64,000 bases of DNA from positions 50,712-114,711 of the forward strand of contig JBBQRF010000002.1 in NCBI GenBank assembly GCA_038215155.1, in the 5' to 3' direction. The stretch is from Minisyncoccia bacterium. Its GTDB lineage: Bacteria > Patescibacteriota > Minisyncoccia > Phycocordibacterales > CAJBRS01. Position 1 is the first letter of the stretch. Every line of letters starts with the position of its first letter. Under the pieces are notes generated by a model. That model was not told the origin of the DNA, ran no database searches, and was given only the letters and a program-made list of their open reading frames with translations. Positions 1 through 64,000 of the stretch are shown here, piece after piece. The translations under genes were made by a program, and so were the position numbers.

Positions 1-46
1 AAATAATTTATTTGCTAGCACCAAGACTTCCGAGACTATTCCGGAA

Positions 47-979
47 GTGGTTAATTCCCAAAGGATGACCCTTTTAGAGCCCACCCTCAATTCTGACCCC
101 AGTCCAATAAAAAGAAACAGTCATTTAGCTATTGAAGATGGCGCCTTAGTAGCAGAATCAGGACCAACCGGCGGAGCGACAGAAGTTTTTAACGACAATA
201 GTTCTTCTGATAAAATCAGTCTTTATACAGTACGCGATGGTGATAGTCTTCCAAGTATCGCCAAGCTTTTCGGAGTCTCTGTTAATACCATTCTTTGGGC
301 TAATGATTTGAAGAAAGGTGTTGCCTTGAAAAAAGATCAAGTTCTAACAATTCTTCCAGTTTCTGGGGTTAAATATACCGTTAAAAAAGGCGATACTTTA
401 CTAAGCATCGCCAAGCAGTTTAAAGGCGATCAAGCAGAAATTGTCAGCTTCAACAGTCTTTCTGACGGACAGAGTTTAACTCCAGGCGACGGAATCATTA
501 TTCCTAATGGAGAAATTGGTTCTCCCGTGACCCCTTCTTCTAAGTCTAAGTCTTCTGGCAGTCCTAAAAAGATTTATATTGGGGGGTCAGTCGGTCTCTC
601 ATTGTCCTTCAGTGGTCCTCATACCGATTCTACTAACTTTATGCGCCCCCCACTTAATGGCGGAGTACGTACACAAGGACTGCATGGTCACAATGGAGTG
701 GATTGGGGAGCTCCTGTGGGTACTCCCATTTACTCAGTGGCTTCGGGAAGTGTCCTCATTAGTAAAAATAATGGAAGTTGGAATGGTGGCTACGGTGATT
801 ATGTAGTAATTAGTCATAGCAATGGCACACAATCTCTCTATGCTCATATGCAATCCACAACCGTAGGAGTAGGCTCTCAAGTAGAAAAAGGTCAGGTCAT
901 TGGCTATGTCGGAATGACAGGAGAAACTTCTGGTCCTCATGTTCACTTTGAAATTAGAGGCGGACGCAATCCATTCTAG
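47..979 (+). CDS. LysM-domain (x2) M23 family metallopeptidase (peptidoglycan hydrolase). The frame is open to position 2, so the gene may begin upstream of the window. The called start at 47 is GTG.
   Basis: Two LysM repeats (YTVRDGDSLPSIAKLFGVSVNTILWANDL; YTVKKGDTLLSIAKQF). C-terminal M23 signature HxGVDW...GYGDYVVISH...HVHFEIR. Confidence 0.85.
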   Translation: MVNSQRMTLLEPTLNSDPSPIKRNSHLAIEDGALVAESGPTGGATEVFNDNSSSDKISLYTVRDGDSLPSIAKLFGVSVNTILWANDLKKGVALKKDQVLTILPVSGVKYTVKKGDTLLSIAKQFKGDQAEIVSFNSLSDGQSLTPGDGIIIPNGEIGSPVTPSSKSKSSGSPKKIYIGGSVGLSLSFSGPHTDSTNFMRPPLNGGVRTQGLHGHNGVDWGAPVGTPIYSVASGSVLISKNNGSWNGGYGDYVVISHSNGTQSLYAHMQSTTVGVGSQVEKGQVIGYVGMTGETSGPHVHFEIRGGRNPF

Positions 980-2584
980 TTAGATAACCGACATCTTCTT
1001 AGGTCGATACTGCAAGGCTTCTAAAATATGCTTCGGCTCTATTTTTTTAGCACGATCTAAATCAGCAATTGTTTGAGCTAGTTTAATTAAACGATGATAG
1101 GCCCGGGCAGAAATGTCTAATTGATAGGCGGCCTTGTCTAAAATTTCTTTGACCTCGTGGTCTAGAGAGATTATATTTAATAAGTCACGGGGTTTTATTT
1201 CACTATTTGTGTGAATGAATATTTTATTTTGTTGAAATCGTTTGGCAGCGAGCTCTCTAGCTCGGATTACTCTTTTACGAACCACTTCTGTGGTTTCTCC
1301 AGAAATTTTGGTTCCTAATTTTTTATAATCTACTTCGCTGACTTCTAACCAAATATCCACTCTATCAATTATAGGGCCCGAAATTTTCCTTTCGTAACTT
1401 AGTAGATTGGGCGCGCGACAAATGCATTCTCTTTTTGGATTTCCCCGATTACCACAAGGGCATGGATTCATGGCAGCAATTAAAATAAAATTAGCTGGAA
1501 AAATGGCCGAGCTCTTTGCTCTTGCAACACTCACCACCTTTTCTTCAAGAGGTTCTCTCAATGAATCTATAACTTTCCGGTCAAACTCGGGGAATTCATC
1601 CAGAAACAGTACTCCCTTGTGAGCTAAAGTCACTTCTCCCGGTTTTGGAGTGGTACCGCCGCCAATTAATGAAGGGTAGGAAGAAGTATGGTGCGGTGAG
1701 CGAAAAGGTGCTCTTAAAATAAGAGGCTGATCTTTTAAGAGGCCGCAGACAGAATGAATTGATGTTACTTCCAGCATATCTTTAAAAGAAAGAGGAGGGA
1801 GGAGATATGAAAAAGCTTTAGCCAACATAGTTTTTCCAGTACCCGGAGGACCAAACATAATGACATTATGAGCACCGGCAGCAGCAATCTCTAGGCCGCG
1901 CTTAGCTTTCTCCTGTCCCTTAATATCGGCAATATCAATTTCCGGCGCCCCTGCCTCTTCTTTTATTTTTGTTTGTGGAGCGGAAATAATTTTAATTGAA
2001 GGAATGCAGGGTATTTCAGAGTTGGAGTTAGACGCGCCCGCAGGATCTGGCGGCGGGCGCGTATTCAAATGAGAAATTGCATCGCTTAATTTTTCTAATG
2101 GAAAAACTTTAATTCCGGAAATAATGGCTGCTTCTGAAGCATTCTCTTTAGGAACAAAAATATCCCGAAAACCTTTTCTCTTTGCTTCAATTACTAATGG
2201 CAGAACTCCTTTAATAGGTCGCAATTTTCCATCTAAAGCCAATTCTCCTAGGAAAAGTTTATCAGCGGGATCGAAGCGGATATCATCTGCGGCTAAAAGA
2301 TAGGCTAACGCCATAGCCAAATCAAAAGTCGGCCCCTCCTTTCGAATGTTAGCTGGAGCAAGTGCAATGACCACTTTTTGATTTTTATTTTTAGGAGAAG
2401 TAAAACCACTATTTTTAATAGCGGCCCCTATCCTGTCCTTGGCTTCTCCAATTGCTTTATCGGGTAATCCCACAATAGAAAAATTATAAAGTCCTTTTGA
2501 AAGATCAACCTCCACATCAATAATGCGCGCCTTAAGAAGATAGCTTTGAGCGCTAAATACTTTTGAAAAACTCATGCCGTCCAA
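980..2584 (-). CDS. comM: YifB/ComM family Mg-chelatase-like AAA+ ATPase (competence-associated)
   Basis: Lon-like N-terminal domain. Walker A GPPGTGKT and Walker B LFLDEF. C4 cysteine cluster CPCGNRGNPKRECIC, typical of the YifB family. Confidence 0.85.
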   Translation of the reverse strand: MDGMSFSKVFSAQSYLLKARIIDVEVDLSKGLYNFSIVGLPDKAIGEAKDRIGAAIKNSGFTSPKNKNQKVVIALAPANIRKEGPTFDLAMALAYLLAADDIRFDPADKLFLGELALDGKLRPIKGVLPLVIEAKRKGFRDIFVPKENASEAAIISGIKVFPLEKLSDAISHLNTRPPPDPAGASNSNSEIPCIPSIKIISAPQTKIKEEAGAPEIDIADIKGQEKAKRGLEIAAAGAHNVIMFGPPGTGKTMLAKAFSYLLPPLSFKDMLEVTSIHSVCGLLKDQPLILRAPFRSPHHTSSYPSLIGGGTTPKPGEVTLAHKGVLFLDEFPEFDRKVIDSLREPLEEKVVSVARAKSSAIFPANFILIAAMNPCPCGNRGNPKRECICRAPNLLSYERKISGPIIDRVDIWLEVSEVDYKKLGTKISGETTEVVRKRVIRARELAAKRFQQNKIFIHTNSEIKPRDLLNIISLDHEVKEILDKAAYQLDISARAYHRLIKLAQTIADLDRAKKIEPKHILEALQYRPKKMSVI

Positions 2585-2629
2585 TTATAAATCGGACGGC
2601 ATGAGTTTCTTCTAAAGAAAAGTTAAATT

Positions 2630-2995
2630 TTAAGAAACCTTTTGATTGAGATGAGTCTTACAAGTACGGGCAGCCGCATTGGCTTCTAATCTTTCTATTT
2701 CAATATCTTTACCACAAACTTCACATTTTCCGTACTCTCCTTTCTCCATTTTTTCTAAAGCCAGATTAATATCTTGTAATTGGGGTTCCAACTTGCTCAT
2801 TATGGCTGCATCTCCCTCAATACTCTCGATCTTATCAGCCACCTCATTACGATCAGCAGAAAGAATATCTAAATTCTCGGCGATTGGTTCCCAGTCATTG
2901 GGGTTGTTAGGGTTCTGCCGGCTAACTCCTGACAATTCGCTAATCAAAGTTTCTTTTTCCTTCTCTAATTTTTCTTTAAAGTGATTTGTATCCAT
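2630..2995 (-). CDS. DksA/TraR family C4-type zinc-finger protein
   Basis: N-terminal coiled coil plus C-terminal CxxC-(17)-CxxH finger (CEVCGKDIEIERLEANAAARTCKTH). Confidence 0.75.
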   Translation of the reverse strand: MDTNHFKEKLEKEKETLISELSGVSRQNPNNPNDWEPIAENLDILSADRNEVADKIESIEGDAAIMSKLEPQLQDINLALEKMEKGEYGKCEVCGKDIEIERLEANAAARTCKTHLNQKVS

Positions 2996-3007
2996 GGAGT
3001 GATTTTA

Positions 3008-3925
3008 TTAGTTATTTCCCCTATTAGCAAGGTAACGACTAAGAATTTCATCAAAGGCGTTCTGACTTTTTACGAAAATTATAGTCGCGGGATCAATAAA
3101 AGAATAAATAAAAGTAGGATTACCACCATCTTCTAAAAGAACTCTAGCGTCACGATTATCGATAATTCTATCGACAAATGTTCGAGCAGAAGAAGTGGCG
3201 GAGTCAGTCGGCAAATTAAAAAGAGAACCAAGATCGTTAGAAATATTAGGTTCCCATTGGAGCATTCCCGGAAAAGCATTGGCATACGAATCACTTTTAA
3301 GGATGAGAACAGGTTCATTGCCTGAACTATTTTGATAATAACCTACAATGTAATCATTTTGGATGGATCTAAATAGATTGCCTGGCATGCGGCTCTGTAG
3401 AAGATTAAGGAAATTCGGAGCATTTAGATGTTCGCGAGCCGAGTGGCCATTTTGCGCGTCTAAATTACCTTTAACAGTAATTATCACATTTTCAATCGAA
3501 CCACTTTCTAAGATACTCTTATTGGCAACTAACCCATGAATTAGTCCATCCAATGTAACGTTATCGAGCTTCAACTCTACTGTTTTGTCGGTGACAATGA
3601 TTGTTCGAGCGACAGCCACTGGAAGAACGGTGTTGTTATGAGGACGGAAAATAAAATATCCCACAATGGCTAAACCAGAAGTAACTAAAATTGCACTAAG
3701 AATGATGAGGACAATACGTTTTTTGGATTCGGTAGATACTTCTTCGCTAGCTACACCCTGTCTTTCTTGACGACGTTTTTCCGCCACGGCCATTTTAATA
3801 ACGGAAACGTTGTCTCGTTTAATAGCCTCTGCCACATCAGTTTGGTAGGTTTTAATATTTCTTAACGGCTCTTCCGCCTTTTCTTTTTTAGCTTTTTCTA
3901 AGGCTTCTTCTAAATCAGAACTCAT
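3008..3925 (-). CDS. Hypothetical single-pass membrane protein
   Basis: One TM helix (RIVLIILSAILVTSGLAIVGYFIF) after a charged N-terminus. No recognisable catalytic motif. Confidence 0.5.
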   Translation of the reverse strand: MSSDLEEALEKAKKEKAEEPLRNIKTYQTDVAEAIKRDNVSVIKMAVAEKRRQERQGVASEEVSTESKKRIVLIILSAILVTSGLAIVGYFIFRPHNNTVLPVAVARTIIVTDKTVELKLDNVTLDGLIHGLVANKSILESGSIENVIITVKGNLDAQNGHSAREHLNAPNFLNLLQSRMPGNLFRSIQNDYIVGYYQNSSGNEPVLILKSDSYANAFPGMLQWEPNISNDLGSLFNLPTDSATSSARTFVDRIIDNRDARVLLEDGGNPTFIYSFIDPATIIFVKSQNAFDEILSRYLANRGNN

Positions 3926-3953
3926 TCTTTAATTTTATATTAAAGCGACATTA

Positions 3954-6056
3954 TTACGAACTAGGATTTTTGATGAAGTTAGGATCAGCGCGTTTGATCG
4001 AAAGACTAATGCGTCCCCTATCATCCACCTCTTTCACTACTACGGGCACGCGATCACCCTCTTTTAAGATTTTACTAACATCCTCCACTCTGAAAGAAGC
4101 TATCTCAGATACGTGAACCAGGCCTTCCGTACCACTGCCAATCTTAACAAAAGCTCCAAAATCCATAATTTTAATTACGATTCCATCAAATTTTTCTCCA
4201 GCTTTATATTCATGAGTCATTTCCGCAATAATGATTTTTGCCTTTTCAGCAGTTCCTTCTTTGCCTGTAATGTAGACCGTGCCGTCATCCTCAATATCAA
4301 TTTCTGCTCCAGTCTTCTCTTTAATTTCTTTAATAGTTTTACCACCCGAGCCGATAATTAATCCTATTTGGTCAGGTTTAATTTTAATAGAGAGAATTTT
4401 TGGTGCCTTAGGTGAGATGTCTGTGCGAGGAGCGGCAATAGCTTTTTCAATAACATCGAGAATTTGTAGGCGCGCCCGCTCCGCCGTTTCAAAGGCCTTG
4501 GCTAATATAGAAAGTGGAATACCATCTACCTTAACGTCCATTTGAACGGCCGTAATACCGGCGCGAGTGCCTGCCACTTTAAAATCCATATCGCCATGAT
4601 GATCTTCCGGGCCCTGGATGTCTGTAAGAAGAACATAATTTTTCTCATCCCTCATCATTAATCCCGAGGCAATGCCCGCCACTGGCGCTTTAATCGGCAC
4701 ACCTCCATCCATTAAAGCTAAAGTCGAAGCGCAGACAGAACCCATGGAGGTAGAGCCATTGGAAGCCATTGATTCCGAAACTAAACGAATGGTGTAGGGA
4801 AAACTTTCTTTTTCGGGAATAACAGCTAACAGAGCTTTTTCGGCTAAATTACCATGACCAATCATGCGACGATTCAATCCTCCCATTCGGCCCGTTTCAC
4901 CGGTAGAGAAAGGTGGAAAGTTATAGTGATGAAGGAAACGCTTATCGGTCTGTAACTCCATTCCATCAATAGTTTGAGTATCTCCAGGGCCGCCTAAAGT
5001 AAGAGCAGAGAGAACGTGAGTGCCCCCACGGTAGAATATGCCGGATCCGTGAAGCATAGGCGAAAGGCCGCCGGCTTCGGCAAAGAGGGGTCGGATTTCT
5101 TCGAGGCCCCGGCCATCAGGCCGGCGCTTTTTCTCGATAGCTTCTCGGTGAATAATGTCATTCACTTTTTCCTCAAAATACTCACTTGAAAGAGACATTT
5201 TCTCGTCCGGGAATTTTTCAATATATAATTTTACCCATTCTTCTTTTAATTCTTCAGATTTTTTCTTTCCTGGTCCGGAGAAGACGGCGGCTTCAAGTTC
5301 CGGTTCAATTTTTTCAGTAAATAATTCGGCTCCTTTTTCGGGGAAATTTAAAAATTCTAGTTTTGTTTTCTCTTTGCCAATTTCTTGAATGATCTTTTTT
5401 TGAAAAGTTTGAATTTTTTCAATTTCAGCGGCAGCCAATTCTAGAGCCGCGGTGGCAAGCGTATTAGAAATTTCTTTAGCCCCCACTTCAATCATATTAA
5501 TATTGCCGTCTTTACCACAAGCCACTAAGTCAATATTAGAAAACTCTCTGTCCTTGTATATCGGATTGATTAATAAATCATTTTCACCTTTGCGCTGACC
5601 GACTCGAACGGCACTTACCGGCCCTCTCCAAGGAATATTAGAAGTGCTGAGAGCTAAAGAAGCGGCAATGACAGCCAAGACATCAGGATCATCTTCCTCA
5701 ATGGATAAAATCATAATTACTACCTGTACATCATTTCTAATTCGCTGATCAAATAGGGGGCGAATGGTGCGATCTACCACTCTTCCAGAAAGAATAGCCT
5801 CGTCAGAAGGCCGCCCTTCGCGGCGAGTGAACTGACCGCCGAGAATTCGGCCGGCCGCATAAAATTTTTCCTCGTAATCAACAGTAAGAGGAAAGAAGTC
5901 ACCATCCTTGAGCTTTTTCGACATCACTGCCGAAGCAAAGACTAATGTATTCCCGTAACGTATCAAAACAGATCCATTAGATTGTTCGGCTAAATCATTA
6001 AACTCAGCCGTCAGAGTTTTACCTCCGAGCTCCATAGAAAATTGCTTTTTTTGCAT
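3954..6056 (-). CDS. pnp: Polyribonucleotide nucleotidyltransferase (PNPase)
   Basis: Two RNase PH domains plus C-terminal KH (IGLIIGSGGKTIKEI) and S1 (GIVIKIMDFGAFVKI) domains. Conserved rpsO-pnp neighbourhood. Confidence 0.95.
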   Translation of the reverse strand: MQKKQFSMELGGKTLTAEFNDLAEQSNGSVLIRYGNTLVFASAVMSKKLKDGDFFPLTVDYEEKFYAAGRILGGQFTRREGRPSDEAILSGRVVDRTIRPLFDQRIRNDVQVVIMILSIEEDDPDVLAVIAASLALSTSNIPWRGPVSAVRVGQRKGENDLLINPIYKDREFSNIDLVACGKDGNINMIEVGAKEISNTLATAALELAAAEIEKIQTFQKKIIQEIGKEKTKLEFLNFPEKGAELFTEKIEPELEAAVFSGPGKKKSEELKEEWVKLYIEKFPDEKMSLSSEYFEEKVNDIIHREAIEKKRRPDGRGLEEIRPLFAEAGGLSPMLHGSGIFYRGGTHVLSALTLGGPGDTQTIDGMELQTDKRFLHHYNFPPFSTGETGRMGGLNRRMIGHGNLAEKALLAVIPEKESFPYTIRLVSESMASNGSTSMGSVCASTLALMDGGVPIKAPVAGIASGLMMRDEKNYVLLTDIQGPEDHHGDMDFKVAGTRAGITAVQMDVKVDGIPLSILAKAFETAERARLQILDVIEKAIAAPRTDISPKAPKILSIKIKPDQIGLIIGSGGKTIKEIKEKTGAEIDIEDDGTVYITGKEGTAEKAKIIIAEMTHEYKAGEKFDGIVIKIMDFGAFVKIGSGTEGLVHVSEIASFRVEDVSKILKEGDRVPVVVKEVDDRGRISLSIKRADPNFIKNPSS

Positions 6057-6102
6057 ATTAATTCTATTTAGACTAACACAAAATACAATATAGAAAAAAC
6101 TA

Positions 6103-6627
6103 CTAACCTCGCTTTCTATTTCCCGTGCTCATTAAATATTTTCGCGGAGCAACATCTAGATCTAAAAAATCATCTACTGCCTCTTTTAATTTTCCGGATG
6201 CTGATTTACCAAAGGAAACCCCTTCCACCTGGCAGCCATTCATTTGTAGATATTCCACTAAAGGGATGAAGTCACCATCGCCAGAAACTATTACTACTGC
6301 ATCAATCTTAGGAGCTAGTTTTATAGCATCTACGGCGAGACCGACGTCCCAATCGCCCTTTTTTGAGCCACTGGAAAAGACCTGGAGGTTTTTAGTTTTA
6401 GTCTCAATACCCATTTTTACTAAGGCCTCAAAGAAATTTTTCTCGTCCCCCGCTTCGGTAGTAATTACATAGGCTACCGCCCGGACCAATATTCGTCCTG
6501 CTAAGGCATCTTTTAAGATGGCGGCAAAATTTACCCGCGCTCGATAGAGATTTTTTGCACTATGATAAAGATTTTGAGCATCAATAAAAATCCCAACGCG
6601 TTGTTCTTTATGTTTGATAACAGCCAT
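6103..6627 (-). CDS. NYN/LabA-like (PIN-fold) domain protein
   Basis: VGIFIDAQNLYHSAKNLY N-terminus and the acidic residues of the NYN family. Confidence 0.75.
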   Translation of the reverse strand: MAVIKHKEQRVGIFIDAQNLYHSAKNLYRARVNFAAILKDALAGRILVRAVAYVITTEAGDEKNFFEALVKMGIETKTKNLQVFSSGSKKGDWDVGLAVDAIKLAPKIDAVVIVSGDGDFIPLVEYLQMNGCQVEGVSFGKSASGKLKEAVDDFLDLDVAPRKYLMSTGNRKRG

Positions 6628-6639
6628 ATTGAGGTAACT

Positions 6640-6942
6640 CTACTTTTTTAGATCCAGTTTTTTGAGAACTGACTGATAGCGCTTAGGATCTTTCTTTTGA
6701 AGATAGCGTAAGTGACTTTGCCGATCAGCTACTAGCTGAAGCAAACCACGACGAGAATGATTATCTTTGTGATTTTTCTTTAGGTGTTTAGCCAATTCAT
6801 CAATTCTTTTACTCAAAATAGAAACCTGCACCTCCGGAGAACCAGTATCTGTCTCATGAATACGGCCTTCTTTGATTATTCGCTGTTTTTTGGTTTTAGT
6901 AAGCATTGAACAAATATTAACACGAAAGGTCATTTTATGCAA
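6640..6942 (-). CDS. rpsO: 30S ribosomal protein S15. The called start is TTG. An in-frame ATG three codons downstream (about 6933) is the more likely start.
   Basis: HSRRGLLQLVADRQSHLRYLQKKDPKRYQSV matches the S15 signature. Lies upstream of pnp. Confidence 0.9.
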   Translation of the reverse strand: MHKMTFRVNICSMLTKTKKQRIIKEGRIHETDTGSPEVQVSILSKRIDELAKHLKKNHKDNHSRRGLLQLVADRQSHLRYLQKKDPKRYQSVLKKLDLKK

Positions 6943-6962
6943 TTTTTCAGGGACAGGGTATA

Positions 6963-7898
6963 ATGTTTTACGACATGGACCTATTAGAGCTCAAACGACA
7001 GTTTCTCGAGCATGTAGAAATTGAAAAAGGCCGGAGTCTCAAAACCGTCAGGAATTATGAACACTATTTAGATAGGTTTTTTGAATTTTCTAAAATAAGC
7101 ACTCCCTCGGATATCACGGAAGAGCTCATTCGTCAGTACCGTCTCTGGTTGAATCGTCAGTCTGACGGGAAAAATGGGACATTAAAAAAACGAACGCAGA
7201 ATTATTACTTAATTGCTTTGCGCTCTTTTTTAAAATATTTAATCAAACGTAAAATCCCTTCTCTTTCACCCGACACTATTGAATTGGCAAAAGTGCCTGA
7301 TCGATCATTGGATTTAATTGGTCACGAAGATCTAAAGCGATTACTAGTGGCTCCGGAATCGGAGAAAGATGAACTAAAAGGCCTGCGAGACAAAGCTATT
7401 TTAGAATTGTTTTTCTCTACTGGCCTGCGTGTTTCCGAGTTATGCTCTCTTTCCCGTGATTTGGACCTGAGAAAAGACGAATTTTCCGTTAGGGGTAAGG
7501 GAGAAAAAGTACGAGTTGTTTTTCTATCTAACGAGGCGAAGGCTGCTATAAAAAAATATTTAGATAAGAGAGTGGACGTAGAAGATGCCCTTTTCGTCCA
7601 ATTAAAAAACCCGATTGGTAAGAAAGAGGAGGCCAAAGAACTGAGTCGGCTAACGGCGCGCTCTATAGAGAGAATCGTCAAATATTACGCTGTCAAAGCG
7701 GGAATCTCCAAAAAGGTTACTCCTCATGTCATTCGTCATAGCTTCGCCACTGACCTCTTAGAGAACGGCGCGGACCTACGCGCCGTTCAAATGCTTCTCG
7801 GCCACGCTAATATTACTACTACTCAAATTTACACCCATATTACCGACAAGCATCTAAAAGAGATCCATAAGAACTTCCATAATAGGAGAAAGAACTAG
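6963..7898 (+). CDS. xerC: Tyrosine site-specific recombinase XerC/XerD family
   Basis: C-terminal catalytic box HVIRHSFATDLLENGADLRAVQMLLGHANITTTQIYTHI with conserved R..HxxR..Y. Confidence 0.9.
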   Translation: MFYDMDLLELKRQFLEHVEIEKGRSLKTVRNYEHYLDRFFEFSKISTPSDITEELIRQYRLWLNRQSDGKNGTLKKRTQNYYLIALRSFLKYLIKRKIPSLSPDTIELAKVPDRSLDLIGHEDLKRLLVAPESEKDELKGLRDKAILELFFSTGLRVSELCSLSRDLDLRKDEFSVRGKGEKVRVVFLSNEAKAAIKKYLDKRVDVEDALFVQLKNPIGKKEEAKELSRLTARSIERIVKYYAVKAGISKKVTPHVIRHSFATDLLENGADLRAVQMLLGHANITTTQIYTHITDKHLKEIHKNFHNRRKN

Positions 7899-8009
7899 TT
7901 AGTTGACTTATGTTTGGTGAGTGTTAAGATTTTCCATCGAGACTGCTCTGAGTAGAGTGAACTAGTTCTTAAACAAACAACAAACAATAATCAAAAAGAA
8001 AGACCGAAA

Positions 8010-8384
8010 ATGCTGGACCTAAGAATCAATCATCCGTTCGAAATTATTATGGGCTGCCCGGGTAAAAGTCCGGAAATGGCAGCACTAACCAAGCGGCTCA
8101 ATAGCCCTACGGGCATCAAAAGCTTTGTGGCCAGGATTAAAGATACTTGGCAAATTTGGATGGAGGGGCGAACTCGTGAGGGTGTCGCCGTCGTTGCTCG
8201 TAAGACTTTCGGATCCTGTTGGGCAAAACACCGGCGCGATGAATTCTCTCTCAATACCACAGGGTCCAAAATTGACGTGGCCTTTGTGGAAGCGCTGACT
8301 CATGAGCCGAAGAAAGAACTTTTTTCACCATTCGTCTCCAGGAAGGATTCCTTGAAGAACTGGATTCAGAAGAAAATCGAGTAA
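8010..8384 (+). other. GC-elevated region with overlapping ORFs on both strands. Either an orphan 124-aa ORF or a structured ncRNA gene. It ends at a rho-independent terminator at 8531-8570.
   Basis: Local GC clearly above the flanks. Four ORFs over 60 aa on both strands. No protein family recognised. Confidence 0.3.
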
Positions 8385-8530
8385 CAGTAACTAAGCTCAT
8401 TGAATACGTTTTACAGGAACTAACGGAATTGAGTTTTAACAAAGGTACCATACTCCCCCCGCTCACCGCGAAGAAGAATAGACCTTCTCGCTCCTGCCGC
8501 CCGCGGCAAAAATTGCATCCAGCCTAAGTT

Positions 8531-8570
8531 TCGAACTTACCGTCTCTTTAATCCTCCTCGAGGGTAAAGA
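8531..8570 (+). terminator. Rho-independent terminator upstream of xth
   Basis: gtctcttta...taaagagac 9-bp stem followed by TTTTTATTT. Confidence 0.6.
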
Positions 8571-8609
8571 GACTTTTTATTTATCAATGTTTCACGATAA
8601 GATAGTTTC

Positions 8610-9383
8610 ATGAAAATCATCTCTTGGAACGTCAATGGCATCCGCGCCTGGCATAAAAAGGGCTACCTAGATTGGTTTCTTAAGGAAAAACCGGACTTTT
8701 TCTGCCTCCAGGAAACAAAAGCCCATCCCGATCAACTCACCGAAGAACTGCGTAACCCCCTTGGCTATCATTCATACTTTGACCACTCTAAAGGGCGTAA
8801 AGGCTATAGCGGAGTGGCAATCTACACACAGCACGAACCAGAAAAGATTGATTATGGATTAGGAATTAAGGCATTAGACCAAGAGGGTCGTTTCCTCGCT
8901 CTCTATTATAAAGATTTTGTGCTCATCAACATTTATTTTCCAAATGGTGGAGGGGGGCCTGTGCGGCTAAAATACAAACTTCAGTATTACAAGGCGTATT
9001 TAAAGTATGCCGATAGTCTAAGAAAAAAGGGCCTAAGAGTAATATTTTGTGGAGATGTTAATACCGCTCATACGGAGATAGATCTCGCCCGCCCTCGCGA
9101 AAATGCCAGTCATACGGGGTTCTTACCCATTGAGAGGACTTGGTTAGATAAAGTGGTAGAGCACGGTTATGTAGATGTTTATAGGCACTTTTATCCTCAT
9201 CGCACGGGCGCCTATACTTATTGGGATAATTATAGCTTTGCTCGGGAGAGAAATGTGGGCTGGAGAATAGATTATTTTTTCGTAAGCCCAGAACTTATCA
9301 AAAAAGTTAAACAATGTGAGATTTTAGATCAGGTACATGGTTCCGACCACTGCCCTATCCTTCTTGAGATCGACTTATCATAA
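8610..9383 (+). CDS. xth: Exodeoxyribonuclease III (AP endonuclease, ExoIII/APE1 family)
   Basis: MKIISWNVNGIRA N-terminus, ...LQETK..., and C-terminal GSDHCPI. Confidence 0.92.
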   Translation: MKIISWNVNGIRAWHKKGYLDWFLKEKPDFFCLQETKAHPDQLTEELRNPLGYHSYFDHSKGRKGYSGVAIYTQHEPEKIDYGLGIKALDQEGRFLALYYKDFVLINIYFPNGGGGPVRLKYKLQYYKAYLKYADSLRKKGLRVIFCGDVNTAHTEIDLARPRENASHTGFLPIERTWLDKVVEHGYVDVYRHFYPHRTGAYTYWDNYSFARERNVGWRIDYFFVSPELIKKVKQCEILDQVHGSDHCPILLEIDLS

Positions 9384-9925
9384 ATTCTTTATTCACTCCG
9401 TTAGCATCTCTTTTCCGAGAGGTCGGAAGCCCGAATTCTCGGCAAAAGAGACGCTAATTTCGTTCATAAAGAAAACCAGACTTTAAGAATGAGGGTCACG
9501 AGTGCAGGTCGTAAGTCTCGGAGACCGAATTCGGTCCTCCGACCTCGGCGAAGAGATTTACGACGGAACGAGAGACCCTCTATAAAATAAGTTATCCACA
9601 CCTATGTCCTTTACATGTCCTTTAGAAACCATTACTATACTCAGTAGATCTTCTAGCAGCAATCGCTATTAATCCCTCTTGGCGAAAGCAGCTAAAATGT
9701 CCTTTACAATAAAGGTCATCTTGGAAATTATTTTCCTGGGTTGAATTATCAAATTTTTAAAAGGCTATTTAATAGGAAAGACGCCTCTACGGAGATATCT
9801 CTTCTGTTAAAATTACTTATTGGATTCAAATCCCGCGAAACTTTCACTCGATGACGCTTTACTCAAAAGCCGCACAGCGCTTATCAATAATGTCGCTTGC
9901 GGCTTTTTTCATTTGTATTTTTCCC

Positions 9926-11419
9926 CTACTCCACCCAGTATTTTTTCCTAATCTCTTTTACCTCTTCTTCCTCCATTTTCTCCTTAACCTTTTTGCCTTT
10001 TTCCCCCATTTTTCTTAATTCTCCTTCGGAAAATTTGCTTAATTCAATAGCCTTACCCTCTAGATATTTTTTAGTATTTAAGATCGGATCATCCAAGACT
10101 TCTTCCAATAAGGCGTGCAAAATATAGCCAATTTTAGGTCCCGAAGGGAGCTCGGCGACTTCCATTATTTGACCGCCGTTAATCTTAAGCATAGAAACGG
10201 AAACTGGGTCGTGCATCACTTCTTCAATCATGGATTTATATTTGCGTAACCGGTAAGGATTTTCTTTAGGTCTCCCGGTGCCTACCCGATCACAGATACG
10301 TAAATTCATTAAATTCCAAACATTTTCTTTTCCAACATTTTTTACCAATCTTCTGACGGCGGAAAGGGTAATTTGCTCTGTATCAGAAAAGAACATATGC
10401 CAACGAACTAGTTTCGCAACCTCGTCAATAATTTTTTTAGGGAATCTTAAATCGCCAAGAATTTTTTTAGCCATTCTTTCCCCCACTACGTCGTGTCCAT
10501 AAAACGTCCAATCCCCTTTTTCATTAGACCACCTTCGGGCGTGCGGCTTAGCAATGTCGTGAAGTAACGCAGCCAAACGAATTTCCAATGACCAACCCTT
10601 ATCCGCGGCGGCCTGGAAACTTTTTAGGAGATGCTCAAAGACATCATAAGCATGAGCTTGATTTTGCTTAATCCCTTCCGCTTTGGCTAATTCGGGAATG
10701 ATAAATTTTAAAATACCTATATTATTAGCCATATTTAGGGCATTTGCTGGTTTCTGTGACATAGTAATGCGGACAAACTCTTCTCGAATTCTTTCTTTGG
10801 CGATGTTCTTTAAGAGACTGGCATCGTTTTTGATTGCTACCTCAGTGTTACTTTCAATTTTAAAATTGAGCTCGGCAGCTAAGCGAATAGCGCGAAGAAT
10901 TCTCAAACCATCTTCCTTAAATCGTTCTTCTGGATTTTCCACTGTTCGAATGATTTTTTTCTTTAGATCGCTTTGTCCTTCATATAAATCAACAATTTCA
11001 ACCTCCCACTCCCCTTTTAATTCGTTAAGGAGCTTCAGCGCAATAGCGTTAATGGTGAAATCCCGCCGTTTAATATCATCGGATAGATTGTTGCTAAAAG
11101 TAACATGGTCCGGATGACGATTGTCAGAATAATCAGCTTCTAATCGATAAGGAGTGACTTCTACCACCTTCAGGCTTTCATTAAGCGTTTCCTCACTCAC
11201 CACCCCGACTGTGCCGTAGTCATTTTCATAAAAAGTTTTATCAAAGAGAGAAATAATCTTGTCAGGCGCCGCGTTAGTAGTAATATCCCAGTCTTTAGGA
11301 GCTCTCTCTAATAGAAGATCACGAACACAGCCTCCAATTAAATAAGACTCAAAACCAGCTTTTTCCAGCCGGGCAGTTATTCGTGAAACCTCGAGAGGGA
11401 TGGCAAATTTTTTTAACAT
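9926..11419 (-). CDS. cca: CCA-adding tRNA nucleotidyltransferase with C-terminal HD domain. The track ORF extends to 11551 only by reading through the tRNA-Arg gene. The true start is the MLKKFAIPLE ATG at 11419.
   Basis: GGCVRDLLL nucleotidyltransferase motif, ...DITT..., and HD motif LLHDIAK. Confidence 0.88.
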   Translation of the reverse strand: MLKKFAIPLEVSRITARLEKAGFESYLIGGCVRDLLLERAPKDWDITTNAAPDKIISLFDKTFYENDYGTVGVVSEETLNESLKVVEVTPYRLEADYSDNRHPDHVTFSNNLSDDIKRRDFTINAIALKLLNELKGEWEVEIVDLYEGQSDLKKKIIRTVENPEERFKEDGLRILRAIRLAAELNFKIESNTEVAIKNDASLLKNIAKERIREEFVRITMSQKPANALNMANNIGILKFIIPELAKAEGIKQNQAHAYDVFEHLLKSFQAAADKGWSLEIRLAALLHDIAKPHARRWSNEKGDWTFYGHDVVGERMAKKILGDLRFPKKIIDEVAKLVRWHMFFSDTEQITLSAVRRLVKNVGKENVWNLMNLRICDRVGTGRPKENPYRLRKYKSMIEEVMHDPVSVSMLKINGGQIMEVAELPSGPKIGYILHALLEEVLDDPILNTKKYLEGKAIELSKFSEGELRKMGEKGKKVKEKMEEEEVKEIRKKYWVE

Positions 11420-11433
11420 TGGGCTTTCTACGG

Positions 11434-11505
11434 TGCTCCCGGCAGGACTCGAACCCACAATACGACGTCCGAAGCGTCGCGTGATATCCATTTCACCACG
11501 GGAGC
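11434..11505 (-). tRNA. tRNA-Arg (anticodon TCG)
   Basis: Cloverleaf read on the minus strand. Acceptor GCTCCCG/CGGGAGC, anticodon stem CGACG/CGTCG with loop CTTCGGA, T-arm GGGTTCGAGTCC. Confidence 0.85.
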
Positions 11506-11590
11506 AATTGAGGAATATGAATATCATACGAGAAAAATAGACAAACACCAAGATTTAAATTAAAATTTAAGGACTTTTCTCTAAAGTATT

Positions 11591-11661
11591 GCGGGTATGG
11601 TTTAGTGGTAGAACACGTCCTTGCCAAGGACGAGACCCGAGTCCGATTCTCGGTACCCGCA
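11591..11661 (+). tRNA. tRNA-Gly (anticodon GCC)
   Basis: GCGGGTA acceptor, anticodon loop TTGCCAA, T-arm CGAGTCCGATTCTCG. No encoded CCA. Confidence 0.88.
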
Positions 11662-11903
11662 CATTTAACTAAAGTCCAGTGTCCCTTATTTGTCCTAAAT
11701 ATTAAAAATCTGAAACGGCTCTATCTATAGGTCTTTACATATTTACTGTGGATAAGTCGGGGGATATGTGTATAAAAGACAGGAATTTTGTCCTAAAAAG
11801 GGGTTACCTTAGGATAAATTAAGGCTCGATACCCTTATGTTTCACGTGTAACTAATATAATAAGGTAATCATGAAACTTTAAGGATATTTTAACCTTATT
11901 TTA

Positions 11904-12323
11904 ATGAATTTTCACCTCTCATGCCTTAAGATGTTTCTTGTGAACCATCTTAAAATTGGGAAAATAGGGGAGGATTTAGCTTGCGATTACCTAAAGGAGA
12001 AAGGTTTCTTGGTGGTGAATCGAAATTTTCGTAAAAAATGTGGAGAAATAGACATTGTAGCCAAAAAACAAGGGAAACATCACTTTGTAGAAGTTAAAAC
12101 AGTTTCATGTGAAAATGTCACTAGTTTTGCACGCCGGTCAAACTATTATAGGCCGGAAGATAACATTCATTCTTATAAGATAGCCCGTTTAAGACGGGTA
12201 ATTCAGTTGTATTTGATCGAAAATTATGTAAAAACGGATTGGCAGTTCCACGCTATTACTATTTTATACTCTCCTATCAATAATGAATCGAGAATTGAGA
12301 TGCTGGAAAACCTTGTCCTTTAA
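11904..12323 (+). CDS. yraN: YraN family (UPF0102) endonuclease. The start is possibly at 11931.
   Basis: IGEDLACDYLKEKGF...EIDIV...FVEVKT motif pattern. Confidence 0.8.
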   Translation: MNFHLSCLKMFLVNHLKIGKIGEDLACDYLKEKGFLVVNRNFRKKCGEIDIVAKKQGKHHFVEVKTVSCENVTSFARRSNYYRPEDNIHSYKIARLRRVIQLYLIENYVKTDWQFHAITILYSPINNESRIEMLENLVL

Positions 12324-12468
12324 AATGTCCTTTATAATATAGAGCTATTTTATTTCGGGGCGCCGGGAAAATATGGTAAAACTAGCTCCACCATAATTTT
12401 GAGTTGGTTGTCTCTTTACCATAGATTTATTCTCCCCGGTTGTAATTTCCGGGTTCGAATCCCTCCCT

Positions 12469-12541
12469 TCGGGGCGCCGGGATTCGAACCCGGAGTCGCT
12501 TGATCCCAAATCAAGAATGTTAGCCGTTACACCACGCCCCG
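12469..12541 (-). tRNA. tRNA-Pro (anticodon TGG)
   Basis: Minus-strand cloverleaf. 7-bp acceptor CGGGGCG/CGCCCCG, anticodon loop TTTGGGA, T-arm CCGGGTTCGAATCCCGG. Confidence 0.85.
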
Positions 12542-12624
12542 TTTTTAGATTGAAAAGTGTAGCATGATTTCGAAATTTATTGTATCCTTAAATTAGGTTA
12601 TCAATTATTTTTTATTTAATATTT

Positions 12625-13500
12625 GTGAAAATAGTCACTCATAGCGGCAGCTTTCATCAGGATGAACTTTTTGCTATCGCCGCCTTACAAATGCTTTATC
12701 CGGACGCAGAGATTATCCGCTCTCGCGACCCTAAGATTATCGCCACCGCCGACATGGCCGTGGACATTGGGGGTGTTAATGATGCTGCCCAAAATAAATT
12801 TGACCATCACCAAGAGGGGGGAGCGGGACGGCGTGGCCAGAACGGCATGCCTTATGCCTCTTTTGGTCTCGTCTGGAAGAAATTCGGTCGAGAAATTTGT
12901 GGTGGGCGCGCCGAAGTAGCTGATTTAGTCGATCGTAAAATGATTCAAGCCATTGACGCTTCTGACAACGGCGTAATGGTCTATGCTCCGGTTAATAAGG
13001 AAATTCAACCCTATCTTTTTGATAATTTTCTTAACGCCATTACTCCTACCTGGCGAGAAGGAAAAAGTATTGACGCGGCCTTTAAGCAAATTCTTGGCAT
13101 CGTTAGACTAGTGTTAGAAAAAGAAATTGAGAAGGCAAAATTTTTCTTTGAAGAAACGGAATTAGTACGGCAAGCTTACAGAGCTACTGAAGACAAAAGA
13201 ATTATCGTCTTAGACCATCCATATCCATGGAAAAGCGTCTTAACTAAATTCCCTGAGCCGCTTTTTGTTATTTATCAAGATCAAAATACAGACGAATGGG
13301 TAATTATGGCCATGAAAAAAGATCCCCGAGCTTTTATTTATCGAAAATTATTTCCGGCTAGCTGGGCAGGGAAGATAGGGGAGCCGCTAGTCGAAGTTAC
13401 CGGAATTAAAGATGCGGTTTTTTGCCACAACAAACGCTTCATCTCCAAGGCGTGGTCTAAGGAGAGCGCGGTAAAGATGGCTAAAATGGCTTTAGAATAA
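12625..13500 (+). CDS. MYG1 family (UPF0160) metal-dependent hydrolase
   Basis: MKIVTHSGSFHQDELFA N-terminal signature. Confidence 0.8.
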   Translation: MKIVTHSGSFHQDELFAIAALQMLYPDAEIIRSRDPKIIATADMAVDIGGVNDAAQNKFDHHQEGGAGRRGQNGMPYASFGLVWKKFGREICGGRAEVADLVDRKMIQAIDASDNGVMVYAPVNKEIQPYLFDNFLNAITPTWREGKSIDAAFKQILGIVRLVLEKEIEKAKFFFEETELVRQAYRATEDKRIIVLDHPYPWKSVLTKFPEPLFVIYQDQNTDEWVIMAMKKDPRAFIYRKLFPASWAGKIGEPLVEVTGIKDAVFCHNKRFISKAWSKESAVKMAKMALE

Positions 13501-13501
13501 A

Positions 13502-14839
13502 ATGGATCCCGACCTCCAAAACAATAAGTCTTTTTTAAAGCCCTTGGTTGAAGATGGAAAATTACTTTCTGCTTTTGGAATAGAAATTCCTCAAAAGGAA
13601 AATTTTCCGAACTTTTTTCTAAAATTTTATCCTCAAGATTTTATAGTTGAAGAAATATCAAAAGAAGGAAAAATATATACGATCGGCAGCACTAAACCGG
13701 AAAATTATGGAGGGGAAAAGTTAGGAAATTATCATATGACCTTGGTCAAATGTAATTTAGGGACCCTTCAGGCGGTTGAAAACTTAGCTTCCCGACTCAA
13801 TATTTCTGTTAATAATATTGGATACGCAGGACTAAAAGATGACGATGCCGTTACTAGTCAGAGAATCTCTATCACTGGAGTCAGATTGAATGATTTACTA
13901 AAAATTAAGGTTTCTAACTTTTTTTTAAAGGAGATAGAAGAAAACGACAATTTTATACAAAAAGGTCAACTAAAAGGAAATCGATTCACTATCCTGTTGA
14001 GAAAAACGGAAAATTTTGAAGAAGAAACTTTTATGCAACGACTGGACACAGTGCGCCAAAAAGGATTTTATAATTTTTATTACTTACAACGTTTTGGAAC
14101 ACCTAGGTTAATAAACCATTTGTGTGGATTTTTAATTTTGCAAGAAAATTATGAGAAGGTTGTATATTCTGCTATTTGTGAGGAAGGGATAACTGATAGA
14201 ATTCATCTAAATAAAATTAGGAAGGAAGCCCAAAAAAAATTTGGTGATTGGATGTATTTAAAAAATCTGTTTAAGGAAGTTGAGAGCGAATGTTTTTATG
14301 AAAATAAATTGATTAGTTATTTATTAAATTCCCCTGATGATTTTGAGGGTGCTTTAAAAGAAATTCCTGACCTAGTTACTATTTGGATATATGCAACCTC
14401 AGCGTGGCTCTTTAATCATAAGCTGTCTCAATGTATAAAAACTTCTACAAAAATCCCAAAGACCTTACCATTATTTCTCACTCACGACTCTAGGATTCAA
14501 GATAGTTATAAATATTTAACGTCAAAACTCTATCTATCAACTCCCGTTTTTAAAAATCTCTCTACAGTTGCCCCCAACCTACTTCTGAACAACAGATTCA
14601 TCAATACTATTTCTAAAGTTAATATAACCAAGGTAGAGAATGTGGAGGAAGGAATTATTTTAAGTTTCGATCTACACAAAGGGGAGTATGCCACCACTTT
14701 TTTATCACATTTAGTAAATCTCATTTCTTACTTGCCACCCGCTGATATGAATTTCATGCCTATAAATATAATGAAAAATCTTGAATCAGAAATATCTCTA
14801 AACTTCTTTACAGAAGCGAAAAAAGCTGTATTTAATTGA
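13502..14839 (+). CDS. truD: tRNA pseudouridine(13) synthase TruD-like
   Basis: YPQDFIVEE (compare NPEDFVV), YAGLKDDDAVTSQ (compare FAGQKDKHAVTEQ), and NFYYLQRFG (compare NYFGAQRFG). Confidence 0.7.
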   Translation: MDPDLQNNKSFLKPLVEDGKLLSAFGIEIPQKENFPNFFLKFYPQDFIVEEISKEGKIYTIGSTKPENYGGEKLGNYHMTLVKCNLGTLQAVENLASRLNISVNNIGYAGLKDDDAVTSQRISITGVRLNDLLKIKVSNFFLKEIEENDNFIQKGQLKGNRFTILLRKTENFEEETFMQRLDTVRQKGFYNFYYLQRFGTPRLINHLCGFLILQENYEKVVYSAICEEGITDRIHLNKIRKEAQKKFGDWMYLKNLFKEVESECFYENKLISYLLNSPDDFEGALKEIPDLVTIWIYATSAWLFNHKLSQCIKTSTKIPKTLPLFLTHDSRIQDSYKYLTSKLYLSTPVFKNLSTVAPNLLLNNRFINTISKVNITKVENVEEGIILSFDLHKGEYATTFLSHLVNLISYLPPADMNFMPINIMKNLESEISLNFFTEAKKAVFN

Positions 14840-15042
14840 CTTTTTCCTCGAATATGGTATACTGCTTACCAGAACTGGTTCAGTGACGAAATTCCCTTGA
14901 ATTTAAACGGATAGTTTAAAGCGAGGGTTCCTTTGCAGAGCTTGCTCTGCCCTTTAGGCGCACGTTGCGTTATGAATGAGGATATATAAAACCGGCTAAG
15001 ACCGATTGTTTTAAAGTTTCTGAGGACTAGTAGGTCATAAAC

Positions 15043-16014
15043 ATGAGAAATAATAACAACGACGGACAGAGAACTGTCTTCGGAATGCTGACGGCGCGAT
15101 GCGTCGTGACGGACCGTGGAATAAAGATGGACCGGTATACCGGCATAGGCATCGTTCCGACAGAGATTCTGAAAGACGACGGTTATCTTGGGGACTACCG
15201 AAACGAAGTGGAGGGGCAGACGTTAGTAATGCACCATGAGAAACGGAACGCCTTTATGCGGGCAGAACCGTTGGGAGGAAGAAGGTTTATCCCTGTTTTC
15301 GATAAGAAGCAGGATGGCACTGACGCTTCCCCCCAAGTGGGGGATGAAATCATGATTCTACTTCAAGTGAATCATCCGGATTATGATCCGCGCGATTTAC
15401 AACATCGCTACTGGATTCTGTCATGGGCATCAATGGAGTCTTATCTTCAAGCTACCAAAGAGTGCGAACGGCAGAATGCCAAGATTCCGGAGCTGGAAGG
15501 CGAAATCGCCGCCGAGGAGCGCACCCTGTGGAGAATGCAGTCGGAGATGCTCAATCTCGACCTGGAATGGATGACGCCCGCCAAGATCAAGGATCGTTTG
15601 TACGGCAGGAATGGAAACATGGTTCCTCCCGATGCAAAGTGGTTTCAACGCGATCTGGAAATCACCAAGCAGCTGGTAGGGGCCGATGCGGCTAAGCGAC
15701 TGGAACTGATCGAACAGATTCGTAAAGGCAAAGAGTCTAGTGCTCGCCCGGCCAAGCTGATGATGCTCCGTACTGGCCTCTTCATCCGGCAAGAAACAGC
15801 ACGGCCTTCTCGGCGTCCTGAACGAATGGACGCAGAGCAAAAAGAAGCGCTGCAGGAGCACAAATCAGACGGAGCGCCGCTAAGTGCTCCTATTCCGTTC
15901 CCTACGCCCGTGGCTAGTTCGTCTGGTGAAGCCCAGGCCAAGAAGGTCCGAAAGGCGAAGCCTAGTGCCAAGGGGTCAAAGCCGAAAACGAAAACGGCAG
16001 CCGTCGCCGCCTAA
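15043..16014 (+). CDS. Hypothetical protein of atypical (high) GC composition. Central coiled coil and a Lys/Ala/Pro-rich basic C-terminal tail. No recognised domain.
   Basis: A 323-aa ORF far longer than the overlapping alternative-frame ORFs. GC about 52-58% against about 40% in the flanks. Confidence 0.6.
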   Translation: MRNNNNDGQRTVFGMLTARCVVTDRGIKMDRYTGIGIVPTEILKDDGYLGDYRNEVEGQTLVMHHEKRNAFMRAEPLGGRRFIPVFDKKQDGTDASPQVGDEIMILLQVNHPDYDPRDLQHRYWILSWASMESYLQATKECERQNAKIPELEGEIAAEERTLWRMQSEMLNLDLEWMTPAKIKDRLYGRNGNMVPPDAKWFQRDLEITKQLVGADAAKRLELIEQIRKGKESSARPAKLMMLRTGLFIRQETARPSRRPERMDAEQKEALQEHKSDGAPLSAPIPFPTPVASSSGEAQAKKVRKAKPSAKGSKPKTKTAAVAA

Positions 16015-16043
16015 CGCAGTAGATGGGTTCTAGTCCCATCAAA

Positions 16044-16080
16044 CCCCGTTATCATGGCAACATGGTAGCGGGGATTTTTA
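16044..16080 (+). terminator. Rho-independent terminator after the high-GC gene
   Basis: CCCCG...CGGGG hairpin followed by ATTTTTAT. Confidence 0.55.
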
Positions 16081-16092
16081 TATAATAGTTAT

Positions 16093-16410
16093 ATGGGATT
16101 AAATTTTCAAAGGAATATCGAAAACTTCATTTGTGAAAAATGTGGTTTTGAGGTGGAAGGTAGTGGCTATACTAATCATTGTCCGAAGTGTCTTTGGAGT
16201 AAGCATGTAGATATTCATCCCGGAGATCGCCTGAGTCATTGTGGAGGGCTGATGAAGCCTTCTCGAATTGAGGGTAAAACCGGCGAGTGGGTGATTGTTC
16301 ATCAATGTGAACGTTGTGGCCACAATAAAAGAAATAAGGTAGACGTCAGTGATGACTTTGATCAAGTAATTAAGTTGACCTCGGTTCCGGCTAATGAGGC
16401 AAATAGTTAA
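16093..16410 (+). CDS. RNHCP domain protein (Cys-rich zinc ribbon)
   Basis: CEKCG...TNHCPKCLWSKHVD...HQCERCGHNK. Confidence 0.75.
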   Translation: MGLNFQRNIENFICEKCGFEVEGSGYTNHCPKCLWSKHVDIHPGDRLSHCGGLMKPSRIEGKTGEWVIVHQCERCGHNKRNKVDVSDDFDQVIKLTSVPANEANS

Positions 16411-17662
16411 AGAGGGAAGATTCGATGGATTTGAAATTTTCTACCAAGGTATTTAAATTTTTATTTAAATAGGTTCCGAGTGAAAAACCTGTTTCATTTC
16501 TAATATCTGAATTAATATAATTTAAAGTGATAGCTTGAAGATCTTGTAGGGAAGTATTACCGCTGTCGGTAACAGTGGTGGCGATAAGGGCAATTAAATC
16601 GCCATTCTGATTTAAAATTCCGCCTCCGGATGAGCCGCGCTCAGCAATGACGCTAGAGTTAGTGCGAATTAGATCCTTACCGTTGTTGGAGTTGAAAGTA
16701 TAAGTGGCAGTTATGTTTAGAGCCGAACTTTTAATTAATAAATTTCTTACTACAGCGGCGGAAGAAAGGCTGTTTGCTGGATAGCCAATTCCTAACACTG
16801 AAGTACCTACACTTAATGAGTCCGCAGTAACTTGAGGGGCTACATATGAAAAAGTAGAGGGGAGCGAGGCGCCGCCACTAGTGCCAATGATGGCAAGAAG
16901 AGCATAGTCGCCGGCACCAGTCTCTTGAGGTTGATAGACATCATTTATATTCTGTCCGTAGAGCCTAAGCCAGCTTGAGGAAATATAAATGAGATCGGCG
17001 CGATAAGCCGCGGCGGCGGGAGAGCCGCGGCGAATGAGGCAAGATTTATTCGGATCTTTTAAATAATCATTAAGGAGGAAATGATCGGCGACATGGGCAT
17101 TAGTTAATATTATTCCTCGCGGGTCAATAATGACGCCACTTCCAGTGACGATGGTGATTAGATTGCCAGACTGACTAGTACAATAAATATTCACGACTGC
17201 TCTTTCCGCTTTTTCTTGAAGATTTAGGGAGACTGAATTTGGAGAGGAAGTAACAATGGGAGTAAGAGTAGGCGAAGAAGCAATTTCTGGCGAGGGGGCT
17301 ATAGTAGCGGGCGTACTTATTATCTGGGATTTTTCGGGCAATATATCTGGCAATACTATGTTTGGAATAGTTGAAAATGGAAAGGGTTTAAATACCGGTG
17401 CTTCTAAAGAAAGGATCGGCAACTTTTTAAATTTTGCCTTAGTGGAGGTGGCATTGGAATTAGACTGAGTAGTTGAGGTAGGTATTTGTATTTCAACGGG
17501 CGCGGGTATTAGTGGCGCGAATGTAGAAAAAGAGCTAGGGGCTAATCGTTCTTCGAGGCCTGGTAGGGTAATTGGTTGAGAGATATGGTAAGGAGCATAG
17601 GGAATACCTAGAAGAGAGCCGATGGAGAGCAGCACCGAAATAAGATGAGATAGGGAATTCAT
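16391..17662 (-). CDS. Secreted trypsin-like (S1C/HtrA-type) serine protease with an N-terminal signal/TM segment and a Pro/Thr/Ser-rich linker
   Basis: Catalytic triad context ILTNAHV (His), ...DYALLAI (Asp), and GSSGGGILNQNGDLIALI (Ser). Confidence 0.8.
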   Translation of the reverse strand: MNSLSHLISVLLSIGSLLGIPYAPYHISQPITLPGLEERLAPSSFSTFAPLIPAPVEIQIPTSTTQSNSNATSTKAKFKKLPILSLEAPVFKPFPFSTIPNIVLPDILPEKSQIISTPATIAPSPEIASSPTLTPIVTSSPNSVSLNLQEKAERAVVNIYCTSQSGNLITIVTGSGVIIDPRGIILTNAHVADHFLLNDYLKDPNKSCLIRRGSPAAAAYRADLIYISSSWLRLYGQNINDVYQPQETGAGDYALLAIIGTSGGASLPSTFSYVAPQVTADSLSVGTSVLGIGYPANSLSSAAVVRNLLIKSSALNITATYTFNSNNGKDLIRTNSSVIAERGSSGGGILNQNGDLIALIATTVTDSGNTSLQDLQAITLNYINSDIRNETGFSLGTYLNKNLNTLVENFKSIESSLFNYLPH

Positions 17663-17730
17663 GTATGGTGCGGGATGGGAGAAAAATTCTTATTAATAAT
17701 TTGCCACATATATTGGATTTTAATTTAATG

Positions 17731-17801
17731 TGCGGGATGGGAGAATCGAACTCCCCACCTCAGTTTGGAAAACTGATGTTTTACCAATAAACTAATCCCG
17801 C
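17731..17801 (-). tRNA. tRNA-Trp (anticodon CCA)
   Basis: Minus-strand cloverleaf. Acceptor GCGGGAT, anticodon stem CAGTT/AACTG with loop TTCCAAA, T-arm GGGGAGTTCGATTCTCCC. Confidence 0.85.
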
Positions 17802-17843
17802 CTTACGAAATTATCCTAGCAAATCAGTGTTCTTTTGCAAAAC

Positions 17844-17873
17844 AAAAGGCCGGCGCGAAGCGCCGGCCTTTTG
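17844..17873. terminator. Bidirectional rho-independent terminator between tRNA-Trp and hup
   Basis: AAAAGGCCGGCGCgaagGCGCCGGCCTTTT. Confidence 0.75.
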
Positions 17874-17891
17874 ATCAGTGAGATCGACTTC

Positions 17892-18164
17892 TTATCTTAC
17901 TGCGTCTTTCAAAGCTTTAGCCGCTCTGAATTTAGGCACTCGCATTGCAGCTACATTAATTGATTCGCCAGTGCGAGGGTTTCGTGCAGTGCGAGCGGCT
18001 CTTTGTTTAGCTACAAAAATACCGAGACCTGAGATTGAAACTTCGTCTCCTTTTTTAAGAGTGGTTACAATGGTCTCAATCACCGTATCCATTACTTGCT
18101 CGGCCTGTACTCGAGTTCCTCCGAGTACCTGCTGAATAGCTTCTACAATTCCTGCTTTATTCAT
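17892..18164 (-). CDS. hup: DNA-binding protein HU
   Basis: MNKAGIVEAI...GFGIF...RNPRTGE signature. Confidence 0.93.
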   Translation of the reverse strand: MNKAGIVEAIQQVLGGTRVQAEQVMDTVIETIVTTLKKGDEVSISGLGIFVAKQRAARTARNPRTGESINVAAMRVPKFRAAKALKDAVR

Positions 18165-18243
18165 ATTAGGTTTTTTTAGTTTTTAATATTAGATATGACC
18201 GTTTCCATTATATATTAGGCCATTTTTGGCGCAAGCAGCAATT

Positions 18244-19776
18244 TTATCGAGCAAATTCTACAACTCTATTTTCGCGAATGACGGTAACTTTAATTTCACC
18301 CGGGTACTTTAGTTCTTCTTCAATTCTCTTAGCAATATCTTGGGCCATTTTTTTAGCTTCCAGATCAGTGACCTCGTTTGGAGTGACAAAAATGCGAATT
18401 TCCCGTCCAGCCTGAAGAGCATAAGATTTCTCTACGCCTTTAAAACTATTGGAAATAGCCTCTAAGTCACCCAATCGTTTTAAATAATGCTCCATGGTGT
18501 CTCGGCGAGCTCCAGGGCGCCCGCCAGAGATGGAGTCGGCCGTCTGAACAATGATGGACTCCACTGTCTCATAAGGGTATTCCTCATGATGGGCCTGCAT
18601 GGCTTTAATTATTTCTTCATTGGCGCCGAATTTTTGCAAAATTCGGCGCCCAATCTCCACGTGAGTACCTGCTACCTCGTGATCTACTGCCTTACCAAGA
18701 TCGTGAAGGAGAGCCCCTGCTTTGGCTATCTGGACATTTGCTCCTAATTCTTCCGCCAACATGCCCGCAATATGGGCCATTTCAATAGAATGTTGTAAAA
18801 CGTTTTGACCGTAACTAGTTCTGAAATAAAGTCTGCCTAAAATAGAAACGATTCGGGGATCTAGATTAAAGACACCCGTCTCATAAACAGCTTGTTCACC
18901 CTTTTCTTTAATAATCTTATTTATATCTTGTTTGGCTTTTTCTACTTCTTTCTCAATCTTGGCTGGTTGAATACGCCCGTCTTGGATAAGGGTCTCTAAG
19001 GCAAGGCGTGCCACCTGCCGTCGTACCGGATCAAATGAAGAAATGGTAATGGAGCCGGGAGTATCATCCACAATTATTTCTACCCCAGTTTCTCGCTCAA
19101 AGGCCTTAATGTTTCGGCCCTCCTTGCCAATGATTTTTCCTTTAATTTCATCTGAAGGAATATCTACGCTTGTGGTAAATAAATCAGCAGAGACGGAACT
19201 AGCCAAACGTTGAATTGTAGTGGAAAGAATATCTTTGGCTTTTTGCTCTAACTTCTCTTGACCAAAAGTCTCCAGTTTCTTCATACGAGTCAATATATCT
19301 TCCTCGTATTTCTTCTCTACACTTTGAAGCAAATGTTCTTTTGCTTCATTTTCTCCGAGGTGGGCAATTTTTTCGAGTTCCGTTCTTTTCTGACCCTCCA
19401 GACTATCAACTCTTTCTTTAATTTCTTTAATTTCAGAAATTTTAACTTTAATATTTTCTACTTCCTTATCAATATCCCCCTGGCGTGAGTCCAGAAGCTC
19501 TTCTTTTTTGATTAGGCGATCCTCAGTCTTTTTTAATTTATCTTCCTTTTCTTTAATTTCTTCTCGGAAAGCTTTTAAGGTGCCGGCCGCTTCCGTTTCC
19601 GCTCCCAATGTAATTTTTTTAGCTTCTTCTTTAGCATCAAGCATCATTTGCTTAATCTCTAACTCCATTGAACCTTTTCTACCCAGGGCCACCAATACAC
19701 GCAGAAAATAACCGATAGCAATTCCAACAACGCCGGTTGAGGCAAGCATTAGGAAGACAATTTTTATGGAAATCAT
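18244..19776 (-). CDS. rny: Ribonuclease Y
   Basis: N-terminal TM, coiled coil, KH (IGKEGRNIKAFE), and HD domain (LLHDLGKA). Confidence 0.92.
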   Translation of the reverse strand: MISIKIVFLMLASTGVVGIAIGYFLRVLVALGRKGSMELEIKQMMLDAKEEAKKITLGAETEAAGTLKAFREEIKEKEDKLKKTEDRLIKKEELLDSRQGDIDKEVENIKVKISEIKEIKERVDSLEGQKRTELEKIAHLGENEAKEHLLQSVEKKYEEDILTRMKKLETFGQEKLEQKAKDILSTTIQRLASSVSADLFTTSVDIPSDEIKGKIIGKEGRNIKAFERETGVEIIVDDTPGSITISSFDPVRRQVARLALETLIQDGRIQPAKIEKEVEKAKQDINKIIKEKGEQAVYETGVFNLDPRIVSILGRLYFRTSYGQNVLQHSIEMAHIAGMLAEELGANVQIAKAGALLHDLGKAVDHEVAGTHVEIGRRILQKFGANEEIIKAMQAHHEEYPYETVESIIVQTADSISGGRPGARRDTMEHYLKRLGDLEAISNSFKGVEKSYALQAGREIRIFVTPNEVTDLEAKKMAQDIAKRIEEELKYPGEIKVTVIRENRVVEFAR

Positions 19777-19950
19777 ATGGCGAATGTGATTTCGCCTTAG
19801 ACGCTAAGAGATGATGTATTCGATTCTTATGGTTTGTAACATGTGAACTTACGTTTGAAATGAAGGTGGGAGAGGTCGGAAAGTCAAAATCATCAGCTTC
19901 GGTCTAAAACAAAATCAAAATTTAATTTTAATGAATTTAATATACTAGAG

Positions 19951-20556
19951 TTATAAAACTTTGTCTATAAGACCATATTTTTTGGCTTCCTCGGCATTCA
20001 TCCAGAAGTTGCGATCAACATCCTTTTCTACCTTAGAAATGGATTGTCCGGTATTTTTAGCGAGCATTTTATTAAGAATTTCTCGATTCTTCAGGATTTG
20101 CTTGGCAGTAATTTCAATATCTGAGGCTTGACCTTCAACACCTCCGGAGGGTTGATGAATCATGATTTCTGAATTCGGCAGGCTAAATCTTTTACCTTTT
20201 TTGCCGGCTGATAGAATAAGCGCGCCCATAGAAGCAGCAATACCTACACAAATAGTAGAAACATCATTCTTAACGTGATGCATGGTATCAATGATGGCGA
20301 GACCTGCGGTGACCATGCCGCCGGGGGAATGAACATAAAGATTAATATCTTTTTTTGGATCTTCAGATTGTAAAAATAATAATTGAGCAATGACAATGTT
20401 GGCAACATTATCATCAATAGGGCTACCGAGGAAGATTATGTTTTCGCGAAGGAGGCGAGAATAAATATCATAAGCACGCTCGCCGAATTGAGATTTTTCT
20501 ATTACGGTTGGGATTAACATATGGGGCAAGTATAGTAAAAAGTCTCTAAATTGCAA
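19951..20556 (-). CDS. clpP: ATP-dependent Clp protease proteolytic subunit. The start is possibly at the MLIPTVIE Met, about 20520.
   Basis: IPTVIE...RIIFLG-type N-terminus. Active-site GxASMGA (GIAASMGA), and His in MIHQP. Confidence 0.93.
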
Positions 20557-20584
20557 ATAAGTCGCTTTTTCCCCGCTCCTACGA

Positions 20585-20662
20585 ACTTTTGTCGAGGCGC
20601 GTTAGTTAATTTGGGTCCGCTAGGCCAAGTCTTACCCTCGCCAAAAGTTGCAGGACGGATCC
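20585..20662. repeat. Copy 1 of a ~65-80 nt palindromic repeat element (second copy at 63053-63162)
   Basis: acttttgtcgaggcgcgtYagtYaatttgggtccgctaggccaagtcttaccctcgcYaaaagt is about 90% identical between the two loci, with 13-14-bp terminal inverted repeats. Confidence 0.8.
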
Positions 20663-20720
20663 AAAAGCGACACATTATGTTCCAGTGAAACTTTCAAATG
20701 AAACTTGTTACAATTACAGG

Positions 20721-21437
20721 ATGAGGTTACACAGATTTTTAATTGAGGAAGAAATTGGAGATAGAAAAGAAATTACTATCACCGATTCGGAGTTATTGCA
20801 TCAGTGGCGCAATGTTTTTCGGTTCACCACGGGAACACAACTTTTAACTTTTGACAATTCTGGTTTTGAGTACTTAGCTTTGATTTCTCGGATTTCCCAT
20901 TTAGGCGCTTCGCTGAAAATAATTAATAAAGAAGAGAGAGACTTAAGTGGACCGAAGGTTTCTCTTTTTGCTGCCCTAATTAAAAAAAGTAATTTTGAAT
21001 GGGTGGTGGAAAAGGCGACTGAGCTTGGGGTCTCTCGTGTGGTACCCATTATTTCTGATCGCAGTGAAAAGAAAGGATTGAATATGGTCCGGGCGAAAAA
21101 AATTATTAAGGAAGCTAGTGAGCAGTCGGGAAGAGTAAGATTGACGAAATTAAATTCGCCGATAAACTTGGAAGATTTAATAGTTAGTTTGGAGATTAAA
21201 AAAGGCAAGAAAATAAATAATATTGTCATTGATCCTACTGGTGACATTTTTCCACCATCAGAAAAATTTGCCGAAGAAGTCGGTGTATTTGTTGGACCAG
21301 AAGGTGGCTGGGCTGAACGGGAGCTTCAACTTTTCAAATTAAAAAATATTCCTATTTATAGTCTCGGCCCGCAAATTCTGCGGGCCGAGACAGCCGCCAT
21401 TGCCGTCACCAGCTTTCTTTTGCTGCCCCGACGTTGA
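20721..21437 (+). CDS. rsmE: 16S rRNA (uracil1498-N3)-methyltransferase RsmE. The ORF is open from 20685. MRLHRFLI is the probable start.
   Basis: MRLHRF N-terminus. PUA-like N-domain, and the SPOUT C-terminus GPEGGW...E...LGPRILRAETA. Confidence 0.85.
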   Translation: MRLHRFLIEEEIGDRKEITITDSELLHQWRNVFRFTTGTQLLTFDNSGFEYLALISRISHLGASLKIINKEERDLSGPKVSLFAALIKKSNFEWVVEKATELGVSRVVPIISDRSEKKGLNMVRAKKIIKEASEQSGRVRLTKLNSPINLEDLIVSLEIKKGKKINNIVIDPTGDIFPPSEKFAEEVGVFVGPEGGWAERELQLFKLKNIPIYSLGPQILRAETAAIAVTSFLLLPRR

Positions 21438-21496
21438 TGTGACTATTATAATCACTGTGGCATAATAGTTAATTATTATTCGTAATTAAAAATATT

Positions 21497-21913
21497 ATGC
21501 TTTATCCATTTGTAAGATTCAACGACGGTAAAGGAGAAGAGGCTATGAACTTTTATAAATCTTGCTTTGGCGGTGAACTTCAAAACATGAAAGTGAAAGA
21601 TAGCCCTATGGCAAAAGATATGCCCGCGGACAAACAAGAATATCTTATGCACTCAATGTTAAAATCCGATTCAGCTTCTTTTATAGGTATGGACATGATG
21701 CGAGACAAGGCTACCGTGGGCGACAACGTAGGATTATCGATGGATTGTGATAGTGAGGAACAAATCAAAAACTTTTTTTCAAAGCTGTCTGAAGGCGGGG
21801 AAATTTTCATGCCGTTAGAAGTGCAGTTTTGGGGTGGTCTTTTTGGAGTGTTCACTGACAAATATGGCGTAGAGTGGATGCTAAATTATCAAAAGGAGCC
21901 GGCAAAAAGTTAA
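21497..21913 (+). CDS. VOC/glyoxalase-fold PhnB-like protein
   Basis: MLYPFVRFNDGKGEEAMNFYKSCFGG...FWGGLFGVFTDKYGVEWML is typical of the PhnB/3-demethylubiquinone-methyltransferase-like family. Confidence 0.7.
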   Translation: MLYPFVRFNDGKGEEAMNFYKSCFGGELQNMKVKDSPMAKDMPADKQEYLMHSMLKSDSASFIGMDMMRDKATVGDNVGLSMDCDSEEQIKNFFSKLSEGGEIFMPLEVQFWGGLFGVFTDKYGVEWMLNYQKEPAKS

Positions 21914-22929
21914 ATTTTTTCTTTCTGATTTTCTAAAAATTCCCAGACTCTTTCGTTAGTTAAAATCTGTGCCGCATACATTCGGGCCCGCAGAGGGTCT
22001 GCCTCCTTGTGATGTGACAAAATATGTTCAACTTCCTCGTCTACCATTTTTTTATCTGCCTCGATTTTTTCTTCGACGGCAATTTTATTAAGGATTAATT
22101 CCATTTTAGCTCTTTTAATAGCATCATTGTGCCACTCCTTTTTCATTTCCACCTCAGTCTTAGCAATTTGTTTGAAATAGTCGTCGGGAGAAAGACCCAT
22201 ACCAGAAATATTACCCTTAAATTGAGCCAGCATTTTTTCTTTTTCGCTTTCAATCAATATGTCTGGAATTTCCACTTCAGTTTTATCAATTATTTTGTCT
22301 AAAATAGTCAATCGCTGCTTTTCTCGTAACCGCAGCTCTTTTTCCATTAATAGGTTTTCCCGTAATTTATTTTTGAATTCTTCTACGTCTTTAAAATCAC
22401 CAAACCCTTTAACAAACTCATCTGAAAGTTCGGGCAATGGATCATTTTCATTTTTCAGTCGGCTTTTGCGAGCGCGAGTTAAACTCTCCTCAAACTCTAC
22501 ATCTGAAAGACTGGCCTTTTCTTGATTTTTATTTATTTCCTCGGCCACTTTTTTGTAATCAGGCAGCTTCATTTCTGGTAAAACAGCCAAAGTGATTTTA
22601 AAAAGAAGGGGATTATTAGGCGCTATTTTAGTTATGGAAATCTGAGGACGGCCTAGAGGATTAACCTTACTTTCTTCAAGAATTTTTAAATATAAATTCT
22701 CTATGGCGAGGGAGGCGCACTCTTCAAGAAGGCCCAGCTCGCCGATTCGCTCAACTAAAACCTTCTCGGGAATATGGCCCGGGCGAAAACCATCAATTTT
22801 TATTTGGGTGTTTAAGTTTTTTGTTGCCTCTGTGCGGTAACCCTCAATAATATTGGTTGGAATTTCCGCTTCAATCTCTACCTGAGAATTATGTTGAGGA
22901 GTAATTTTTACTATTCTATAAAGAGACAT
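21910..22929 (-). CDS. tig: Trigger factor (ribosome-binding N domain plus C-terminal chaperone domain, apparently lacking the FKBP PPIase domain)
   Basis: TF signature IDGFRPGHIPEKVLVERIG in the N domain. The C-terminal helical domain follows directly. Confidence 0.75.
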   Translation of the reverse strand: MSLYRIVKITPQHNSQVEIEAEIPTNIIEGYRTEATKNLNTQIKIDGFRPGHIPEKVLVERIGELGLLEECASLAIENLYLKILEESKVNPLGRPQISITKIAPNNPLLFKITLAVLPEMKLPDYKKVAEEINKNQEKASLSDVEFEESLTRARKSRLKNENDPLPELSDEFVKGFGDFKDVEEFKNKLRENLLMEKELRLREKQRLTILDKIIDKTEVEIPDILIESEKEKMLAQFKGNISGMGLSPDDYFKQIAKTEVEMKKEWHNDAIKRAKMELILNKIAVEEKIEADKKMVDEEVEHILSHHKEADPLRARMYAAQILTNERVWEFLENQKEKI

Positions 22930-22931
22930 AC

Positions 22932-23141
22932 TTAAGTAGATGTTGCGCTAGTCTGAATATTTACCGAGGATATAGTTGTAGTGGAAGTTGAATCAATTGT
23001 TGATTCTTTGGAATTTAAACGTCGTTCAATTTTATTTTGCCAAAAATAATAAGCCCCTAACAAAAGCACTAGAATGACAATTATAATACCCAGAATACCG
23101 CCTACAGAACCGGTCTTTTTTTTATTTAGCTCGCTAACCAT
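22932..23141 (-). CDS. Small hypothetical membrane protein
   Basis: Single TM (ILGIIIVILVLLLGAYYFW). Tightly packed between tig and ppa. Confidence 0.45.
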   Translation of the reverse strand: MVSELNKKKTGSVGGILGIIIVILVLLLGAYYFWQNKIERRLNSKESTIDSTSTTTISSVNIQTSATST

Positions 23142-23700
23142 TTTTAGGAAACTTCTTATTGTAAATATCCATGGATTTTTCCACAGCCTTCATCGCCTCT
23201 TTCTTATCTTTAATTTCTCCAATTATCACTTCGTTATCCTCTCCTTTTAGCATTTTGTAAGTTTCAAAGAAATGCTGAATTTCTCGGATAGTATGTTTAT
23301 TAATATCTTTGAGATCCTGGACATCTTCCCATCGGCGATCTTTTACGGGCACAGCAATAATTTTGCAATCAGATTCTCCGCCATCTTGCATCTCCATCAT
23401 AGCGACGGGGCGAACTTTTACTAGCACTCCCACATGAATAGGAAAAGTGGACAGCACTACTACATCCAAGGCGTCCCCATCCTCCCACAAAGTTTGCGGT
23501 GCAAAACCGTAATCTATTGGGTAAGGAGCATTGGAATAGTTAGCTCTATCTAAGGCAATTAGTCCGGTTTTTTTATCAATCTCATATTTATTATTTGAAC
23601 CTTTAGGAATCTCGATAATAGTATTAAATTCTTCCGGAGCTTTATCTCCGAGGGGAATATCGTGCCATAGATTTGTTCCTTGAGTCATAATTAATTTCAA
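23134..23700 (-). CDS. ppa: Inorganic pyrophosphatase (family I)
   Basis: IIEIPKGSNNKYEIDK and DGDALDVVVL motifs. Confidence 0.92.
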   Translation of the reverse strand: MKLIMTQGTNLWHDIPLGDKAPEEFNTIIEIPKGSNNKYEIDKKTGLIALDRANYSNAPYPIDYGFAPQTLWEDGDALDVVVLSTFPIHVGVLVKVRPVAMMEMQDGGESDCKIIAVPVKDRRWEDVQDLKDINKHTIREIQHFFETYKMLKGEDNEVIIGEIKDKKEAMKAVEKSMDIYNKKFPKNG

Positions 23701-23722
23701 CGATTAAAATTTTGCTAAATAA

Positions 23723-24898
23723 TTATTCAGTTGCCGTATTGGTAGGTTCCTCTGCTTCGCCTTCGGCCAGGATTTCTCCTTTTGCTGATTGAATATCAAT
23801 TCTCCAACCGCTTAGCTTTGCAGCTAGTCTGACGTTCTGACCACCTTTCCCAATAGCTAGAGATTGTTGGTCTTCAGTTACTTCTACGGCCGCCATATTT
23901 TCCTCCTGATTTATTTTTACACTAAGCACTTTGGCCGGAGAAAGGGCATCTTCAATAAATTTTTCCGATTCAGATGACCATTCAATAATATCAATTTTCT
24001 CGCCCCCAAGCTCGCTCATTACGGTAGATACTCGTACTCCGCGTTGGCCGACCATTGAACCGACTGGATCAATGTGGGTGTCGTTAGAAAAAACCGCAAT
24101 TTTTGAACGTGAGCCCGCCTCTCGAGCAATGGCTTTAATCTCTACGGTGCCGTTAGCAATTTCCGGCACCTCTGATTCAAAAAGTTTGGCTAAGAATTTA
24201 GGATGAGAACGGGAGAGACGCAAGAATATTCCACGAGGGGTTTCTTCTACTCGAGAAAGATACATTCTCACTCTTTCACCCTGACGATAATGCTCTCCAG
24301 GTATCTGCTCTTCATATGGAAGAATGCCACTTGCTCGCCCCATATCTATAAAAATGTTACCGCGCTCAATTCGTTGCACAGTGCCATTAACAATTTCACC
24401 CTCTCGTTTTCCATATTCGGCCAACACACTGGTTTTTTCTGCTTCGCGAATTTTTTGGATAATTACTTGTTTAGCGGTCTGTGCGGCAATGCGGCCATAA
24501 TCATTCTTTGCTTCTAAAGGAAAAACTAGCTCCTCATCAATTTCTACCCCTTTTTTAATTTTCCGTGCATCTTCAACTAGTATGTGGTGCTCTGGGTTAA
24601 AGCGAACTTTCAATCCATCGGCGGCAATCTCTGGATGATCAGAGACCGGAGCTCCTTCTTCCCCCTCTTCCTCAAAAACTACCTTGGATTCATCAACAAC
24701 AATTTTCACTTGATAGAATTCAGCCGTTCCTGTATTTAGGTCAAACTTAGCCCGGATATATTGTCCTCGTTTGCCATACTCTTTTTTATAAGCAGTAGCC
24801 AAGGCCATTTCTATTGCCTCAATGATTTTTTCTCTAGGAATACCTCGTTCTTCTTCTAGCTGAGTAAGGACGGAATTTATTACTTTTAAGTCAAACAT
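23723..24898 (-). CDS. nusA: Transcription termination/antitermination factor NusA
   Basis: N-terminal domain, S1 (GEIVNGTVQRIERGNIFIDMG), and two KH domains (IGKGGQNVRLAAKLSG). Confidence 0.93.
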   Translation of the reverse strand: MFDLKVINSVLTQLEEERGIPREKIIEAIEMALATAYKKEYGKRGQYIRAKFDLNTGTAEFYQVKIVVDESKVVFEEEGEEGAPVSDHPEIAADGLKVRFNPEHHILVEDARKIKKGVEIDEELVFPLEAKNDYGRIAAQTAKQVIIQKIREAEKTSVLAEYGKREGEIVNGTVQRIERGNIFIDMGRASGILPYEEQIPGEHYRQGERVRMYLSRVEETPRGIFLRLSRSHPKFLAKLFESEVPEIANGTVEIKAIAREAGSRSKIAVFSNDTHIDPVGSMVGQRGVRVSTVMSELGGEKIDIIEWSSESEKFIEDALSPAKVLSVKINQEENMAAVEVTEDQQSLAIGKGGQNVRLAAKLSGWRIDIQSAKGEILAEGEAEEPTNTATE

Positions 24899-25000
24899 AT
24901 TTAGGTGGGGATTATTTTTAAAAAAAGAAGTTCGCCCAAAAGCGAACTGCAGACTAACTGACGTCCTTTAATTTACAGGAAGATATGGATTTGTCAAATC

Positions 25001-25029
25001 TTGTCAAATAGCCGGTACTACTCTATTAT
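25001..25029 (+). promoter_or_regulatory. Putative sigma70-type promoter for the surface-protein/pilus locus. -35 TTGTCA (duplicated), 17-nt spacer, -10 TATTAT.
   Basis: ttgtcaaatcttgtcaaat direct repeat, then TATTAT 14 nt before the ATG at 25044. Confidence 0.4.
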
Positions 25030-25043
25030 ATAGAGGTATTAAA

Positions 25044-26294
25044 ATGACTAAAAAAATCATTTTCTCATTTTTGGTTCTAATAATAACTTTATTTACTTTT
25101 GTTTTTTTCTCAATTAAAAACGAACCGCAAGCCCTTGCCCAAAGTGGCGGTCTGTCTTCTGGGCTGCATGCTTTCAAAGGCTATGCTTGGTCTGGTATGA
25201 GTGATGGCGCCGGCAACACTACTGGAGTCTTCTGGATTCAATTCAATCCTTCTTACGGAGGGGTGTTTGTCGACGGTACCACTGGCAATATTTCCGGCTA
25301 CGCCTGGGCTAATCCAAATGATAATACAGCCCCTTCTCCTAATATCGGCTGGCTAAGTTTTAATAACTCTTCCGGTTGTCCTACCGCTCCCTGCCAGCCG
25401 AATGTCAGTTTAAGTACAGGAGCATTGACCGGATGGGCTCGATTTATTTCTTATAATAATCAACAGACGTACGATTCAGCTGCTGGCCGAGACTGGGATG
25501 GCTGGGTGCGATTAAGCGATACCTGGAGTAATCCTCCTGTTGCTAATTTATCTACTTACGTTATTAATGGCTACGCCTGGGGAGCTAGTACAACAGGATG
25601 GGTGAATTTCTGTACTTTTCCAGGAACTACTGGTTGTGTAACAATTGATACAGCTACTACCACACCTCCAACTACGCCGGGCGTTCCAGGATTACTCAGC
25701 CAATCGAATCTTACCTGTGATAGTTTCGGAGGATTAGTGAGCTTAACCTGGCCTGCTAGCAACCCCGCGCCCAACACATCAGCAGGCGGAGGTTATTATG
25801 TCTATCAAACTAATGCAGCGGGTACTCCTCTTGGCACAGGCTCTCCATATCAAAGATTTACAGCCACAAATAGCATCACTGTTTCGGGCTTAGCTTCTAA
25901 TTCCACCTACTATTTCAAGGCAACAGCCTTTAATATCGGAGCAGGTCAAGTAGCCGAAAGTGCTGCTACTGCCGTTATCACTACCACTAGCTCCAAGATT
26001 TGTAATAGCACCAGCGCTGCCATTATATTTAATGCTGTACCTCCGACAGTTCCTCGAGGCCAGTCTTGTAAATTAGTCTGGACAGTTTCTTTCCCAAGTG
26101 GCTGTACTATTACAAGTAGTGATACTAAATTCCCATACTCATTCGTTTCAGCTACTGGAACTACCGTTTCAAACCCTACCCAAGGGACTACTACTACCTC
26201 AGCAATCTTTAAGACCAAGGACTACCTACTCACTTGCGGTAATTTAACTGCCCGAACGACGTGTGCACTGGCTCCTAAATTTAATGAATTCTAA
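25044..26294 (+). CDS. Secreted/cell-surface protein with an N-terminal signal anchor, tandem ~40-aa GYAW...GW..F repeats, and a fibronectin-III-like Thr-rich region
   Basis: Signal/TM IIFSFLVLIITLFTFVFF. Internal repeats GYAWSGMSDG / GYAWANPNDN / GYAWGASTTGW. FN3-like block LTWPAS...YYFKATAFN. Confidence 0.6.
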   Translation: MTKKIIFSFLVLIITLFTFVFFSIKNEPQALAQSGGLSSGLHAFKGYAWSGMSDGAGNTTGVFWIQFNPSYGGVFVDGTTGNISGYAWANPNDNTAPSPNIGWLSFNNSSGCPTAPCQPNVSLSTGALTGWARFISYNNQQTYDSAAGRDWDGWVRLSDTWSNPPVANLSTYVINGYAWGASTTGWVNFCTFPGTTGCVTIDTATTTPPTTPGVPGLLSQSNLTCDSFGGLVSLTWPASNPAPNTSAGGGYYVYQTNAAGTPLGTGSPYQRFTATNSITVSGLASNSTYYFKATAFNIGAGQVAESAATAVITTTSSKICNSTSAAIIFNAVPPTVPRGQSCKLVWTVSFPSGCTITSSDTKFPYSFVSATGTTVSNPTQGTTTTSAIFKTKDYLLTCGNLTARTTCALAPKFNEF

Positions 26295-26296
26295 AT

Positions 26297-26614
26297 ATGT
26301 ATCAAGAAAACTATTTCATCAGACATCGAATTATCATTCTAACTATTACGGTACTTGTTTTTCTCGCAGCGGGGGCATTAATTTGGTTTAAGATTAATAG
26401 ATCAGAAATCCAACCCGCCACCGCTAATAAAGGAGGATATACCGATGAACAAATCCAACTTCTACTTAAAAGTCAGGAAGCTACCCACGACCCTAGCATC
26501 TTCCCCGATCAACAGAAAAAATTAAGTCAAAGTCAGACTGCCGCTCATAGCGACACTTTAACCGCAGAAGAGCGTCAAAAATTATTAGAATCAATGCAGG
26601 CCCCTCAAAAATAA
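26297..26614 (+). CDS. Small single-pass membrane protein
   Basis: TM IIILTITVLVFLAAGALIWF. Translationally coupled to the flanking genes. Confidence 0.5.
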   Translation: MYQENYFIRHRIIILTITVLVFLAAGALIWFKINRSEIQPATANKGGYTDEQIQLLLKSQEATHDPSIFPDQQKKLSQSQTAAHSDTLTAEERQKLLESMQAPQK

Positions 26615-26638
26615 TAAAAGAAATAATAAAAATATAAT

Positions 26639-27253
26639 ATGAAAAAATTATCAAGTTTATCGATGTCAGTAAGTGTAGTAATAGTAGCGATCTTTATTAG
26701 CGCATTCTGTAGTTATGTATTGGCGGATTCTTACTCTGCACCCAGTACTAATCCTCCTGGAGGTAATATTTCTGCTCCAATTAACACCTCAGGATCTGGT
26801 CAGATTAAGAGTGGAGGATTAACGGTTAATCTAGGGGGAGGAACTAACGGATTAATAGTAGCTTCAGGGAAGGTAGGAATTGGCACTATTAACCCAGCCC
26901 ATTCAATAGATGTCGTTGCCACTGGTGCTGACGGTATTGTTCAAGCGGTTGGATTTTATTACGCATCCGACTGGAACTTAAAACAAAATATTCTGCCCTT
27001 AAAAGATTCTTTGAATAAGATTACTCAACTGCAAGGAGTTTCTTATAATTGGAAATCAAGCGGAGCACCTGACGTAGGATTAATAGCCCAAGATGTTCAG
27101 AAAGTATACCCTCAATTAGTTACTTCAAATGCCACAGGATTAGCAGTAGATTACGGCCACTTAATCGGACCAATGATTGAAGCGATTAAAACGCAGCAAC
27201 TAGAAATTGATCAATTAAAAGCAGAAATTGAAGCTATAAAAGCTCATCGATAA
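26639..27253 (+). CDS. Secreted protein with a C-terminal intramolecular-chaperone auto-processing domain (peptidase S74 / tail-fibre chaperone-like)
   Basis: SDWNLKQNILPL...VSYNWK...GLIAQDVQKVYPQLV...VDYGHLIGPMIEAIKTQQLEIDQLKAEIEAIKA is the classic phage tail-spike/endosialidase C-terminal chaperone-domain pattern. Confidence 0.65.
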   Translation: MKKLSSLSMSVSVVIVAIFISAFCSYVLADSYSAPSTNPPGGNISAPINTSGSGQIKSGGLTVNLGGGTNGLIVASGKVGIGTINPAHSIDVVATGADGIVQAVGFYYASDWNLKQNILPLKDSLNKITQLQGVSYNWKSSGAPDVGLIAQDVQKVYPQLVTSNATGLAVDYGHLIGPMIEAIKTQQLEIDQLKAEIEAIKAHR

Positions 27254-27254
27254 C

Positions 27255-28028
27255 ATGGCTTATCTTTTTCCCAAAATTAAAAAAGAATATTTAATTCCAA
27301 TTTTTGTTGTGGGAATATTATTGGTTTTTGCCTCTGTAGTTTATGCGGCGGCCACTCAATATCTTTGCCCAGTGAAAACTGGTGGGGATTTTTCTGCTTC
27401 TGGCCATCTTCGTGATTGTTATAAAGCACTCTATGGACAGACAACCATGGTAGGCACTACCACTGCTCCAGTGGCGGAATGGGGAACTTGCGCCAATGTC
27501 ACCAATAATGTGTCGGGAGGAAAAGATCTATTTATCCCGGCTAGTACTAGTGTAGAGTGGCAGCGAGTATATACGACGGATACTGCTATCCGACCAAAAT
27601 CTCTACCAACAGGAATGAGTGTGGCTATTTGTGGGGGTGGTGGGAGCGGAGGATCAAGTTGCAGTCAGACTTTTGAATCCAGTTATTCTTATGTTGCATG
27701 CTTAACCATCAGAACTGCTCCTAGCTGCAAAAGTACTCTAGGCACCCAAGGAAACACAGCTTCAAACCCATATGCTGTAGGGCAACAATACAATGATCAG
27801 CAAATCAGGAATCAAATCCAACAACTATCTTCCTCTATTTGGGGTGCTACCACCAAAGGAAATGCTAGCACCACGCTAACTAGTCGTGGAGGTACTGCAG
27901 GAGGACAGACTTTTACCTACACTAACACCACTGAATTAGATCCCGACTCGATTCCGGGCGCTAAAATTTATAATGATTATACAAGCTTTAGCGGGCCAAC
28001 GGGCGCCGGGGCTTGTCCATTGCCATAA
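27255..28028 (+). CDS. Secreted Cys-rich hypothetical protein
   Basis: N-terminal TM/signal. Multiple paired cysteines. Gly-rich GGGGSGGSSC. Confidence 0.5.
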   Translation: MAYLFPKIKKEYLIPIFVVGILLVFASVVYAAATQYLCPVKTGGDFSASGHLRDCYKALYGQTTMVGTTTAPVAEWGTCANVTNNVSGGKDLFIPASTSVEWQRVYTTDTAIRPKSLPTGMSVAICGGGGSGGSSCSQTFESSYSYVACLTIRTAPSCKSTLGTQGNTASNPYAVGQQYNDQQIRNQIQQLSSSIWGATTKGNASTTLTSRGGTAGGQTFTYTNTTELDPDSIPGAKIYNDYTSFSGPTGAGACPLP

Positions 28029-28043
28029 AAATACTGAAGTGAA

Positions 28044-28090
28044 AATACCCCGAGCCGTGAATGCCGCTCGGGGTATTTTCTTTTATTTGC
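28044..28090 (+). terminator. Strong rho-independent terminator
   Basis: Perfect 12-bp stem aataccccgagc/gctcggggtatt followed by a T-rich tract. Confidence 0.8.
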
Positions 28091-28104
28091 TATAATTTCA
28101 GTGA

Positions 28105-29844
28105 TTGTACATCAATGAAAAACAACTAAAGGAATTTATTTTAGACTCGGGACTCGTAACCCGCAAAGATTTTGACGCTTCAGAAAAAGACGCTAAAGAA
28201 AAGGAAATTAGCATTGGAGAGATCCTAGTTAATAAAGGAAAAATTAATGAAGATGATTTACGGCGAATTCAGGCATATGTTTTAGGTATTCCTTTTGTGG
28301 ATCTTAAAAATCAAAAAGTGGAATTCGAAATTCTCTCTATGATTCCGGAGCCAATTGCCCGAAATCATAACATCGTCGCTTTCAAGGTTACCCCGACAGA
28401 TCTGGAAGTAGCCATGCTAGATACTGACGATTTAAGTGCCATTGAGTTCATAAAAAAGAAAGTGGGACTTCGGATATTACCCCGGCTGACAAATACCGAA
28501 TCTATGAAGGCAGTTCTTCTTCAATACCAAAAATCACTTAAAGCAGATTTCGGTGATTTAATTCAAAAAGAAGCCAGTGCTTTGAATGCTGCAGGTGAAG
28601 GTCAAAGCGAAGCTGATTTAAAAAAGATTGCTCAAGATTTACCCGTCGTTCGTATAGTGGACACTCTTTTAAAACACGCCATTCTTCAAAACTCTTCCGA
28701 CATTCATATTGAACCACAAGAAAACGAAGTGTTAGTGCGTTATCGAATTGACGGTTTACTTCATGACGCTATGGTCTTGCCAAAAAACGCCGGCGCCAGT
28801 ATCACAGCAAGAATTAAAGTGTTATCCAATTTAAAATTGGATGAAAAACGCCTACCTCAAGATGGTCGTTTCAAAATTGACATGAATAACGAGAAAGTTT
28901 CTTTCCGTGTCTCTATCCTACCGACTTATTACGGAGAGAAAACTGTTATGCGTCTTTTACGAGAAAGTGTTTCTGGCTTTACCCTAGAGAGTTTAGGATT
29001 TCATGGCGCCGCTCTGGAGTTAATTCATGAAGGCACTCAATTGGCGACAGGCATGATCTTGACTACTGGTCCTACTGGTTCGGGAAAGACCACCACTCTG
29101 TATACAATTCTGGATATTTTAAATACTCCTGATGTTAATATTTCTACTATTGAGGATCCGGTTGAATATCAAATGAAGCGAATTAATCAAAGTCAGGTGA
29201 AGCCTGAGATAGGCTTCACCTTCTCTAGCGGTTTGCGCTCATTGGTGCGACAAGACCCCGATATTATTATGGTGGGAGAAATTCGTGACAATGAAACGGC
29301 CTCTCTTGCCATTAACGCTGCATTAACTGGTCACTTAGTGCTTTCTACCCTGCACACTAATAGCGCCGCTGGCGCCATTCCGAGACTTTTAGATATGGGG
29401 TCGGAGCCATTTCTTCTTGTCTCCACTCTCAATATTGTAATTGCTCAACGATTGATTCGCCGACTGACTCCGACAAAAGTAAAATATTTTTTATCGAAAG
29501 ATGAATTTAACAGCATTGCCAAAAAAATTAATTTAGATCGAGTACTGAAAGCTCTGAAAGAAGAAAAAATAGTAGAGGCAAATGCTACTTGGGAAAAAAT
29601 TCCATTTTATAAAGCCGTACCTTCTTCTGAATCAGATGACGGATATAAAAGTCGAGTGGGCATTCACGAAGCCTTAAAAGTTACTGCCACTATTAAAGAT
29701 TTAATTATTAAAGGTGCCACGTCTGCCGCTATTGAAGAGCAAGCAAAGAAGGAGGGAATGCTAACCATGATTGAAGACGGGGTCTTTCAATGTGTTCAAG
29801 GTATTACTACTGTTGAGGAGGTCCTGCGAGTGATAACAGAATAA
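28105..29844 (+). CDS. pilB: Type IV pilus/T2SS assembly ATPase (GspE/PilB family)
   Basis: N-terminal GSPII domain, Walker A GPTGSGKTTT, Walker B/Asp box, and His box. Confidence 0.92.
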   Translation: MYINEKQLKEFILDSGLVTRKDFDASEKDAKEKEISIGEILVNKGKINEDDLRRIQAYVLGIPFVDLKNQKVEFEILSMIPEPIARNHNIVAFKVTPTDLEVAMLDTDDLSAIEFIKKKVGLRILPRLTNTESMKAVLLQYQKSLKADFGDLIQKEASALNAAGEGQSEADLKKIAQDLPVVRIVDTLLKHAILQNSSDIHIEPQENEVLVRYRIDGLLHDAMVLPKNAGASITARIKVLSNLKLDEKRLPQDGRFKIDMNNEKVSFRVSILPTYYGEKTVMRLLRESVSGFTLESLGFHGAALELIHEGTQLATGMILTTGPTGSGKTTTLYTILDILNTPDVNISTIEDPVEYQMKRINQSQVKPEIGFTFSSGLRSLVRQDPDIIMVGEIRDNETASLAINAALTGHLVLSTLHTNSAAGAIPRLLDMGSEPFLLVSTLNIVIAQRLIRRLTPTKVKYFLSKDEFNSIAKKINLDRVLKALKEEKIVEANATWEKIPFYKAVPSSESDDGYKSRVGIHEALKVTATIKDLIIKGATSAAIEEQAKKEGMLTMIEDGVFQCVQGITTVEEVLRVITE

Positions 29845-29845
29845 A

Positions 29846-31060
29846 ATGAAATTTAAATACTCCGCCATAAATAAAGATGGGAAGGTCTATCAAGGCGTGA
29901 AGGAGTCACCTGATAAGTTTACTTTTTACCGGGATCTGAAAAAAGATGGAGAACAGATGCTCTGGGTTAAAGAGCAGAATAGTAAAATTCATTTTACGGA
30001 ACATTTCAATATTAGTTTATTCGGTCGAATTAAAGATCGAGACAAGATTAACTTTGCCCAAAATTTATCTGGTATGTTGCAGGCCGGCCTGCCCCTCTCT
30101 CGAGCCCTTTCAGTGCTCGAGAGGCAGACTAAAAACAAGAATCTGAAGGGAACTTACAAGGCATTAAATGTCGCTATCAGCGAAGGAAAAACCTTTCACC
30201 AAGCGATGTCTGAATTCCCAAAAGTATTTAACACACTTTTTGTTTCGATGGTGAAAGCGGGAGAAGAGGGAGGAAACTTATCTGGTTCTTTAAAACAAAT
30301 TGGTCTTCAAACTGAGAAGACCTATCAAATTAAGAAGAAAGTAAAAGGGGCCATGATGTATCCCGGCATCATTGTGGGTGTGATGATTTTAATTGGAGTA
30401 TTGATGATGATTTATGTGGTGCCAAGTCTCACCGCTACTTTTCAAAGTCTTAATTCTCCGCTTCCCGCTAGCACTAAATTCATCATCGGCTTGAGCAATT
30501 TTCTGAAGAATAACTATATTTTGGCGGCACTGATTGTTCTTGTACTTGGTTTTTCCTTTTATTTCATTGCTAAGACAAAAAAAGGAAAGCGCTCAATTGA
30601 TTTTGTATCACTTCACATTCCCGTCATTTCCTCCATCATAAAGGAAACTAATGCTGCTCGCACCACCCGCACCCTCTCTTCACTCCTTAGTTCCGGGGTG
30701 GATCTTGTTTTGGCCACTCAAATTACAGGAGAAGTAATGCAGAATTCTTATTATAAAGATGTTCTCGACCGCGCAGTAAAATATGTGGAAAAAGGGCAAC
30801 CCTTATCTAGCTTATTTTTAGAGAAAGCAAATCTATACCCCGTTTTTGTGGGCGAAATGATAAGTGTAGGGGAAGAAACGGGACGATTGTCTGACATGTT
30901 GCTTCAAATTGCCGATTTTTATGAAGAAGATGTGGAGCAAAAGACTAAAGATATGTCCACTATCATTGAACCTTTTCTGATGGTATTTATTGGAGTGGCT
31001 GTCGGTTTTTTTGCCATTTCCATGATCACTCCTCTTTATTCGGTGATGAATAATATATGA
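29846..31060 (+). CDS. pilC: Type IV pilus/T2SS inner-membrane platform protein (GspF/PilC family)
   Basis: Two GspF repeats, three TM segments, about 400 aa. Immediately follows pilB. Confidence 0.9.
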   Translation: MKFKYSAINKDGKVYQGVKESPDKFTFYRDLKKDGEQMLWVKEQNSKIHFTEHFNISLFGRIKDRDKINFAQNLSGMLQAGLPLSRALSVLERQTKNKNLKGTYKALNVAISEGKTFHQAMSEFPKVFNTLFVSMVKAGEEGGNLSGSLKQIGLQTEKTYQIKKKVKGAMMYPGIIVGVMILIGVLMMIYVVPSLTATFQSLNSPLPASTKFIIGLSNFLKNNYILAALIVLVLGFSFYFIAKTKKGKRSIDFVSLHIPVISSIIKETNAARTTRTLSSLLSSGVDLVLATQITGEVMQNSYYKDVLDRAVKYVEKGQPLSSLFLEKANLYPVFVGEMISVGEETGRLSDMLLQIADFYEEDVEQKTKDMSTIIEPFLMVFIGVAVGFFAISMITPLYSVMNNI

Positions 31061-31512
31061 AAAAAGGTTTTACTCTCATCGAGATAATAGTAGCTATTTT
31101 TATTATCTCCGCCTTGGTGGGAATTAGTTTTAGCTCACTCAATAATTTAAATAATTCATCCGCTCTTGATACGGAAACTAACACAATCCTTTCTATGGTT
31201 GAGCGAGCTCGAGCCCGCACCCTTTCTTCGGAGAATGACATCGAATACGGAATTCACTTTGCTTCTACCACGGCCGTTCTATTTGTGGGGAAAACTTATA
31301 CCGTAGGCTCCTCCACTAACGAGACTGAAACGATTAATTCTAAAGTTAAAGTAAACAGTATTAATTTTAGTAGTGGAGTGAAGGATATTTACTTCTATCG
31401 ATTGAGTGGAAAGCCTAGTGCCACAGGTACGGTAGTTTTTAGTTTAGCTTCTAATAGCTTCAGCACTAAAACTCTAACAGTTTACGCCACCGGAATTAGC
31501 GACATAAAATGA
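31057..31512 (+). CDS. Prepilin-type N-terminal cleavage/methylation domain protein (pseudopilin/minor pilin)
   Basis: MKKGFTLIEIIVAIFII class III signal (G|FTLIE). Confidence 0.85.
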   Translation: MKKGFTLIEIIVAIFIISALVGISFSSLNNLNNSSALDTETNTILSMVERARARTLSSENDIEYGIHFASTTAVLFVGKTYTVGSSTNETETINSKVKVNSINFSSGVKDIYFYRLSGKPSATGTVVFSLASNSFSTKTLTVYATGISDIK

Positions 31513-31997
31513 AAAAAGGATTTTATAAAAAAGGTTTTTCGCTTATAGAAGTTATTGTAGCTAGCTCCATTATTGCTGTTTCTGTAATTAGTATTTTAGC
31601 CGTATACACCACCTTTCTTCGAAATACTTTTGACAACACCGCCTCTCTCCAAGCTTCATATTTAGCTGAAGAAGGAATAGAGGCGGCGAAATCTATGAGA
31701 GATTTTGGCTGGAATCAAAATATTAACCCTTTGACCGTCGGCACTAATTACTATCCATATTTTAATACTGGAGCAAATAAATGGCAGGCTACCTCAAGCT
31801 CCAGTACCATAGACGCGACTTTTACCCGTACTTTTAAAGTGGATAATGCCTATCGAGATGCCAGTGATAATTTAGTTACTTCCGGAACGCTTGATTCCAA
31901 TAGCCGCCTACTAACGGTCAATGTTACTTGGGTTCAGGGCACTAGCACAAAAACTAAAACGCTTCAAACTTATCTCACTAATTTATACAATAATTAA
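31509..31997 (+). CDS. Prepilin-type N-terminal cleavage/methylation domain protein
   Basis: KKGFSLIEVIVASSIIAVS. Confidence 0.85.
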   Translation: MKKGFYKKGFSLIEVIVASSIIAVSVISILAVYTTFLRNTFDNTASLQASYLAEEGIEAAKSMRDFGWNQNINPLTVGTNYYPYFNTGANKWQATSSSSTIDATFTRTFKVDNAYRDASDNLVTSGTLDSNSRLLTVNVTWVQGTSTKTKTLQTYLTNLYNN

Positions 31998-32000
31998 TTT

Positions 32001-32516
32001 ATGCAGAGCCGGTCCACAACAAAAGGGTTTTCTTTAATAGAGATGTTAGTTTACGTTGCCCTACTTAGCATTTTGCTTTTAGTAGTTATTAATAGTGTTA
32101 TTCTAATTATAAACTCATATAGAAATATTAAGACAACGGAAGTGTTGGAAAATGCCGGGTTAACCGCTATGGATAGATTAGAAGCAGAGATTCGAAATGC
32201 AAAAAGCATCGACGCGACAAATAGCGTATTTAATTCAAGTGGCACATCTAGTATTTTGACTCTTAATACTTCCACCACTACGCCAGCGAAGGTGAAATTT
32301 TATGCTACCTCCACTACTTTGGCGGTGGACGAAGACGGAGTATATAGTGGGCCGCTCATTTCCTCCAATGCTCGCCTAAAAACCCTGAGTCTCTGGCTCA
32401 TCAGTACCTCTACTTCACAAGCGGTAAAAATAGAGCTGGAAGTTGAAAGTGGAGTAGGTCCTTCTTATAAATCAGCGAAGTTTTATGACACAGCCATTTT
32501 AAGAGGAAGTTATTAA
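32001..32516 (+). CDS. Prepilin-type N-terminal cleavage/methylation domain protein
   Basis: TKGFSLIEMLVYVALLSILLLV. Confidence 0.85.
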   Translation: MQSRSTTKGFSLIEMLVYVALLSILLLVVINSVILIINSYRNIKTTEVLENAGLTAMDRLEAEIRNAKSIDATNSVFNSSGTSSILTLNTSTTTPAKVKFYATSTTLAVDEDGVYSGPLISSNARLKTLSLWLISTSTSQAVKIELEVESGVGPSYKSAKFYDTAILRGSY

Positions 32517-32520
32517 AATT

Positions 32521-34431
32521 ATGAAATTCATAAAGTCTATAAAGTCTATAAAGTCTATAAAGTCTATAAAGTCTATAAAGAATGGGTATTTTCAGTTTGG
32601 GAAAATAATGACATTACGGACGTTAAAACCTTACGGACGATACAATCAAAATGGCGGACAAGCTATGCTTATTGCGGTGATTTTCTTCTTATTTATTAGC
32701 CTTACTATTATTCTCGGCATTACAGTCCCTGTAGTAAATCACATTAAAGAAGTCACTCTATCGAGCAACTCTAAACAAAGTTATGTTCTTGCTGAAGCAC
32801 TTAATGAGGACGCTTACTATCGACTCAATCACAATAAAAATCTCTCTAGCACTTTCAGTCTTTCTTTAAATGGCGCCTCTTCTACCGCCACTGTCACCAC
32901 TAGCGGCCCCAATAAACAAGTTTTCTCTGTAGGATTGGATAATAAAATTAGTCGCTCCGTCAGTACTACTTTTAATCAAGGAGCAGGAGTTTCTTTTAAT
33001 TACGGAGTCCAGGCAGGACAGGGAGGATTCATTTTAAATGGTGGATCCAGAGTAAATGGAAATGTTTATGCAAATGGAGACATCGTAGCCACGAACGGAG
33101 TAGTTATTACCGGCTCTGCTGTCGCCGCTAATAGTGTGGCTCTCTCAGCCGATCAGGTTAATAATTCTCCGAGCACTCCATCAAGCTCCATAAATTTTCG
33201 TGATTCTGCTACCACTCAGGACCTTGCACAGAGTTTTCAAGTTTCCACTTCCACTCCGATCAATAAAGTTCAATTTTATTTGAAGAAAACAGGAAGCCCC
33301 GCTGATGCCACGGTTAAAATTGTCAGTGATAGCAGTGGTTCACCTTCTACCAACGATTTATTTCTCTTGGCGCCTAGTGGCAGCGACGGCACTCTCTTAA
33401 GTTCTCAAGTTGGAACTACTTATACTTGGGTAAATGTAGTTTTTCCCACAAACATTTCTCTTACGGCCGGCACTACGTATTGGTTAGTAATTGATAATGG
33501 TGCTAATAACGCTAGTAATTACTACACTATAGGAGCAAACAGTAATGGCTATGCAAATGGAGTAGGGAGGAATGGAAAATACAGCGGCACTTGGAATGCC
33601 TCAAGCGGACTAGATGCCTACTTTCAGATTTATTTAGGAGGATTGACTTCTACTATTGGTGGAAACACTTATGTGGGAGGAGTGAATGTAGGTACCGGTT
33701 CGGTGGGCGACGCCTGGGCCCATGATGTAGAAGGAGCCAGTGTGGCTGGCACTATTTATTGCCAAATAGGTAATCATAATAATAAAACTTGCGATACCTC
33801 TCGAGGAGACCCCTCTCCAGTAGGCCTTCCTGTTTCAGATGCCAATATTCTCCAATGGAAAACAGATGCGGCCGGCGGCACCATTATTAATGGAAATGTC
33901 ACCATTGGCTTTGCTGGAACGACGACTGGTCCTACAAAAATTAATGGCAATCTTACTATTAACGGCGGAGGCACTCTTACTTTGACAGGAGGGGTGTGGG
34001 TAACAGGAAATATCACTGTCTCCAATGGCGCTAAGGTCACCCTATCTCCATCATATGGAGCAAGCAGTGGAATTTTACTCTCCGATGGATGGATAAATTT
34101 AACCGGAGGGGGAGCGTTGAGCGGTTCGGGCACCACGGGCAGTTATTTAATGGTTCTTACGACTAGCGCCTGTCCCAACAGCGGCAATTGTAGTGGCTCC
34201 CCGAGCAATAACGCCCTCACAGTTACTGGGGGTGCGGGAGCGGTGGTAGTAAATGCTCAGAATGGCACCCTGGAACTTAGTGGAGGTTCAGGTCTCAAAG
34301 AAGCCACAGCCAATCTAATTGTAGATACTGGGGGAGCCACCCTCACTTACGATAGCGGTCTAGCTAATCAGAATTTTGTTAGCGGTCCATCTGGAGCTTG
34401 GAATGTAGCAAGTTGGCAGGAGGTGCCGTAG
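32521..34431 (+). CDS. Large pilus-associated protein (PilX/PilY1-like tip or adhesin candidate). TM anchor, then Gly/Thr/Asn-rich beta-helix-like repeats. The true start is possibly at 32605 (MTLRTLK) or 32662 (MLIAVIFF).
   Basis: Follows three pseudopilin genes. TM helix LIAVIFFLFISLTIILGI. Repeats such as INGNLTINGGGTLTLTGGVWVTGNITVSNGAKVTL. Confidence 0.6.
   Translation: MKFIKSIKSIKSIKSIKSIKNGYFQFGKIMTLRTLKPYGRYNQNGGQAMLIAVIFFLFISLTIILGITVPVVNHIKEVTLSSNSKQSYVLAEALNEDAYYRLNHNKNLSSTFSLSLNGASSTATVTTSGPNKQVFSVGLDNKISRSVSTTFNQGAGVSFNYGVQAGQGGFILNGGSRVNGNVYANGDIVATNGVVITGSAVAANSVALSADQVNNSPSTPSSSINFRDSATTQDLAQSFQVSTSTPINKVQFYLKKTGSPADATVKIVSDSSGSPSTNDLFLLAPSGSDGTLLSSQVGTTYTWVNVVFPTNISLTAGTTYWLVIDNGANNASNYYTIGANSNGYANGVGRNGKYSGTWNASSGLDAYFQIYLGGLTSTIGGNTYVGGVNVGTGSVGDAWAHDVEGASVAGTIYCQIGNHNNKTCDTSRGDPSPVGLPVSDANILQWKTDAAGGTIINGNVTIGFAGTTTGPTKINGNLTINGGGTLTLTGGVWVTGNITVSNGAKVTLSPSYGASSGILLSDGWINLTGGGALSGSGTTGSYLMVLTTSACPNSGNCSGSPSNNALTVTGGAGAVVVNAQNGTLELSGGSGLKEATANLIVDTGGATLTYDSGLANQNFVSGPSGAWNVASWQEVP
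32530..32580 (+). repeat. Perfect tandem repeat (ATAAAGTCT) x5.7
   Basis: ataaagtct repeated five times plus ataaag. It lies at the annotated 5' end (IKS x5) of the large pilus gene, or in its leader if translation starts at M29 or M48. Confidence 0.95.
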
Positions 34432-34472
34432 GGCTGACTTCCTGTGTTATAATTTAGCTCTTAAATATTTCT

Positions 34473-35228
34473 ATGGCGCGCCGCAAAAAAATCATTGTCG
34501 GAAATTGGAAGATGAATCCAGTTTCTTTGCGCGAAGCAGTGAAAATTTTTAGTAACATTAAAAAAACTGCCAACCGTCTTGATACAGAAATTGTTATTTG
34601 TCCTCCGTTTATATATTTAAACGATCTTACTCAGGGGCGATTAAAATTGGGAGCACAAGACGTCTCCGCAGAGAACAAGGGCTCTCATACTGGAGAAGTA
34701 AGTGCCGAAATGCTTTTTAAAAACAATGTTAAGTATGTGATTGTCGGTCATTCGGAGAGAAGAGCCAAAGGAGAAACCGATGAATTAATTAATAAGAAAA
34801 TTGAACAGGCACTTTCTTTTGGATTAAAAATTATTCTCTGTATTGGAGAGTCACAACGAGACGAAGGAGGAGAATATTTAACTTTTTTGAAAGACCAACT
34901 AAAAAATTGTTTACGGCGGATTAACCGCAAATACCTACGTAATATAGTTGTGGCATACGAACCACTTTTTACTATTGGGCGCCGGGATTTTGACGCCATG
35001 TCTCCTCATGATATTCATCAGATAGTAATTCTCATTCGCCGCAGCTTAATTGATCATTTCAATGATCCGGTTGCCGGAAAGGTGCCGATTTTATATGGAG
35101 GGTCTGTCAGTGTGGAAAATGCTGTGGAAATTGTTAGTGGAGGAGAAGTTAACGGTTTGTTAATTGGCCGACAGAGTCTACTGCCCACACAATTTGCCGA
35201 AATTATTAGAAAAGTAGCACGAATATGA
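34473..35228 (+). CDS. tpiA: Triosephosphate isomerase
   Basis: IVGNWKMN, ...VGHSERR..., and ...AYEPLFTIG (AYEPVWAIG). Confidence 0.93.
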   Translation: MARRKKIIVGNWKMNPVSLREAVKIFSNIKKTANRLDTEIVICPPFIYLNDLTQGRLKLGAQDVSAENKGSHTGEVSAEMLFKNNVKYVIVGHSERRAKGETDELINKKIEQALSFGLKIILCIGESQRDEGGEYLTFLKDQLKNCLRRINRKYLRNIVVAYEPLFTIGRRDFDAMSPHDIHQIVILIRRSLIDHFNDPVAGKVPILYGGSVSVENAVEIVSGGEVNGLLIGRQSLLPTQFAEIIRKVARI

Positions 35229-36358
35229 TATCAGGGATTAAGGGACTGAAAGAAGCTGGAGAATTAAAAGGAAAGAAAGTTATTGCCCGACTTGATCTAA
35301 ATGTGCCCATTGAGGATGGGCGGATTACAGATGACTTTCGTATTTTAAAATTGCTGCCTACCTTAGAATATTTGCGTCAAGAAGGCGCTATCTCCCTAGT
35401 TATTAGTCATCTAGATGCCAAGGATGAATCAATGAAGACAGTGGCTGATTATTTAGAGAAGAGATTTCCAGTGATTTTTATTACTGATATCTTGGGCGAC
35501 GAGGCGAAGAGTAGAATTGCTGAGGCAAGAGATGGGGAGGTGATCTTATTTGAAAATATTAGAAAATATCCCGAAGAAGAGAAAAATGACCGGCAATTTG
35601 CAGAGCAAATTGCCTCTCTCGGCGATCTTTATCTTAATGAAGCTTTTCCAGTTTCTCATCGGGAGCATGCTTCAGTTGTGGGTATTCCACAATTCTTACC
35701 TCACTATGCGGGATTCCAACTAGAAAAAGAAATTGAAGAGCTTTCAAAAAGTGATAACCCCGAACATCCTTTTTTATTTATTTTAGGTGGTGCTAAATTC
35801 GACACTAAGTTGCCTTTAATTGAGAAATTCTTAAATAAGGCCGACTATTGTTTTGTGGCCGGAGCTTTATCTAATGATTTTTTTCGCGCCAAGGGCTGGG
35901 ATGTAGGAACTTCTCTTGTTGATAACACTGACTTCGATCGAAGCCTATTAGAAAATTCAAAGCTAATTCTACCGGAGGAAGTTTTAGTGAAAAGTAGTCA
36001 AGGAATTTTAGCTAAATCCCCCGCAGAATTAAATCCTGACGATAAAATCGTGGATGCGGGTCCAGCCACTATTGCGAAGTTACAAAAGTTAATTCAGAAA
36101 TCTAAAATGATCCTTTGGAATGGTCCACTTGGTTATTATGAAGATGGATTTGATCAACCGACTAAAGATTTGGCGGGGATGATTGCTGAGCGAACAAAAG
36201 AAGGCGCCGCCGTCTCTATCATTGGCGGCGGCGACACTGTCGCCGCCATAGAGTCGCTCGGTTTAGAGAATCAATTTACTTTTGTCTCAACCGGAGGCGG
36301 AGCAATGCTAGATTTTCTACTTTGCGACACCTTGCCGGGCATTGAAGCGCTTAAGTAA
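35225..36358 (+). CDS. pgk: Phosphoglycerate kinase
   Basis: RLDLNVP...N-terminal motif, GGGA...hinge, C-terminal GGGDT. Confidence 0.93.
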   Translation: MISGIKGLKEAGELKGKKVIARLDLNVPIEDGRITDDFRILKLLPTLEYLRQEGAISLVISHLDAKDESMKTVADYLEKRFPVIFITDILGDEAKSRIAEARDGEVILFENIRKYPEEEKNDRQFAEQIASLGDLYLNEAFPVSHREHASVVGIPQFLPHYAGFQLEKEIEELSKSDNPEHPFLFILGGAKFDTKLPLIEKFLNKADYCFVAGALSNDFFRAKGWDVGTSLVDNTDFDRSLLENSKLILPEEVLVKSSQGILAKSPAELNPDDKIVDAGPATIAKLQKLIQKSKMILWNGPLGYYEDGFDQPTKDLAGMIAERTKEGAAVSIIGGGDTVAAIESLGLENQFTFVSTGGGAMLDFLLCDTLPGIEALK

Positions 36359-36764
36359 TCTCTTTTCTAATTTTCTCTGCCACTTCTTTCATTTCCCCTT
36401 CTTTGTATTGAACGTGACGCCCAAAATGAAAGTCTTTATCATTAATTAATCGAGGGATAATATGAATGTGAGCATGATAAACCAATTGTCCTGCGCCGGC
36501 TTCATTATTCATAACTAAATTAATACCATCTGCATCTAGCCCATGCTTTAGTGCCGTAGCCACCTTTTTAACCGAGATCATTAATCGACAGAGTTCTTCG
36601 TCGGGGAGAGTGTATAAATTTTCAAAATGATCCTTAGGAATAACTAGAGCATGGCCGGATGAACTAGGCTTAATATCTAAAAAACTAAAGGAATAGTCAT
36701 CCTCGTAGATTTTTTCTGAAGGGATTTCTCCTTTTATGATTTTGCAAAAAATGCAGTCTTCCAT
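36351..36764 (-). CDS. HIT family (histidine triad) hydrolase
   Basis: CIFCKI N-terminus and HAHIHIIPR triad. Confidence 0.9.
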   Translation of the reverse strand: MEDCIFCKIIKGEIPSEKIYEDDYSFSFLDIKPSSSGHALVIPKDHFENLYTLPDEELCRLMISVKKVATALKHGLDADGINLVMNNEAGAGQLVYHAHIHIIPRLINDKDFHFGRHVQYKEGEMKEVAEKIRKEIT

Positions 36765-36794
36765 GCTGAAAGTATATGTTAGAATAGTCCCAAA

Positions 36795-38495
36795 ATGAAG
36801 TCCTATAAAGTTAGAGAACCTCTCACTGAAGCAGAAAAAGAACCTTTAAAATCCTATCCGGAATTTTTGCAGCATCTTTTGCATTATCGCGGCCTCCGGT
36901 CTGAGGAGGCCGCCGAAGCCTTTCTCACTCCTCAATATGAGACCGGTATTCATGACCCCTACTTAATGAAAGATATGGAGAAAGCGGTTAGTCGCACTCT
37001 GCTTGCCATTGAAAAAAAGGAGAAAACTATTATTTACAGTGATTTTGATGCAGATGGCATTCCCGGAGCAGTCATTCTTCATGATTTTTTCAAAAAGATT
37101 GGTTATGAAAATTTTCAAAACTACATTCCTGATCGCCACAATGAAGGATATGGTTTAAATCTAAAAGCCATCGAGAAATTCCAGGAAATGGGAGCGGGCC
37201 TTTTAATTACCATTGATTGTGGTATTTCTAATTTTAAAGAAATTGAGCTAGCTAATCAGTCCGGGATGGATGTCATTATTACTGATCACCATCTTCCACA
37301 TGAAAAATTACCGCCAGCATTCGCTATTCTTAATTCCAAACAAAATGATTGTGGATATCCATTTAAAATGCTTTGTGGGGCAGGTGTAGTTTTTAAATTG
37401 GTTCAAGCCATTCTTTTGAAGAATAGATTCGGCATGAAAGAGGGAATAGAGAAATGGTTTTTAGACATGGCGGGATTGGCTACTCTCTCAGATATGGTTC
37501 CACTTGTCGGCGAGAATCGAATTTTTGCCCATTACGGATTAAAGGTATTGAGGAAATCGCCTCGTCCGGGATTACTCGAACTGTTTCGTCGCACTGATAT
37601 TAATCCACGCCATCTTTCAGAGGAGGATATTTCCTTTAGTCTAACGCCTAAAATAAACGCTGCCTCCAGGATGGGTTCACCCCAAGAAGCCTTTGAATTA
37701 CTTTCTACCAACGACCTCTCCCGGGCCCGCGAACTTTCTGAATCTTTAATGAAATTGAATGATGAGAGAAAAGGTGTGGTTGCTTCAACTGCTAAAGAGA
37801 TTAAAAAGATTTTGAATAATCGAGAGGTTGGAGATGTGATGGTCCTGGGTAATCCCGATTGGCGACCCAGTCTCCTCGGATTAGTGGCTAATAGTCTGGC
37901 AGAGCAATATCAGAAACCAGTTTTTCTGTGGGGACGGGAGGGGAGCGGCCTACTTAAAGGCTCAGGCCGCTCGAATGGATTAATTGATCTTTCGGAATTG
38001 CTTAAAGAAGTAAGTACGGAAATTATTTCAGAATATGGCGGTCACGCCTTTGCTGGAGGGTTCAGCTTGTTTCCAGAGAAGGTTCATTTATTGGAGGAAG
38101 AGTTAAATAAGGCCTATAAAAAAGTGAAATCAGATGCTATTCCCGCCAAAAATTTTGTAGATAAAAAATTTTCTATTGATGAAGTGAATTGGGAAGTTTA
38201 CAAAATAATTGAGAATTTATCACCATACGGTGAAGGAAACCTTAAGCCGGTTTTTCTGTTCGAGAATGTAGAAATTGCGGAGATACGAAATTTTGGTAAG
38301 GCAAAGAATCATCTAGAGCTATCATTTACTAATAGTTTAGGAAAAAAGATTAAAGCTATCGGTTTCTTTATGAGTGATCAATTTGGATCACAAAAATTAG
38401 AAGCAAAAGGAAAAATTAATCTAGTAGCTAATTTTGAAAAATCCAATTATCGGAATTTTCCGGAACTCCGCTTGCGAATTGTAGATATTATTTAA
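36795..38495 (+). CDS. recJ: Single-stranded-DNA-specific exonuclease RecJ
   Basis: DHH domain (SDFDADGI, ITDHH), DHHA1 (GGHAFAGG), and C-terminal OB-like region. Confidence 0.9.
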   Translation: MKSYKVREPLTEAEKEPLKSYPEFLQHLLHYRGLRSEEAAEAFLTPQYETGIHDPYLMKDMEKAVSRTLLAIEKKEKTIIYSDFDADGIPGAVILHDFFKKIGYENFQNYIPDRHNEGYGLNLKAIEKFQEMGAGLLITIDCGISNFKEIELANQSGMDVIITDHHLPHEKLPPAFAILNSKQNDCGYPFKMLCGAGVVFKLVQAILLKNRFGMKEGIEKWFLDMAGLATLSDMVPLVGENRIFAHYGLKVLRKSPRPGLLELFRRTDINPRHLSEEDISFSLTPKINAASRMGSPQEAFELLSTNDLSRARELSESLMKLNDERKGVVASTAKEIKKILNNREVGDVMVLGNPDWRPSLLGLVANSLAEQYQKPVFLWGREGSGLLKGSGRSNGLIDLSELLKEVSTEIISEYGGHAFAGGFSLFPEKVHLLEEELNKAYKKVKSDAIPAKNFVDKKFSIDEVNWEVYKIIENLSPYGEGNLKPVFLFENVEIAEIRNFGKAKNHLELSFTNSLGKKIKAIGFFMSDQFGSQKLEAKGKINLVANFEKSNYRNFPELRLRIVDII

Positions 38496-38520
38496 TCTAG
38501 AAAAAATATAGAATATAAAT

Positions 38521-39249
38521 ATGGAAGTAATAAAAGAAATGTCTGTTGTTTTCACTGACGGAGCATCCAAAGGAAATCCTGGACCCGGAGGTTGGGGGGC
38601 GATTGCAATCATTTCCGATGATTCGGGAACTCATGTCACTGAATTAGGGGGCAGAGAGGAAAATGTAACTAATAATCAGATGGAATTAAGGGGAGCAATT
38701 GAAGCCTTACGGCATCTTTCACTTTCTGAAATTGATCTACTGATATACACTGACTCTTCGTATCTTATAAATGGTATTACTAAATGGTTGAGTGCCTGGA
38801 GAATGAATGAGTGGAAAACTAAAAACAAGAAAGTAGTTTTAAACCGCGAGCTCTGGGAAGAATTAGCCGAACTAACTGAAAATAAAAATATACAGTGGAA
38901 ATACGTAGGAGGACATTCAGGCATTGTCGGCAATGAAAGAGCTGATGTCATCGCCACAGAATTTGCTGAGGGGAAGCGGCCTAAGCTTTTTAGCAGACCT
39001 CTTAAAGAATATGGAATGGATATTCTAAATATTGATCTCGACGAGAGTAAGGCCACAGAAAAAACCGCCGCCCGCCGCCATTCAAAGGCGGCGGCCTACT
39101 CTTACGTCAGTTTAGTAGACGATAAAATTGAGACTCATCAAAATTGGAAAGACTGCGAGGCCCGGGTAAAAGGAAAATCTGGCGCTAGATTTAAGAAGGT
39201 TGTAAGCAAAGAAGAAGAAGGATCGGTAATTCAGCAGTTTTCTAACTAA
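38521..39249 (+). CDS. rnhA: Ribonuclease HI with an ~90-aa basic C-terminal extension
   Basis: TDGASKGNPGPGGWGA...TNNQMELRGAIEAL...YTDSSYLINGITKWLSAWRMNEWKT...GHSGIVGNERADVIA. Confidence 0.88.
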   Translation: MEVIKEMSVVFTDGASKGNPGPGGWGAIAIISDDSGTHVTELGGREENVTNNQMELRGAIEALRHLSLSEIDLLIYTDSSYLINGITKWLSAWRMNEWKTKNKKVVLNRELWEELAELTENKNIQWKYVGGHSGIVGNERADVIATEFAEGKRPKLFSRPLKEYGMDILNIDLDESKATEKTAARRHSKAAAYSYVSLVDDKIETHQNWKDCEARVKGKSGARFKKVVSKEEEGSVIQQFSN

Positions 39250-39290
39250 ATTTTAAATAAATTTTATCTCCTTTTCACTAAACTTAGTAA

Positions 39291-40757
39291 GTGAAATTTT
39301 ATCTTTTTGTCTGGAGTTTTTTTGGTGGTGTCTTTTTAATTTCCGTCTTTAGCCTAGTGAGTTCGGCCATCATCCTCGGAGTAATATTCTCCGGTGTGAT
39401 AGTTGTAGGCGCCCTAAGAAAAGAATACCTACTTATCAGTTTTTTATTTTTTCTGGCTCTTATAATGGGTGCTTGTCGGATGGAAGTAGACAAGCACCGT
39501 ACTCCCAACCAAATATTGGTGGATAGTTTAAATAAATTTGTAACCATTCGAGGGATTTTAGTAGATGAGCCAGACCAAAGAGAAAATAGCACTAATTTAG
39601 TCGTCTTGCCGAACGTAGTATCTGAAAAAATACTCCCGGGTAGCACATCGGAGAAAATTCTGGTTCGAGCAATGGCTGATTCGAATTTTCAATACGGTGA
39701 CGAAGTGGAACTAAAGGGCAGGTTAGAGTTACCACAGAAAATCCTCTCCGGCAACGCTGATTTTAATTATCCAGAATATCTAGCCAAGGATGATATTTAT
39801 TATCTGATACCGCGAGCAGATGTAAGAAAAATTTCTACGGGACACGGAAATATAACTAAACGCACTCTCTTTAAACTAAAAGCTAACTTTCTTAGAAATA
39901 TAAACGCCATATTGCCCCAACCGCACGCTGGTTTTGTTGAGGGTATCGTAATTGCCGGTAAGAAATCTTTACCTAAAAACCTTCTGACAGAATTTCAGAG
40001 GACGGGTACTCTCCAAATTATTGTTCTATCAGGGTACAACATTACTATTGTTGCCGAGGCAATGATGAGGCTCTTTTCCTATCTAATGGGCGCCGGATTT
40101 TCCTACTTCGCCGGCGCCTTCTCCATCATCTTATTTTCCATAATGGCAGGAGGTTCTGCCACGGTCATTCGGGCCACTTTAATGGCTCTCATCTCTATAT
40201 TAGCTAAAGCCACTCATCGAGTTTACCAAGCAAAGCGCGCTCTATTTTTAGCCGGATTTTTAATGGTTTTTCAAAATCCGCGTATTTTAGTATATGACCC
40301 TTCCTTTCAATTAAGTTTTCTGGCCACCCTAGGGTTGATGGTTCTTTCACCTTATTTTGAAAAACACTTACAATTCTTGCCTGAAAAATTTCAGATTAGA
40401 AACACTGCAAGCGCCACTCTCTCTGCTCAAGTTTTCGTTACGCCTTTAATTCTTTATCAGATTGGTCAACTTTCGTTAGTGTCGGTGCCGGCTAATATGC
40501 TAATGATGTTAGCCATCCCTATCCTCATGCTCTCTGGTTTCTTGACCGGACTCTGGGCTTTTGTAAGTAAGATTGTTGCTTTTCCTCTAGCTTTTATTTC
40601 TTACACACTAGTCTCATACGAGCTACTAGTTTTGAAAATATTTTCCCGCACTCCCTTCGCTTCCATCACCCTCCCATTTTCTGTTTGGCTTTTAGCAATC
40701 AGTTACGGCCTCTATATTTTTATGTGGATAAAAAGTTATAAAGGCCGCTCTGCTTAG
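39291..40757 (+). CDS. comEC: ComEC/Rec2 family DNA-internalisation channel (membrane competence domain, DUF4131 plus competence domain). It lacks the fused MBL domain.
   Basis: Polytopic membrane protein. OB-like N-terminal part (FVTIRGILVDEPDQREN...) and a ComEC core with many TM helices. Confidence 0.8.
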   Translation: MKFYLFVWSFFGGVFLISVFSLVSSAIILGVIFSGVIVVGALRKEYLLISFLFFLALIMGACRMEVDKHRTPNQILVDSLNKFVTIRGILVDEPDQRENSTNLVVLPNVVSEKILPGSTSEKILVRAMADSNFQYGDEVELKGRLELPQKILSGNADFNYPEYLAKDDIYYLIPRADVRKISTGHGNITKRTLFKLKANFLRNINAILPQPHAGFVEGIVIAGKKSLPKNLLTEFQRTGTLQIIVLSGYNITIVAEAMMRLFSYLMGAGFSYFAGAFSIILFSIMAGGSATVIRATLMALISILAKATHRVYQAKRALFLAGFLMVFQNPRILVYDPSFQLSFLATLGLMVLSPYFEKHLQFLPEKFQIRNTASATLSAQVFVTPLILYQIGQLSLVSVPANMLMMLAIPILMLSGFLTGLWAFVSKIVAFPLAFISYTLVSYELLVLKIFSRTPFASITLPFSVWLLAISYGLYIFMWIKSYKGRSA

Positions 40758-41353
40758 ATAGCTTTCTCAAATCTCTCCTCCACTTTAGTCCAATTAAGAT
40801 TGGTAAAAAAAGCTTCCACATATTTTTTCTTTTCTGAAGGAGGATAATCGAGCATGTAAGAATGCTCCCACATATCTAATCCAAGTAAAAAACGAAGTGA
40901 ATTAAGATGACCTAAATGCTGCTCGTCTACCCAGGCGTTTAATAACTTGCCAGTTCGAGGATCTAAATAAAGATTGGCCCAACCCACTCCGCGAGTCATG
41001 GCAATCATTTTAAATTGATCAAGCCACCCAGGAAAACTGCCAAACTGATCAACAATACTTTTATAGAATGAGCCTCCTGCACTTGCTTCCAAAGCTCCGC
41101 CTTCAAGTTGTTCAAAGTAATACTCGTGGTTTCTCATCCCGTCAAATTCAAAACCGAGGCGCCGTTGGACCTCTCCCATAACAAATGAATTTTTTCCTAG
41201 ATCGCTCGAGAGCTCTTTTAATTTCTCCTGAATTAAATTGGTGTGCTTAACATAGCCTGCGTAAAGGTTTAGATGTTCCTCGATGGTTTTGGCTGAAATT
41301 CCTTTTAATTCCGGAATGTTGAATTTTTTTTCAGCATATATTTCATTTGGCAT
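40754..41353 (-). CDS. sodA: Fe/Mn superoxide dismutase
   Basis: HH..H.. N-terminal metal ligands and C-terminal DMWEHSYMLDY signature. Confidence 0.92.
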   Translation of the reverse strand: MPNEIYAEKKFNIPELKGISAKTIEEHLNLYAGYVKHTNLIQEKLKELSSDLGKNSFVMGEVQRRLGFEFDGMRNHEYYFEQLEGGALEASAGGSFYKSIVDQFGSFPGWLDQFKMIAMTRGVGWANLYLDPRTGKLLNAWVDEQHLGHLNSLRFLLGLDMWEHSYMLDYPPSEKKKYVEAFFTNLNWTKVEERFEKAI

Positions 41354-41502
41354 ATTAGTGGTGACTCGAAACTGAGTTTAGAATTAGTTAGTAATAATTT
41401 TAAGTTGCTTTAGTTATAATAACATTTCTGAAATGGTTCAAAACTAACACATTAATAGGATTAGCAGCCATTCTGCTTTTAGTAAACGCGGGTGTTTGGT
41501 AC

Positions 41503-42291
41503 GTGGCGATCTGGGAAAATCGGGGTAATTTCATGAAAGTAGCCTTCTTAAGTATCGGTCAAGGCGACTCTACTTTGATTGAGTCGCCTAATGGAAATAA
41601 AATCTTGATTGATGCTGGGCCGAATGGCATCATAACGGAAAGCGAGCTAGCTAAAGAACTACCTTTCTATGATCGTCATATAAATTTAATTATTCTTACT
41701 CATCCAGACTCTGATCACGTGGCGGGATTCTTAAAAATTATAGAGGACTATCAAGTGGACCAAGTGATGGAGCCTGGTTCTCACGCTGAGACTGCCACTT
41801 ATAAAAAAATTGAAGAAGCAATCGCCGCAAAAAATATTCCAAAAGTTTTAGCGAGGCGGGGCATGCGCATCATTCTAGATAAGAAAAGAAAAATCTATCT
41901 CACCATCCTATTTCCTGATCGAGATCCTACGAATTGGGAGACAAACACTAGTTCTATTGTTTCTCGGCTTACTTACGGTCGAGAGTCATTCCTTTTTCAG
42001 GGAGATTCTCCACAAAAAATAGAAAACTATTTGGTTTCGCTTGACGGCCCCAATTTAAAAAGCGAGGTCTTAAAGGTGGGACACCATGGTTCAAAAACTT
42101 CTACAAGCGACTTGTATGCCTCTACCGTCAACCCCACCTATGCCGTTATTTCTGCCGGTCTAAATAATCGCTATAGTTTTCCGCATCCGCAGACCTTGGA
42201 TATATTAAATAAATATCACACCAATATATTGAAAACATATGACTCGGGAACAATAGTGATGAAATCAGACGGACAGACAATTAGTTATTAA
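41503..42291 (+). CDS. MBL-fold metallo-hydrolase. It matches the C-terminal beta-lactamase-like domain of ComEC, encoded here as a separate gene.
   Basis: ILTHPDSDHVAG (HxHxDH), ...LKVGHHGS.... Signal/TM N-terminus. Confidence 0.8.
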   Translation: MAIWENRGNFMKVAFLSIGQGDSTLIESPNGNKILIDAGPNGIITESELAKELPFYDRHINLIILTHPDSDHVAGFLKIIEDYQVDQVMEPGSHAETATYKKIEEAIAAKNIPKVLARRGMRIILDKKRKIYLTILFPDRDPTNWETNTSSIVSRLTYGRESFLFQGDSPQKIENYLVSLDGPNLKSEVLKVGHHGSKTSTSDLYASTVNPTYAVISAGLNNRYSFPHPQTLDILNKYHTNILKTYDSGTIVMKSDGQTISY

Positions 42292-42331
42292 TTGACAATC
42301 ACTTCTCCAATCGTAAAATGAAAAACAGAAT

Positions 42332-42604
42332 ATGATTACGGAAGTTGATGTATACGAGCCAATTTACAAGCTCACTATAAAAGAAGAGTCAGTAAGTTGG
42401 CGAAAATTGGTCACTTTGATTTTTGTTGGGAATTGGCCCGAGAAAGATATTCGAGATGAGATTGAGAAAAAATATAAGACCGGCCTTGACCCTAAAGCTC
42501 TTAAACTCTTCACAGAAGGAGAGCAATGCTTTAAATTAGAAACTAGAACAGTAGAAAACCAGCGAAGGTCCTATCGAATTTATCCGGAGAATCCTCCACG
42601 ATAA
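42332..42604 (+). CDS. Hypothetical protein
   Basis: 90-aa ORF with plausible spacing. No recognised motif. Confidence 0.4.
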   Translation: MITEVDVYEPIYKLTIKEESVSWRKLVTLIFVGNWPEKDIRDEIEKKYKTGLDPKALKLFTEGEQCFKLETRTVENQRRSYRIYPENPPR

Positions 42605-42619
42605 ATAACCAAGAAATTG

Positions 42620-42648
42620 GTGTCTGCAAGGTTGCAGACTTTTTATTT
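42620..42648. terminator. Bidirectional rho-independent terminator
   Basis: gtctgcaaggttgcagac hairpin followed by TTTTTATTT, between convergent genes. Confidence 0.7.
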
Positions 42649-42889
42649 AGATTACCCCAGCTTTCTTTAGTGTGGCGTAGGCGCCGTTCTTCTGGATAGT
42701 TTTTAGTCCTCTGGTGGAGATTGTGATGGTCACCGTCTTTTTAAGTTCAGGAATGTAGACCCGCTTTTTCTGCAGGTTAGGATATTTCCGAACCTGCCCA
42801 GTTGGATTAAACTGAGTGGCACGAGTGCGATTTGAATAACCGCCCCCCATCCGAGAACCTACTTTTGTGATTGCGCAGACTTTAGCCAT
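42647..42889 (-). CDS. rpmB: 50S ribosomal protein L28
   Basis: MAKVCAITKVGSRMGGGYSNRTRAT...L28-family pattern (MSRVCQVTGKR...). Confidence 0.8.
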   Translation of the reverse strand: MAKVCAITKVGSRMGGGYSNRTRATQFNPTGQVRKYPNLQKKRVYIPELKKTVTITISTRGLKTIQKNGAYATLKKAGVI

Positions 42890-42941
42890 AAGTTAAATGA
42901 TGCTATCATAACTTCATTAAATTTGGCAACTCCCATTTTTT

Positions 42942-43565
42942 ATGACAGATCCTACTATTTTTATCTTTTCAATAATTATTCTCCTTTTTTCAGTCATCGT
43001 TCATGAAGTAGCTCATGGATATGCGGCCGAAGCCCTTGGAGATCCAACCGCGCGTTATGCTGGGCGGCTGACCCTCAATCCCATTCCACACCTAGATTTA
43101 TTTGGCTCTATTATTTTGCCAGTTTTATTAGTTCTGACCCACTCACCCTTTTTAATAGGATGGGCGAAACCGGTGCCTTACAACCCTTTTAACTTGCGCA
43201 ATCAAAGATGGGGAGAAGCAATGGTGGCTGGAGCGGGACCTTTGGTAAACATTTTTATATTTTTAATTTTCGGTCTGGTGTTGCGCTTTTATGGGACCAC
43301 TTTCTCTCCGGCCACCCTCACCATCATAAGTACGGTAGTTATTATTAATCTAGTAATCGCCATTTTTAATCTGGTGCCGATACCGCCTCTTGATGGTTCG
43401 AAATTACTTTTTTCCATTTTGCCGGGGGGCGCTCGAGCTCTGTGGGTTTCGCTCGAGCGTTACGGTTTCTTTCTAGTCATAATCTTCGTGGTGTTTCTGT
43501 GGCCATACGTCAGTCCGATTATCGGTTTGATTTTCAGTTTTGTAACTGGAATTCGCCTCTACTAG
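42942..43565 (+). CDS. Site-2 protease (peptidase M50) family membrane metalloprotease
   Basis: HEVAHGYAA (HExxH) in TM1 and NLVPIPPLDGSKL (LDG motif). Confidence 0.85.
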   Translation: MTDPTIFIFSIIILLFSVIVHEVAHGYAAEALGDPTARYAGRLTLNPIPHLDLFGSIILPVLLVLTHSPFLIGWAKPVPYNPFNLRNQRWGEAMVAGAGPLVNIFIFLIFGLVLRFYGTTFSPATLTIISTVVIINLVIAIFNLVPIPPLDGSKLLFSILPGGARALWVSLERYGFFLVIIFVVFLWPYVSPIIGLIFSFVTGIRLY

Positions 43566-43619
43566 CACGGACCGAGGAATTTGCTTTTTTCAAGTCTACA
43601 TATTAAAGTATGAACTCAC

Positions 43620-44027
43620 ATGGCAACAATCAATCAGCTAGTTCGACGAAAAAGAGTCCATCCAATCCGCAAGACAAAGGCGGTTGCTTTAACTCGTACC
43701 TTTAACACCCTAAAAAATCGTCCTGGCTATAATCCTTCTCCATTTAAGCGAGGGGTCTGCACTAAAGTCACCACCAAAACTCCAAAGAAGCCTAACTCTG
43801 CTATTCGAAAAATTGCTCGTGTTCGATTAACTAATGGTCTAGAAGTAACTGCCTACATTCCCGGAGAAGGTCACAATCTACAAGAACACTCCGTTGTATT
43901 ACTTCGATCTGGAAAAGTTAAAGATATTGGCGTGCGATACACTATCGTCCGCGGTGTTCTTGATGCTCAAGGAGTAGAGAAGCGACGAAAGGTCAGAAGT
44001 ATGTACGGAGCTAAAAAGCCTAAATAA
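43620..44027 (+). CDS. rpsL: 30S ribosomal protein S12
   Basis: [11 protein letters not shown]...PKKPNSA... Confidence 0.97.
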
Positions 44028-44040
44028 TTAGAAAGAATCA

Positions 44041-44511
44041 ATGCGACGAAAAGTAAAAAATAGAAATAAAGTTGGACCAGAAGCTACTTACGACTCCGAA
44101 AAAGTAGCTAAGTTTATTAATTACTGCATGGAACGAGGAAAGAAAAATGCTGCCCGCAAGATTGTTTACAGTGCCTTCGAAGTAATTAAAGAAAAGAACA
44201 AAACTGATAACCCAATGGAAGTTTTTGACACTGCTCTCAAGAACACCGCTCCTCAGATGGAAGTGCGTTCTCGCCGAGTCGGAGGAGCAAATTACCAAGT
44301 ACCTCGAGAAGTGCGCCCAGAAAGACGCCAAGAGCTTTCAATGAAATGGATCATTTTGGCTGCCAAGGGTAAAAAAGGTCAGCCCATGCATGTAAAATTA
44401 GCCGATGAGATTATCGCGGCATCAAAAAATGAAGGAGAAGCGGTGAAGAAACGCGAAAATACTCACAAAATGGCCGAATCAAACAAGGCCTTTGCCCACT
44501 TTGCTTGGTAA
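44041..44511 (+). CDS. rpsG: 30S ribosomal protein S7
   Basis: Canonical S7 sequence in the str operon position. Confidence 0.97.
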   Translation: MRRKVKNRNKVGPEATYDSEKVAKFINYCMERGKKNAARKIVYSAFEVIKEKNKTDNPMEVFDTALKNTAPQMEVRSRRVGGANYQVPREVRPERRQELSMKWIILAAKGKKGQPMHVKLADEIIAASKNEGEAVKKRENTHKMAESNKAFAHFAW

Positions 44512-44592
44512 TTATTTTTTGCGCATTTAATTAAATCATGTTATTTTTATTTGGCGACTCGCCGAGTCGTTTTTTAATCGAAATTAAGAAAA

Positions 44593-46734
44593 ATGAACAG
44601 AGACTATCCACTAGAACGCGTCCGTAACTTCGGAATCATTGCCCATATTGATGCCGGAAAAACTACCACTTCCGAGCGTATTCTCTATTACACCGGAGAG
44701 TCACATAAAATTGGAGAAGTACACGAAGGTAACACTACTACTGACTGGATGGAACAAGAGCGAGAGCGAGGCATTACTATTACCGCCGCCGCTATTACCT
44801 GTTTCTGGAACCCAACTTACATGGGAACAGATACATCACTGAAACAACGTTTTAATATTATTGATACCCCAGGTCACATTGACTTCACTGCTGAAGTAAA
44901 GCGCTCACTTCGAGTGTTAGACGGTGCCGTAGTCGTTTTCGACGGAGTAGCGGGTGTGGAACCTCAATCAGAAACTAACTGGCGATATGCTGATGATGGA
45001 AATGTGCCAAGAATTTGTTTCATTAATAAACTAGACCGCTTAGGCGGTAGTTTTGAACGATCATTTCAATCAATTCTAGATCGTCTGACTAAAAATGCCG
45101 TTCGAATGCAAATTCCTATGGGGGCAGAGGATAAATTTGAAGGAGTAATCGATCTTCTGAAAATGAAGGCCTATTATTTTGAAGGAACAATGGGAATTGA
45201 TATTCGTGAGGCAGAAATTCCGGCGGAGTATTTAGAAGAAGCAAAAAAATATCGCCATGACTTAGTAGAAAAAATTGTTGAGCAAGATGATCAAATGATG
45301 CACAACTATTTAGAAGGGAAGGAAGCATCAATTGAAGATTTGAAAAAAACCTTACGAAAAGCCACTCTTGAATTAAAAATTATTCCAGTTTTTAGTGGAT
45401 CTGCTTTAAAAAACAAAGGAGTTCAGTTGGTTTTGGATGCAGTGGTGGATTACCTGCCAAGCCCTTTAGATATTCCTCCTGTTACAGGACTCGATCCAAA
45501 AACAGGTGAAAAAATAAGTCGAAACCCATCGGACGAAGAACCTTTTGCCGCCCTGGCCTTCAAACTTCAGTCTGACCCATTCGTCGGGCAACTGACTTTC
45601 TTTCGAGTTTATTCCGGAACGATTGAAGCGGGCTCATATATTTATAATGCAACCACTGGGGACAAAGAGCGCCTCGGCCGTATTGTCCGTCTGCAAGCAG
45701 ACAAACGAGAAGAAGTGAAAAAAGTTTTTGCTGGAGAAATTGCGGCCGCTGTAGGTTTAAAAACTGCTAGAACTTCTCATACTTTTTGTGATGAGAAAAA
45801 CCCAATTATTCTAGACCCAATTAAATTCGTGGAACCAGTGGTGTCCTTGCGCATCGAACCAAAAACTAAAGCCGATCAAGAAAAAATGGGTATGGCCATG
45901 AAGAAGTTACAAGACGAAGACCCTACCTTTAAAGTTAGCTCAAATACTGAGACGATGGAAACTATCATTTCCGGTATGGGTGAGCTCCACCTTGAAATTA
46001 TGATTGACCGCATGAAAAGGGAATTCGGCGTTGAAGCCAATGTGGGCCAGCCGCAGGTAGCTTACAGAGAAACTATTACCGGAACTGCTGAGGCAGAACA
46101 CAAATACATCAAACAATCTGGAGGAAAAGGACAATACGGACACGTCAAGATCACTCTTAAACCGATGGAGCCAGTAGATCCTGAAAAGAAGGTTCCTAAA
46201 AACGTTAGTCGTTATAGCGATTTTGAATTTATAAACAATATTAAGGGAGGAGTTATTCCAATTGAGTTTATTCCAGCGGTAGAAAAAGGAGTGCGAGAAG
46301 CTATGACTCGCGGTATTGTGGCTGGCTTTCCGATGGTAAATGTCTCTTGTGATCTTACCTATGGTTCTTATCACGACGTCGACTCTTCAGAAATTGCTTA
46401 CAAGATTGCCGCTTCACAAGCTTTTCAAGATGGAGCTAAACGTGCTCGACCAGTTATTCTCGAGCCTATTATGAAATTAGAAATAGTAGTGCCGGAAAAA
46501 TTCATGGGCGATATTACCGGTAATCTTAATTCTAAACGCGCTCAGATTGAAGGCATGGAAGATAGGGGAATGTTGAAAGTCATCCGGGCTCAGGTGCCTC
46601 TATCAGAAATGTTTGGCTATGTGACTTCACTGCGTTCGATGACTGAAGGACGAGGAAGCGCCAACATGGAATTTGATCATTATGATATTGTTCCACCTCA
46701 GGTAGAGAAATCTATTGTAGAAGCAAGGAAATAA
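44593..46734 (+). CDS. fusA: Elongation factor G
   Basis: [15 protein letters not shown]...DTPGHIDF... Confidence 0.98.
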
Positions 46735-46740
46735 AGAGAA

Positions 46741-46768
46741 GATGGGGCCGCGAAGCGGCCCCATCTTA
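46741..46768 (+). terminator. GC-rich hairpin after fusA (terminator/attenuator, weak U-tract)
   Basis: gatggggccgcgaagcggccccatc. Confidence 0.45.
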
Positions 46769-46937
46769 CTAAATTCGTTTGACTTCTTTTTTAACTTTGT
46801 TATCATTCCTCTTACACGTTTTGTTAATTCCCTACGGGGTTTTGACTCTAAACGAGGGATAATTATGTTTGCAGACTCTGAAGAGGTGCAGACAGATTTA
46901 AATATTAATAGAAAATTATAATTAACTAATAAAATAT

Positions 46938-48143
46938 ATGGCAGAGACTTTTGATAGATCAAAACCTCACGTCAACGTTGGAACTATTGGTCACGTTGAC
47001 CACGGAAAGACCACTACTACCGCCGCTATTCTTCACGTCCTTGGAAATCTCGGAAAGGACAAAGGTTATAGCGCTCGAGTAGAAAATGTAGATGGTATTG
47101 ATAATGCTCCTGAAGAGAAGGCCCGAGGAATTACTATTGCCCTTCACCATTCTGAATACGAGACTCCAAACCGTCACTACGCTCACATTGACGCCCCTGG
47201 TCACGCCGATTACATCAAGAACATGATTACTGGAGCGGCTCAAATGGACGGCGCTATTCTTGTAGTAGCTGCTACCGATGGAGCTATGCCCCAAACTCGC
47301 GAGCACGTACTCTTGGCTAAACAAGTTGGAGTGCCTAAGATGATCGTTTATCTAAATAAGTGCGACATGGTAGATGATAAGGATTTGATTGACCTAGTGG
47401 AAGCAGAAATTCGAGAACTTCTTACTAAGAATGATTTCGATGGAGATAATGCTCCTGTTATCCGAGGTTCTTCTATTAAAGCCCTTGAAGCTAAAAGCAT
47501 TGATGATGAAAGTGCTAAGCCAATTGTAGATCTTATCAACGCTTTGGACACCTACATCCCAACTCCTATCAGAGAAATTGAAAAGCCTTTCCTTATGCCC
47601 GTAGAAGACATCTTCTCTATTGAAGGCCGAGGAACTGTAGTTACAGGGAGAATTGAGAGAGGAAAGGTAAAGGTAGGTGAAGAAATAGAAATCATCGGAC
47701 TTCACCCTACTACCAAGACCACTATTACTGGAATTGAAATGTTCAATAAATCTTTGGCTGAAGGTCTTGCTGGAGATAATGCTGGAATCTTACTCCGAGG
47801 TACTAAAAAGGAAGACGTACATCGTGGTCAAGTTTTAGCAAAGAGTGGTTCTGTCACTCCTCACACTGAATTTGAAGCTGAAGTCTACATTTTGAAGAAA
47901 GAAGAAGGTGGCCGACATACTCCATTCTTTACTGGATACAAACCTCAGTTCTACATTCGAACTACTGACGTAACTGGAGAAGTAACTCTAAATGAAGGAG
48001 TAGAAATGGTTATGCCGGGAGACACTGTTACTTTCAAAGTAAAATTGGTTGCACCGGTTGCTCTTGAAGAAAAACAACGCTTCGCTATTCGAGAAGGTGG
48101 AAAGACAGTGGGCGCTGGAGTAGTTACTAAGATTACCGCGTAG
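46938..48143 (+). CDS. tuf: Elongation factor Tu
   Basis: [18 protein letters not shown]...DAPGHADY... Confidence 0.98.
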
Positions 48144-48235
48144 AAGTCCATAAAGTTTTTAAAGTCCTTAAAGTTATTCTTGTCGCAAGACAAAAAACTT
48201 TAAGGACGTTGAAAACACTAAGGACCTTATAGCCT
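48144..48235. repeat. Palindromic intergenic element of the GTCC(W)TAAAG family in the tuf-rpsJ spacer
   Basis: aagtccataaagtttttaaagtccttaaagtt...aactttaaggacgt inverted repeat with a central ttgtcgcaagacaa hairpin. Confidence 0.7.
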
Positions 48236-48676
48236 ATGAGTGAAACAACTAAAAAAACAAAAACTACCACTTCAAAAGCGAAGACACCTCGAGCTACTAA
48301 AACAGGCGGCGCCTCTAAAGGTCGCGCCACAGCTCCCAAAACTGCGGCCGTTAAAGCGGCCGCAGAAGGTATCTCAAAATTGCGCATTCGAGTACGAGCT
48401 TACGAATCCAAAATACTTGATCAATCAGTTAAGCAAATTATGGACACCGCTCTTCGATATGACGCTACAGTTTTGGGTCCCATTCCTCTCCCAACTGAAA
48501 TTAAAAAATACACGGTGAATCGCTCCGCTTTCGTTTACAAAAACGCCAGAGAGCAGTTTGAGATGAGAGTTCATAAGCGTTTGCTTGACATAGTAAATCC
48601 TACCGCTAAAGTGGTGGAGGCCCTCACTAATTTGAGCTTACCAAGTGGAGTCAGTATTGATGTAAAAATGATTTAA
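48236..48676 (+). CDS. rpsJ: 30S ribosomal protein S10 with an ~45-aa Lys/Thr/Ala-rich N-terminal extension
   Basis: RIRVRAYESKILD...conserved S10 core. No alternative ATG between the annotated start and the core. Confidence 0.9.
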   Translation: MSETTKKTKTTTSKAKTPRATKTGGASKGRATAPKTAAVKAAAEGISKLRIRVRAYESKILDQSVKQIMDTALRYDATVLGPIPLPTEIKKYTVNRSAFVYKNAREQFEMRVHKRLLDIVNPTAKVVEALTNLSLPSGVSIDVKMI

Positions 48677-48677
48677 G

Positions 48678-49295
48678 ATGAAATTTATTTTAGGAACAAA
48701 ACAGAAAATGACTCAGGTTTTTGATGAGAGTGGCAAGGTTTATCCTGTTACGGTCATTAAAACTGCAGGCATGGTTGTTTCTCAAATAAAGACTAAAGAA
48801 AAAGATGGGTATGAGGCAGTGCAAGTCGGAATGGGTGAGAGAAGAGAGAAAAGAATAAAAAAAGCCCAGAAAGGCCACCTAAAAGATTTGGGCAACCTTC
48901 GACACATTAAAGAATTTAGAATTTCCTCCGCTGAATCATCAGAAATGAAAAGAGGGGCGAAAATCACCTCGGCGATTTTCGCCCCCGGCGACAAAGTCAC
49001 AGTTTCCGCTACTTCTAAAGGAAAAGGTTTCCAGGGAGTGGTTAAGCGACACGGTTTCCATGGCGGTCCGAGAAGTCATGGTCAAAAGCACTCAGAGCGC
49101 GAGGCTGGTTCTATCGGCACCGCTGGTTACCAGCGAGTTTTTAAAGGACGCCGGATGGCCGGACGTATGGGTGGCGACCGGGTCACTGTTAAGAATCTGG
49201 AAGTTATTAACGTAGATTCTGAAAAAGAAGAAATTTTAATAAAAGGAGCCATTCCCGGCACTCGCGGCACCTTAGTAGAAATCGTGGCAAAATAA
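48678..49295 (+). CDS. rplC: 50S ribosomal protein L3
   Basis: Canonical L3 (GKGFQGVVKRHGF). Confidence 0.96.
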   Translation: MKFILGTKQKMTQVFDESGKVYPVTVIKTAGMVVSQIKTKEKDGYEAVQVGMGERREKRIKKAQKGHLKDLGNLRHIKEFRISSAESSEMKRGAKITSAIFAPGDKVTVSATSKGKGFQGVVKRHGFHGGPRSHGQKHSEREAGSIGTAGYQRVFKGRRMAGRMGGDRVTVKNLEVINVDSEKEEILIKGAIPGTRGTLVEIVAK

Positions 49296-49296
49296 A

Positions 49297-49929
49297 ATGG
49301 AAGCAAAAATTTACAATCAACAAGGTAAAGAAGCGGGCAACATAAATTTGCCAGAAACTGTTTTCGGTTTGCCTTGGAATGCTGATCTTGTTCACCAAGT
49401 CACTACTTCCATCCAAAATAATCAACGGAACGCCTGGGCACATACTAAAGATCGAGGCGATGTATCTGGAGGAGGAAAAAAACCTTGGAAACAGAAAGGC
49501 ACCGGACGCGCCCGTCACGGCTCTACCCGTTCTCCTATTTGGGTTGGTGGAGGAGTAGCTCATGGTCCAAAAAAAGCCAAGAACTACAAGAAGAAAATCA
49601 ACAAAAAAATGCGAGCTAAAGCACTCTACACAGTTATTTCTAAAAAATTTAAGGAAGGCGAGATAATTTTTGTGGAAAATCTTAACTTTACCGTTCCAAA
49701 GACTAAAGACGCTAAAGCAGTTCTTAGCTCACTAAAAGTGAATCGCTCTGCTTACATTGCGCTTTCAAGCAAGGATGCAAACGTCAAAAAGAGTTTCAAT
49801 AATTTCGGCAATCTGATGGTAGACGAAGTTCGCAACCTTAACGTCCTTGATGTTATGAATCACAAGTTTCTAGTCATCACCAATCCCAGCGAGTCGGTGA
49901 AGTTCATAGAAAGTAAGATGCAAAAATAA
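49297..49929 (+). CDS. rplD: 50S ribosomal protein L4
   Basis: KPWKQKGTGRARHGS. Confidence 0.96.
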   Translation: MEAKIYNQQGKEAGNINLPETVFGLPWNADLVHQVTTSIQNNQRNAWAHTKDRGDVSGGGKKPWKQKGTGRARHGSTRSPIWVGGGVAHGPKKAKNYKKKINKKMRAKALYTVISKKFKEGEIIFVENLNFTVPKTKDAKAVLSSLKVNRSAYIALSSKDANVKKSFNNFGNLMVDEVRNLNVLDVMNHKFLVITNPSESVKFIESKMQK

Positions 49930-49930
49930 T

Positions 49931-50215
49931 ATGGCAAATCATTTACACAATAGTATGGCTATTCTTCGACCCCGCGTTACTGAAAAGGCGAGCTTAGTTA
50001 ATAGTGCCAATGTCTATACTTTTGAAATTGCTGAAACGGCTACTAAAAAAGATGTCTCTCGAGAGATTAGGGATGTTTACAAGGTCAATCCTATTGCTGT
50101 TAATATTGCCCGCACTCCAAGAAAAACTGTCACCCAGAAAGGTATTAAGGGCCGTACAAAAGGGGTTAAGAAAGCTTATGTTTATTTAAAAGCAGGAGAT
50201 CGTATTGAAATTTAA
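49931..50215 (+). CDS. rplW: 50S ribosomal protein L23
   Basis: [11 protein letters not shown]... Confidence 0.95.
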
Positions 50216-50217
50216 TC

Positions 50218-51060
50218 ATGAAGTCCTACAAACCCACATCCCCATCACGCCGACAAATGAGCCACGTTAGCTATCGTGGAGTTTTTAACGCTACGGAGCC
50301 AGAGAAGTCTTTAACCAAAGGCTTTAAGCGCGCAGTGGGAAGAAACAATCAAGGCCGCATCACTACTCGACACAAAGGATCTGGTCACAAGCGACTTTAT
50401 CGCGAAGTGGATTTTACTTTTAATAAAAAAGATATTCCAGCTAAAATCACTACCATTGAATACGATCCTAACCGTTCCGGATTTATCTCTCTTTTAGTTT
50501 ATGCTGATGGTGAAAAGCGTTACACTCTCTTACCCAAGTCATTAAAAGTAGGAGACACTATTTTAATCTCTGAAAAAGCCGAAGTAAAAGCAGGGAATCG
50601 CTTGCCACTACGAAATATTCCTGTCGGAACTTTTATTTACAATGTAGAAGTAAAGCCAGGTTCGGGCGCCGTCCTTTCTCGAGCTGCTGGCAACTATGCT
50701 GAAGTAATTGCTCAAGACGAAGGATATTCTCAGGTGAAATTACCATCCACCGAAGTACGAAAAATTAAAGACAGCGCCTGGGCTTCTATCGGAGAAGTTT
50801 CTAATGATGAAAATCGGCTGCAAAATTTCGGCAAGGCAGGGCGTTCTCGTTGGAAAGGTATTCGACCAACCGTTCGAGGAACCGCTATGAACCCCGTTGA
50901 TCACCCACACGGAGGAGGAGAAGGAAAGCAAGGCCGAGGAACTCGCCGAGCTAAAAGTATTTACGGTAAGCCAACTGGAAAAGGCCAGAAATCCCGCCGG
51001 GCTAAAAAATACTCAAATCGCATGATTGTCTCCCGCCGAAAAGTAGGAAAGAAGCGGTAA
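50218..51060 (+). CDS. rplB: 50S ribosomal protein L2
   Basis: RNIPVGT..., [13 protein letters not shown]. Confidence 0.97.
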
Positions 51061-51074
51061 TTCAGCATTTTAAT

Positions 51075-51130
51075 TTGACAGCATCTCCCTTTCTGCTAGT
51101 ATGTTTTAAGCCGCCAGGGGCGGCATTTTC
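51075..51130 (+). promoter_or_regulatory. Putative internal promoter (-35 TTGACA, 16-nt spacer, -10 TAGTAT) followed by a GC hairpin and U-tract (attenuator-like leader) upstream of rpsS
   Basis: tttgacagcatctccctttctgctagtatg, then gccgccaggggcggcatttt. This is an 89-bp gap in an otherwise abutting operon. Confidence 0.4.
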
Positions 51131-51149
51131 AGTCAAAAAATAAGATTAA

Positions 51150-51509
51150 ATGACACGATCACTCAAAAAAGGTCCATTTGTGGACGCCAAATTATTAAAG
51201 AAGATTAGTGGAAAAAAGCCAGGAGAATCGGCGGTTGTTAAAACTTGGGCACGCCGCAGCGATATTAGTCCAGAAATGATCGGCTTTACTTTTGGAGTTC
51301 ACAATGGAAAGCAGCATTTAGAAGTCTTTGTTACAGAAGAAATGGTTGGCCACAAGCTAGGGGAATTTTCTCCTACTAAGAAATTCTTAAGACACGGAGG
51401 AAAGATGCAGAAGGAACAGGAGGCTGCCGCAAAAGAGGCGGAAATTAATGCCGCTAAGTCAGCACGCGCGGCGGCGGACGGCGCCACAAATAAGGCCCCC
51501 GCTAAATAA
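51150..51509 (+). CDS. rpsS: 30S ribosomal protein S19 with an ~27-aa Ala/Lys-rich C-terminal extension
   Basis: [10 protein letters not shown]...[13 protein letters not shown]... Confidence 0.95.
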
Positions 51510-51518
51510 TTTTTATAT

Positions 51519-51842
51519 ATGAAAGCAGCCCTTAAAACTTACAGACAATCACCTCGAAAAGTCCGCCTCGTTGCAGACTTGATTAGAGGCAAGAAAACCA
51601 GCGACGCGCTGGTGACTTTGCAGTTTGCCAATAAGAGAGCGGCGGTAGAACTGACTAAATTACTGAAAAGTGCAATCGCTAACGCTAAAAATCTAGACGC
51701 AGATGAAAGCAAGCTCTACATCAAGGAAATTCAAGTAAATAAAGGCGTTACTTTGAAACGTATAATGCCTCGCGCTCGTGGTTCTGCCTCTGCTATTAAT
51801 AAGCGCACCAGCCACGTTACCATTTCACTAGCAACTAAATAA
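51519..51842 (+). CDS. rplV: 50S ribosomal protein L22
   Basis: Canonical L22. Confidence 0.95.
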   Translation: MKAALKTYRQSPRKVRLVADLIRGKKTSDALVTLQFANKRAAVELTKLLKSAIANAKNLDADESKLYIKEIQVNKGVTLKRIMPRARGSASAINKRTSHVTISLATK

Positions 51843-51843
51843 C

Positions 51844-52518
51844 ATGTCACACACAGTTCATCCATATTCACATCGTTTAGGCATAATTAGAGACTGGAAA
51901 TCTCGATGGTTTGGAGTGAATAAGCAATACAGGGATTTTTTGCGTTGCGATATTTTAATTCGAGAATGGCTTGAAAAGAAAATGCGAGGACTTTATGTTA
52001 GCGCAATTGAAATGGAGCGTAATCAAAAAAATCTTAGAATAATTATTAAAAGCTCTCGTCCAGGTATGATCATTGGCCGAAGTGGGGAGGGTGCCACAAA
52101 ACTCCGCAACGATATTTCCAAGCAGATGCGCAAGCTCGGCATTGCACTGACGAACGAAGAACTAAAAATCGACATTGAAGAAATTCGCTCTCCTGAATCT
52201 AATGCTGCAATTCTTGCTCAGATGATTGCGGAAAGTTTGGAAAAGCGGCTACCTTTCCGACGGGTAATGAAGCAGATGGTAGAAAAAGCCATGGCTAATC
52301 GCGATGTTTTAGGTGTTAAGATTCTCCTTTCGGGTCGTCTCGGCGGCGCCGACATGTCTCGAAAAGAGGAGCTTAAGAGAGGGCGTATTCCCCTTCAAAC
52401 CTTCCGCGCCGACATCGATTTCGTTAGATACGAAGCCCATATGCCTTACGGCAATATCGGTATCAAAGTCTGGATTTATAGGGGCGAGATTTTTGAAAAA
52501 GATAAGAAAACTACCTAA
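51844..52518 (+). CDS. rpsC: 30S ribosomal protein S3
   Basis: KH domain GIIRDWKSRWF. Confidence 0.96.
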   Translation: MSHTVHPYSHRLGIIRDWKSRWFGVNKQYRDFLRCDILIREWLEKKMRGLYVSAIEMERNQKNLRIIIKSSRPGMIIGRSGEGATKLRNDISKQMRKLGIALTNEELKIDIEEIRSPESNAAILAQMIAESLEKRLPFRRVMKQMVEKAMANRDVLGVKILLSGRLGGADMSRKEELKRGRIPLQTFRADIDFVRYEAHMPYGNIGIKVWIYRGEIFEKDKKTT

Positions 52519-52523
52519 TTACC

Positions 52524-52943
52524 ATGCTATATCCTAAAAAAGTAAAACATCGAAAATGGCAAACTGGCCGAGTTAATTCCAAAAAGACGGTAGTGGAAAC
52601 GCGCGGCATCACTCTTTCCTTTGGATCATTTGGCTTAAAAGCTACATCTGCATCCCGAGTGCGCTCTAATCAAATTGAATCAGCCCGCAAGGTCTTGGCT
52701 CGTTCCGTAAGCAAGGTAGGGAAGATTTGGATTCGCATATTTCCCGACCGACCATATACTGCTAAACCAGCAGAGGTGGGAATGGGAAAGGGTAAAGGGG
52801 ATCTCCAGGGCTATGAATTCCAAGTTTGGCCTGGACGCATTTTATTTGAAATTGACGGGGTGGAAGAAAGTGTTGCCCGAGAGGCATTACGAAAGGCTGC
52901 TACAAAATTACCGGTTAAGACAAGAATTGTTAGTCGGGTATAA
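52524..52943 (+). CDS. rplP: 50S ribosomal protein L16
   Basis: MLYPKKVKHRK. Confidence 0.96.
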   Translation: MLYPKKVKHRKWQTGRVNSKKTVVETRGITLSFGSFGLKATSASRVRSNQIESARKVLARSVSKVGKIWIRIFPDRPYTAKPAEVGMGKGKGDLQGYEFQVWPGRILFEIDGVEESVAREALRKAATKLPVKTRIVSRV

Positions 52944-52957
52944 AAACCATAGTTAAA

Positions 52958-53161
52958 ATGAAGAAAAATAATTACAAAGGAAAAGCAGGATCGGAATTAT
53001 CCAAAACTCTCAAAGAAAAAAGAGAGGCCTTAAAGAAATTTCGCTTTAGTCTGGCTGGTACATCAGTGAAGAATGTAAAGGAAGGCCGAGCGGTGCGAAA
53101 GGACATTGCTAGAATCTTAACTGAATTAAATACACAAAAATCTAAAAGTTTGAAAGTTTAA
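52958..53161 (+). CDS. rpmC: 50S ribosomal protein L29
   Basis: Size and position. Helical Lys-rich protein between L16 and S17. Confidence 0.85.
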   Translation: MKKNNYKGKAGSELSKTLKEKREALKKFRFSLAGTSVKNVKEGRAVRKDIARILTELNTQKSKSLKV

Positions 53162-53168
53162 AATCATC

Positions 53169-53429
53169 ATGAACACCCCAACCTCAGAAACAAATAAGTC
53201 TACTAAGCGTAAAATCCTTTCGGGGATAGTTATGTCTGACAAAATGAAGGATACAATCGTGGTAAAGGTAGAGCGATATGTAAAGCATCCAAAATATGGT
53301 AAGTATATTAAGCACGCCAAACGATATAAGGCACATGATGCGGGTAATCTTCATAAGATTGGCGAAAAAGTGGACATTGAGGAATGTAAGCCTATTTCTA
53401 AAGATAAACATTTTAAAGTAATTAATTAA
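53169..53429 (+). CDS. rpsQ: 30S ribosomal protein S17
   Basis: GIVMSDKMKDTIVVKVERYVKHPKYGKYIK. Confidence 0.95.
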   Translation: MNTPTSETNKSTKRKILSGIVMSDKMKDTIVVKVERYVKHPKYGKYIKHAKRYKAHDAGNLHKIGEKVDIEECKPISKDKHFKVIN

Positions 53430-53430
53430 T

Positions 53431-53802
53431 ATGATTCAGCCACGATCCATCGTAAATATTGTTGATAATTCTGGAGCCAAAATCGGCCGTATTTTCAAAG
53501 TACTTGGATCATCAAAAAAGCGTTACGCTGAAATAGGCGAACAGGTAGTTCTTTCTGTTCAAAAAGCTGAGCCGCGCAAGCAAGTAAAGAAAAAAGATGT
53601 ATTACAGGCAGTAGTAGTGCGACAGAAAAAGGCCTTTCGTCGCAAGGACGGTTCATATATTCGCTTCGATGAAAACGCCGTAGTAATTTTAGAGAAAGGA
53701 AAGAAAGAGCCCATTGCCGGTCGTGTATTCGGGCCCATCCCTCGAGAAATTTCCGAATTTGGTTATCAGACCATTGCTTCACGAGCGCCGGAGATAGTAT
53801 AA
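53431..53802 (+). CDS. rplN: 50S ribosomal protein L14
   Basis: MIQPRSIVNIVDNSGAK. Confidence 0.97.
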   Translation: MIQPRSIVNIVDNSGAKIGRIFKVLGSSKKRYAEIGEQVVLSVQKAEPRKQVKKKDVLQAVVVRQKKAFRRKDGSYIRFDENAVVILEKGKKEPIAGRVFGPIPREISEFGYQTIASRAPEIV

Positions 53803-53909
53803 ATAATCCATAATGTCTCTAAAGTCCATAATGTCCATAAAGTCGAAGACTTTCCATCAGGTGACCTTACAGACTTTAAAGACCTTAGGGACGTTAAAGA
53901 CTAAATAAT
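53803..53909. repeat. Intergenic repeat block (GTCC(W)TAAAG family, direct and inverted copies) inserted between rplN and rplX
   Basis: ccataatgtctctaaagtccataatgtccataaagtcgaagactttcc...gactttaaagaccttagggacgttaaagac. Confidence 0.7.
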
Positions 53910-54212
53910 ATGAAATTAAAGAAAGGAGACAACGTAATAGTGATCACAGGTAAAGATAAGGGCAAAACTGGTAAGATTGCCCGGGCTTTTCCGGCTAAGA
54001 ATTCAGTGCTTATTCAGGGAATAAACATTAAGAAGCGAAGCCAGAAAGCTAAACAAGCCAATCAAAAGGGGCAGATTATTGAAATATCTTCTCCTGTTCA
54101 CATCTCAAACGTCATGATTGTAGATGACAGTGGAAAACGCGGCCGAATAGGGAAAAAGTTGGTCGGAGGCGAATACGTACGCATTCATAAGAAGTCAGGG
54201 AAGACCCTATAG
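53910..54212 (+). CDS. rplX: 50S ribosomal protein L24
   Basis: KLKKGDNVIVITGKDKGKTGKI (KOW motif). Confidence 0.95.
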   Translation: MKLKKGDNVIVITGKDKGKTGKIARAFPAKNSVLIQGINIKKRSQKAKQANQKGQIIEISSPVHISNVMIVDDSGKRGRIGKKLVGGEYVRIHKKSGKTL

Positions 54213-54239
54213 TTTTAGAGGGATTCTCAGAAGAAAAAT

Positions 54240-54776
54240 ATGACAACCATTAAAGAAAAACAAAATAAAATCTTTGAAACCCTTAAAGGGGAGTTTAAAT
54301 ATAAGAATCGCATGCAGGCGCCAAAAATAATGAAAGTGGTGCTAAGTTCGGCTACTGGCTCTATTAAAGATCCGAAGAAGAAGGAATTAATTGCTGATAG
54401 AATTACTAAAATTTCTGGCCAGAAGGTTTCTCCTCGAGCGGCCAAGAAATCTGTTGCCACTTTTAAAATTCGCGAAGGTGACGAGATTGGTTTCCAAGTA
54501 ACACTACGAGGTGAGAGGATGTACGATTTTCTAGAGAAGTTAGTAAATGTAGCATTACCTCGTACTCGAGACTTCCGAGGCATTAAACTCTCCGCTCTCG
54601 ACGAGATTGGCAATTATACCGTCGGTATTAAAGAGCACAGCATTTTTCCTGAGACTTCTGACGAGGAATTGAAAGATGTTTTTGGTTTGGCAGTCACACT
54701 AGTCACTAACTCTAAAGACCGAAATCAGACCCAAAAGATGATGGAAAATTTAGGTTTCGTCTTTAAAAAAGCTTAA
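54240..54776 (+). CDS. rplE: 50S ribosomal protein L5
   Basis: Canonical L5. Confidence 0.96.
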   Translation: MTTIKEKQNKIFETLKGEFKYKNRMQAPKIMKVVLSSATGSIKDPKKKELIADRITKISGQKVSPRAAKKSVATFKIREGDEIGFQVTLRGERMYDFLEKLVNVALPRTRDFRGIKLSALDEIGNYTVGIKEHSIFPETSDEELKDVFGLAVTLVTNSKDRNQTQKMMENLGFVFKKA

Positions 54777-54777
54777 T

Positions 54778-54838
54778 TTGACTTCTATTTCTCCTCTGAT
54801 AATATGAATCGAAGCTCGATTTGAGCTATTTTTTATCC
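54778..54838 (+). promoter_or_regulatory. Putative internal promoter (-35 TTGACT, 16 nt, -10 TAATAT) plus a short hairpin and U-tract leader upstream of rpsZ
   Basis: tttgacttctatttctcctctgataatatg, then agctcgatttgagctattttttat. Confidence 0.35.
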
Positions 54839-54849
54839 ATTTTTTAATT

Positions 54850-55035
54850 ATGGCCAAAACTTCTGTAAAAGCTCGGGCGGCTCGACCGCCAAAATTCCAA
54901 AGCCGAGTAGTTCGTCGTTGTTTTCGCTGTGGTCGGAAGAATGGCTATATGAGGGACTTTGCCCTCTGCCGAATTTGTTTCCGTGAAGCGGCTAATGACG
55001 GCAAAATTCCTGGTATTAAGAAATCGTCCTGGTAA
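54850..55035 (+). CDS. rpsZ: 30S ribosomal protein S14 type Z (zinc-binding)
   Basis: CxxC...CxxC (RCFRCGRKNGYMRDFALCRICFRE). 61 aa. Confidence 0.95.
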   Translation: MAKTSVKARAARPPKFQSRVVRRCFRCGRKNGYMRDFALCRICFREAANDGKIPGIKKSSW

Positions 55036-55054
55036 TCATAATATCCTAAGCAAA

Positions 55055-55447
55055 ATGAAAGACCCTATCGCAGACCTAATCATTAAAATAAAGAACGCTA
55101 ACATGGCTGGCCATGAAACTGTTACTGTTCCTTATTCAAAAATGAAAGTGGCTGTTCTGGAAGTACTGGAGAAAGAAGGGTATGTGCAGGGCTTAAGCAA
55201 AAAGGGAAAAAAGATCACTAAATTCATCGAAGTCGGTCTAGTTTACGAAGACGATAAAAAACCACGCATTAGCGGAGTAGAAAGAGTTTCTAAATTTTCC
55301 AAGCGCGTCTACCAAAAAGCTAAAGAAATTCGACCGGTTCGATCAAGCTTCGGCACACTAGTGCTAACAACTCCTAAAGGAATTCTGACCGATAAAGAAG
55401 CTCGGAAAGAAAAGGTCGGAGGCGAAGCATTGTTTAAGATATGGTAA
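55055..55447 (+). CDS. rpsH: 30S ribosomal protein S8. The track ORF begins at 54959 in the rpsZ overlap. The S8 start is the MKDPIADL ATG at 55055.
   Basis: MKDPIADLIIKIKNANMAGHETV. Confidence 0.93.
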   Translation: MKDPIADLIIKIKNANMAGHETVTVPYSKMKVAVLEVLEKEGYVQGLSKKGKKITKFIEVGLVYEDDKKPRISGVERVSKFSKRVYQKAKEIRPVRSSFGTLVLTTPKGILTDKEARKEKVGGEALFKIW

Positions 55448-55536
55448 GAAGTTTATAAAAGTTATAAGGTTCATAAAGTTCGTAAAGCAAACACTTTATA
55501 AACTTTAAAAACTTTAAGAACTTTTACCTAAAATAC
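55448..55536. repeat. Palindromic AT-rich repeat block (TTATAAAG / CTTTATAA family) between rpsH and rplF
   Basis: aagtttataaaagttataaggttcataaagttcgtaaag...cactttataaactttaaaaactttaag. Confidence 0.65.
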
Positions 55537-56070
55537 ATGTCACGAGTCGGCAAACAAACCATTACCATTCCCGCAAACACTGAAGTAAAACTATCTTCAG
55601 GCGTCCTTGATATTAAAGGCCCAAAGGGTGTGCTTTCAAAGAAATTCACTGATGTGGTGAACATTAAGATAGATGGTCAAAATATCACCTTGGTACCCAC
55701 ATCCGAGAATTTGGAAACTCAAGCGCTCTGGGGAACTTATGCCTCTCACATTATTAACATGATTGAGGGAGTAAATAATCCTTACGTAAAGAAATTAATT
55801 ATTGAAGGGATTGGTTACAAAGCGGAAGTTTCTGGAACCAATTTAGTTTTGAATATTGGATTATCTCATCAGGTTAAAGTAGAAATTCCTGCTGAAATAA
55901 AAGTATTGGTAGAAAAAAATGTTGTTACTATTACCGGCGCTGATAAAGAAACGGTAGGACAATTTGCTTCTCAAATTCGAGCGCTTAAGAAACCAGAACC
56001 ATACAAAGGAAAAGGTATTCGATATGAAAAAGAAATAGTTCGTCGCAAGCAAGGAAAGAAATCTGTATAG
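55537..56070 (+). CDS. rplF: 50S ribosomal protein L6
   Basis: [17 protein letters not shown]. Confidence 0.96.
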
Positions 56071-56083
56071 CAATCTGTCTAAA

Positions 56084-56425
56084 ATGAATACCAAAATTGA
56101 ACAAAGGAATAGACGACGCAAAAGAATCCGATCTAAGGTTTCAGGATCAATGAGTATGCCTCGACTTTCGGTTTTCAAATCAAACAAATACATTTACGCC
56201 CAGCTTATTGATGACGAAAATGGTAAAACTCTCGCCTCTTTTTCTTCGGCAAAAATTAAAGTAAAAGGAAAGATTGAGCAAGCTAAAAAAGTTGGCGAAG
56301 AGTTAGCCAAAGTAGCACAGGAAAAAAATATTAAGACTGCAGTATTTGATCGAGGAGGTTTTATCTATACCGGTCGGGTAAAGGCTTTAGCGGAAGGGGC
56401 ACGGGAAGGGGGGCTGAAATTTTAG
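56084..56425 (+). CDS. rplR: 50S ribosomal protein L18
   Basis: [19 protein letters not shown]. Confidence 0.95.
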
Positions 56426-56460
56426 TAAGAAGATAATCATCAGTTTACGAAGATAATAAT

Positions 56461-57075
56461 ATGGATGAAGAAAATAAAAATTTAAATAACGAAGGAACTG
56501 TAGAAGAAGCGGCCGGAGCCGCCGTTCCGGCGGCTCCGGCTCAAGTTCCTTCACAAGGAGATCGTCCACAACGAGGGTCTTTTCGTAATGCTCGCACAAA
56601 AAACGAACGAAAACCTCGCCGTGAGCCCCGTGCTAAACCAGAATTCGATCAACGAATCATTGCTATCCGCCGAGTAACTCGAGTGGCTGCTGGAGGTCGC
56701 CGCTTCAGTTTCAGCGTGGCACTAGTAGCTGGTAATCGAAAGGGCCAAGTGGGGGTTGGAACCGGTAAAGCCGGCGATACATCTTTAGCAATCGAGAAAG
56801 CTTTGAAAAATGCCAAGAAGAATATGATTACAGTAAGAACAACTAGCGACATGTCTATTGCGCATGAAATTAAGGCCAAATTCTCAAGTGCTCGGGTGGA
56901 AATTTTCCCTGCCAAAGGGCGTGGAATTGCCGCGGGAAGTTCCGTTCGGGACGTCATTGATCTAGCTGGTATTAAAGATGTTACCGCCAAGCTTCACTCT
57001 GGAACTAAGAATAAACTCAATAACGCCAGGGCCGCTATCAAAGCTCTGTCGAGTCTTAAAGTGGTCAAGTCCTAA
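56461..57075 (+). CDS. rpsE: 30S ribosomal protein S5 with an ~45-aa acidic/Ala-Pro-rich N-terminal extension
   Basis: RVTRVAAGGRRFSFSVALVAGNRKGQVGVGTGKA. Confidence 0.95.
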   Translation: MDEENKNLNNEGTVEEAAGAAVPAAPAQVPSQGDRPQRGSFRNARTKNERKPRREPRAKPEFDQRIIAIRRVTRVAAGGRRFSFSVALVAGNRKGQVGVGTGKAGDTSLAIEKALKNAKKNMITVRTTSDMSIAHEIKAKFSSARVEIFPAKGRGIAAGSSVRDVIDLAGIKDVTAKLHSGTKNKLNNARAAIKALSSLKVVKS

Positions 57076-57099
57076 AAGCCCTAAAGAAAGACTAAAAAC

Positions 57100-57540
57100 A
57101 TGCAATCAAATCACCTAAAAAGAATTCATAAAAATAAAAAGTCCCTCGCAGTTGGTCGTGGTGGAAAAAGAGGGAAGACCGCCGGACGCGGAACTAAGGG
57201 TCAGAAAGCTCGCTCTGGGCGCAAACTCCGCCCTGAGTTGCGGGATATCATTAAAAAATTACCAAAACTACGCGGCCGTGGCAAAAATTCCTTTCTAAGT
57301 ATTCAAGAAAAACCAATCACTATTAATTTAGCGGTTCTCGAAAAGGTATTTAATAATGGTGACAAAATTTCAGTTACCACTTTGGTCCAAAAGAAAGTAG
57401 TAAATCTCTATAAAGGAAAATCTCCCGTAGTGAAAATTCTGGGAGATGGTGAACTAACCAAAAAACTAAACATTCAAGGATGCTTGGCTTCTTCTGGCGC
57501 TAAAAGTAAAATAGAAAAAGCTGGCGGTACGATAAAGTAA
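57100..57540 (+). CDS. rplO: 50S ribosomal protein L15 (no L30 gene between rpsE and rplO)
   Basis: GRGGKRGKTAGRGTKGQKARSG. Confidence 0.95.
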   Translation: MQSNHLKRIHKNKKSLAVGRGGKRGKTAGRGTKGQKARSGRKLRPELRDIIKKLPKLRGRGKNSFLSIQEKPITINLAVLEKVFNNGDKISVTTLVQKKVVNLYKGKSPVVKILGDGELTKKLNIQGCLASSGAKSKIEKAGGTIK

Positions 57541-57550
57541 AATATTCTCT

Positions 57551-58822
57551 ATGAATACATTTATAGAAAAATTAAAAGCAATCTTCAGTGATCCAGCAAT
57601 CCGCAAGCGGATTATTTTTGTTTTAGTGGCGCTAGTGCTTTTTCGTCTATTAGCCGCTATTCCTGTTCCAAATATTGATCACGCCCAATTAGCTAACTTC
57701 TTTAATAACAACGCATTCTTCGGCCTACTAGGAGTTTTCTCAGGTGGCGGACTCTCTACTCTTTCAATTATTATGTTAGGAGTAGCTCCTTACATCACTG
57801 CCTCCATTATTATGCAGCTATTAACTATGATGTCCCCACGCCTTAAGGCAATGTATCAAGAGGAGGGTGAAGCTGGACGAATGAAATTCACTCAATATTC
57901 TCGCCTTCTGACGCTACCTTTGGCTATTCTTCAAGCTTTTGCTTACATGATTCTCTTCCAGAAACAGGGAGTAGTGGCGCATTTAGATACCTTAGGATTG
58001 GTCACCAATATTTTAGTTATTTCTGCGGGCTCAATTTTATTAATGTGGATTGGCGAATTAATTACGGAATTCGGTGTTGGGAACGGAGTCTCAATTCTAA
58101 TTTTTGCCGGTATTGTGTCACGTCTCCCTCAGGATTTATTGCAGCTATTTTATACTTTTGATCAATCACAAATTCCAACTTACTTACTATTTTTAGCAGG
58201 GGCTATCTTAATTGTCTACGGCGTTGTGGTGGTGACAGAAGCGGAAAGACCAATTCCTGTCACCTATGCTAAACAAGTCAGAGGAAACAAAGTCTATGGC
58301 GGGGTTTCAACTTATCTTCCATTGCGCCTAAATCAATCTGGAGTCATTCCCATTATTTTTGCTCTCTCAATTTTACTTTTTCCTCAAATGATTTTCCGTT
58401 TTTTTCAAACATCTTCACATGTCTGGATTGCCTCCACCTCCGCGACGATATTGTCCCTATTGGCTAATCAATTAGTTTACGGCATTTCTTATTTCGTCCT
58501 AGTTTTTCTTTTCACATATTTTTATACAGCCGTTACTTTTGATCCAGGGACTATATCGACTAATCTTCAGAAGAGTGGCGCTTTTATTCCCGGCGTACGC
58601 CCCGGAAACTCTACTTCGGAATACATGAGTAAGGTTCTAACCAGAATTACTCTAGTGGGGGCACTTTTCCTCGGAGTCATCGCCGTTCTGCCACTTGTCG
58701 CTCGAGCGTTCACAGGTAATCAGTCGCTAGCCATTGGAGGAACCGCACTTCTCATTGCCGTGTCCGTGGTTTTGGATTTAGTTAAGAAAATTGATGCGCA
58801 GCTCGGTATGCGCGAATATTAG
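57551..58822 (+). CDS. secY: Preprotein translocase subunit SecY
   Basis: 10-TM protein. GGLSTLSIIMLGVAPYITASII. Position after rplO. Confidence 0.97.
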   Translation: MNTFIEKLKAIFSDPAIRKRIIFVLVALVLFRLLAAIPVPNIDHAQLANFFNNNAFFGLLGVFSGGGLSTLSIIMLGVAPYITASIIMQLLTMMSPRLKAMYQEEGEAGRMKFTQYSRLLTLPLAILQAFAYMILFQKQGVVAHLDTLGLVTNILVISAGSILLMWIGELITEFGVGNGVSILIFAGIVSRLPQDLLQLFYTFDQSQIPTYLLFLAGAILIVYGVVVVTEAERPIPVTYAKQVRGNKVYGGVSTYLPLRLNQSGVIPIIFALSILLFPQMIFRFFQTSSHVWIASTSATILSLLANQLVYGISYFVLVFLFTYFYTAVTFDPGTISTNLQKSGAFIPGVRPGNSTSEYMSKVLTRITLVGALFLGVIAVLPLVARAFTGNQSLAIGGTALLIAVSVVLDLVKKIDAQLGMREY

Positions 58823-58824
58823 AA

Positions 58825-59433
58825 ATGATTCCTCAAACTATTATTTTTGTAGGGCGCAGTGGTTGTGGCAAAGGTACGCAATCAGATCTGCTTCATAAAT
58901 ATATTAATACGGAAGACAAGGAGAATCATTTGATTTTTTACATGGAAACGGGTGCTCGTTTTAGAGAATTCATTGAACGAGATAATTTCACCAGCAAGAT
59001 TGCTAAAGAGGTGGCTATGAGTGGTGAAAGACAGCCGGACTTTTTGGCAGTGTGGATGTGGTCAAATATTATCATTGAAAATTTTACTGAGAACGAGCAC
59101 TTAATCATTGATGGCACTCCTCGGTCCTTGGCAGAAGCAAGGGTTTTGGATTCAGCTATCAAGTTTTATAAAAAACAAAATTCTAAAGTAATTTATTTAA
59201 ATGTTGGACGGGAATGGTCCGAAACTCATTTAAAACGACGTGGCCGAGCCGATGATATAAATGTGGAGGAAGTAAAGAAGCGTCTAGACTGGTTTGAAAA
59301 GGATGTAGTTCCAGCCGTTGAGTATTTTCAGAATAATCCTGATTACCAGTTTCTGGAAATTAATGGAGAGCAGAATGCTGACAAGGTCCATTTTGACGTC
59401 ATTCAAGCAGCTTTTGGAGAAAAACTAAAGTAA
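58825..59433 (+). CDS. adk: Adenylate kinase (short form without zinc lid)
   Basis: IIFVGRSGCGKGTQS P-loop. Position after secY. Confidence 0.9.
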   Translation: MIPQTIIFVGRSGCGKGTQSDLLHKYINTEDKENHLIFYMETGARFREFIERDNFTSKIAKEVAMSGERQPDFLAVWMWSNIIIENFTENEHLIIDGTPRSLAEARVLDSAIKFYKKQNSKVIYLNVGREWSETHLKRRGRADDINVEEVKKRLDWFEKDVVPAVEYFQNNPDYQFLEINGEQNADKVHFDVIQAAFGEKLK

Positions 59434-59463
59434 AAATTTCGCTTCCGGCAAAATTTTTTATTA

Positions 59464-60234
59464 ATGATTAAACTAAAGACAGCAGAAGAAATTAAAAAAT
59501 TGCGTCAAGGAGGAAAAATCCTTGCCGCCATTCTCAATGAAATTGCCGGACGCCTTGTGCCCGGTACCAATACTAAGGACCTCAATGTTTTCGCTGATGA
59601 GCTTTGTAAGGCACAGCAAGTTATTCCTGTTTTTCTTAACTATCAGCCTGAAGGCGCCGCTCGACCATACCCTGCTTCAATTTGTATTTCAATTAATGAT
59701 GAAATTGTTCACGGCATTCCCAATAAGGGAAGTGGCCGAATTTTAAAAGAAGGAGATATCGTTTCTCTAGACATGGGCATTAGTCATGACGGAATGATTG
59801 TTGATAGTGCTATTACATTTGGCGTAGGAAAGATTGATGATTCCGCTACGAGATTATTAGCGGCGGGGAAGGAGACCCTGGCGGCGGCTATCGCCGCCGC
59901 CAGGGTCGGCAGCCGCACCGGCGACATCGGTGCGGCCATAGAAGCCGTTGCTACTCGCGCTGGCTTCACCCTTCCAGAAGAGCTCGGCGGCCACGGCGTC
60001 GGCCACGCCGTTCATGAAGACCCTTTCATTCCAAATTTTGGCAAAGCCGGGGAAGGAGTGATACTTAAAGCTGGCATGGTTCTCGCCATTGAGCCCATGC
60101 TCAATGAAGGTAGCAAAGAAACCTTTGTAGATAAAGACGGTTACACTTTTCGTACCACAGACGGCAAGAGAAGCTGCCATTTTGAACACACTATTGCCAT
60201 CTCTGATAAAGGACCAGAAATATTAACTAAATAA
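59464..60234 (+). CDS. map: Methionine aminopeptidase type I
   Basis: Pita-bread fold metal ligands D..D..H..E..E (ISLDMG...HGIP...EPM). Confidence 0.93.
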   Translation: MIKLKTAEEIKKLRQGGKILAAILNEIAGRLVPGTNTKDLNVFADELCKAQQVIPVFLNYQPEGAARPYPASICISINDEIVHGIPNKGSGRILKEGDIVSLDMGISHDGMIVDSAITFGVGKIDDSATRLLAAGKETLAAAIAAARVGSRTGDIGAAIEAVATRAGFTLPEELGGHGVGHAVHEDPFIPNFGKAGEGVILKAGMVLAIEPMLNEGSKETFVDKDGYTFRTTDGKRSCHFEHTIAISDKGPEILTK

Positions 60235-60262
60235 AACTCTCTGAGATAGGCGTGATATAATT

Positions 60263-63049
60263 TTGTTGATGGAAGCACCTATTAGCACTAGTCCAGAAAC
60301 TAAATTTTCTTCAGCCGAAGAAGAGCTTCAATATTTGCGGGAGAAGATTGCGGAAAAAGAACGCGAACTCTCTAAAAATAAAGAGCAGTTTAACCGAGAG
60401 GAAGTAATTAGATCTGAACTAAAAGAATATAAAAACCAGCATCCGGCGGATGTTTTAGATAAAGGCCATGCCATGCTCGAATCGCATGTTGATGCGATAG
60501 TTTTAAATCTGTCTCCCGAATCTCATGATGCAAAAATGAGTGAGCTTCTCGGCTTGCTCCAAGAAAAGGGCATTATGAATGCGTTGTCAGTAGTGGAGAA
60601 AATGAATAATCCCCATATTGAAGACGATTTCCACCGCTTCCTAGTGGAATATATTAAGCAGGGATTTCCAGTCGAGGGGCTAAAAGAAAAAACTCTCATC
60701 GCCAAGGCTCTCCGCCACACTCTCTATGAAATTTCCTTGCCTATGGACGTTGAAAAGGACGAAAAAACTCACGGTCTAAAAGAAGTTTTATCCTCTATGG
60801 AGCAATTTTATGCGGGCATGCTTTCCGTATCTCTAAAGCATGCCGATCTGCGGGCTGAAGAAAACTTCTTTACCATCGAGCTCGCCAACTCTATCGGAAG
60901 TCAAGAATTTATTTTTTACGCTTCAGTTCCCGATGCTAAGCGAGACTTATTTGAAAAACAATTACTTTCCATTTTTCCAAAAGCCACCATTACTCTTCAG
61001 ACAAATGATTACAATGTTTTCACTGATCTTGGTGCTACTGCTGGATCCTATGGAGTTCAATCGACTAATCCAATTTTTCCAATTAAAAATTATGATCAAT
61101 TCAATTTCGACCCTCTAAACGTTCTTTTAAATACTTTTTCTAAATTAGAACAGCACGGAGAAGGGGCAGCTATTCAGTTAGTTTTTAATCCAGCGGGAGA
61201 TTATTACACCTCGCGCTACAAAGACGCCCTAAAAGAAATTCAAAAGGGCGTCCCATTGAAGAAAGCCATTGATATCAAACATAGTTTAGTCGGAGAATTA
61301 TTTAAGACTAGTAAAAATGCTGCCTTGGATTTAGCAGTCGGCACTATAAAAGGTGATTCAAAGGAAAAATCTTCGACCGATGAGAAGACTCTTGAAAATA
61401 TCCGAGAGAAGATAGAAAGTCCGGTTATTGAGGCTAATTTGCGGATTATCACCTCAGCTAAGACAGAATATCGGGCGAAGGAAATTCTTTCGGAAATCCA
61501 ATCGGCCTTTAATCAATTTGATAATACTACCGGTAATGCTATTAGATTCCGAGAGGAAAAAGGTTCTACTCTAGCCAATCTAGTGCGTCATTTTTCCTTT
61601 CGATACTTTGATAAAGATGAATCTCTTAAAATAAATCTGAAAGAGGCTACTACTTTAATGCACTTTCCAAGCGCCGGAGTGGTCCACTCCGCCGAGCTTC
61701 GCTCGGCTCATGCAGCCACCGCTCCGGCGCCCGTTGATTTGGGGAATGAGGGCATTCTTATTGGAATTAATCGTCATCGCAATCTTGAGACGAAAATCCA
61801 CATGGCTCCCGAAGATCGTCTGCGTCACTTTTATGCCGTCGGACAAACTGGTACAGGCAAGACCACTTTCCTTAAGAACATGATCATCCAAGATATTAGA
61901 AATGGTGATGGTGTCTGTATGATTGATCCTCACGGTTCTGATATTCAGGACATTCTCGCTAACATTCCCCAATCTCGTTACGAGGACGTTATTTATTTTG
62001 ATCCAAGCTACACGCCCCGCCCAATGGCTCTAAACATGCTTGAATACGACCCACGTTACCCCGAGCAGAAGACTTTCGTTGTAAATGAAATGCTCTCTAT
62101 CTTCAATAAACTTTTTGATATGAAAGTGGCTGGAGGTCCTATGTTTGAACAATACTTTCGAAACGCCACCATGCTCGTCATTGAAGATCCGGAGACTGGT
62201 AACACCCTTTTAGATGTTTCGCGTGTTTTAGCTCAAAAAAGTTTTCGCGAGTTGAAACTCTCACGTTGTAAAAATCCAATCGTTGTTCAGTTTTGGCGAG
62301 ACATTGCAGAGAAAGCCGGAGGAGAATCATCACTTGCGAATATTGTTCCCTACATTACTTCTAAATTTGACGTCTTTTTATCCAATGACATCATGCGGCC
62401 GATTATTGCCCAAGAACATTCTTCATTTAACTTTCGAGAGATCATGGATAATCGTAAGATCTTGCTGGTAAATTTAGCCAAGGGTCGTCTCGGTGATATT
62501 AACGCTAATCTCATCGGTCTAATTTTAGTAGGGAAAATTTTAATGTCCGCGCTTTCTCGAGTAGATTCTCTTGGCCAAGACTTACCACCTTTTTATCTAT
62601 ACATTGATGAGTTTCAGAACATTACCACTGATTCTATTGCCACCATTCTTTCTGAAGCACGAAAGTACAAACTCTCCCTTACAATTGCTCACCAATTTAT
62701 TAAGCAATTAGAAGAGAAAATAAAAGATGCTGTCTTTGGAAACGTGGGAACTATGGCTTCTTTTAGAGTAGGTAGCGATGATGCAGAGTTTCTAGAAAAA
62801 CAATTTGCTCCAGTCTTTTCAGCCCACGATTTAATGAATGTGGACAATCATAATGCTTACATTAAAATGCTTTCTCACGGCAAGCCGATTAAACCTTTCA
62901 GTATTGAGCAGTTAGGATTTCTGCCAAAAGGTAATGCGGACTTAATAGATAAGTTGAAGGAGTTATCATATTTGAAATTTGGCGAAGAGAGGGAGCTAGT
63001 AGAGGGGCGAATTATGGAGAAGTATCGCGCCGCTGCTACTAAGGTTTAA
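60263..63049 (+). CDS. Large P-loop NTPase of the FtsK/HerA/TraD-TraG (type IV secretion coupling protein-like, 'T4SS DNA-binding domain') superfamily. Uncharacterised ~480-aa N-terminal region.
   Basis: Walker A AVGQTGTGKTTF. Hydrophobic beta-strand plus Walker B FYLYIDEFQN. TIAHQ sensor-like motif. No TM helices evident. Confidence 0.7.
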   Translation: MLMEAPISTSPETKFSSAEEELQYLREKIAEKERELSKNKEQFNREEVIRSELKEYKNQHPADVLDKGHAMLESHVDAIVLNLSPESHDAKMSELLGLLQEKGIMNALSVVEKMNNPHIEDDFHRFLVEYIKQGFPVEGLKEKTLIAKALRHTLYEISLPMDVEKDEKTHGLKEVLSSMEQFYAGMLSVSLKHADLRAEENFFTIELANSIGSQEFIFYASVPDAKRDLFEKQLLSIFPKATITLQTNDYNVFTDLGATAGSYGVQSTNPIFPIKNYDQFNFDPLNVLLNTFSKLEQHGEGAAIQLVFNPAGDYYTSRYKDALKEIQKGVPLKKAIDIKHSLVGELFKTSKNAALDLAVGTIKGDSKEKSSTDEKTLENIREKIESPVIEANLRIITSAKTEYRAKEILSEIQSAFNQFDNTTGNAIRFREEKGSTLANLVRHFSFRYFDKDESLKINLKEATTLMHFPSAGVVHSAELRSAHAATAPAPVDLGNEGILIGINRHRNLETKIHMAPEDRLRHFYAVGQTGTGKTTFLKNMIIQDIRNGDGVCMIDPHGSDIQDILANIPQSRYEDVIYFDPSYTPRPMALNMLEYDPRYPEQKTFVVNEMLSIFNKLFDMKVAGGPMFEQYFRNATMLVIEDPETGNTLLDVSRVLAQKSFRELKLSRCKNPIVVQFWRDIAEKAGGESSLANIVPYITSKFDVFLSNDIMRPIIAQEHSSFNFREIMDNRKILLVNLAKGRLGDINANLIGLILVGKILMSALSRVDSLGQDLPPFYLYIDEFQNITTDSIATILSEARKYKLSLTIAHQFIKQLEEKIKDAVFGNVGTMASFRVGSDDAEFLEKQFAPVFSAHDLMNVDNHNAYIKMLSHGKPIKPFSIEQLGFLPKGNADLIDKLKELSYLKFGEERELVEGRIMEKYRAAATKV

Positions 63050-63052
63050 TTA

Positions 63053-63162
63053 GGAAAATCCTCCTATGTCCTAAGACTTTTGTCGAGGCGCGTCAGTCAA
63101 TTTGGGTCCGCTAGGCCAAGTCTTACCCTCGCTAAAAGTCTCAGGACACATCCGGATTTTCC
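63053..63162. repeat. Copy 2 of the palindromic repeat element (see 20585-20662), here with extended outer inverted repeats (ggaaaatcc...ggattttcc)
   Basis: Core of about 64 nt is roughly 90% identical to copy 1. Nested inverted repeats. Confidence 0.8.
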
Positions 63163-63225
63163 AGGCAGATTTCTTCAAATGGTTTTTTAGTTAAGTAGAA
63201 AGGAGAGGTATTTTCAGGCCTTCGG

Positions 63226-63410
63226 CATTTTCTATTTAGAGAGACTGCGCAGCCAATTAGAAAATAACAGCCAAAAAATTTGGTACCGGAGGCGCGCATA
63301 GGCGGAGACGATAGCGGCGCAGGCAAATTTTTGGGCGCCTTATTTTCTTGATTGGCGAGCGAGAACAAATCGCTAGCAAGCGATTATGTGTGCTCTCTAA
63401 ATAGAAAATG
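63226..63410. mobile_element. MITE-like 185-bp element with perfect 18-bp terminal inverted repeats and a GC-rich interior
   Basis: cattttctatttagagag (63226-63243) and ctctctaaatagaaaatg (63393-63410) are exact reverse complements. Confidence 0.55.
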
Positions 63411-63512
63411 CGGAAGGCGTTAAGAAAAAAACAGACTTAATATACAAACTAGAACAATATGCCGGTTTCATGTAAGATATGATTCTTACTTATTAAATTC
63501 TAAATTTCCAAA

Positions 63513-64000
63513 ATGCCCCACCACAAAGAAGAACGCACCCTAGTCATCATTAAGCCCGATGGAGTTCAGCGAACTCTGATTGGCGAAATTATCAAGCGCT
63601 ATGAAAAAGCCGGCTTAAAATTACTTGGCATAAAAATGATCGTACCTGATATAGAACACATAGAAAAACATTACACCTTAGATCCAAACTGGCGACGAGT
63701 GACGGGTGAAAAAACTATTAAAGGATATCAAGATAAAGGATTGACTCCACCTTCGATGGACCCCTTAGAAATTACAGCTAAAATCCTTGCTGGCTTAAAG
63801 AAGTATCTTTCCAGTGGGCCTGTAATACCGATGGTCTGGCAGGGAGCTCATGCAGTGAAAATTGTCCGAAAGATTACTGGTGGAACGGAACCCTTAACTT
63901 CTGATGTCGGTTCTATTCGTGGAGATTTCGTTCTAGATTCATATCAAATGTCTGATACTGATGGCCGAGCGGTTCGCAACCTCGTTCACGCTTCTGGCTC
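63513..64000 (+). CDS. ndk: Nucleoside diphosphate kinase (3' end beyond the window)
   Basis: ERTLVIIKPDGVQR...YLSSGPVIPMVWQG (GPV/V..WEG-like)...NLVHASG (H..GSD active-site His region). Confidence 0.85.
   Translation, partial: MPHHKEERTLVIIKPDGVQRTLIGEIIKRYEKAGLKLLGIKMIVPDIEHIEKHYTLDPNWRRVTGEKTIKGYQDKGLTPPSMDPLEITAKILAGLKKYLSSGPVIPMVWQGAHAVKIVRKITGGTEPLTSDVGSIRGDFVLDSYQMSDTDGRAVRNLVHASG

Follow-up and report, generated by a model that had tools for sequence, protein, structure and literature searches.

BOX elements of Streptococcus pneumoniae are intergenic, multi-copy and modular (boxA-boxB(n)-boxC). They adopt stable folds, in which mutually pairing end modules, conserved in sequence, enclose variable internal modules; no transposase is known for them. 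The Rickettsia palindromic elements (RPEs) are palindromic repeats of 100-150 bp found in small, reduced genomes, and often insert in frame inside genes. Long, near-perfect helices of free sequence are also typical of RNase III stems, such as those of rRNA intervening sequences, the R sites of phage T7 and lambda sib: the helix is made by the two ends of the inserted RNA, and it governs the fate of the upstream RNA. As for REPs, they often occur within 15 nt of a stop codon and affect mRNA stability and translation termination, according to PMC12306157; the same paper reports, citing its reference 17, that in E. coli ribosomes stall and translation is lowered when a REP hairpin lies within 15 nt of a stop codon.

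Here we describe two palindromic elements that share a single intergenic spacer of the window, as we call the whole 64-kb stretch of DNA under analysis. With high confidence, the larger of the two belongs to a dispersed family of structured hairpins: the 18-bp "terminal inverted repeat" (TIR) by which it was first recognised is the closing helix of the structure, and the window copy is an atypical insertion. We hold with only moderate confidence that the family would work through a cis-acting RNA mechanism. The complete reading, in which the element is a family member, its "TIR" is the closing helix P1, the canonical copies are cis-acting 3' UTR elements and the window copy is an atypical insertion, receives from us a probability of roughly 0.6. 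In its workings, such a family would come closest to REP- or BOX-type elements, from which it is set apart by its free ends, its conserved branched core, its swappable modules and its strict polarity a few nucleotides behind stop codons.

Two elements in the ATPase–ndk spacer

The spacer (63050-63512, 463 nt) separates a gene for a HerA/TraG-like ATPase (60263-63049, + strand) from ndk (63513-64000, + strand), the latter being cut by the end of the window. The initial annotation described a 463-bp spacer filled by two palindromic elements, and both, named here Element 1 and Element 2, are present in it. Among 80 ATPase loci from public genomes, ndk comes directly after the ATPase gene in 43, most of them with a spacer of 24-200 nt that holds neither Element 1 nor Element 2; map lies upstream of the ATPase gene in 32. 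From these ATPase loci, the genome of the window is judged to be that of a member of the Patescibacteria (Paceibacteria-like). As the map–ATPase–ndk order is kept and the spacers of relatives are short, the difference points to insertion and not to rearrangement. Both elements are thus non-coding palindromic gains in a conserved junction.

This conserved gene order leaves no link to a displaced alpha operon, with which the junction had been connected. The accompanying idea of an insertion and recombination hotspot survives in its first half. Relatives of Element 2 also occur 3' of the ATPase gene at two other loci, full length in L080 and as a short variant in L052 (L numbers denote loci or contigs), and this independent occupation makes the ATPase 3' spacer a recurrent landing site; the order of the genes, on the other hand, is not rearranged. 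Presence and absence alternate at a second site as well: the gene order HU–RNase Y–ClpP / rsmE … tig of the window is the same in L113 and L100, and the RNase Y–HU spacer contains a family copy in both of these and is empty in the window. No pair of empty and filled sites among the relatives of the ATPase loci is near enough to fix the insertion boundaries; next to L080 nucleotide identity is at most 76%, and the spacers are unalignable.

Neither an intrinsic terminator nor a promoter match is found within 63050-63512, and no terminator-like site (a GC-rich hairpin followed by a U-tract) within 62900-63700. With no terminator in the spacer, both elements are probably carried on one predicted ATPase–ndk transcript. 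Elsewhere the genome uses canonical GC-rich terminators, for example at 17843-17873.

A hairpin of 110 nt, Element 1 (63053-63162) begins only 3 nt behind the stop codon of the ATPase gene, and its arms measure 36 nt with 81% complementarity. It had been described as a copy of a repeat family, and it does have a counterpart in the window, located in the divergent clpP–rsmE spacer (20561-20671); we number the latter copy 1 and the former copy 2. The two are 89.5% identical over 86 nt and have in common a nearly identical core of about 62 nt (TTTGGGTCCGCTAGGCCAAGTC...). Towards the ends identity declines, and pairing is maintained by compensated changes, G-C to A-T for example, down to the outermost 9-bp helices, which are unrelated in sequence (GGAAAATCC vs GTCGCTTTT) and both perfect. 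There is no target-site duplication at Element 1, and about 1 Mb of fetched Patescibacteria DNA contains no relative of it. From its predicted pairing, Element 1 is of the same design as Element 2, to which it is unrelated.

Element 2 (63218-63418) is supported by covariance model R1 (see below), nhmmer and predicted folds. It is assigned to the - strand, which denotes the family's usual mRNA-sense, C-rich orientation and is opposite to that of the ATPase gene and ndk. The sequence CATTTTCTATTTAGAGAG at 63226-63243 has its exact reverse complement at 63393-63410, so the 18-bp perfect inverted repeat of the initial annotation is real. The true helix, P1, is longer: pairing extends outward to 26 bp with one mismatch (63218-63243 with 63393-63418), and a repeat finder reports 31 nt with 90% complementarity, the longest inverted repeat in the 64 kb. 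The 18-mer has no other copy in the 64-kb window at up to three mismatches, where 0.22 would be expected by chance. A check for target-site duplications, which had been proposed for 63226 and 63410, reveals no direct repeats at these positions or at the true helix ends 63218 and 63418; the bases adjoining the 18-mers are complementary to each other and not duplicated.

The fold of Element 2 (about 200 nt) is predicted at -92.9 kcal/mol for the + strand (z -8.6 vs shuffles) and at -86.3 kcal/mol for the - strand (z -9.6). It corresponds to a three-way junction and not to two arms around an unstructured interior: what had been noted as a GC-rich interior is not featureless filler. Inside P1, the - strand successively forms the P2 hairpin (63368-63385, AATCGC-loop-GCGATT, from folds and family alignment) and the long arm P3. 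The base of P3 pairs a 5' strand CAATCAAGAAAA (63343-63354) with a 3' strand TTTTCTAATTG (63254-63264), both placed by pattern and alignment, and its distal arm (63265-63342) is a well-paired module of its own, with an inner repeat at 63270-63282 / 63324-63336.

A family built on a three-way junction

We sought relatives of Element 2 first by BLAST among the 80 ATPase loci. Only L080 has a detectable homologue, situated directly after the ATPase gene in the opposite orientation. It has its architecture and core in common with the window copy; the closing helices are identical at 8/18 positions, both being fully paired. A two-part pattern taken from this common core was scanned over metagenome contigs and returned 32 loci, about 23 of them true relatives, with up to three per contig. 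With an nhmmer profile and the covariance model R1, more copies of full length came to light, as did modular variants that are shorter or longer. In total, more than 30 relatives are found in Patescibacteria contigs. Other contigs carry two or three copies each, up to three being the most on any; the copies are dispersed and isolated, not arrayed, and their distribution among close relatives is sporadic.

In Rfam 15 the window gives nothing relevant at gathering score and the spacer only chance matches with E above 1, and four typical members have no relevant match at E up to 1. The initial annotation had named a unique 18-mer, together with an interior that folds into or matches a known structured RNA, as signs against a mobile element. 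The outcome is divided: the window contains the 18-mer only once and the interior has a conserved structured fold, but no Rfam family matches. Scanning viral contigs for the cores of the two elements and for the two-part pattern brought up no match, and BLAST of the window spacer with both elements found no match in plasmid and phage records. No description of such elements in Patescibacteria was found in the literature. The family appears to be an undescribed group of dispersed, modular, structure-conserved hairpin elements of Patescibacteria.

Several known RNA classes were considered and rejected. A retron non-coding RNA would call for a reverse transcriptase gene directly downstream, and the neighbours are the ATPase gene and ndk here and housekeeping genes elsewhere. 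The multi-copy distribution, the lack of an Rfam match and of partner genes dismiss 6S RNA and SRP RNA, and equally the guide-RNA scaffolds of TnpB, IscB and IS110.

A protein-coding reading does not hold either. The 34-codon ORF of some members is unconserved, its ATG is often missing and indels of +4 or +10 nt occur in it; a query with the antisense frame retrieves only nine short "hypothetical proteins" from the public database, all of them miscalled elements. In the window, a 75-aa ORF on the - strand (63141-63368) runs across Element 2; it was called spurious from the outset, and rightly: it has no Pfam match and no homologue was found, and the same family indels break its reading frame. 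The covariance model lets annotators mask such ORFs, which gene callers put on the elements.

In the fold of the family, P1 closes a three-way junction with the small hairpin P2 and the long arm P3. Covariation was computed on the R1-based alignment, with 500 shuffles and a control in which partners were slid. Standard pairs fill 94.2% of cells (71% after shuffling), and 46 of 51 pairs have changed on both sides. The covariation score is 0.51 vs 0.14 for shuffled alignments, none of the 500 reaching 0.51, and falls to 0.07-0.10 with slid partners. P2 is the most strongly covarying helix of the family: all 10 of its pairs have changed on both sides, and it is 97% paired. Altogether, helix sequences change freely across the family with Watson-Crick pairing kept.

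Sequence conservation is distributed unevenly over this structure. P1 ranges from 12 to 27 bp, and a comparison of about 24 copies, three of which share a contig, shows its termini to be unrelated. Conservation is found in the junction strands, the frame of the P2 hairpin and the P3 base; the invariance of the latter (CAATCAAGAAAA / TTTTCTAATTG) in seed alignment A3 is circular, being fixed by the search pattern, and the P3 base varies slightly in copies found by the profile, for instance TCAAGAAAA in L079 and in L107:14373-14497. Since the ends of P1 are free and the interior is conserved, the 18-bp "TIR" is a covarying helix and not a conserved protein-binding terminus.

Internal modules come in four arrangements. 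The typical member has P2 and a long arm; others have P2 only (L091:1026-1110), P2 with a second module (L091:6453-6611), or P2, a second module and a long arm (L088:12073-12344). More than half of the copies, judged by eye, also carry short feet at P1, which read ..YTC| at its 5' strand and |TCR.. at its 3' strand. Two short variants, L052 and L032, have these TC feet in an internal loop, outside which another helix follows.

The window copy matches R1 at 63229-63407 on the - strand (118.8 bits, E 2.8e-27, model positions 1-183), a match that is partly by construction, the copy being among the 24 sequences from which R1 was built. Its nhmmer score is 92.5 bits. Support for membership independent of R1 comes from L080, found by BLAST from the window sequence itself, and from the metagenome matches, located with a pattern that these two sequences have in common. 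The R1 score of the window copy is near the low end of the full-length matches (103-202 bits for the others), and this is the only copy of Element 2 in the 64-kb window. It retains the P1, P2 and P3 base of the family; its distal arm lacks the family's apical motif CGCAAACTCG..CTCAAACAGTGC and has no relatives in the 1 Mb or so of fetched Patescibacteria DNA. Other members likewise swap or lack modules. With its helices intact and P1 near-perfect, it does not look like a decaying copy. From these sequence features, we consider it an intact but atypical, divergent family member with a putatively swapped distal module.

Position behind stop codons

Polarity was counted over 35 model matches, with the C-rich strand taken as "sense" and an ORF stop sought within 45 nt. 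A co-oriented stop lies within this distance of the 5' end in 23 of the 35 copies, against 3 of 35 in the mirrored orientation; the stop codon is mostly 9-13 nt before the R1 model start. Once orthologous loci are collapsed, about 20 of 31 copies stand behind a co-oriented stop by our own count, and, as measured by eye, pairing most commonly begins after a linker of 9 nt from the stop codon. A canonical copy comes immediately after a housekeeping gene of its own orientation, often about 9 nt past the stop codon.

The genes upstream encode RNase J, RNase Y, RNase III, the CCA-adding enzyme, HisRS, EF-G, trigger factor, peptidyl-tRNA hydrolase (Pth), an S41 protease and a TPM-domain protein. As they are unrelated, a shared regulon is unlikely. 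L087 has two copies 7 kb apart in opposite orientations, each following its own upstream gene. Twelve of the 35 copies, that of the window included, are not behind a co-oriented gene, and the contigs L088 and L114 share at least one such reversed copy in conserved form.

The window copy is 168 nt away from the ATPase stop codon, is inverted with respect to both neighbours and has no co-oriented ORF upstream. In this spacer it is Element 1, 3 nt after the ATPase stop, that fits the stop-codon geometry, and not Element 2.

By our reading of the flanks, a number of convergent downstream genes are each separated from the element by a terminator of their own, and in at least L084 the element itself is followed by a terminator on the sense strand. 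This placement would put the element inside the transcription unit of the upstream gene.

Orthologous copies are more alike than their surroundings. In the pair L091/L109 the elements are 91% identical, the locus-specific closing helix included; in the coding DNA on either side, identity is about 70-80% for most 100-nt windows (range 55-80%), and the HisRS proteins are 76% identical. The higher identity of the element argues for purifying selection or homogenisation, and not for drift.

In the mechanism that we propose, canonical copies would be transcribed together with the upstream gene and form its 3' UTR. P1 would start approximately at the leading edge of the terminating ribosome, and the element would act in cis on the mRNA. 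P1 could then serve as a barrier against 3' exonucleases, as a processing site of RNase III type, or as a brake on the terminating ribosome. Spread of the family would rely on a mechanism reading the hairpin shape and the short feet, not conserved termini.

Resemblance to REP, BIME and REPIN sequences lies in the dispersed, extragenic hairpins, found mostly at the 3' ends of genes, and in the short feet next to the hairpin; REP spread is also thought to depend on hairpin structure. A REP, however, keeps a palindrome of 20-40 nt, whereas the family keeps a branched interior of about 150 nt under a free closing helix, and it has neither the GTAG foot nor any sequence similarity to REPs. To BOX the family compares in its modularity, its pairing ends and its swappable internal modules; its ends are free in sequence, unlike those of BOX, its hosts belong to another phylum, and no sequence similarity is seen. 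Contrary to RPEs, it stays outside ORFs and has a polarity relative to stop codons. RNase III stems are a candidate parallel to P1, and differ from the family in that the latter lies behind protein-coding genes and has a conserved branched core.

Integron attC sites share with the family a position directly after a co-oriented ORF and the precedence of structure over sequence, and they work as folded single-stranded DNA (ssDNA). They were rejected as an identification: the helix ends show no R''/R' consensus and no R-box ends (RYYYAAC / GTTRRRY), and the copies are isolated, next to housekeeping genes and not in cassette arrays.

RNA, single-stranded DNA and mobile DNA

Indicators of the functional strand conflict, as pairing counts, folding energies and base skew do not agree. 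Among 1,428 helix cells, 1337 are Watson-Crick, 14 G·U (about 1%) and 31 A·C. Such strict Watson-Crick pairing agrees with ssDNA, or with both strands being constrained, no less than with RNA. In 27 of 28 copies the complementary, G-rich strand has a better fold than the sense strand, by 9 kcal/mol on average. Its internal loops are purine-rich, those of the sense strand being pyrimidine-rich, and it carries a GNA triloop closed by C-G; its apex reads GCGAAGC or GCGTAGC, which we take to be an unusually stable DNA mini-hairpin. The sense strand has a GC skew of -0.16. Mutational bias was rejected as the source of this skew, because the upstream genes have no skew at their third codon positions.

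These observations give its strength to the alternative that survives best, that of a selfish hairpin element of the REPIN/RAYT type or derived from IS200/IS605, with no role as RNA. A structure-specific HUH/Y1 enzyme would recognise the folded single strand and cut at the foot motifs, and gene polarity would arise from strand-specific exposure during replication. Almost exclusive Watson-Crick pairing, a better-folding G-rich strand with its triloop, and free helix sequences combined with recurrent feet are all in line with it, as is the dispersed and sporadic occurrence of the copies. By analogy, the YTC and TCR feet recall structure-guided HUH/Y1 systems (REP/RAYT) more than a 2-bp target duplication. 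We nevertheless regard this alternative as unlikely. It does not predict the tight spacing to stop codons, and the two L087 copies track their own upstream genes in opposite orientations within 7 kb. In addition, the lagging-strand template of co-directional genes would expose the C-rich strand, which folds worse, and selfish DNA is not usually better conserved than the genes beside it, as the element is where orthologous loci are compared.

The same G-rich strand, + in the window, might instead encode a free-standing, trans-acting structured sRNA, with several paralogues per genome. Strong covariation and sequence conservation would agree with such a gene, as would the better fold and the purine-rich internal loops of this strand; without an Rfam match, it would be a new RNA. 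We judge this improbable. No conserved promoter is found on either side of the element, the G-rich-strand side having no conserved -10/-35 and the window spacer no promoter match, and at several loci the terminator of a convergent gene stands just before the element on the G-rich strand. The near absence of G·U pairs, the free gain and loss of modules and the sporadic occurrence among close relatives do not favour an RNA gene either.

The MITE-like reading of the initial annotation holds insofar as the element is small, non-coding, dispersed and gained at its site. The family does resemble the Correia (Neisseria), ERIC and RUP MITEs in its size, its non-coding nature, its terminal inverted repeat and its scattered copies, which vary from one genome to another. 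A classical MITE would descend from a DNA transposon by deletion and be moved by a transposase, supplied in trans, that binds its TIRs and creates target-site duplications; the multi-copy family, polymorphic between genomes, could be so regarded, and the TC..TC pair that flanks many copies is a conceivable 2-bp duplication. But the TIRs of MITEs are conserved and matched to an autonomous IS, and their target-site duplications are regular; here the terminal sequences are unrelated even on the same contig, with the interior conserved, and the window copy has no flanking direct repeat. Besides, in L052 and L032 the TC feet are inside an internal loop, with an outer helix beyond them, about 1 Mb of related DNA contains no longer element or transposase with these ends, and the polarity relative to stop codons is strong. 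A classical MITE is therefore very improbable.

Finally, an ordinary intrinsic terminator or a chance palindrome, suggested by the intergenic position and by the abundance of short palindromes in A/T-rich DNA, is refuted by the family evidence of more than 30 homologues, together with the folding z-scores of both strands, the missing U-tract after the helix and the canonical GC-rich form of the genome's terminators elsewhere (17843-17873).

The reading that we prefer thus remains that of a dispersed structured hairpin family whose canonical copies would act in cis from the 3' UTR. A more far-reaching version of it, possible yet tentative, is that the family constitutes a new functional class specific to Patescibacteria: a modular three-way junction that follows the stop codons of essential genes at the distance of a ribosome footprint, as an RNA device or as an ssDNA site. 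If this is true, the family would be under stronger purifying selection than those essential genes, with strictly Watson-Crick covariation. In the RNA case, it would be a 3'-UTR device for the control of processing, stability or termination. In the ssDNA case, it would be a substrate of a structure-specific enzyme, which would also explain movement without conserved ends.

Genomes of Patescibacteria measure about 1 Mb or less and contain very little non-coding DNA. An element of about 190 nt that is kept behind essential genes in such tiny genomes, and is conserved better than these genes, is unlikely to be neutral. Against the usual logic of bacterial repeats, the ends of this family are free and its branched interior is conserved, and it oddly combines a clear polarity relative to translation stops with a DNA-like pairing pattern. 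It may turn out to provide a new control of mRNA 3' ends in organisms that lack many of the known regulators; alternatively, it may reveal a mechanism of mobility guided by structure.

An orthologous spacer with and without the element

In the window, genes stand in the order HU–RNase Y–ClpP / rsmE … tig, as they do in two contigs of related Patescibacteria, L113 and L100. In both relatives, a full-length copy of the Element-2 family of structured hairpin repeats occupies the spacer between RNase Y and HU (L113, 10008-10189; L100, 7786-7967). The same spacer of the window (18166-18243) is empty, without a family copy. This is an orthologous site, filled in L113 and L100 and empty in the window, at a divergence too great for the boundaries to be defined.

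On two separate contigs, a family copy in reversed orientation separates pilC (T2SSF) from a pilin gene (L088, 5477-5666; L114, 9954-10143). Because the placement is the same in both, conservation is possible for reversed copies too.

Nine short 'hypothetical proteins' of the public protein database (P0001-P0009) come from translating family copies on their G-rich strand, the complement of the usual mRNA-sense strand; they are gene-calling artefacts. Around one copy, in L112, approximately 3 kb (1526-4590) contain no long ORF, which is unusual in such compact genomes.

A terminator, a tRNA-end repeat and spacers behind the ATPase gene

The HU-like gene of the window is followed on its 3' side by an intrinsic terminator of the canonical GC-rich type (17843-17873), whose loop is UUCG and which has a U-tract. 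Ordinary terminators are therefore in use in this organism, which makes the long A/T-rich helices of the elements something other than terminators.

The 3' end of the window's tRNA-Pro(tgg) gene has a duplicate at a distance of about 100 nt, which forms a 14-nt direct repeat, TCGGGGCGCCGGGA (12353-12366 and 12468-12481). The T-arm of this tRNA also has an inverted copy between the two repeats, perfect over 16 bp (12448-12463 versus 12479-12494). The arrangement has the look of a scar left by an att site or of a remnant tRNA; Rfam gave no matches besides the annotated tRNAs.

Two loci, L012 (5323-5461) and L015 (3782-3957), have a long, A/T-rich hairpin just behind the stop codon of the HerA/TraG-like ATPase gene. 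Its arms are similar in both, but its loop reads CTCCA at one locus and consists of a 29-nt insert at the other, a difference which suggests that small modules are gained or lost in hairpin loops of the clade. In the relative L059, the ATPase–ndk spacer extends to 505 nt (5335-5840), apparently with two small putative ORFs inside, and its content would be a further independent insertion at this junction.

Modular architecture of the family

Variants of the family, some shorter and others longer, occur at L091 (1026-1110 and 6453-6611), L088 (12073-12344), L107 (14373-14497), L104 (2011-2135), L052 (5371-5459) and L032 (6225-6313). The last two possess an additional outer helix past an internal loop, within which lie the YTC and TCR feet, the short motifs at the foot of the closing helix. 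Altogether, the variants show that the Element-2 family is built from interchangeable modules.
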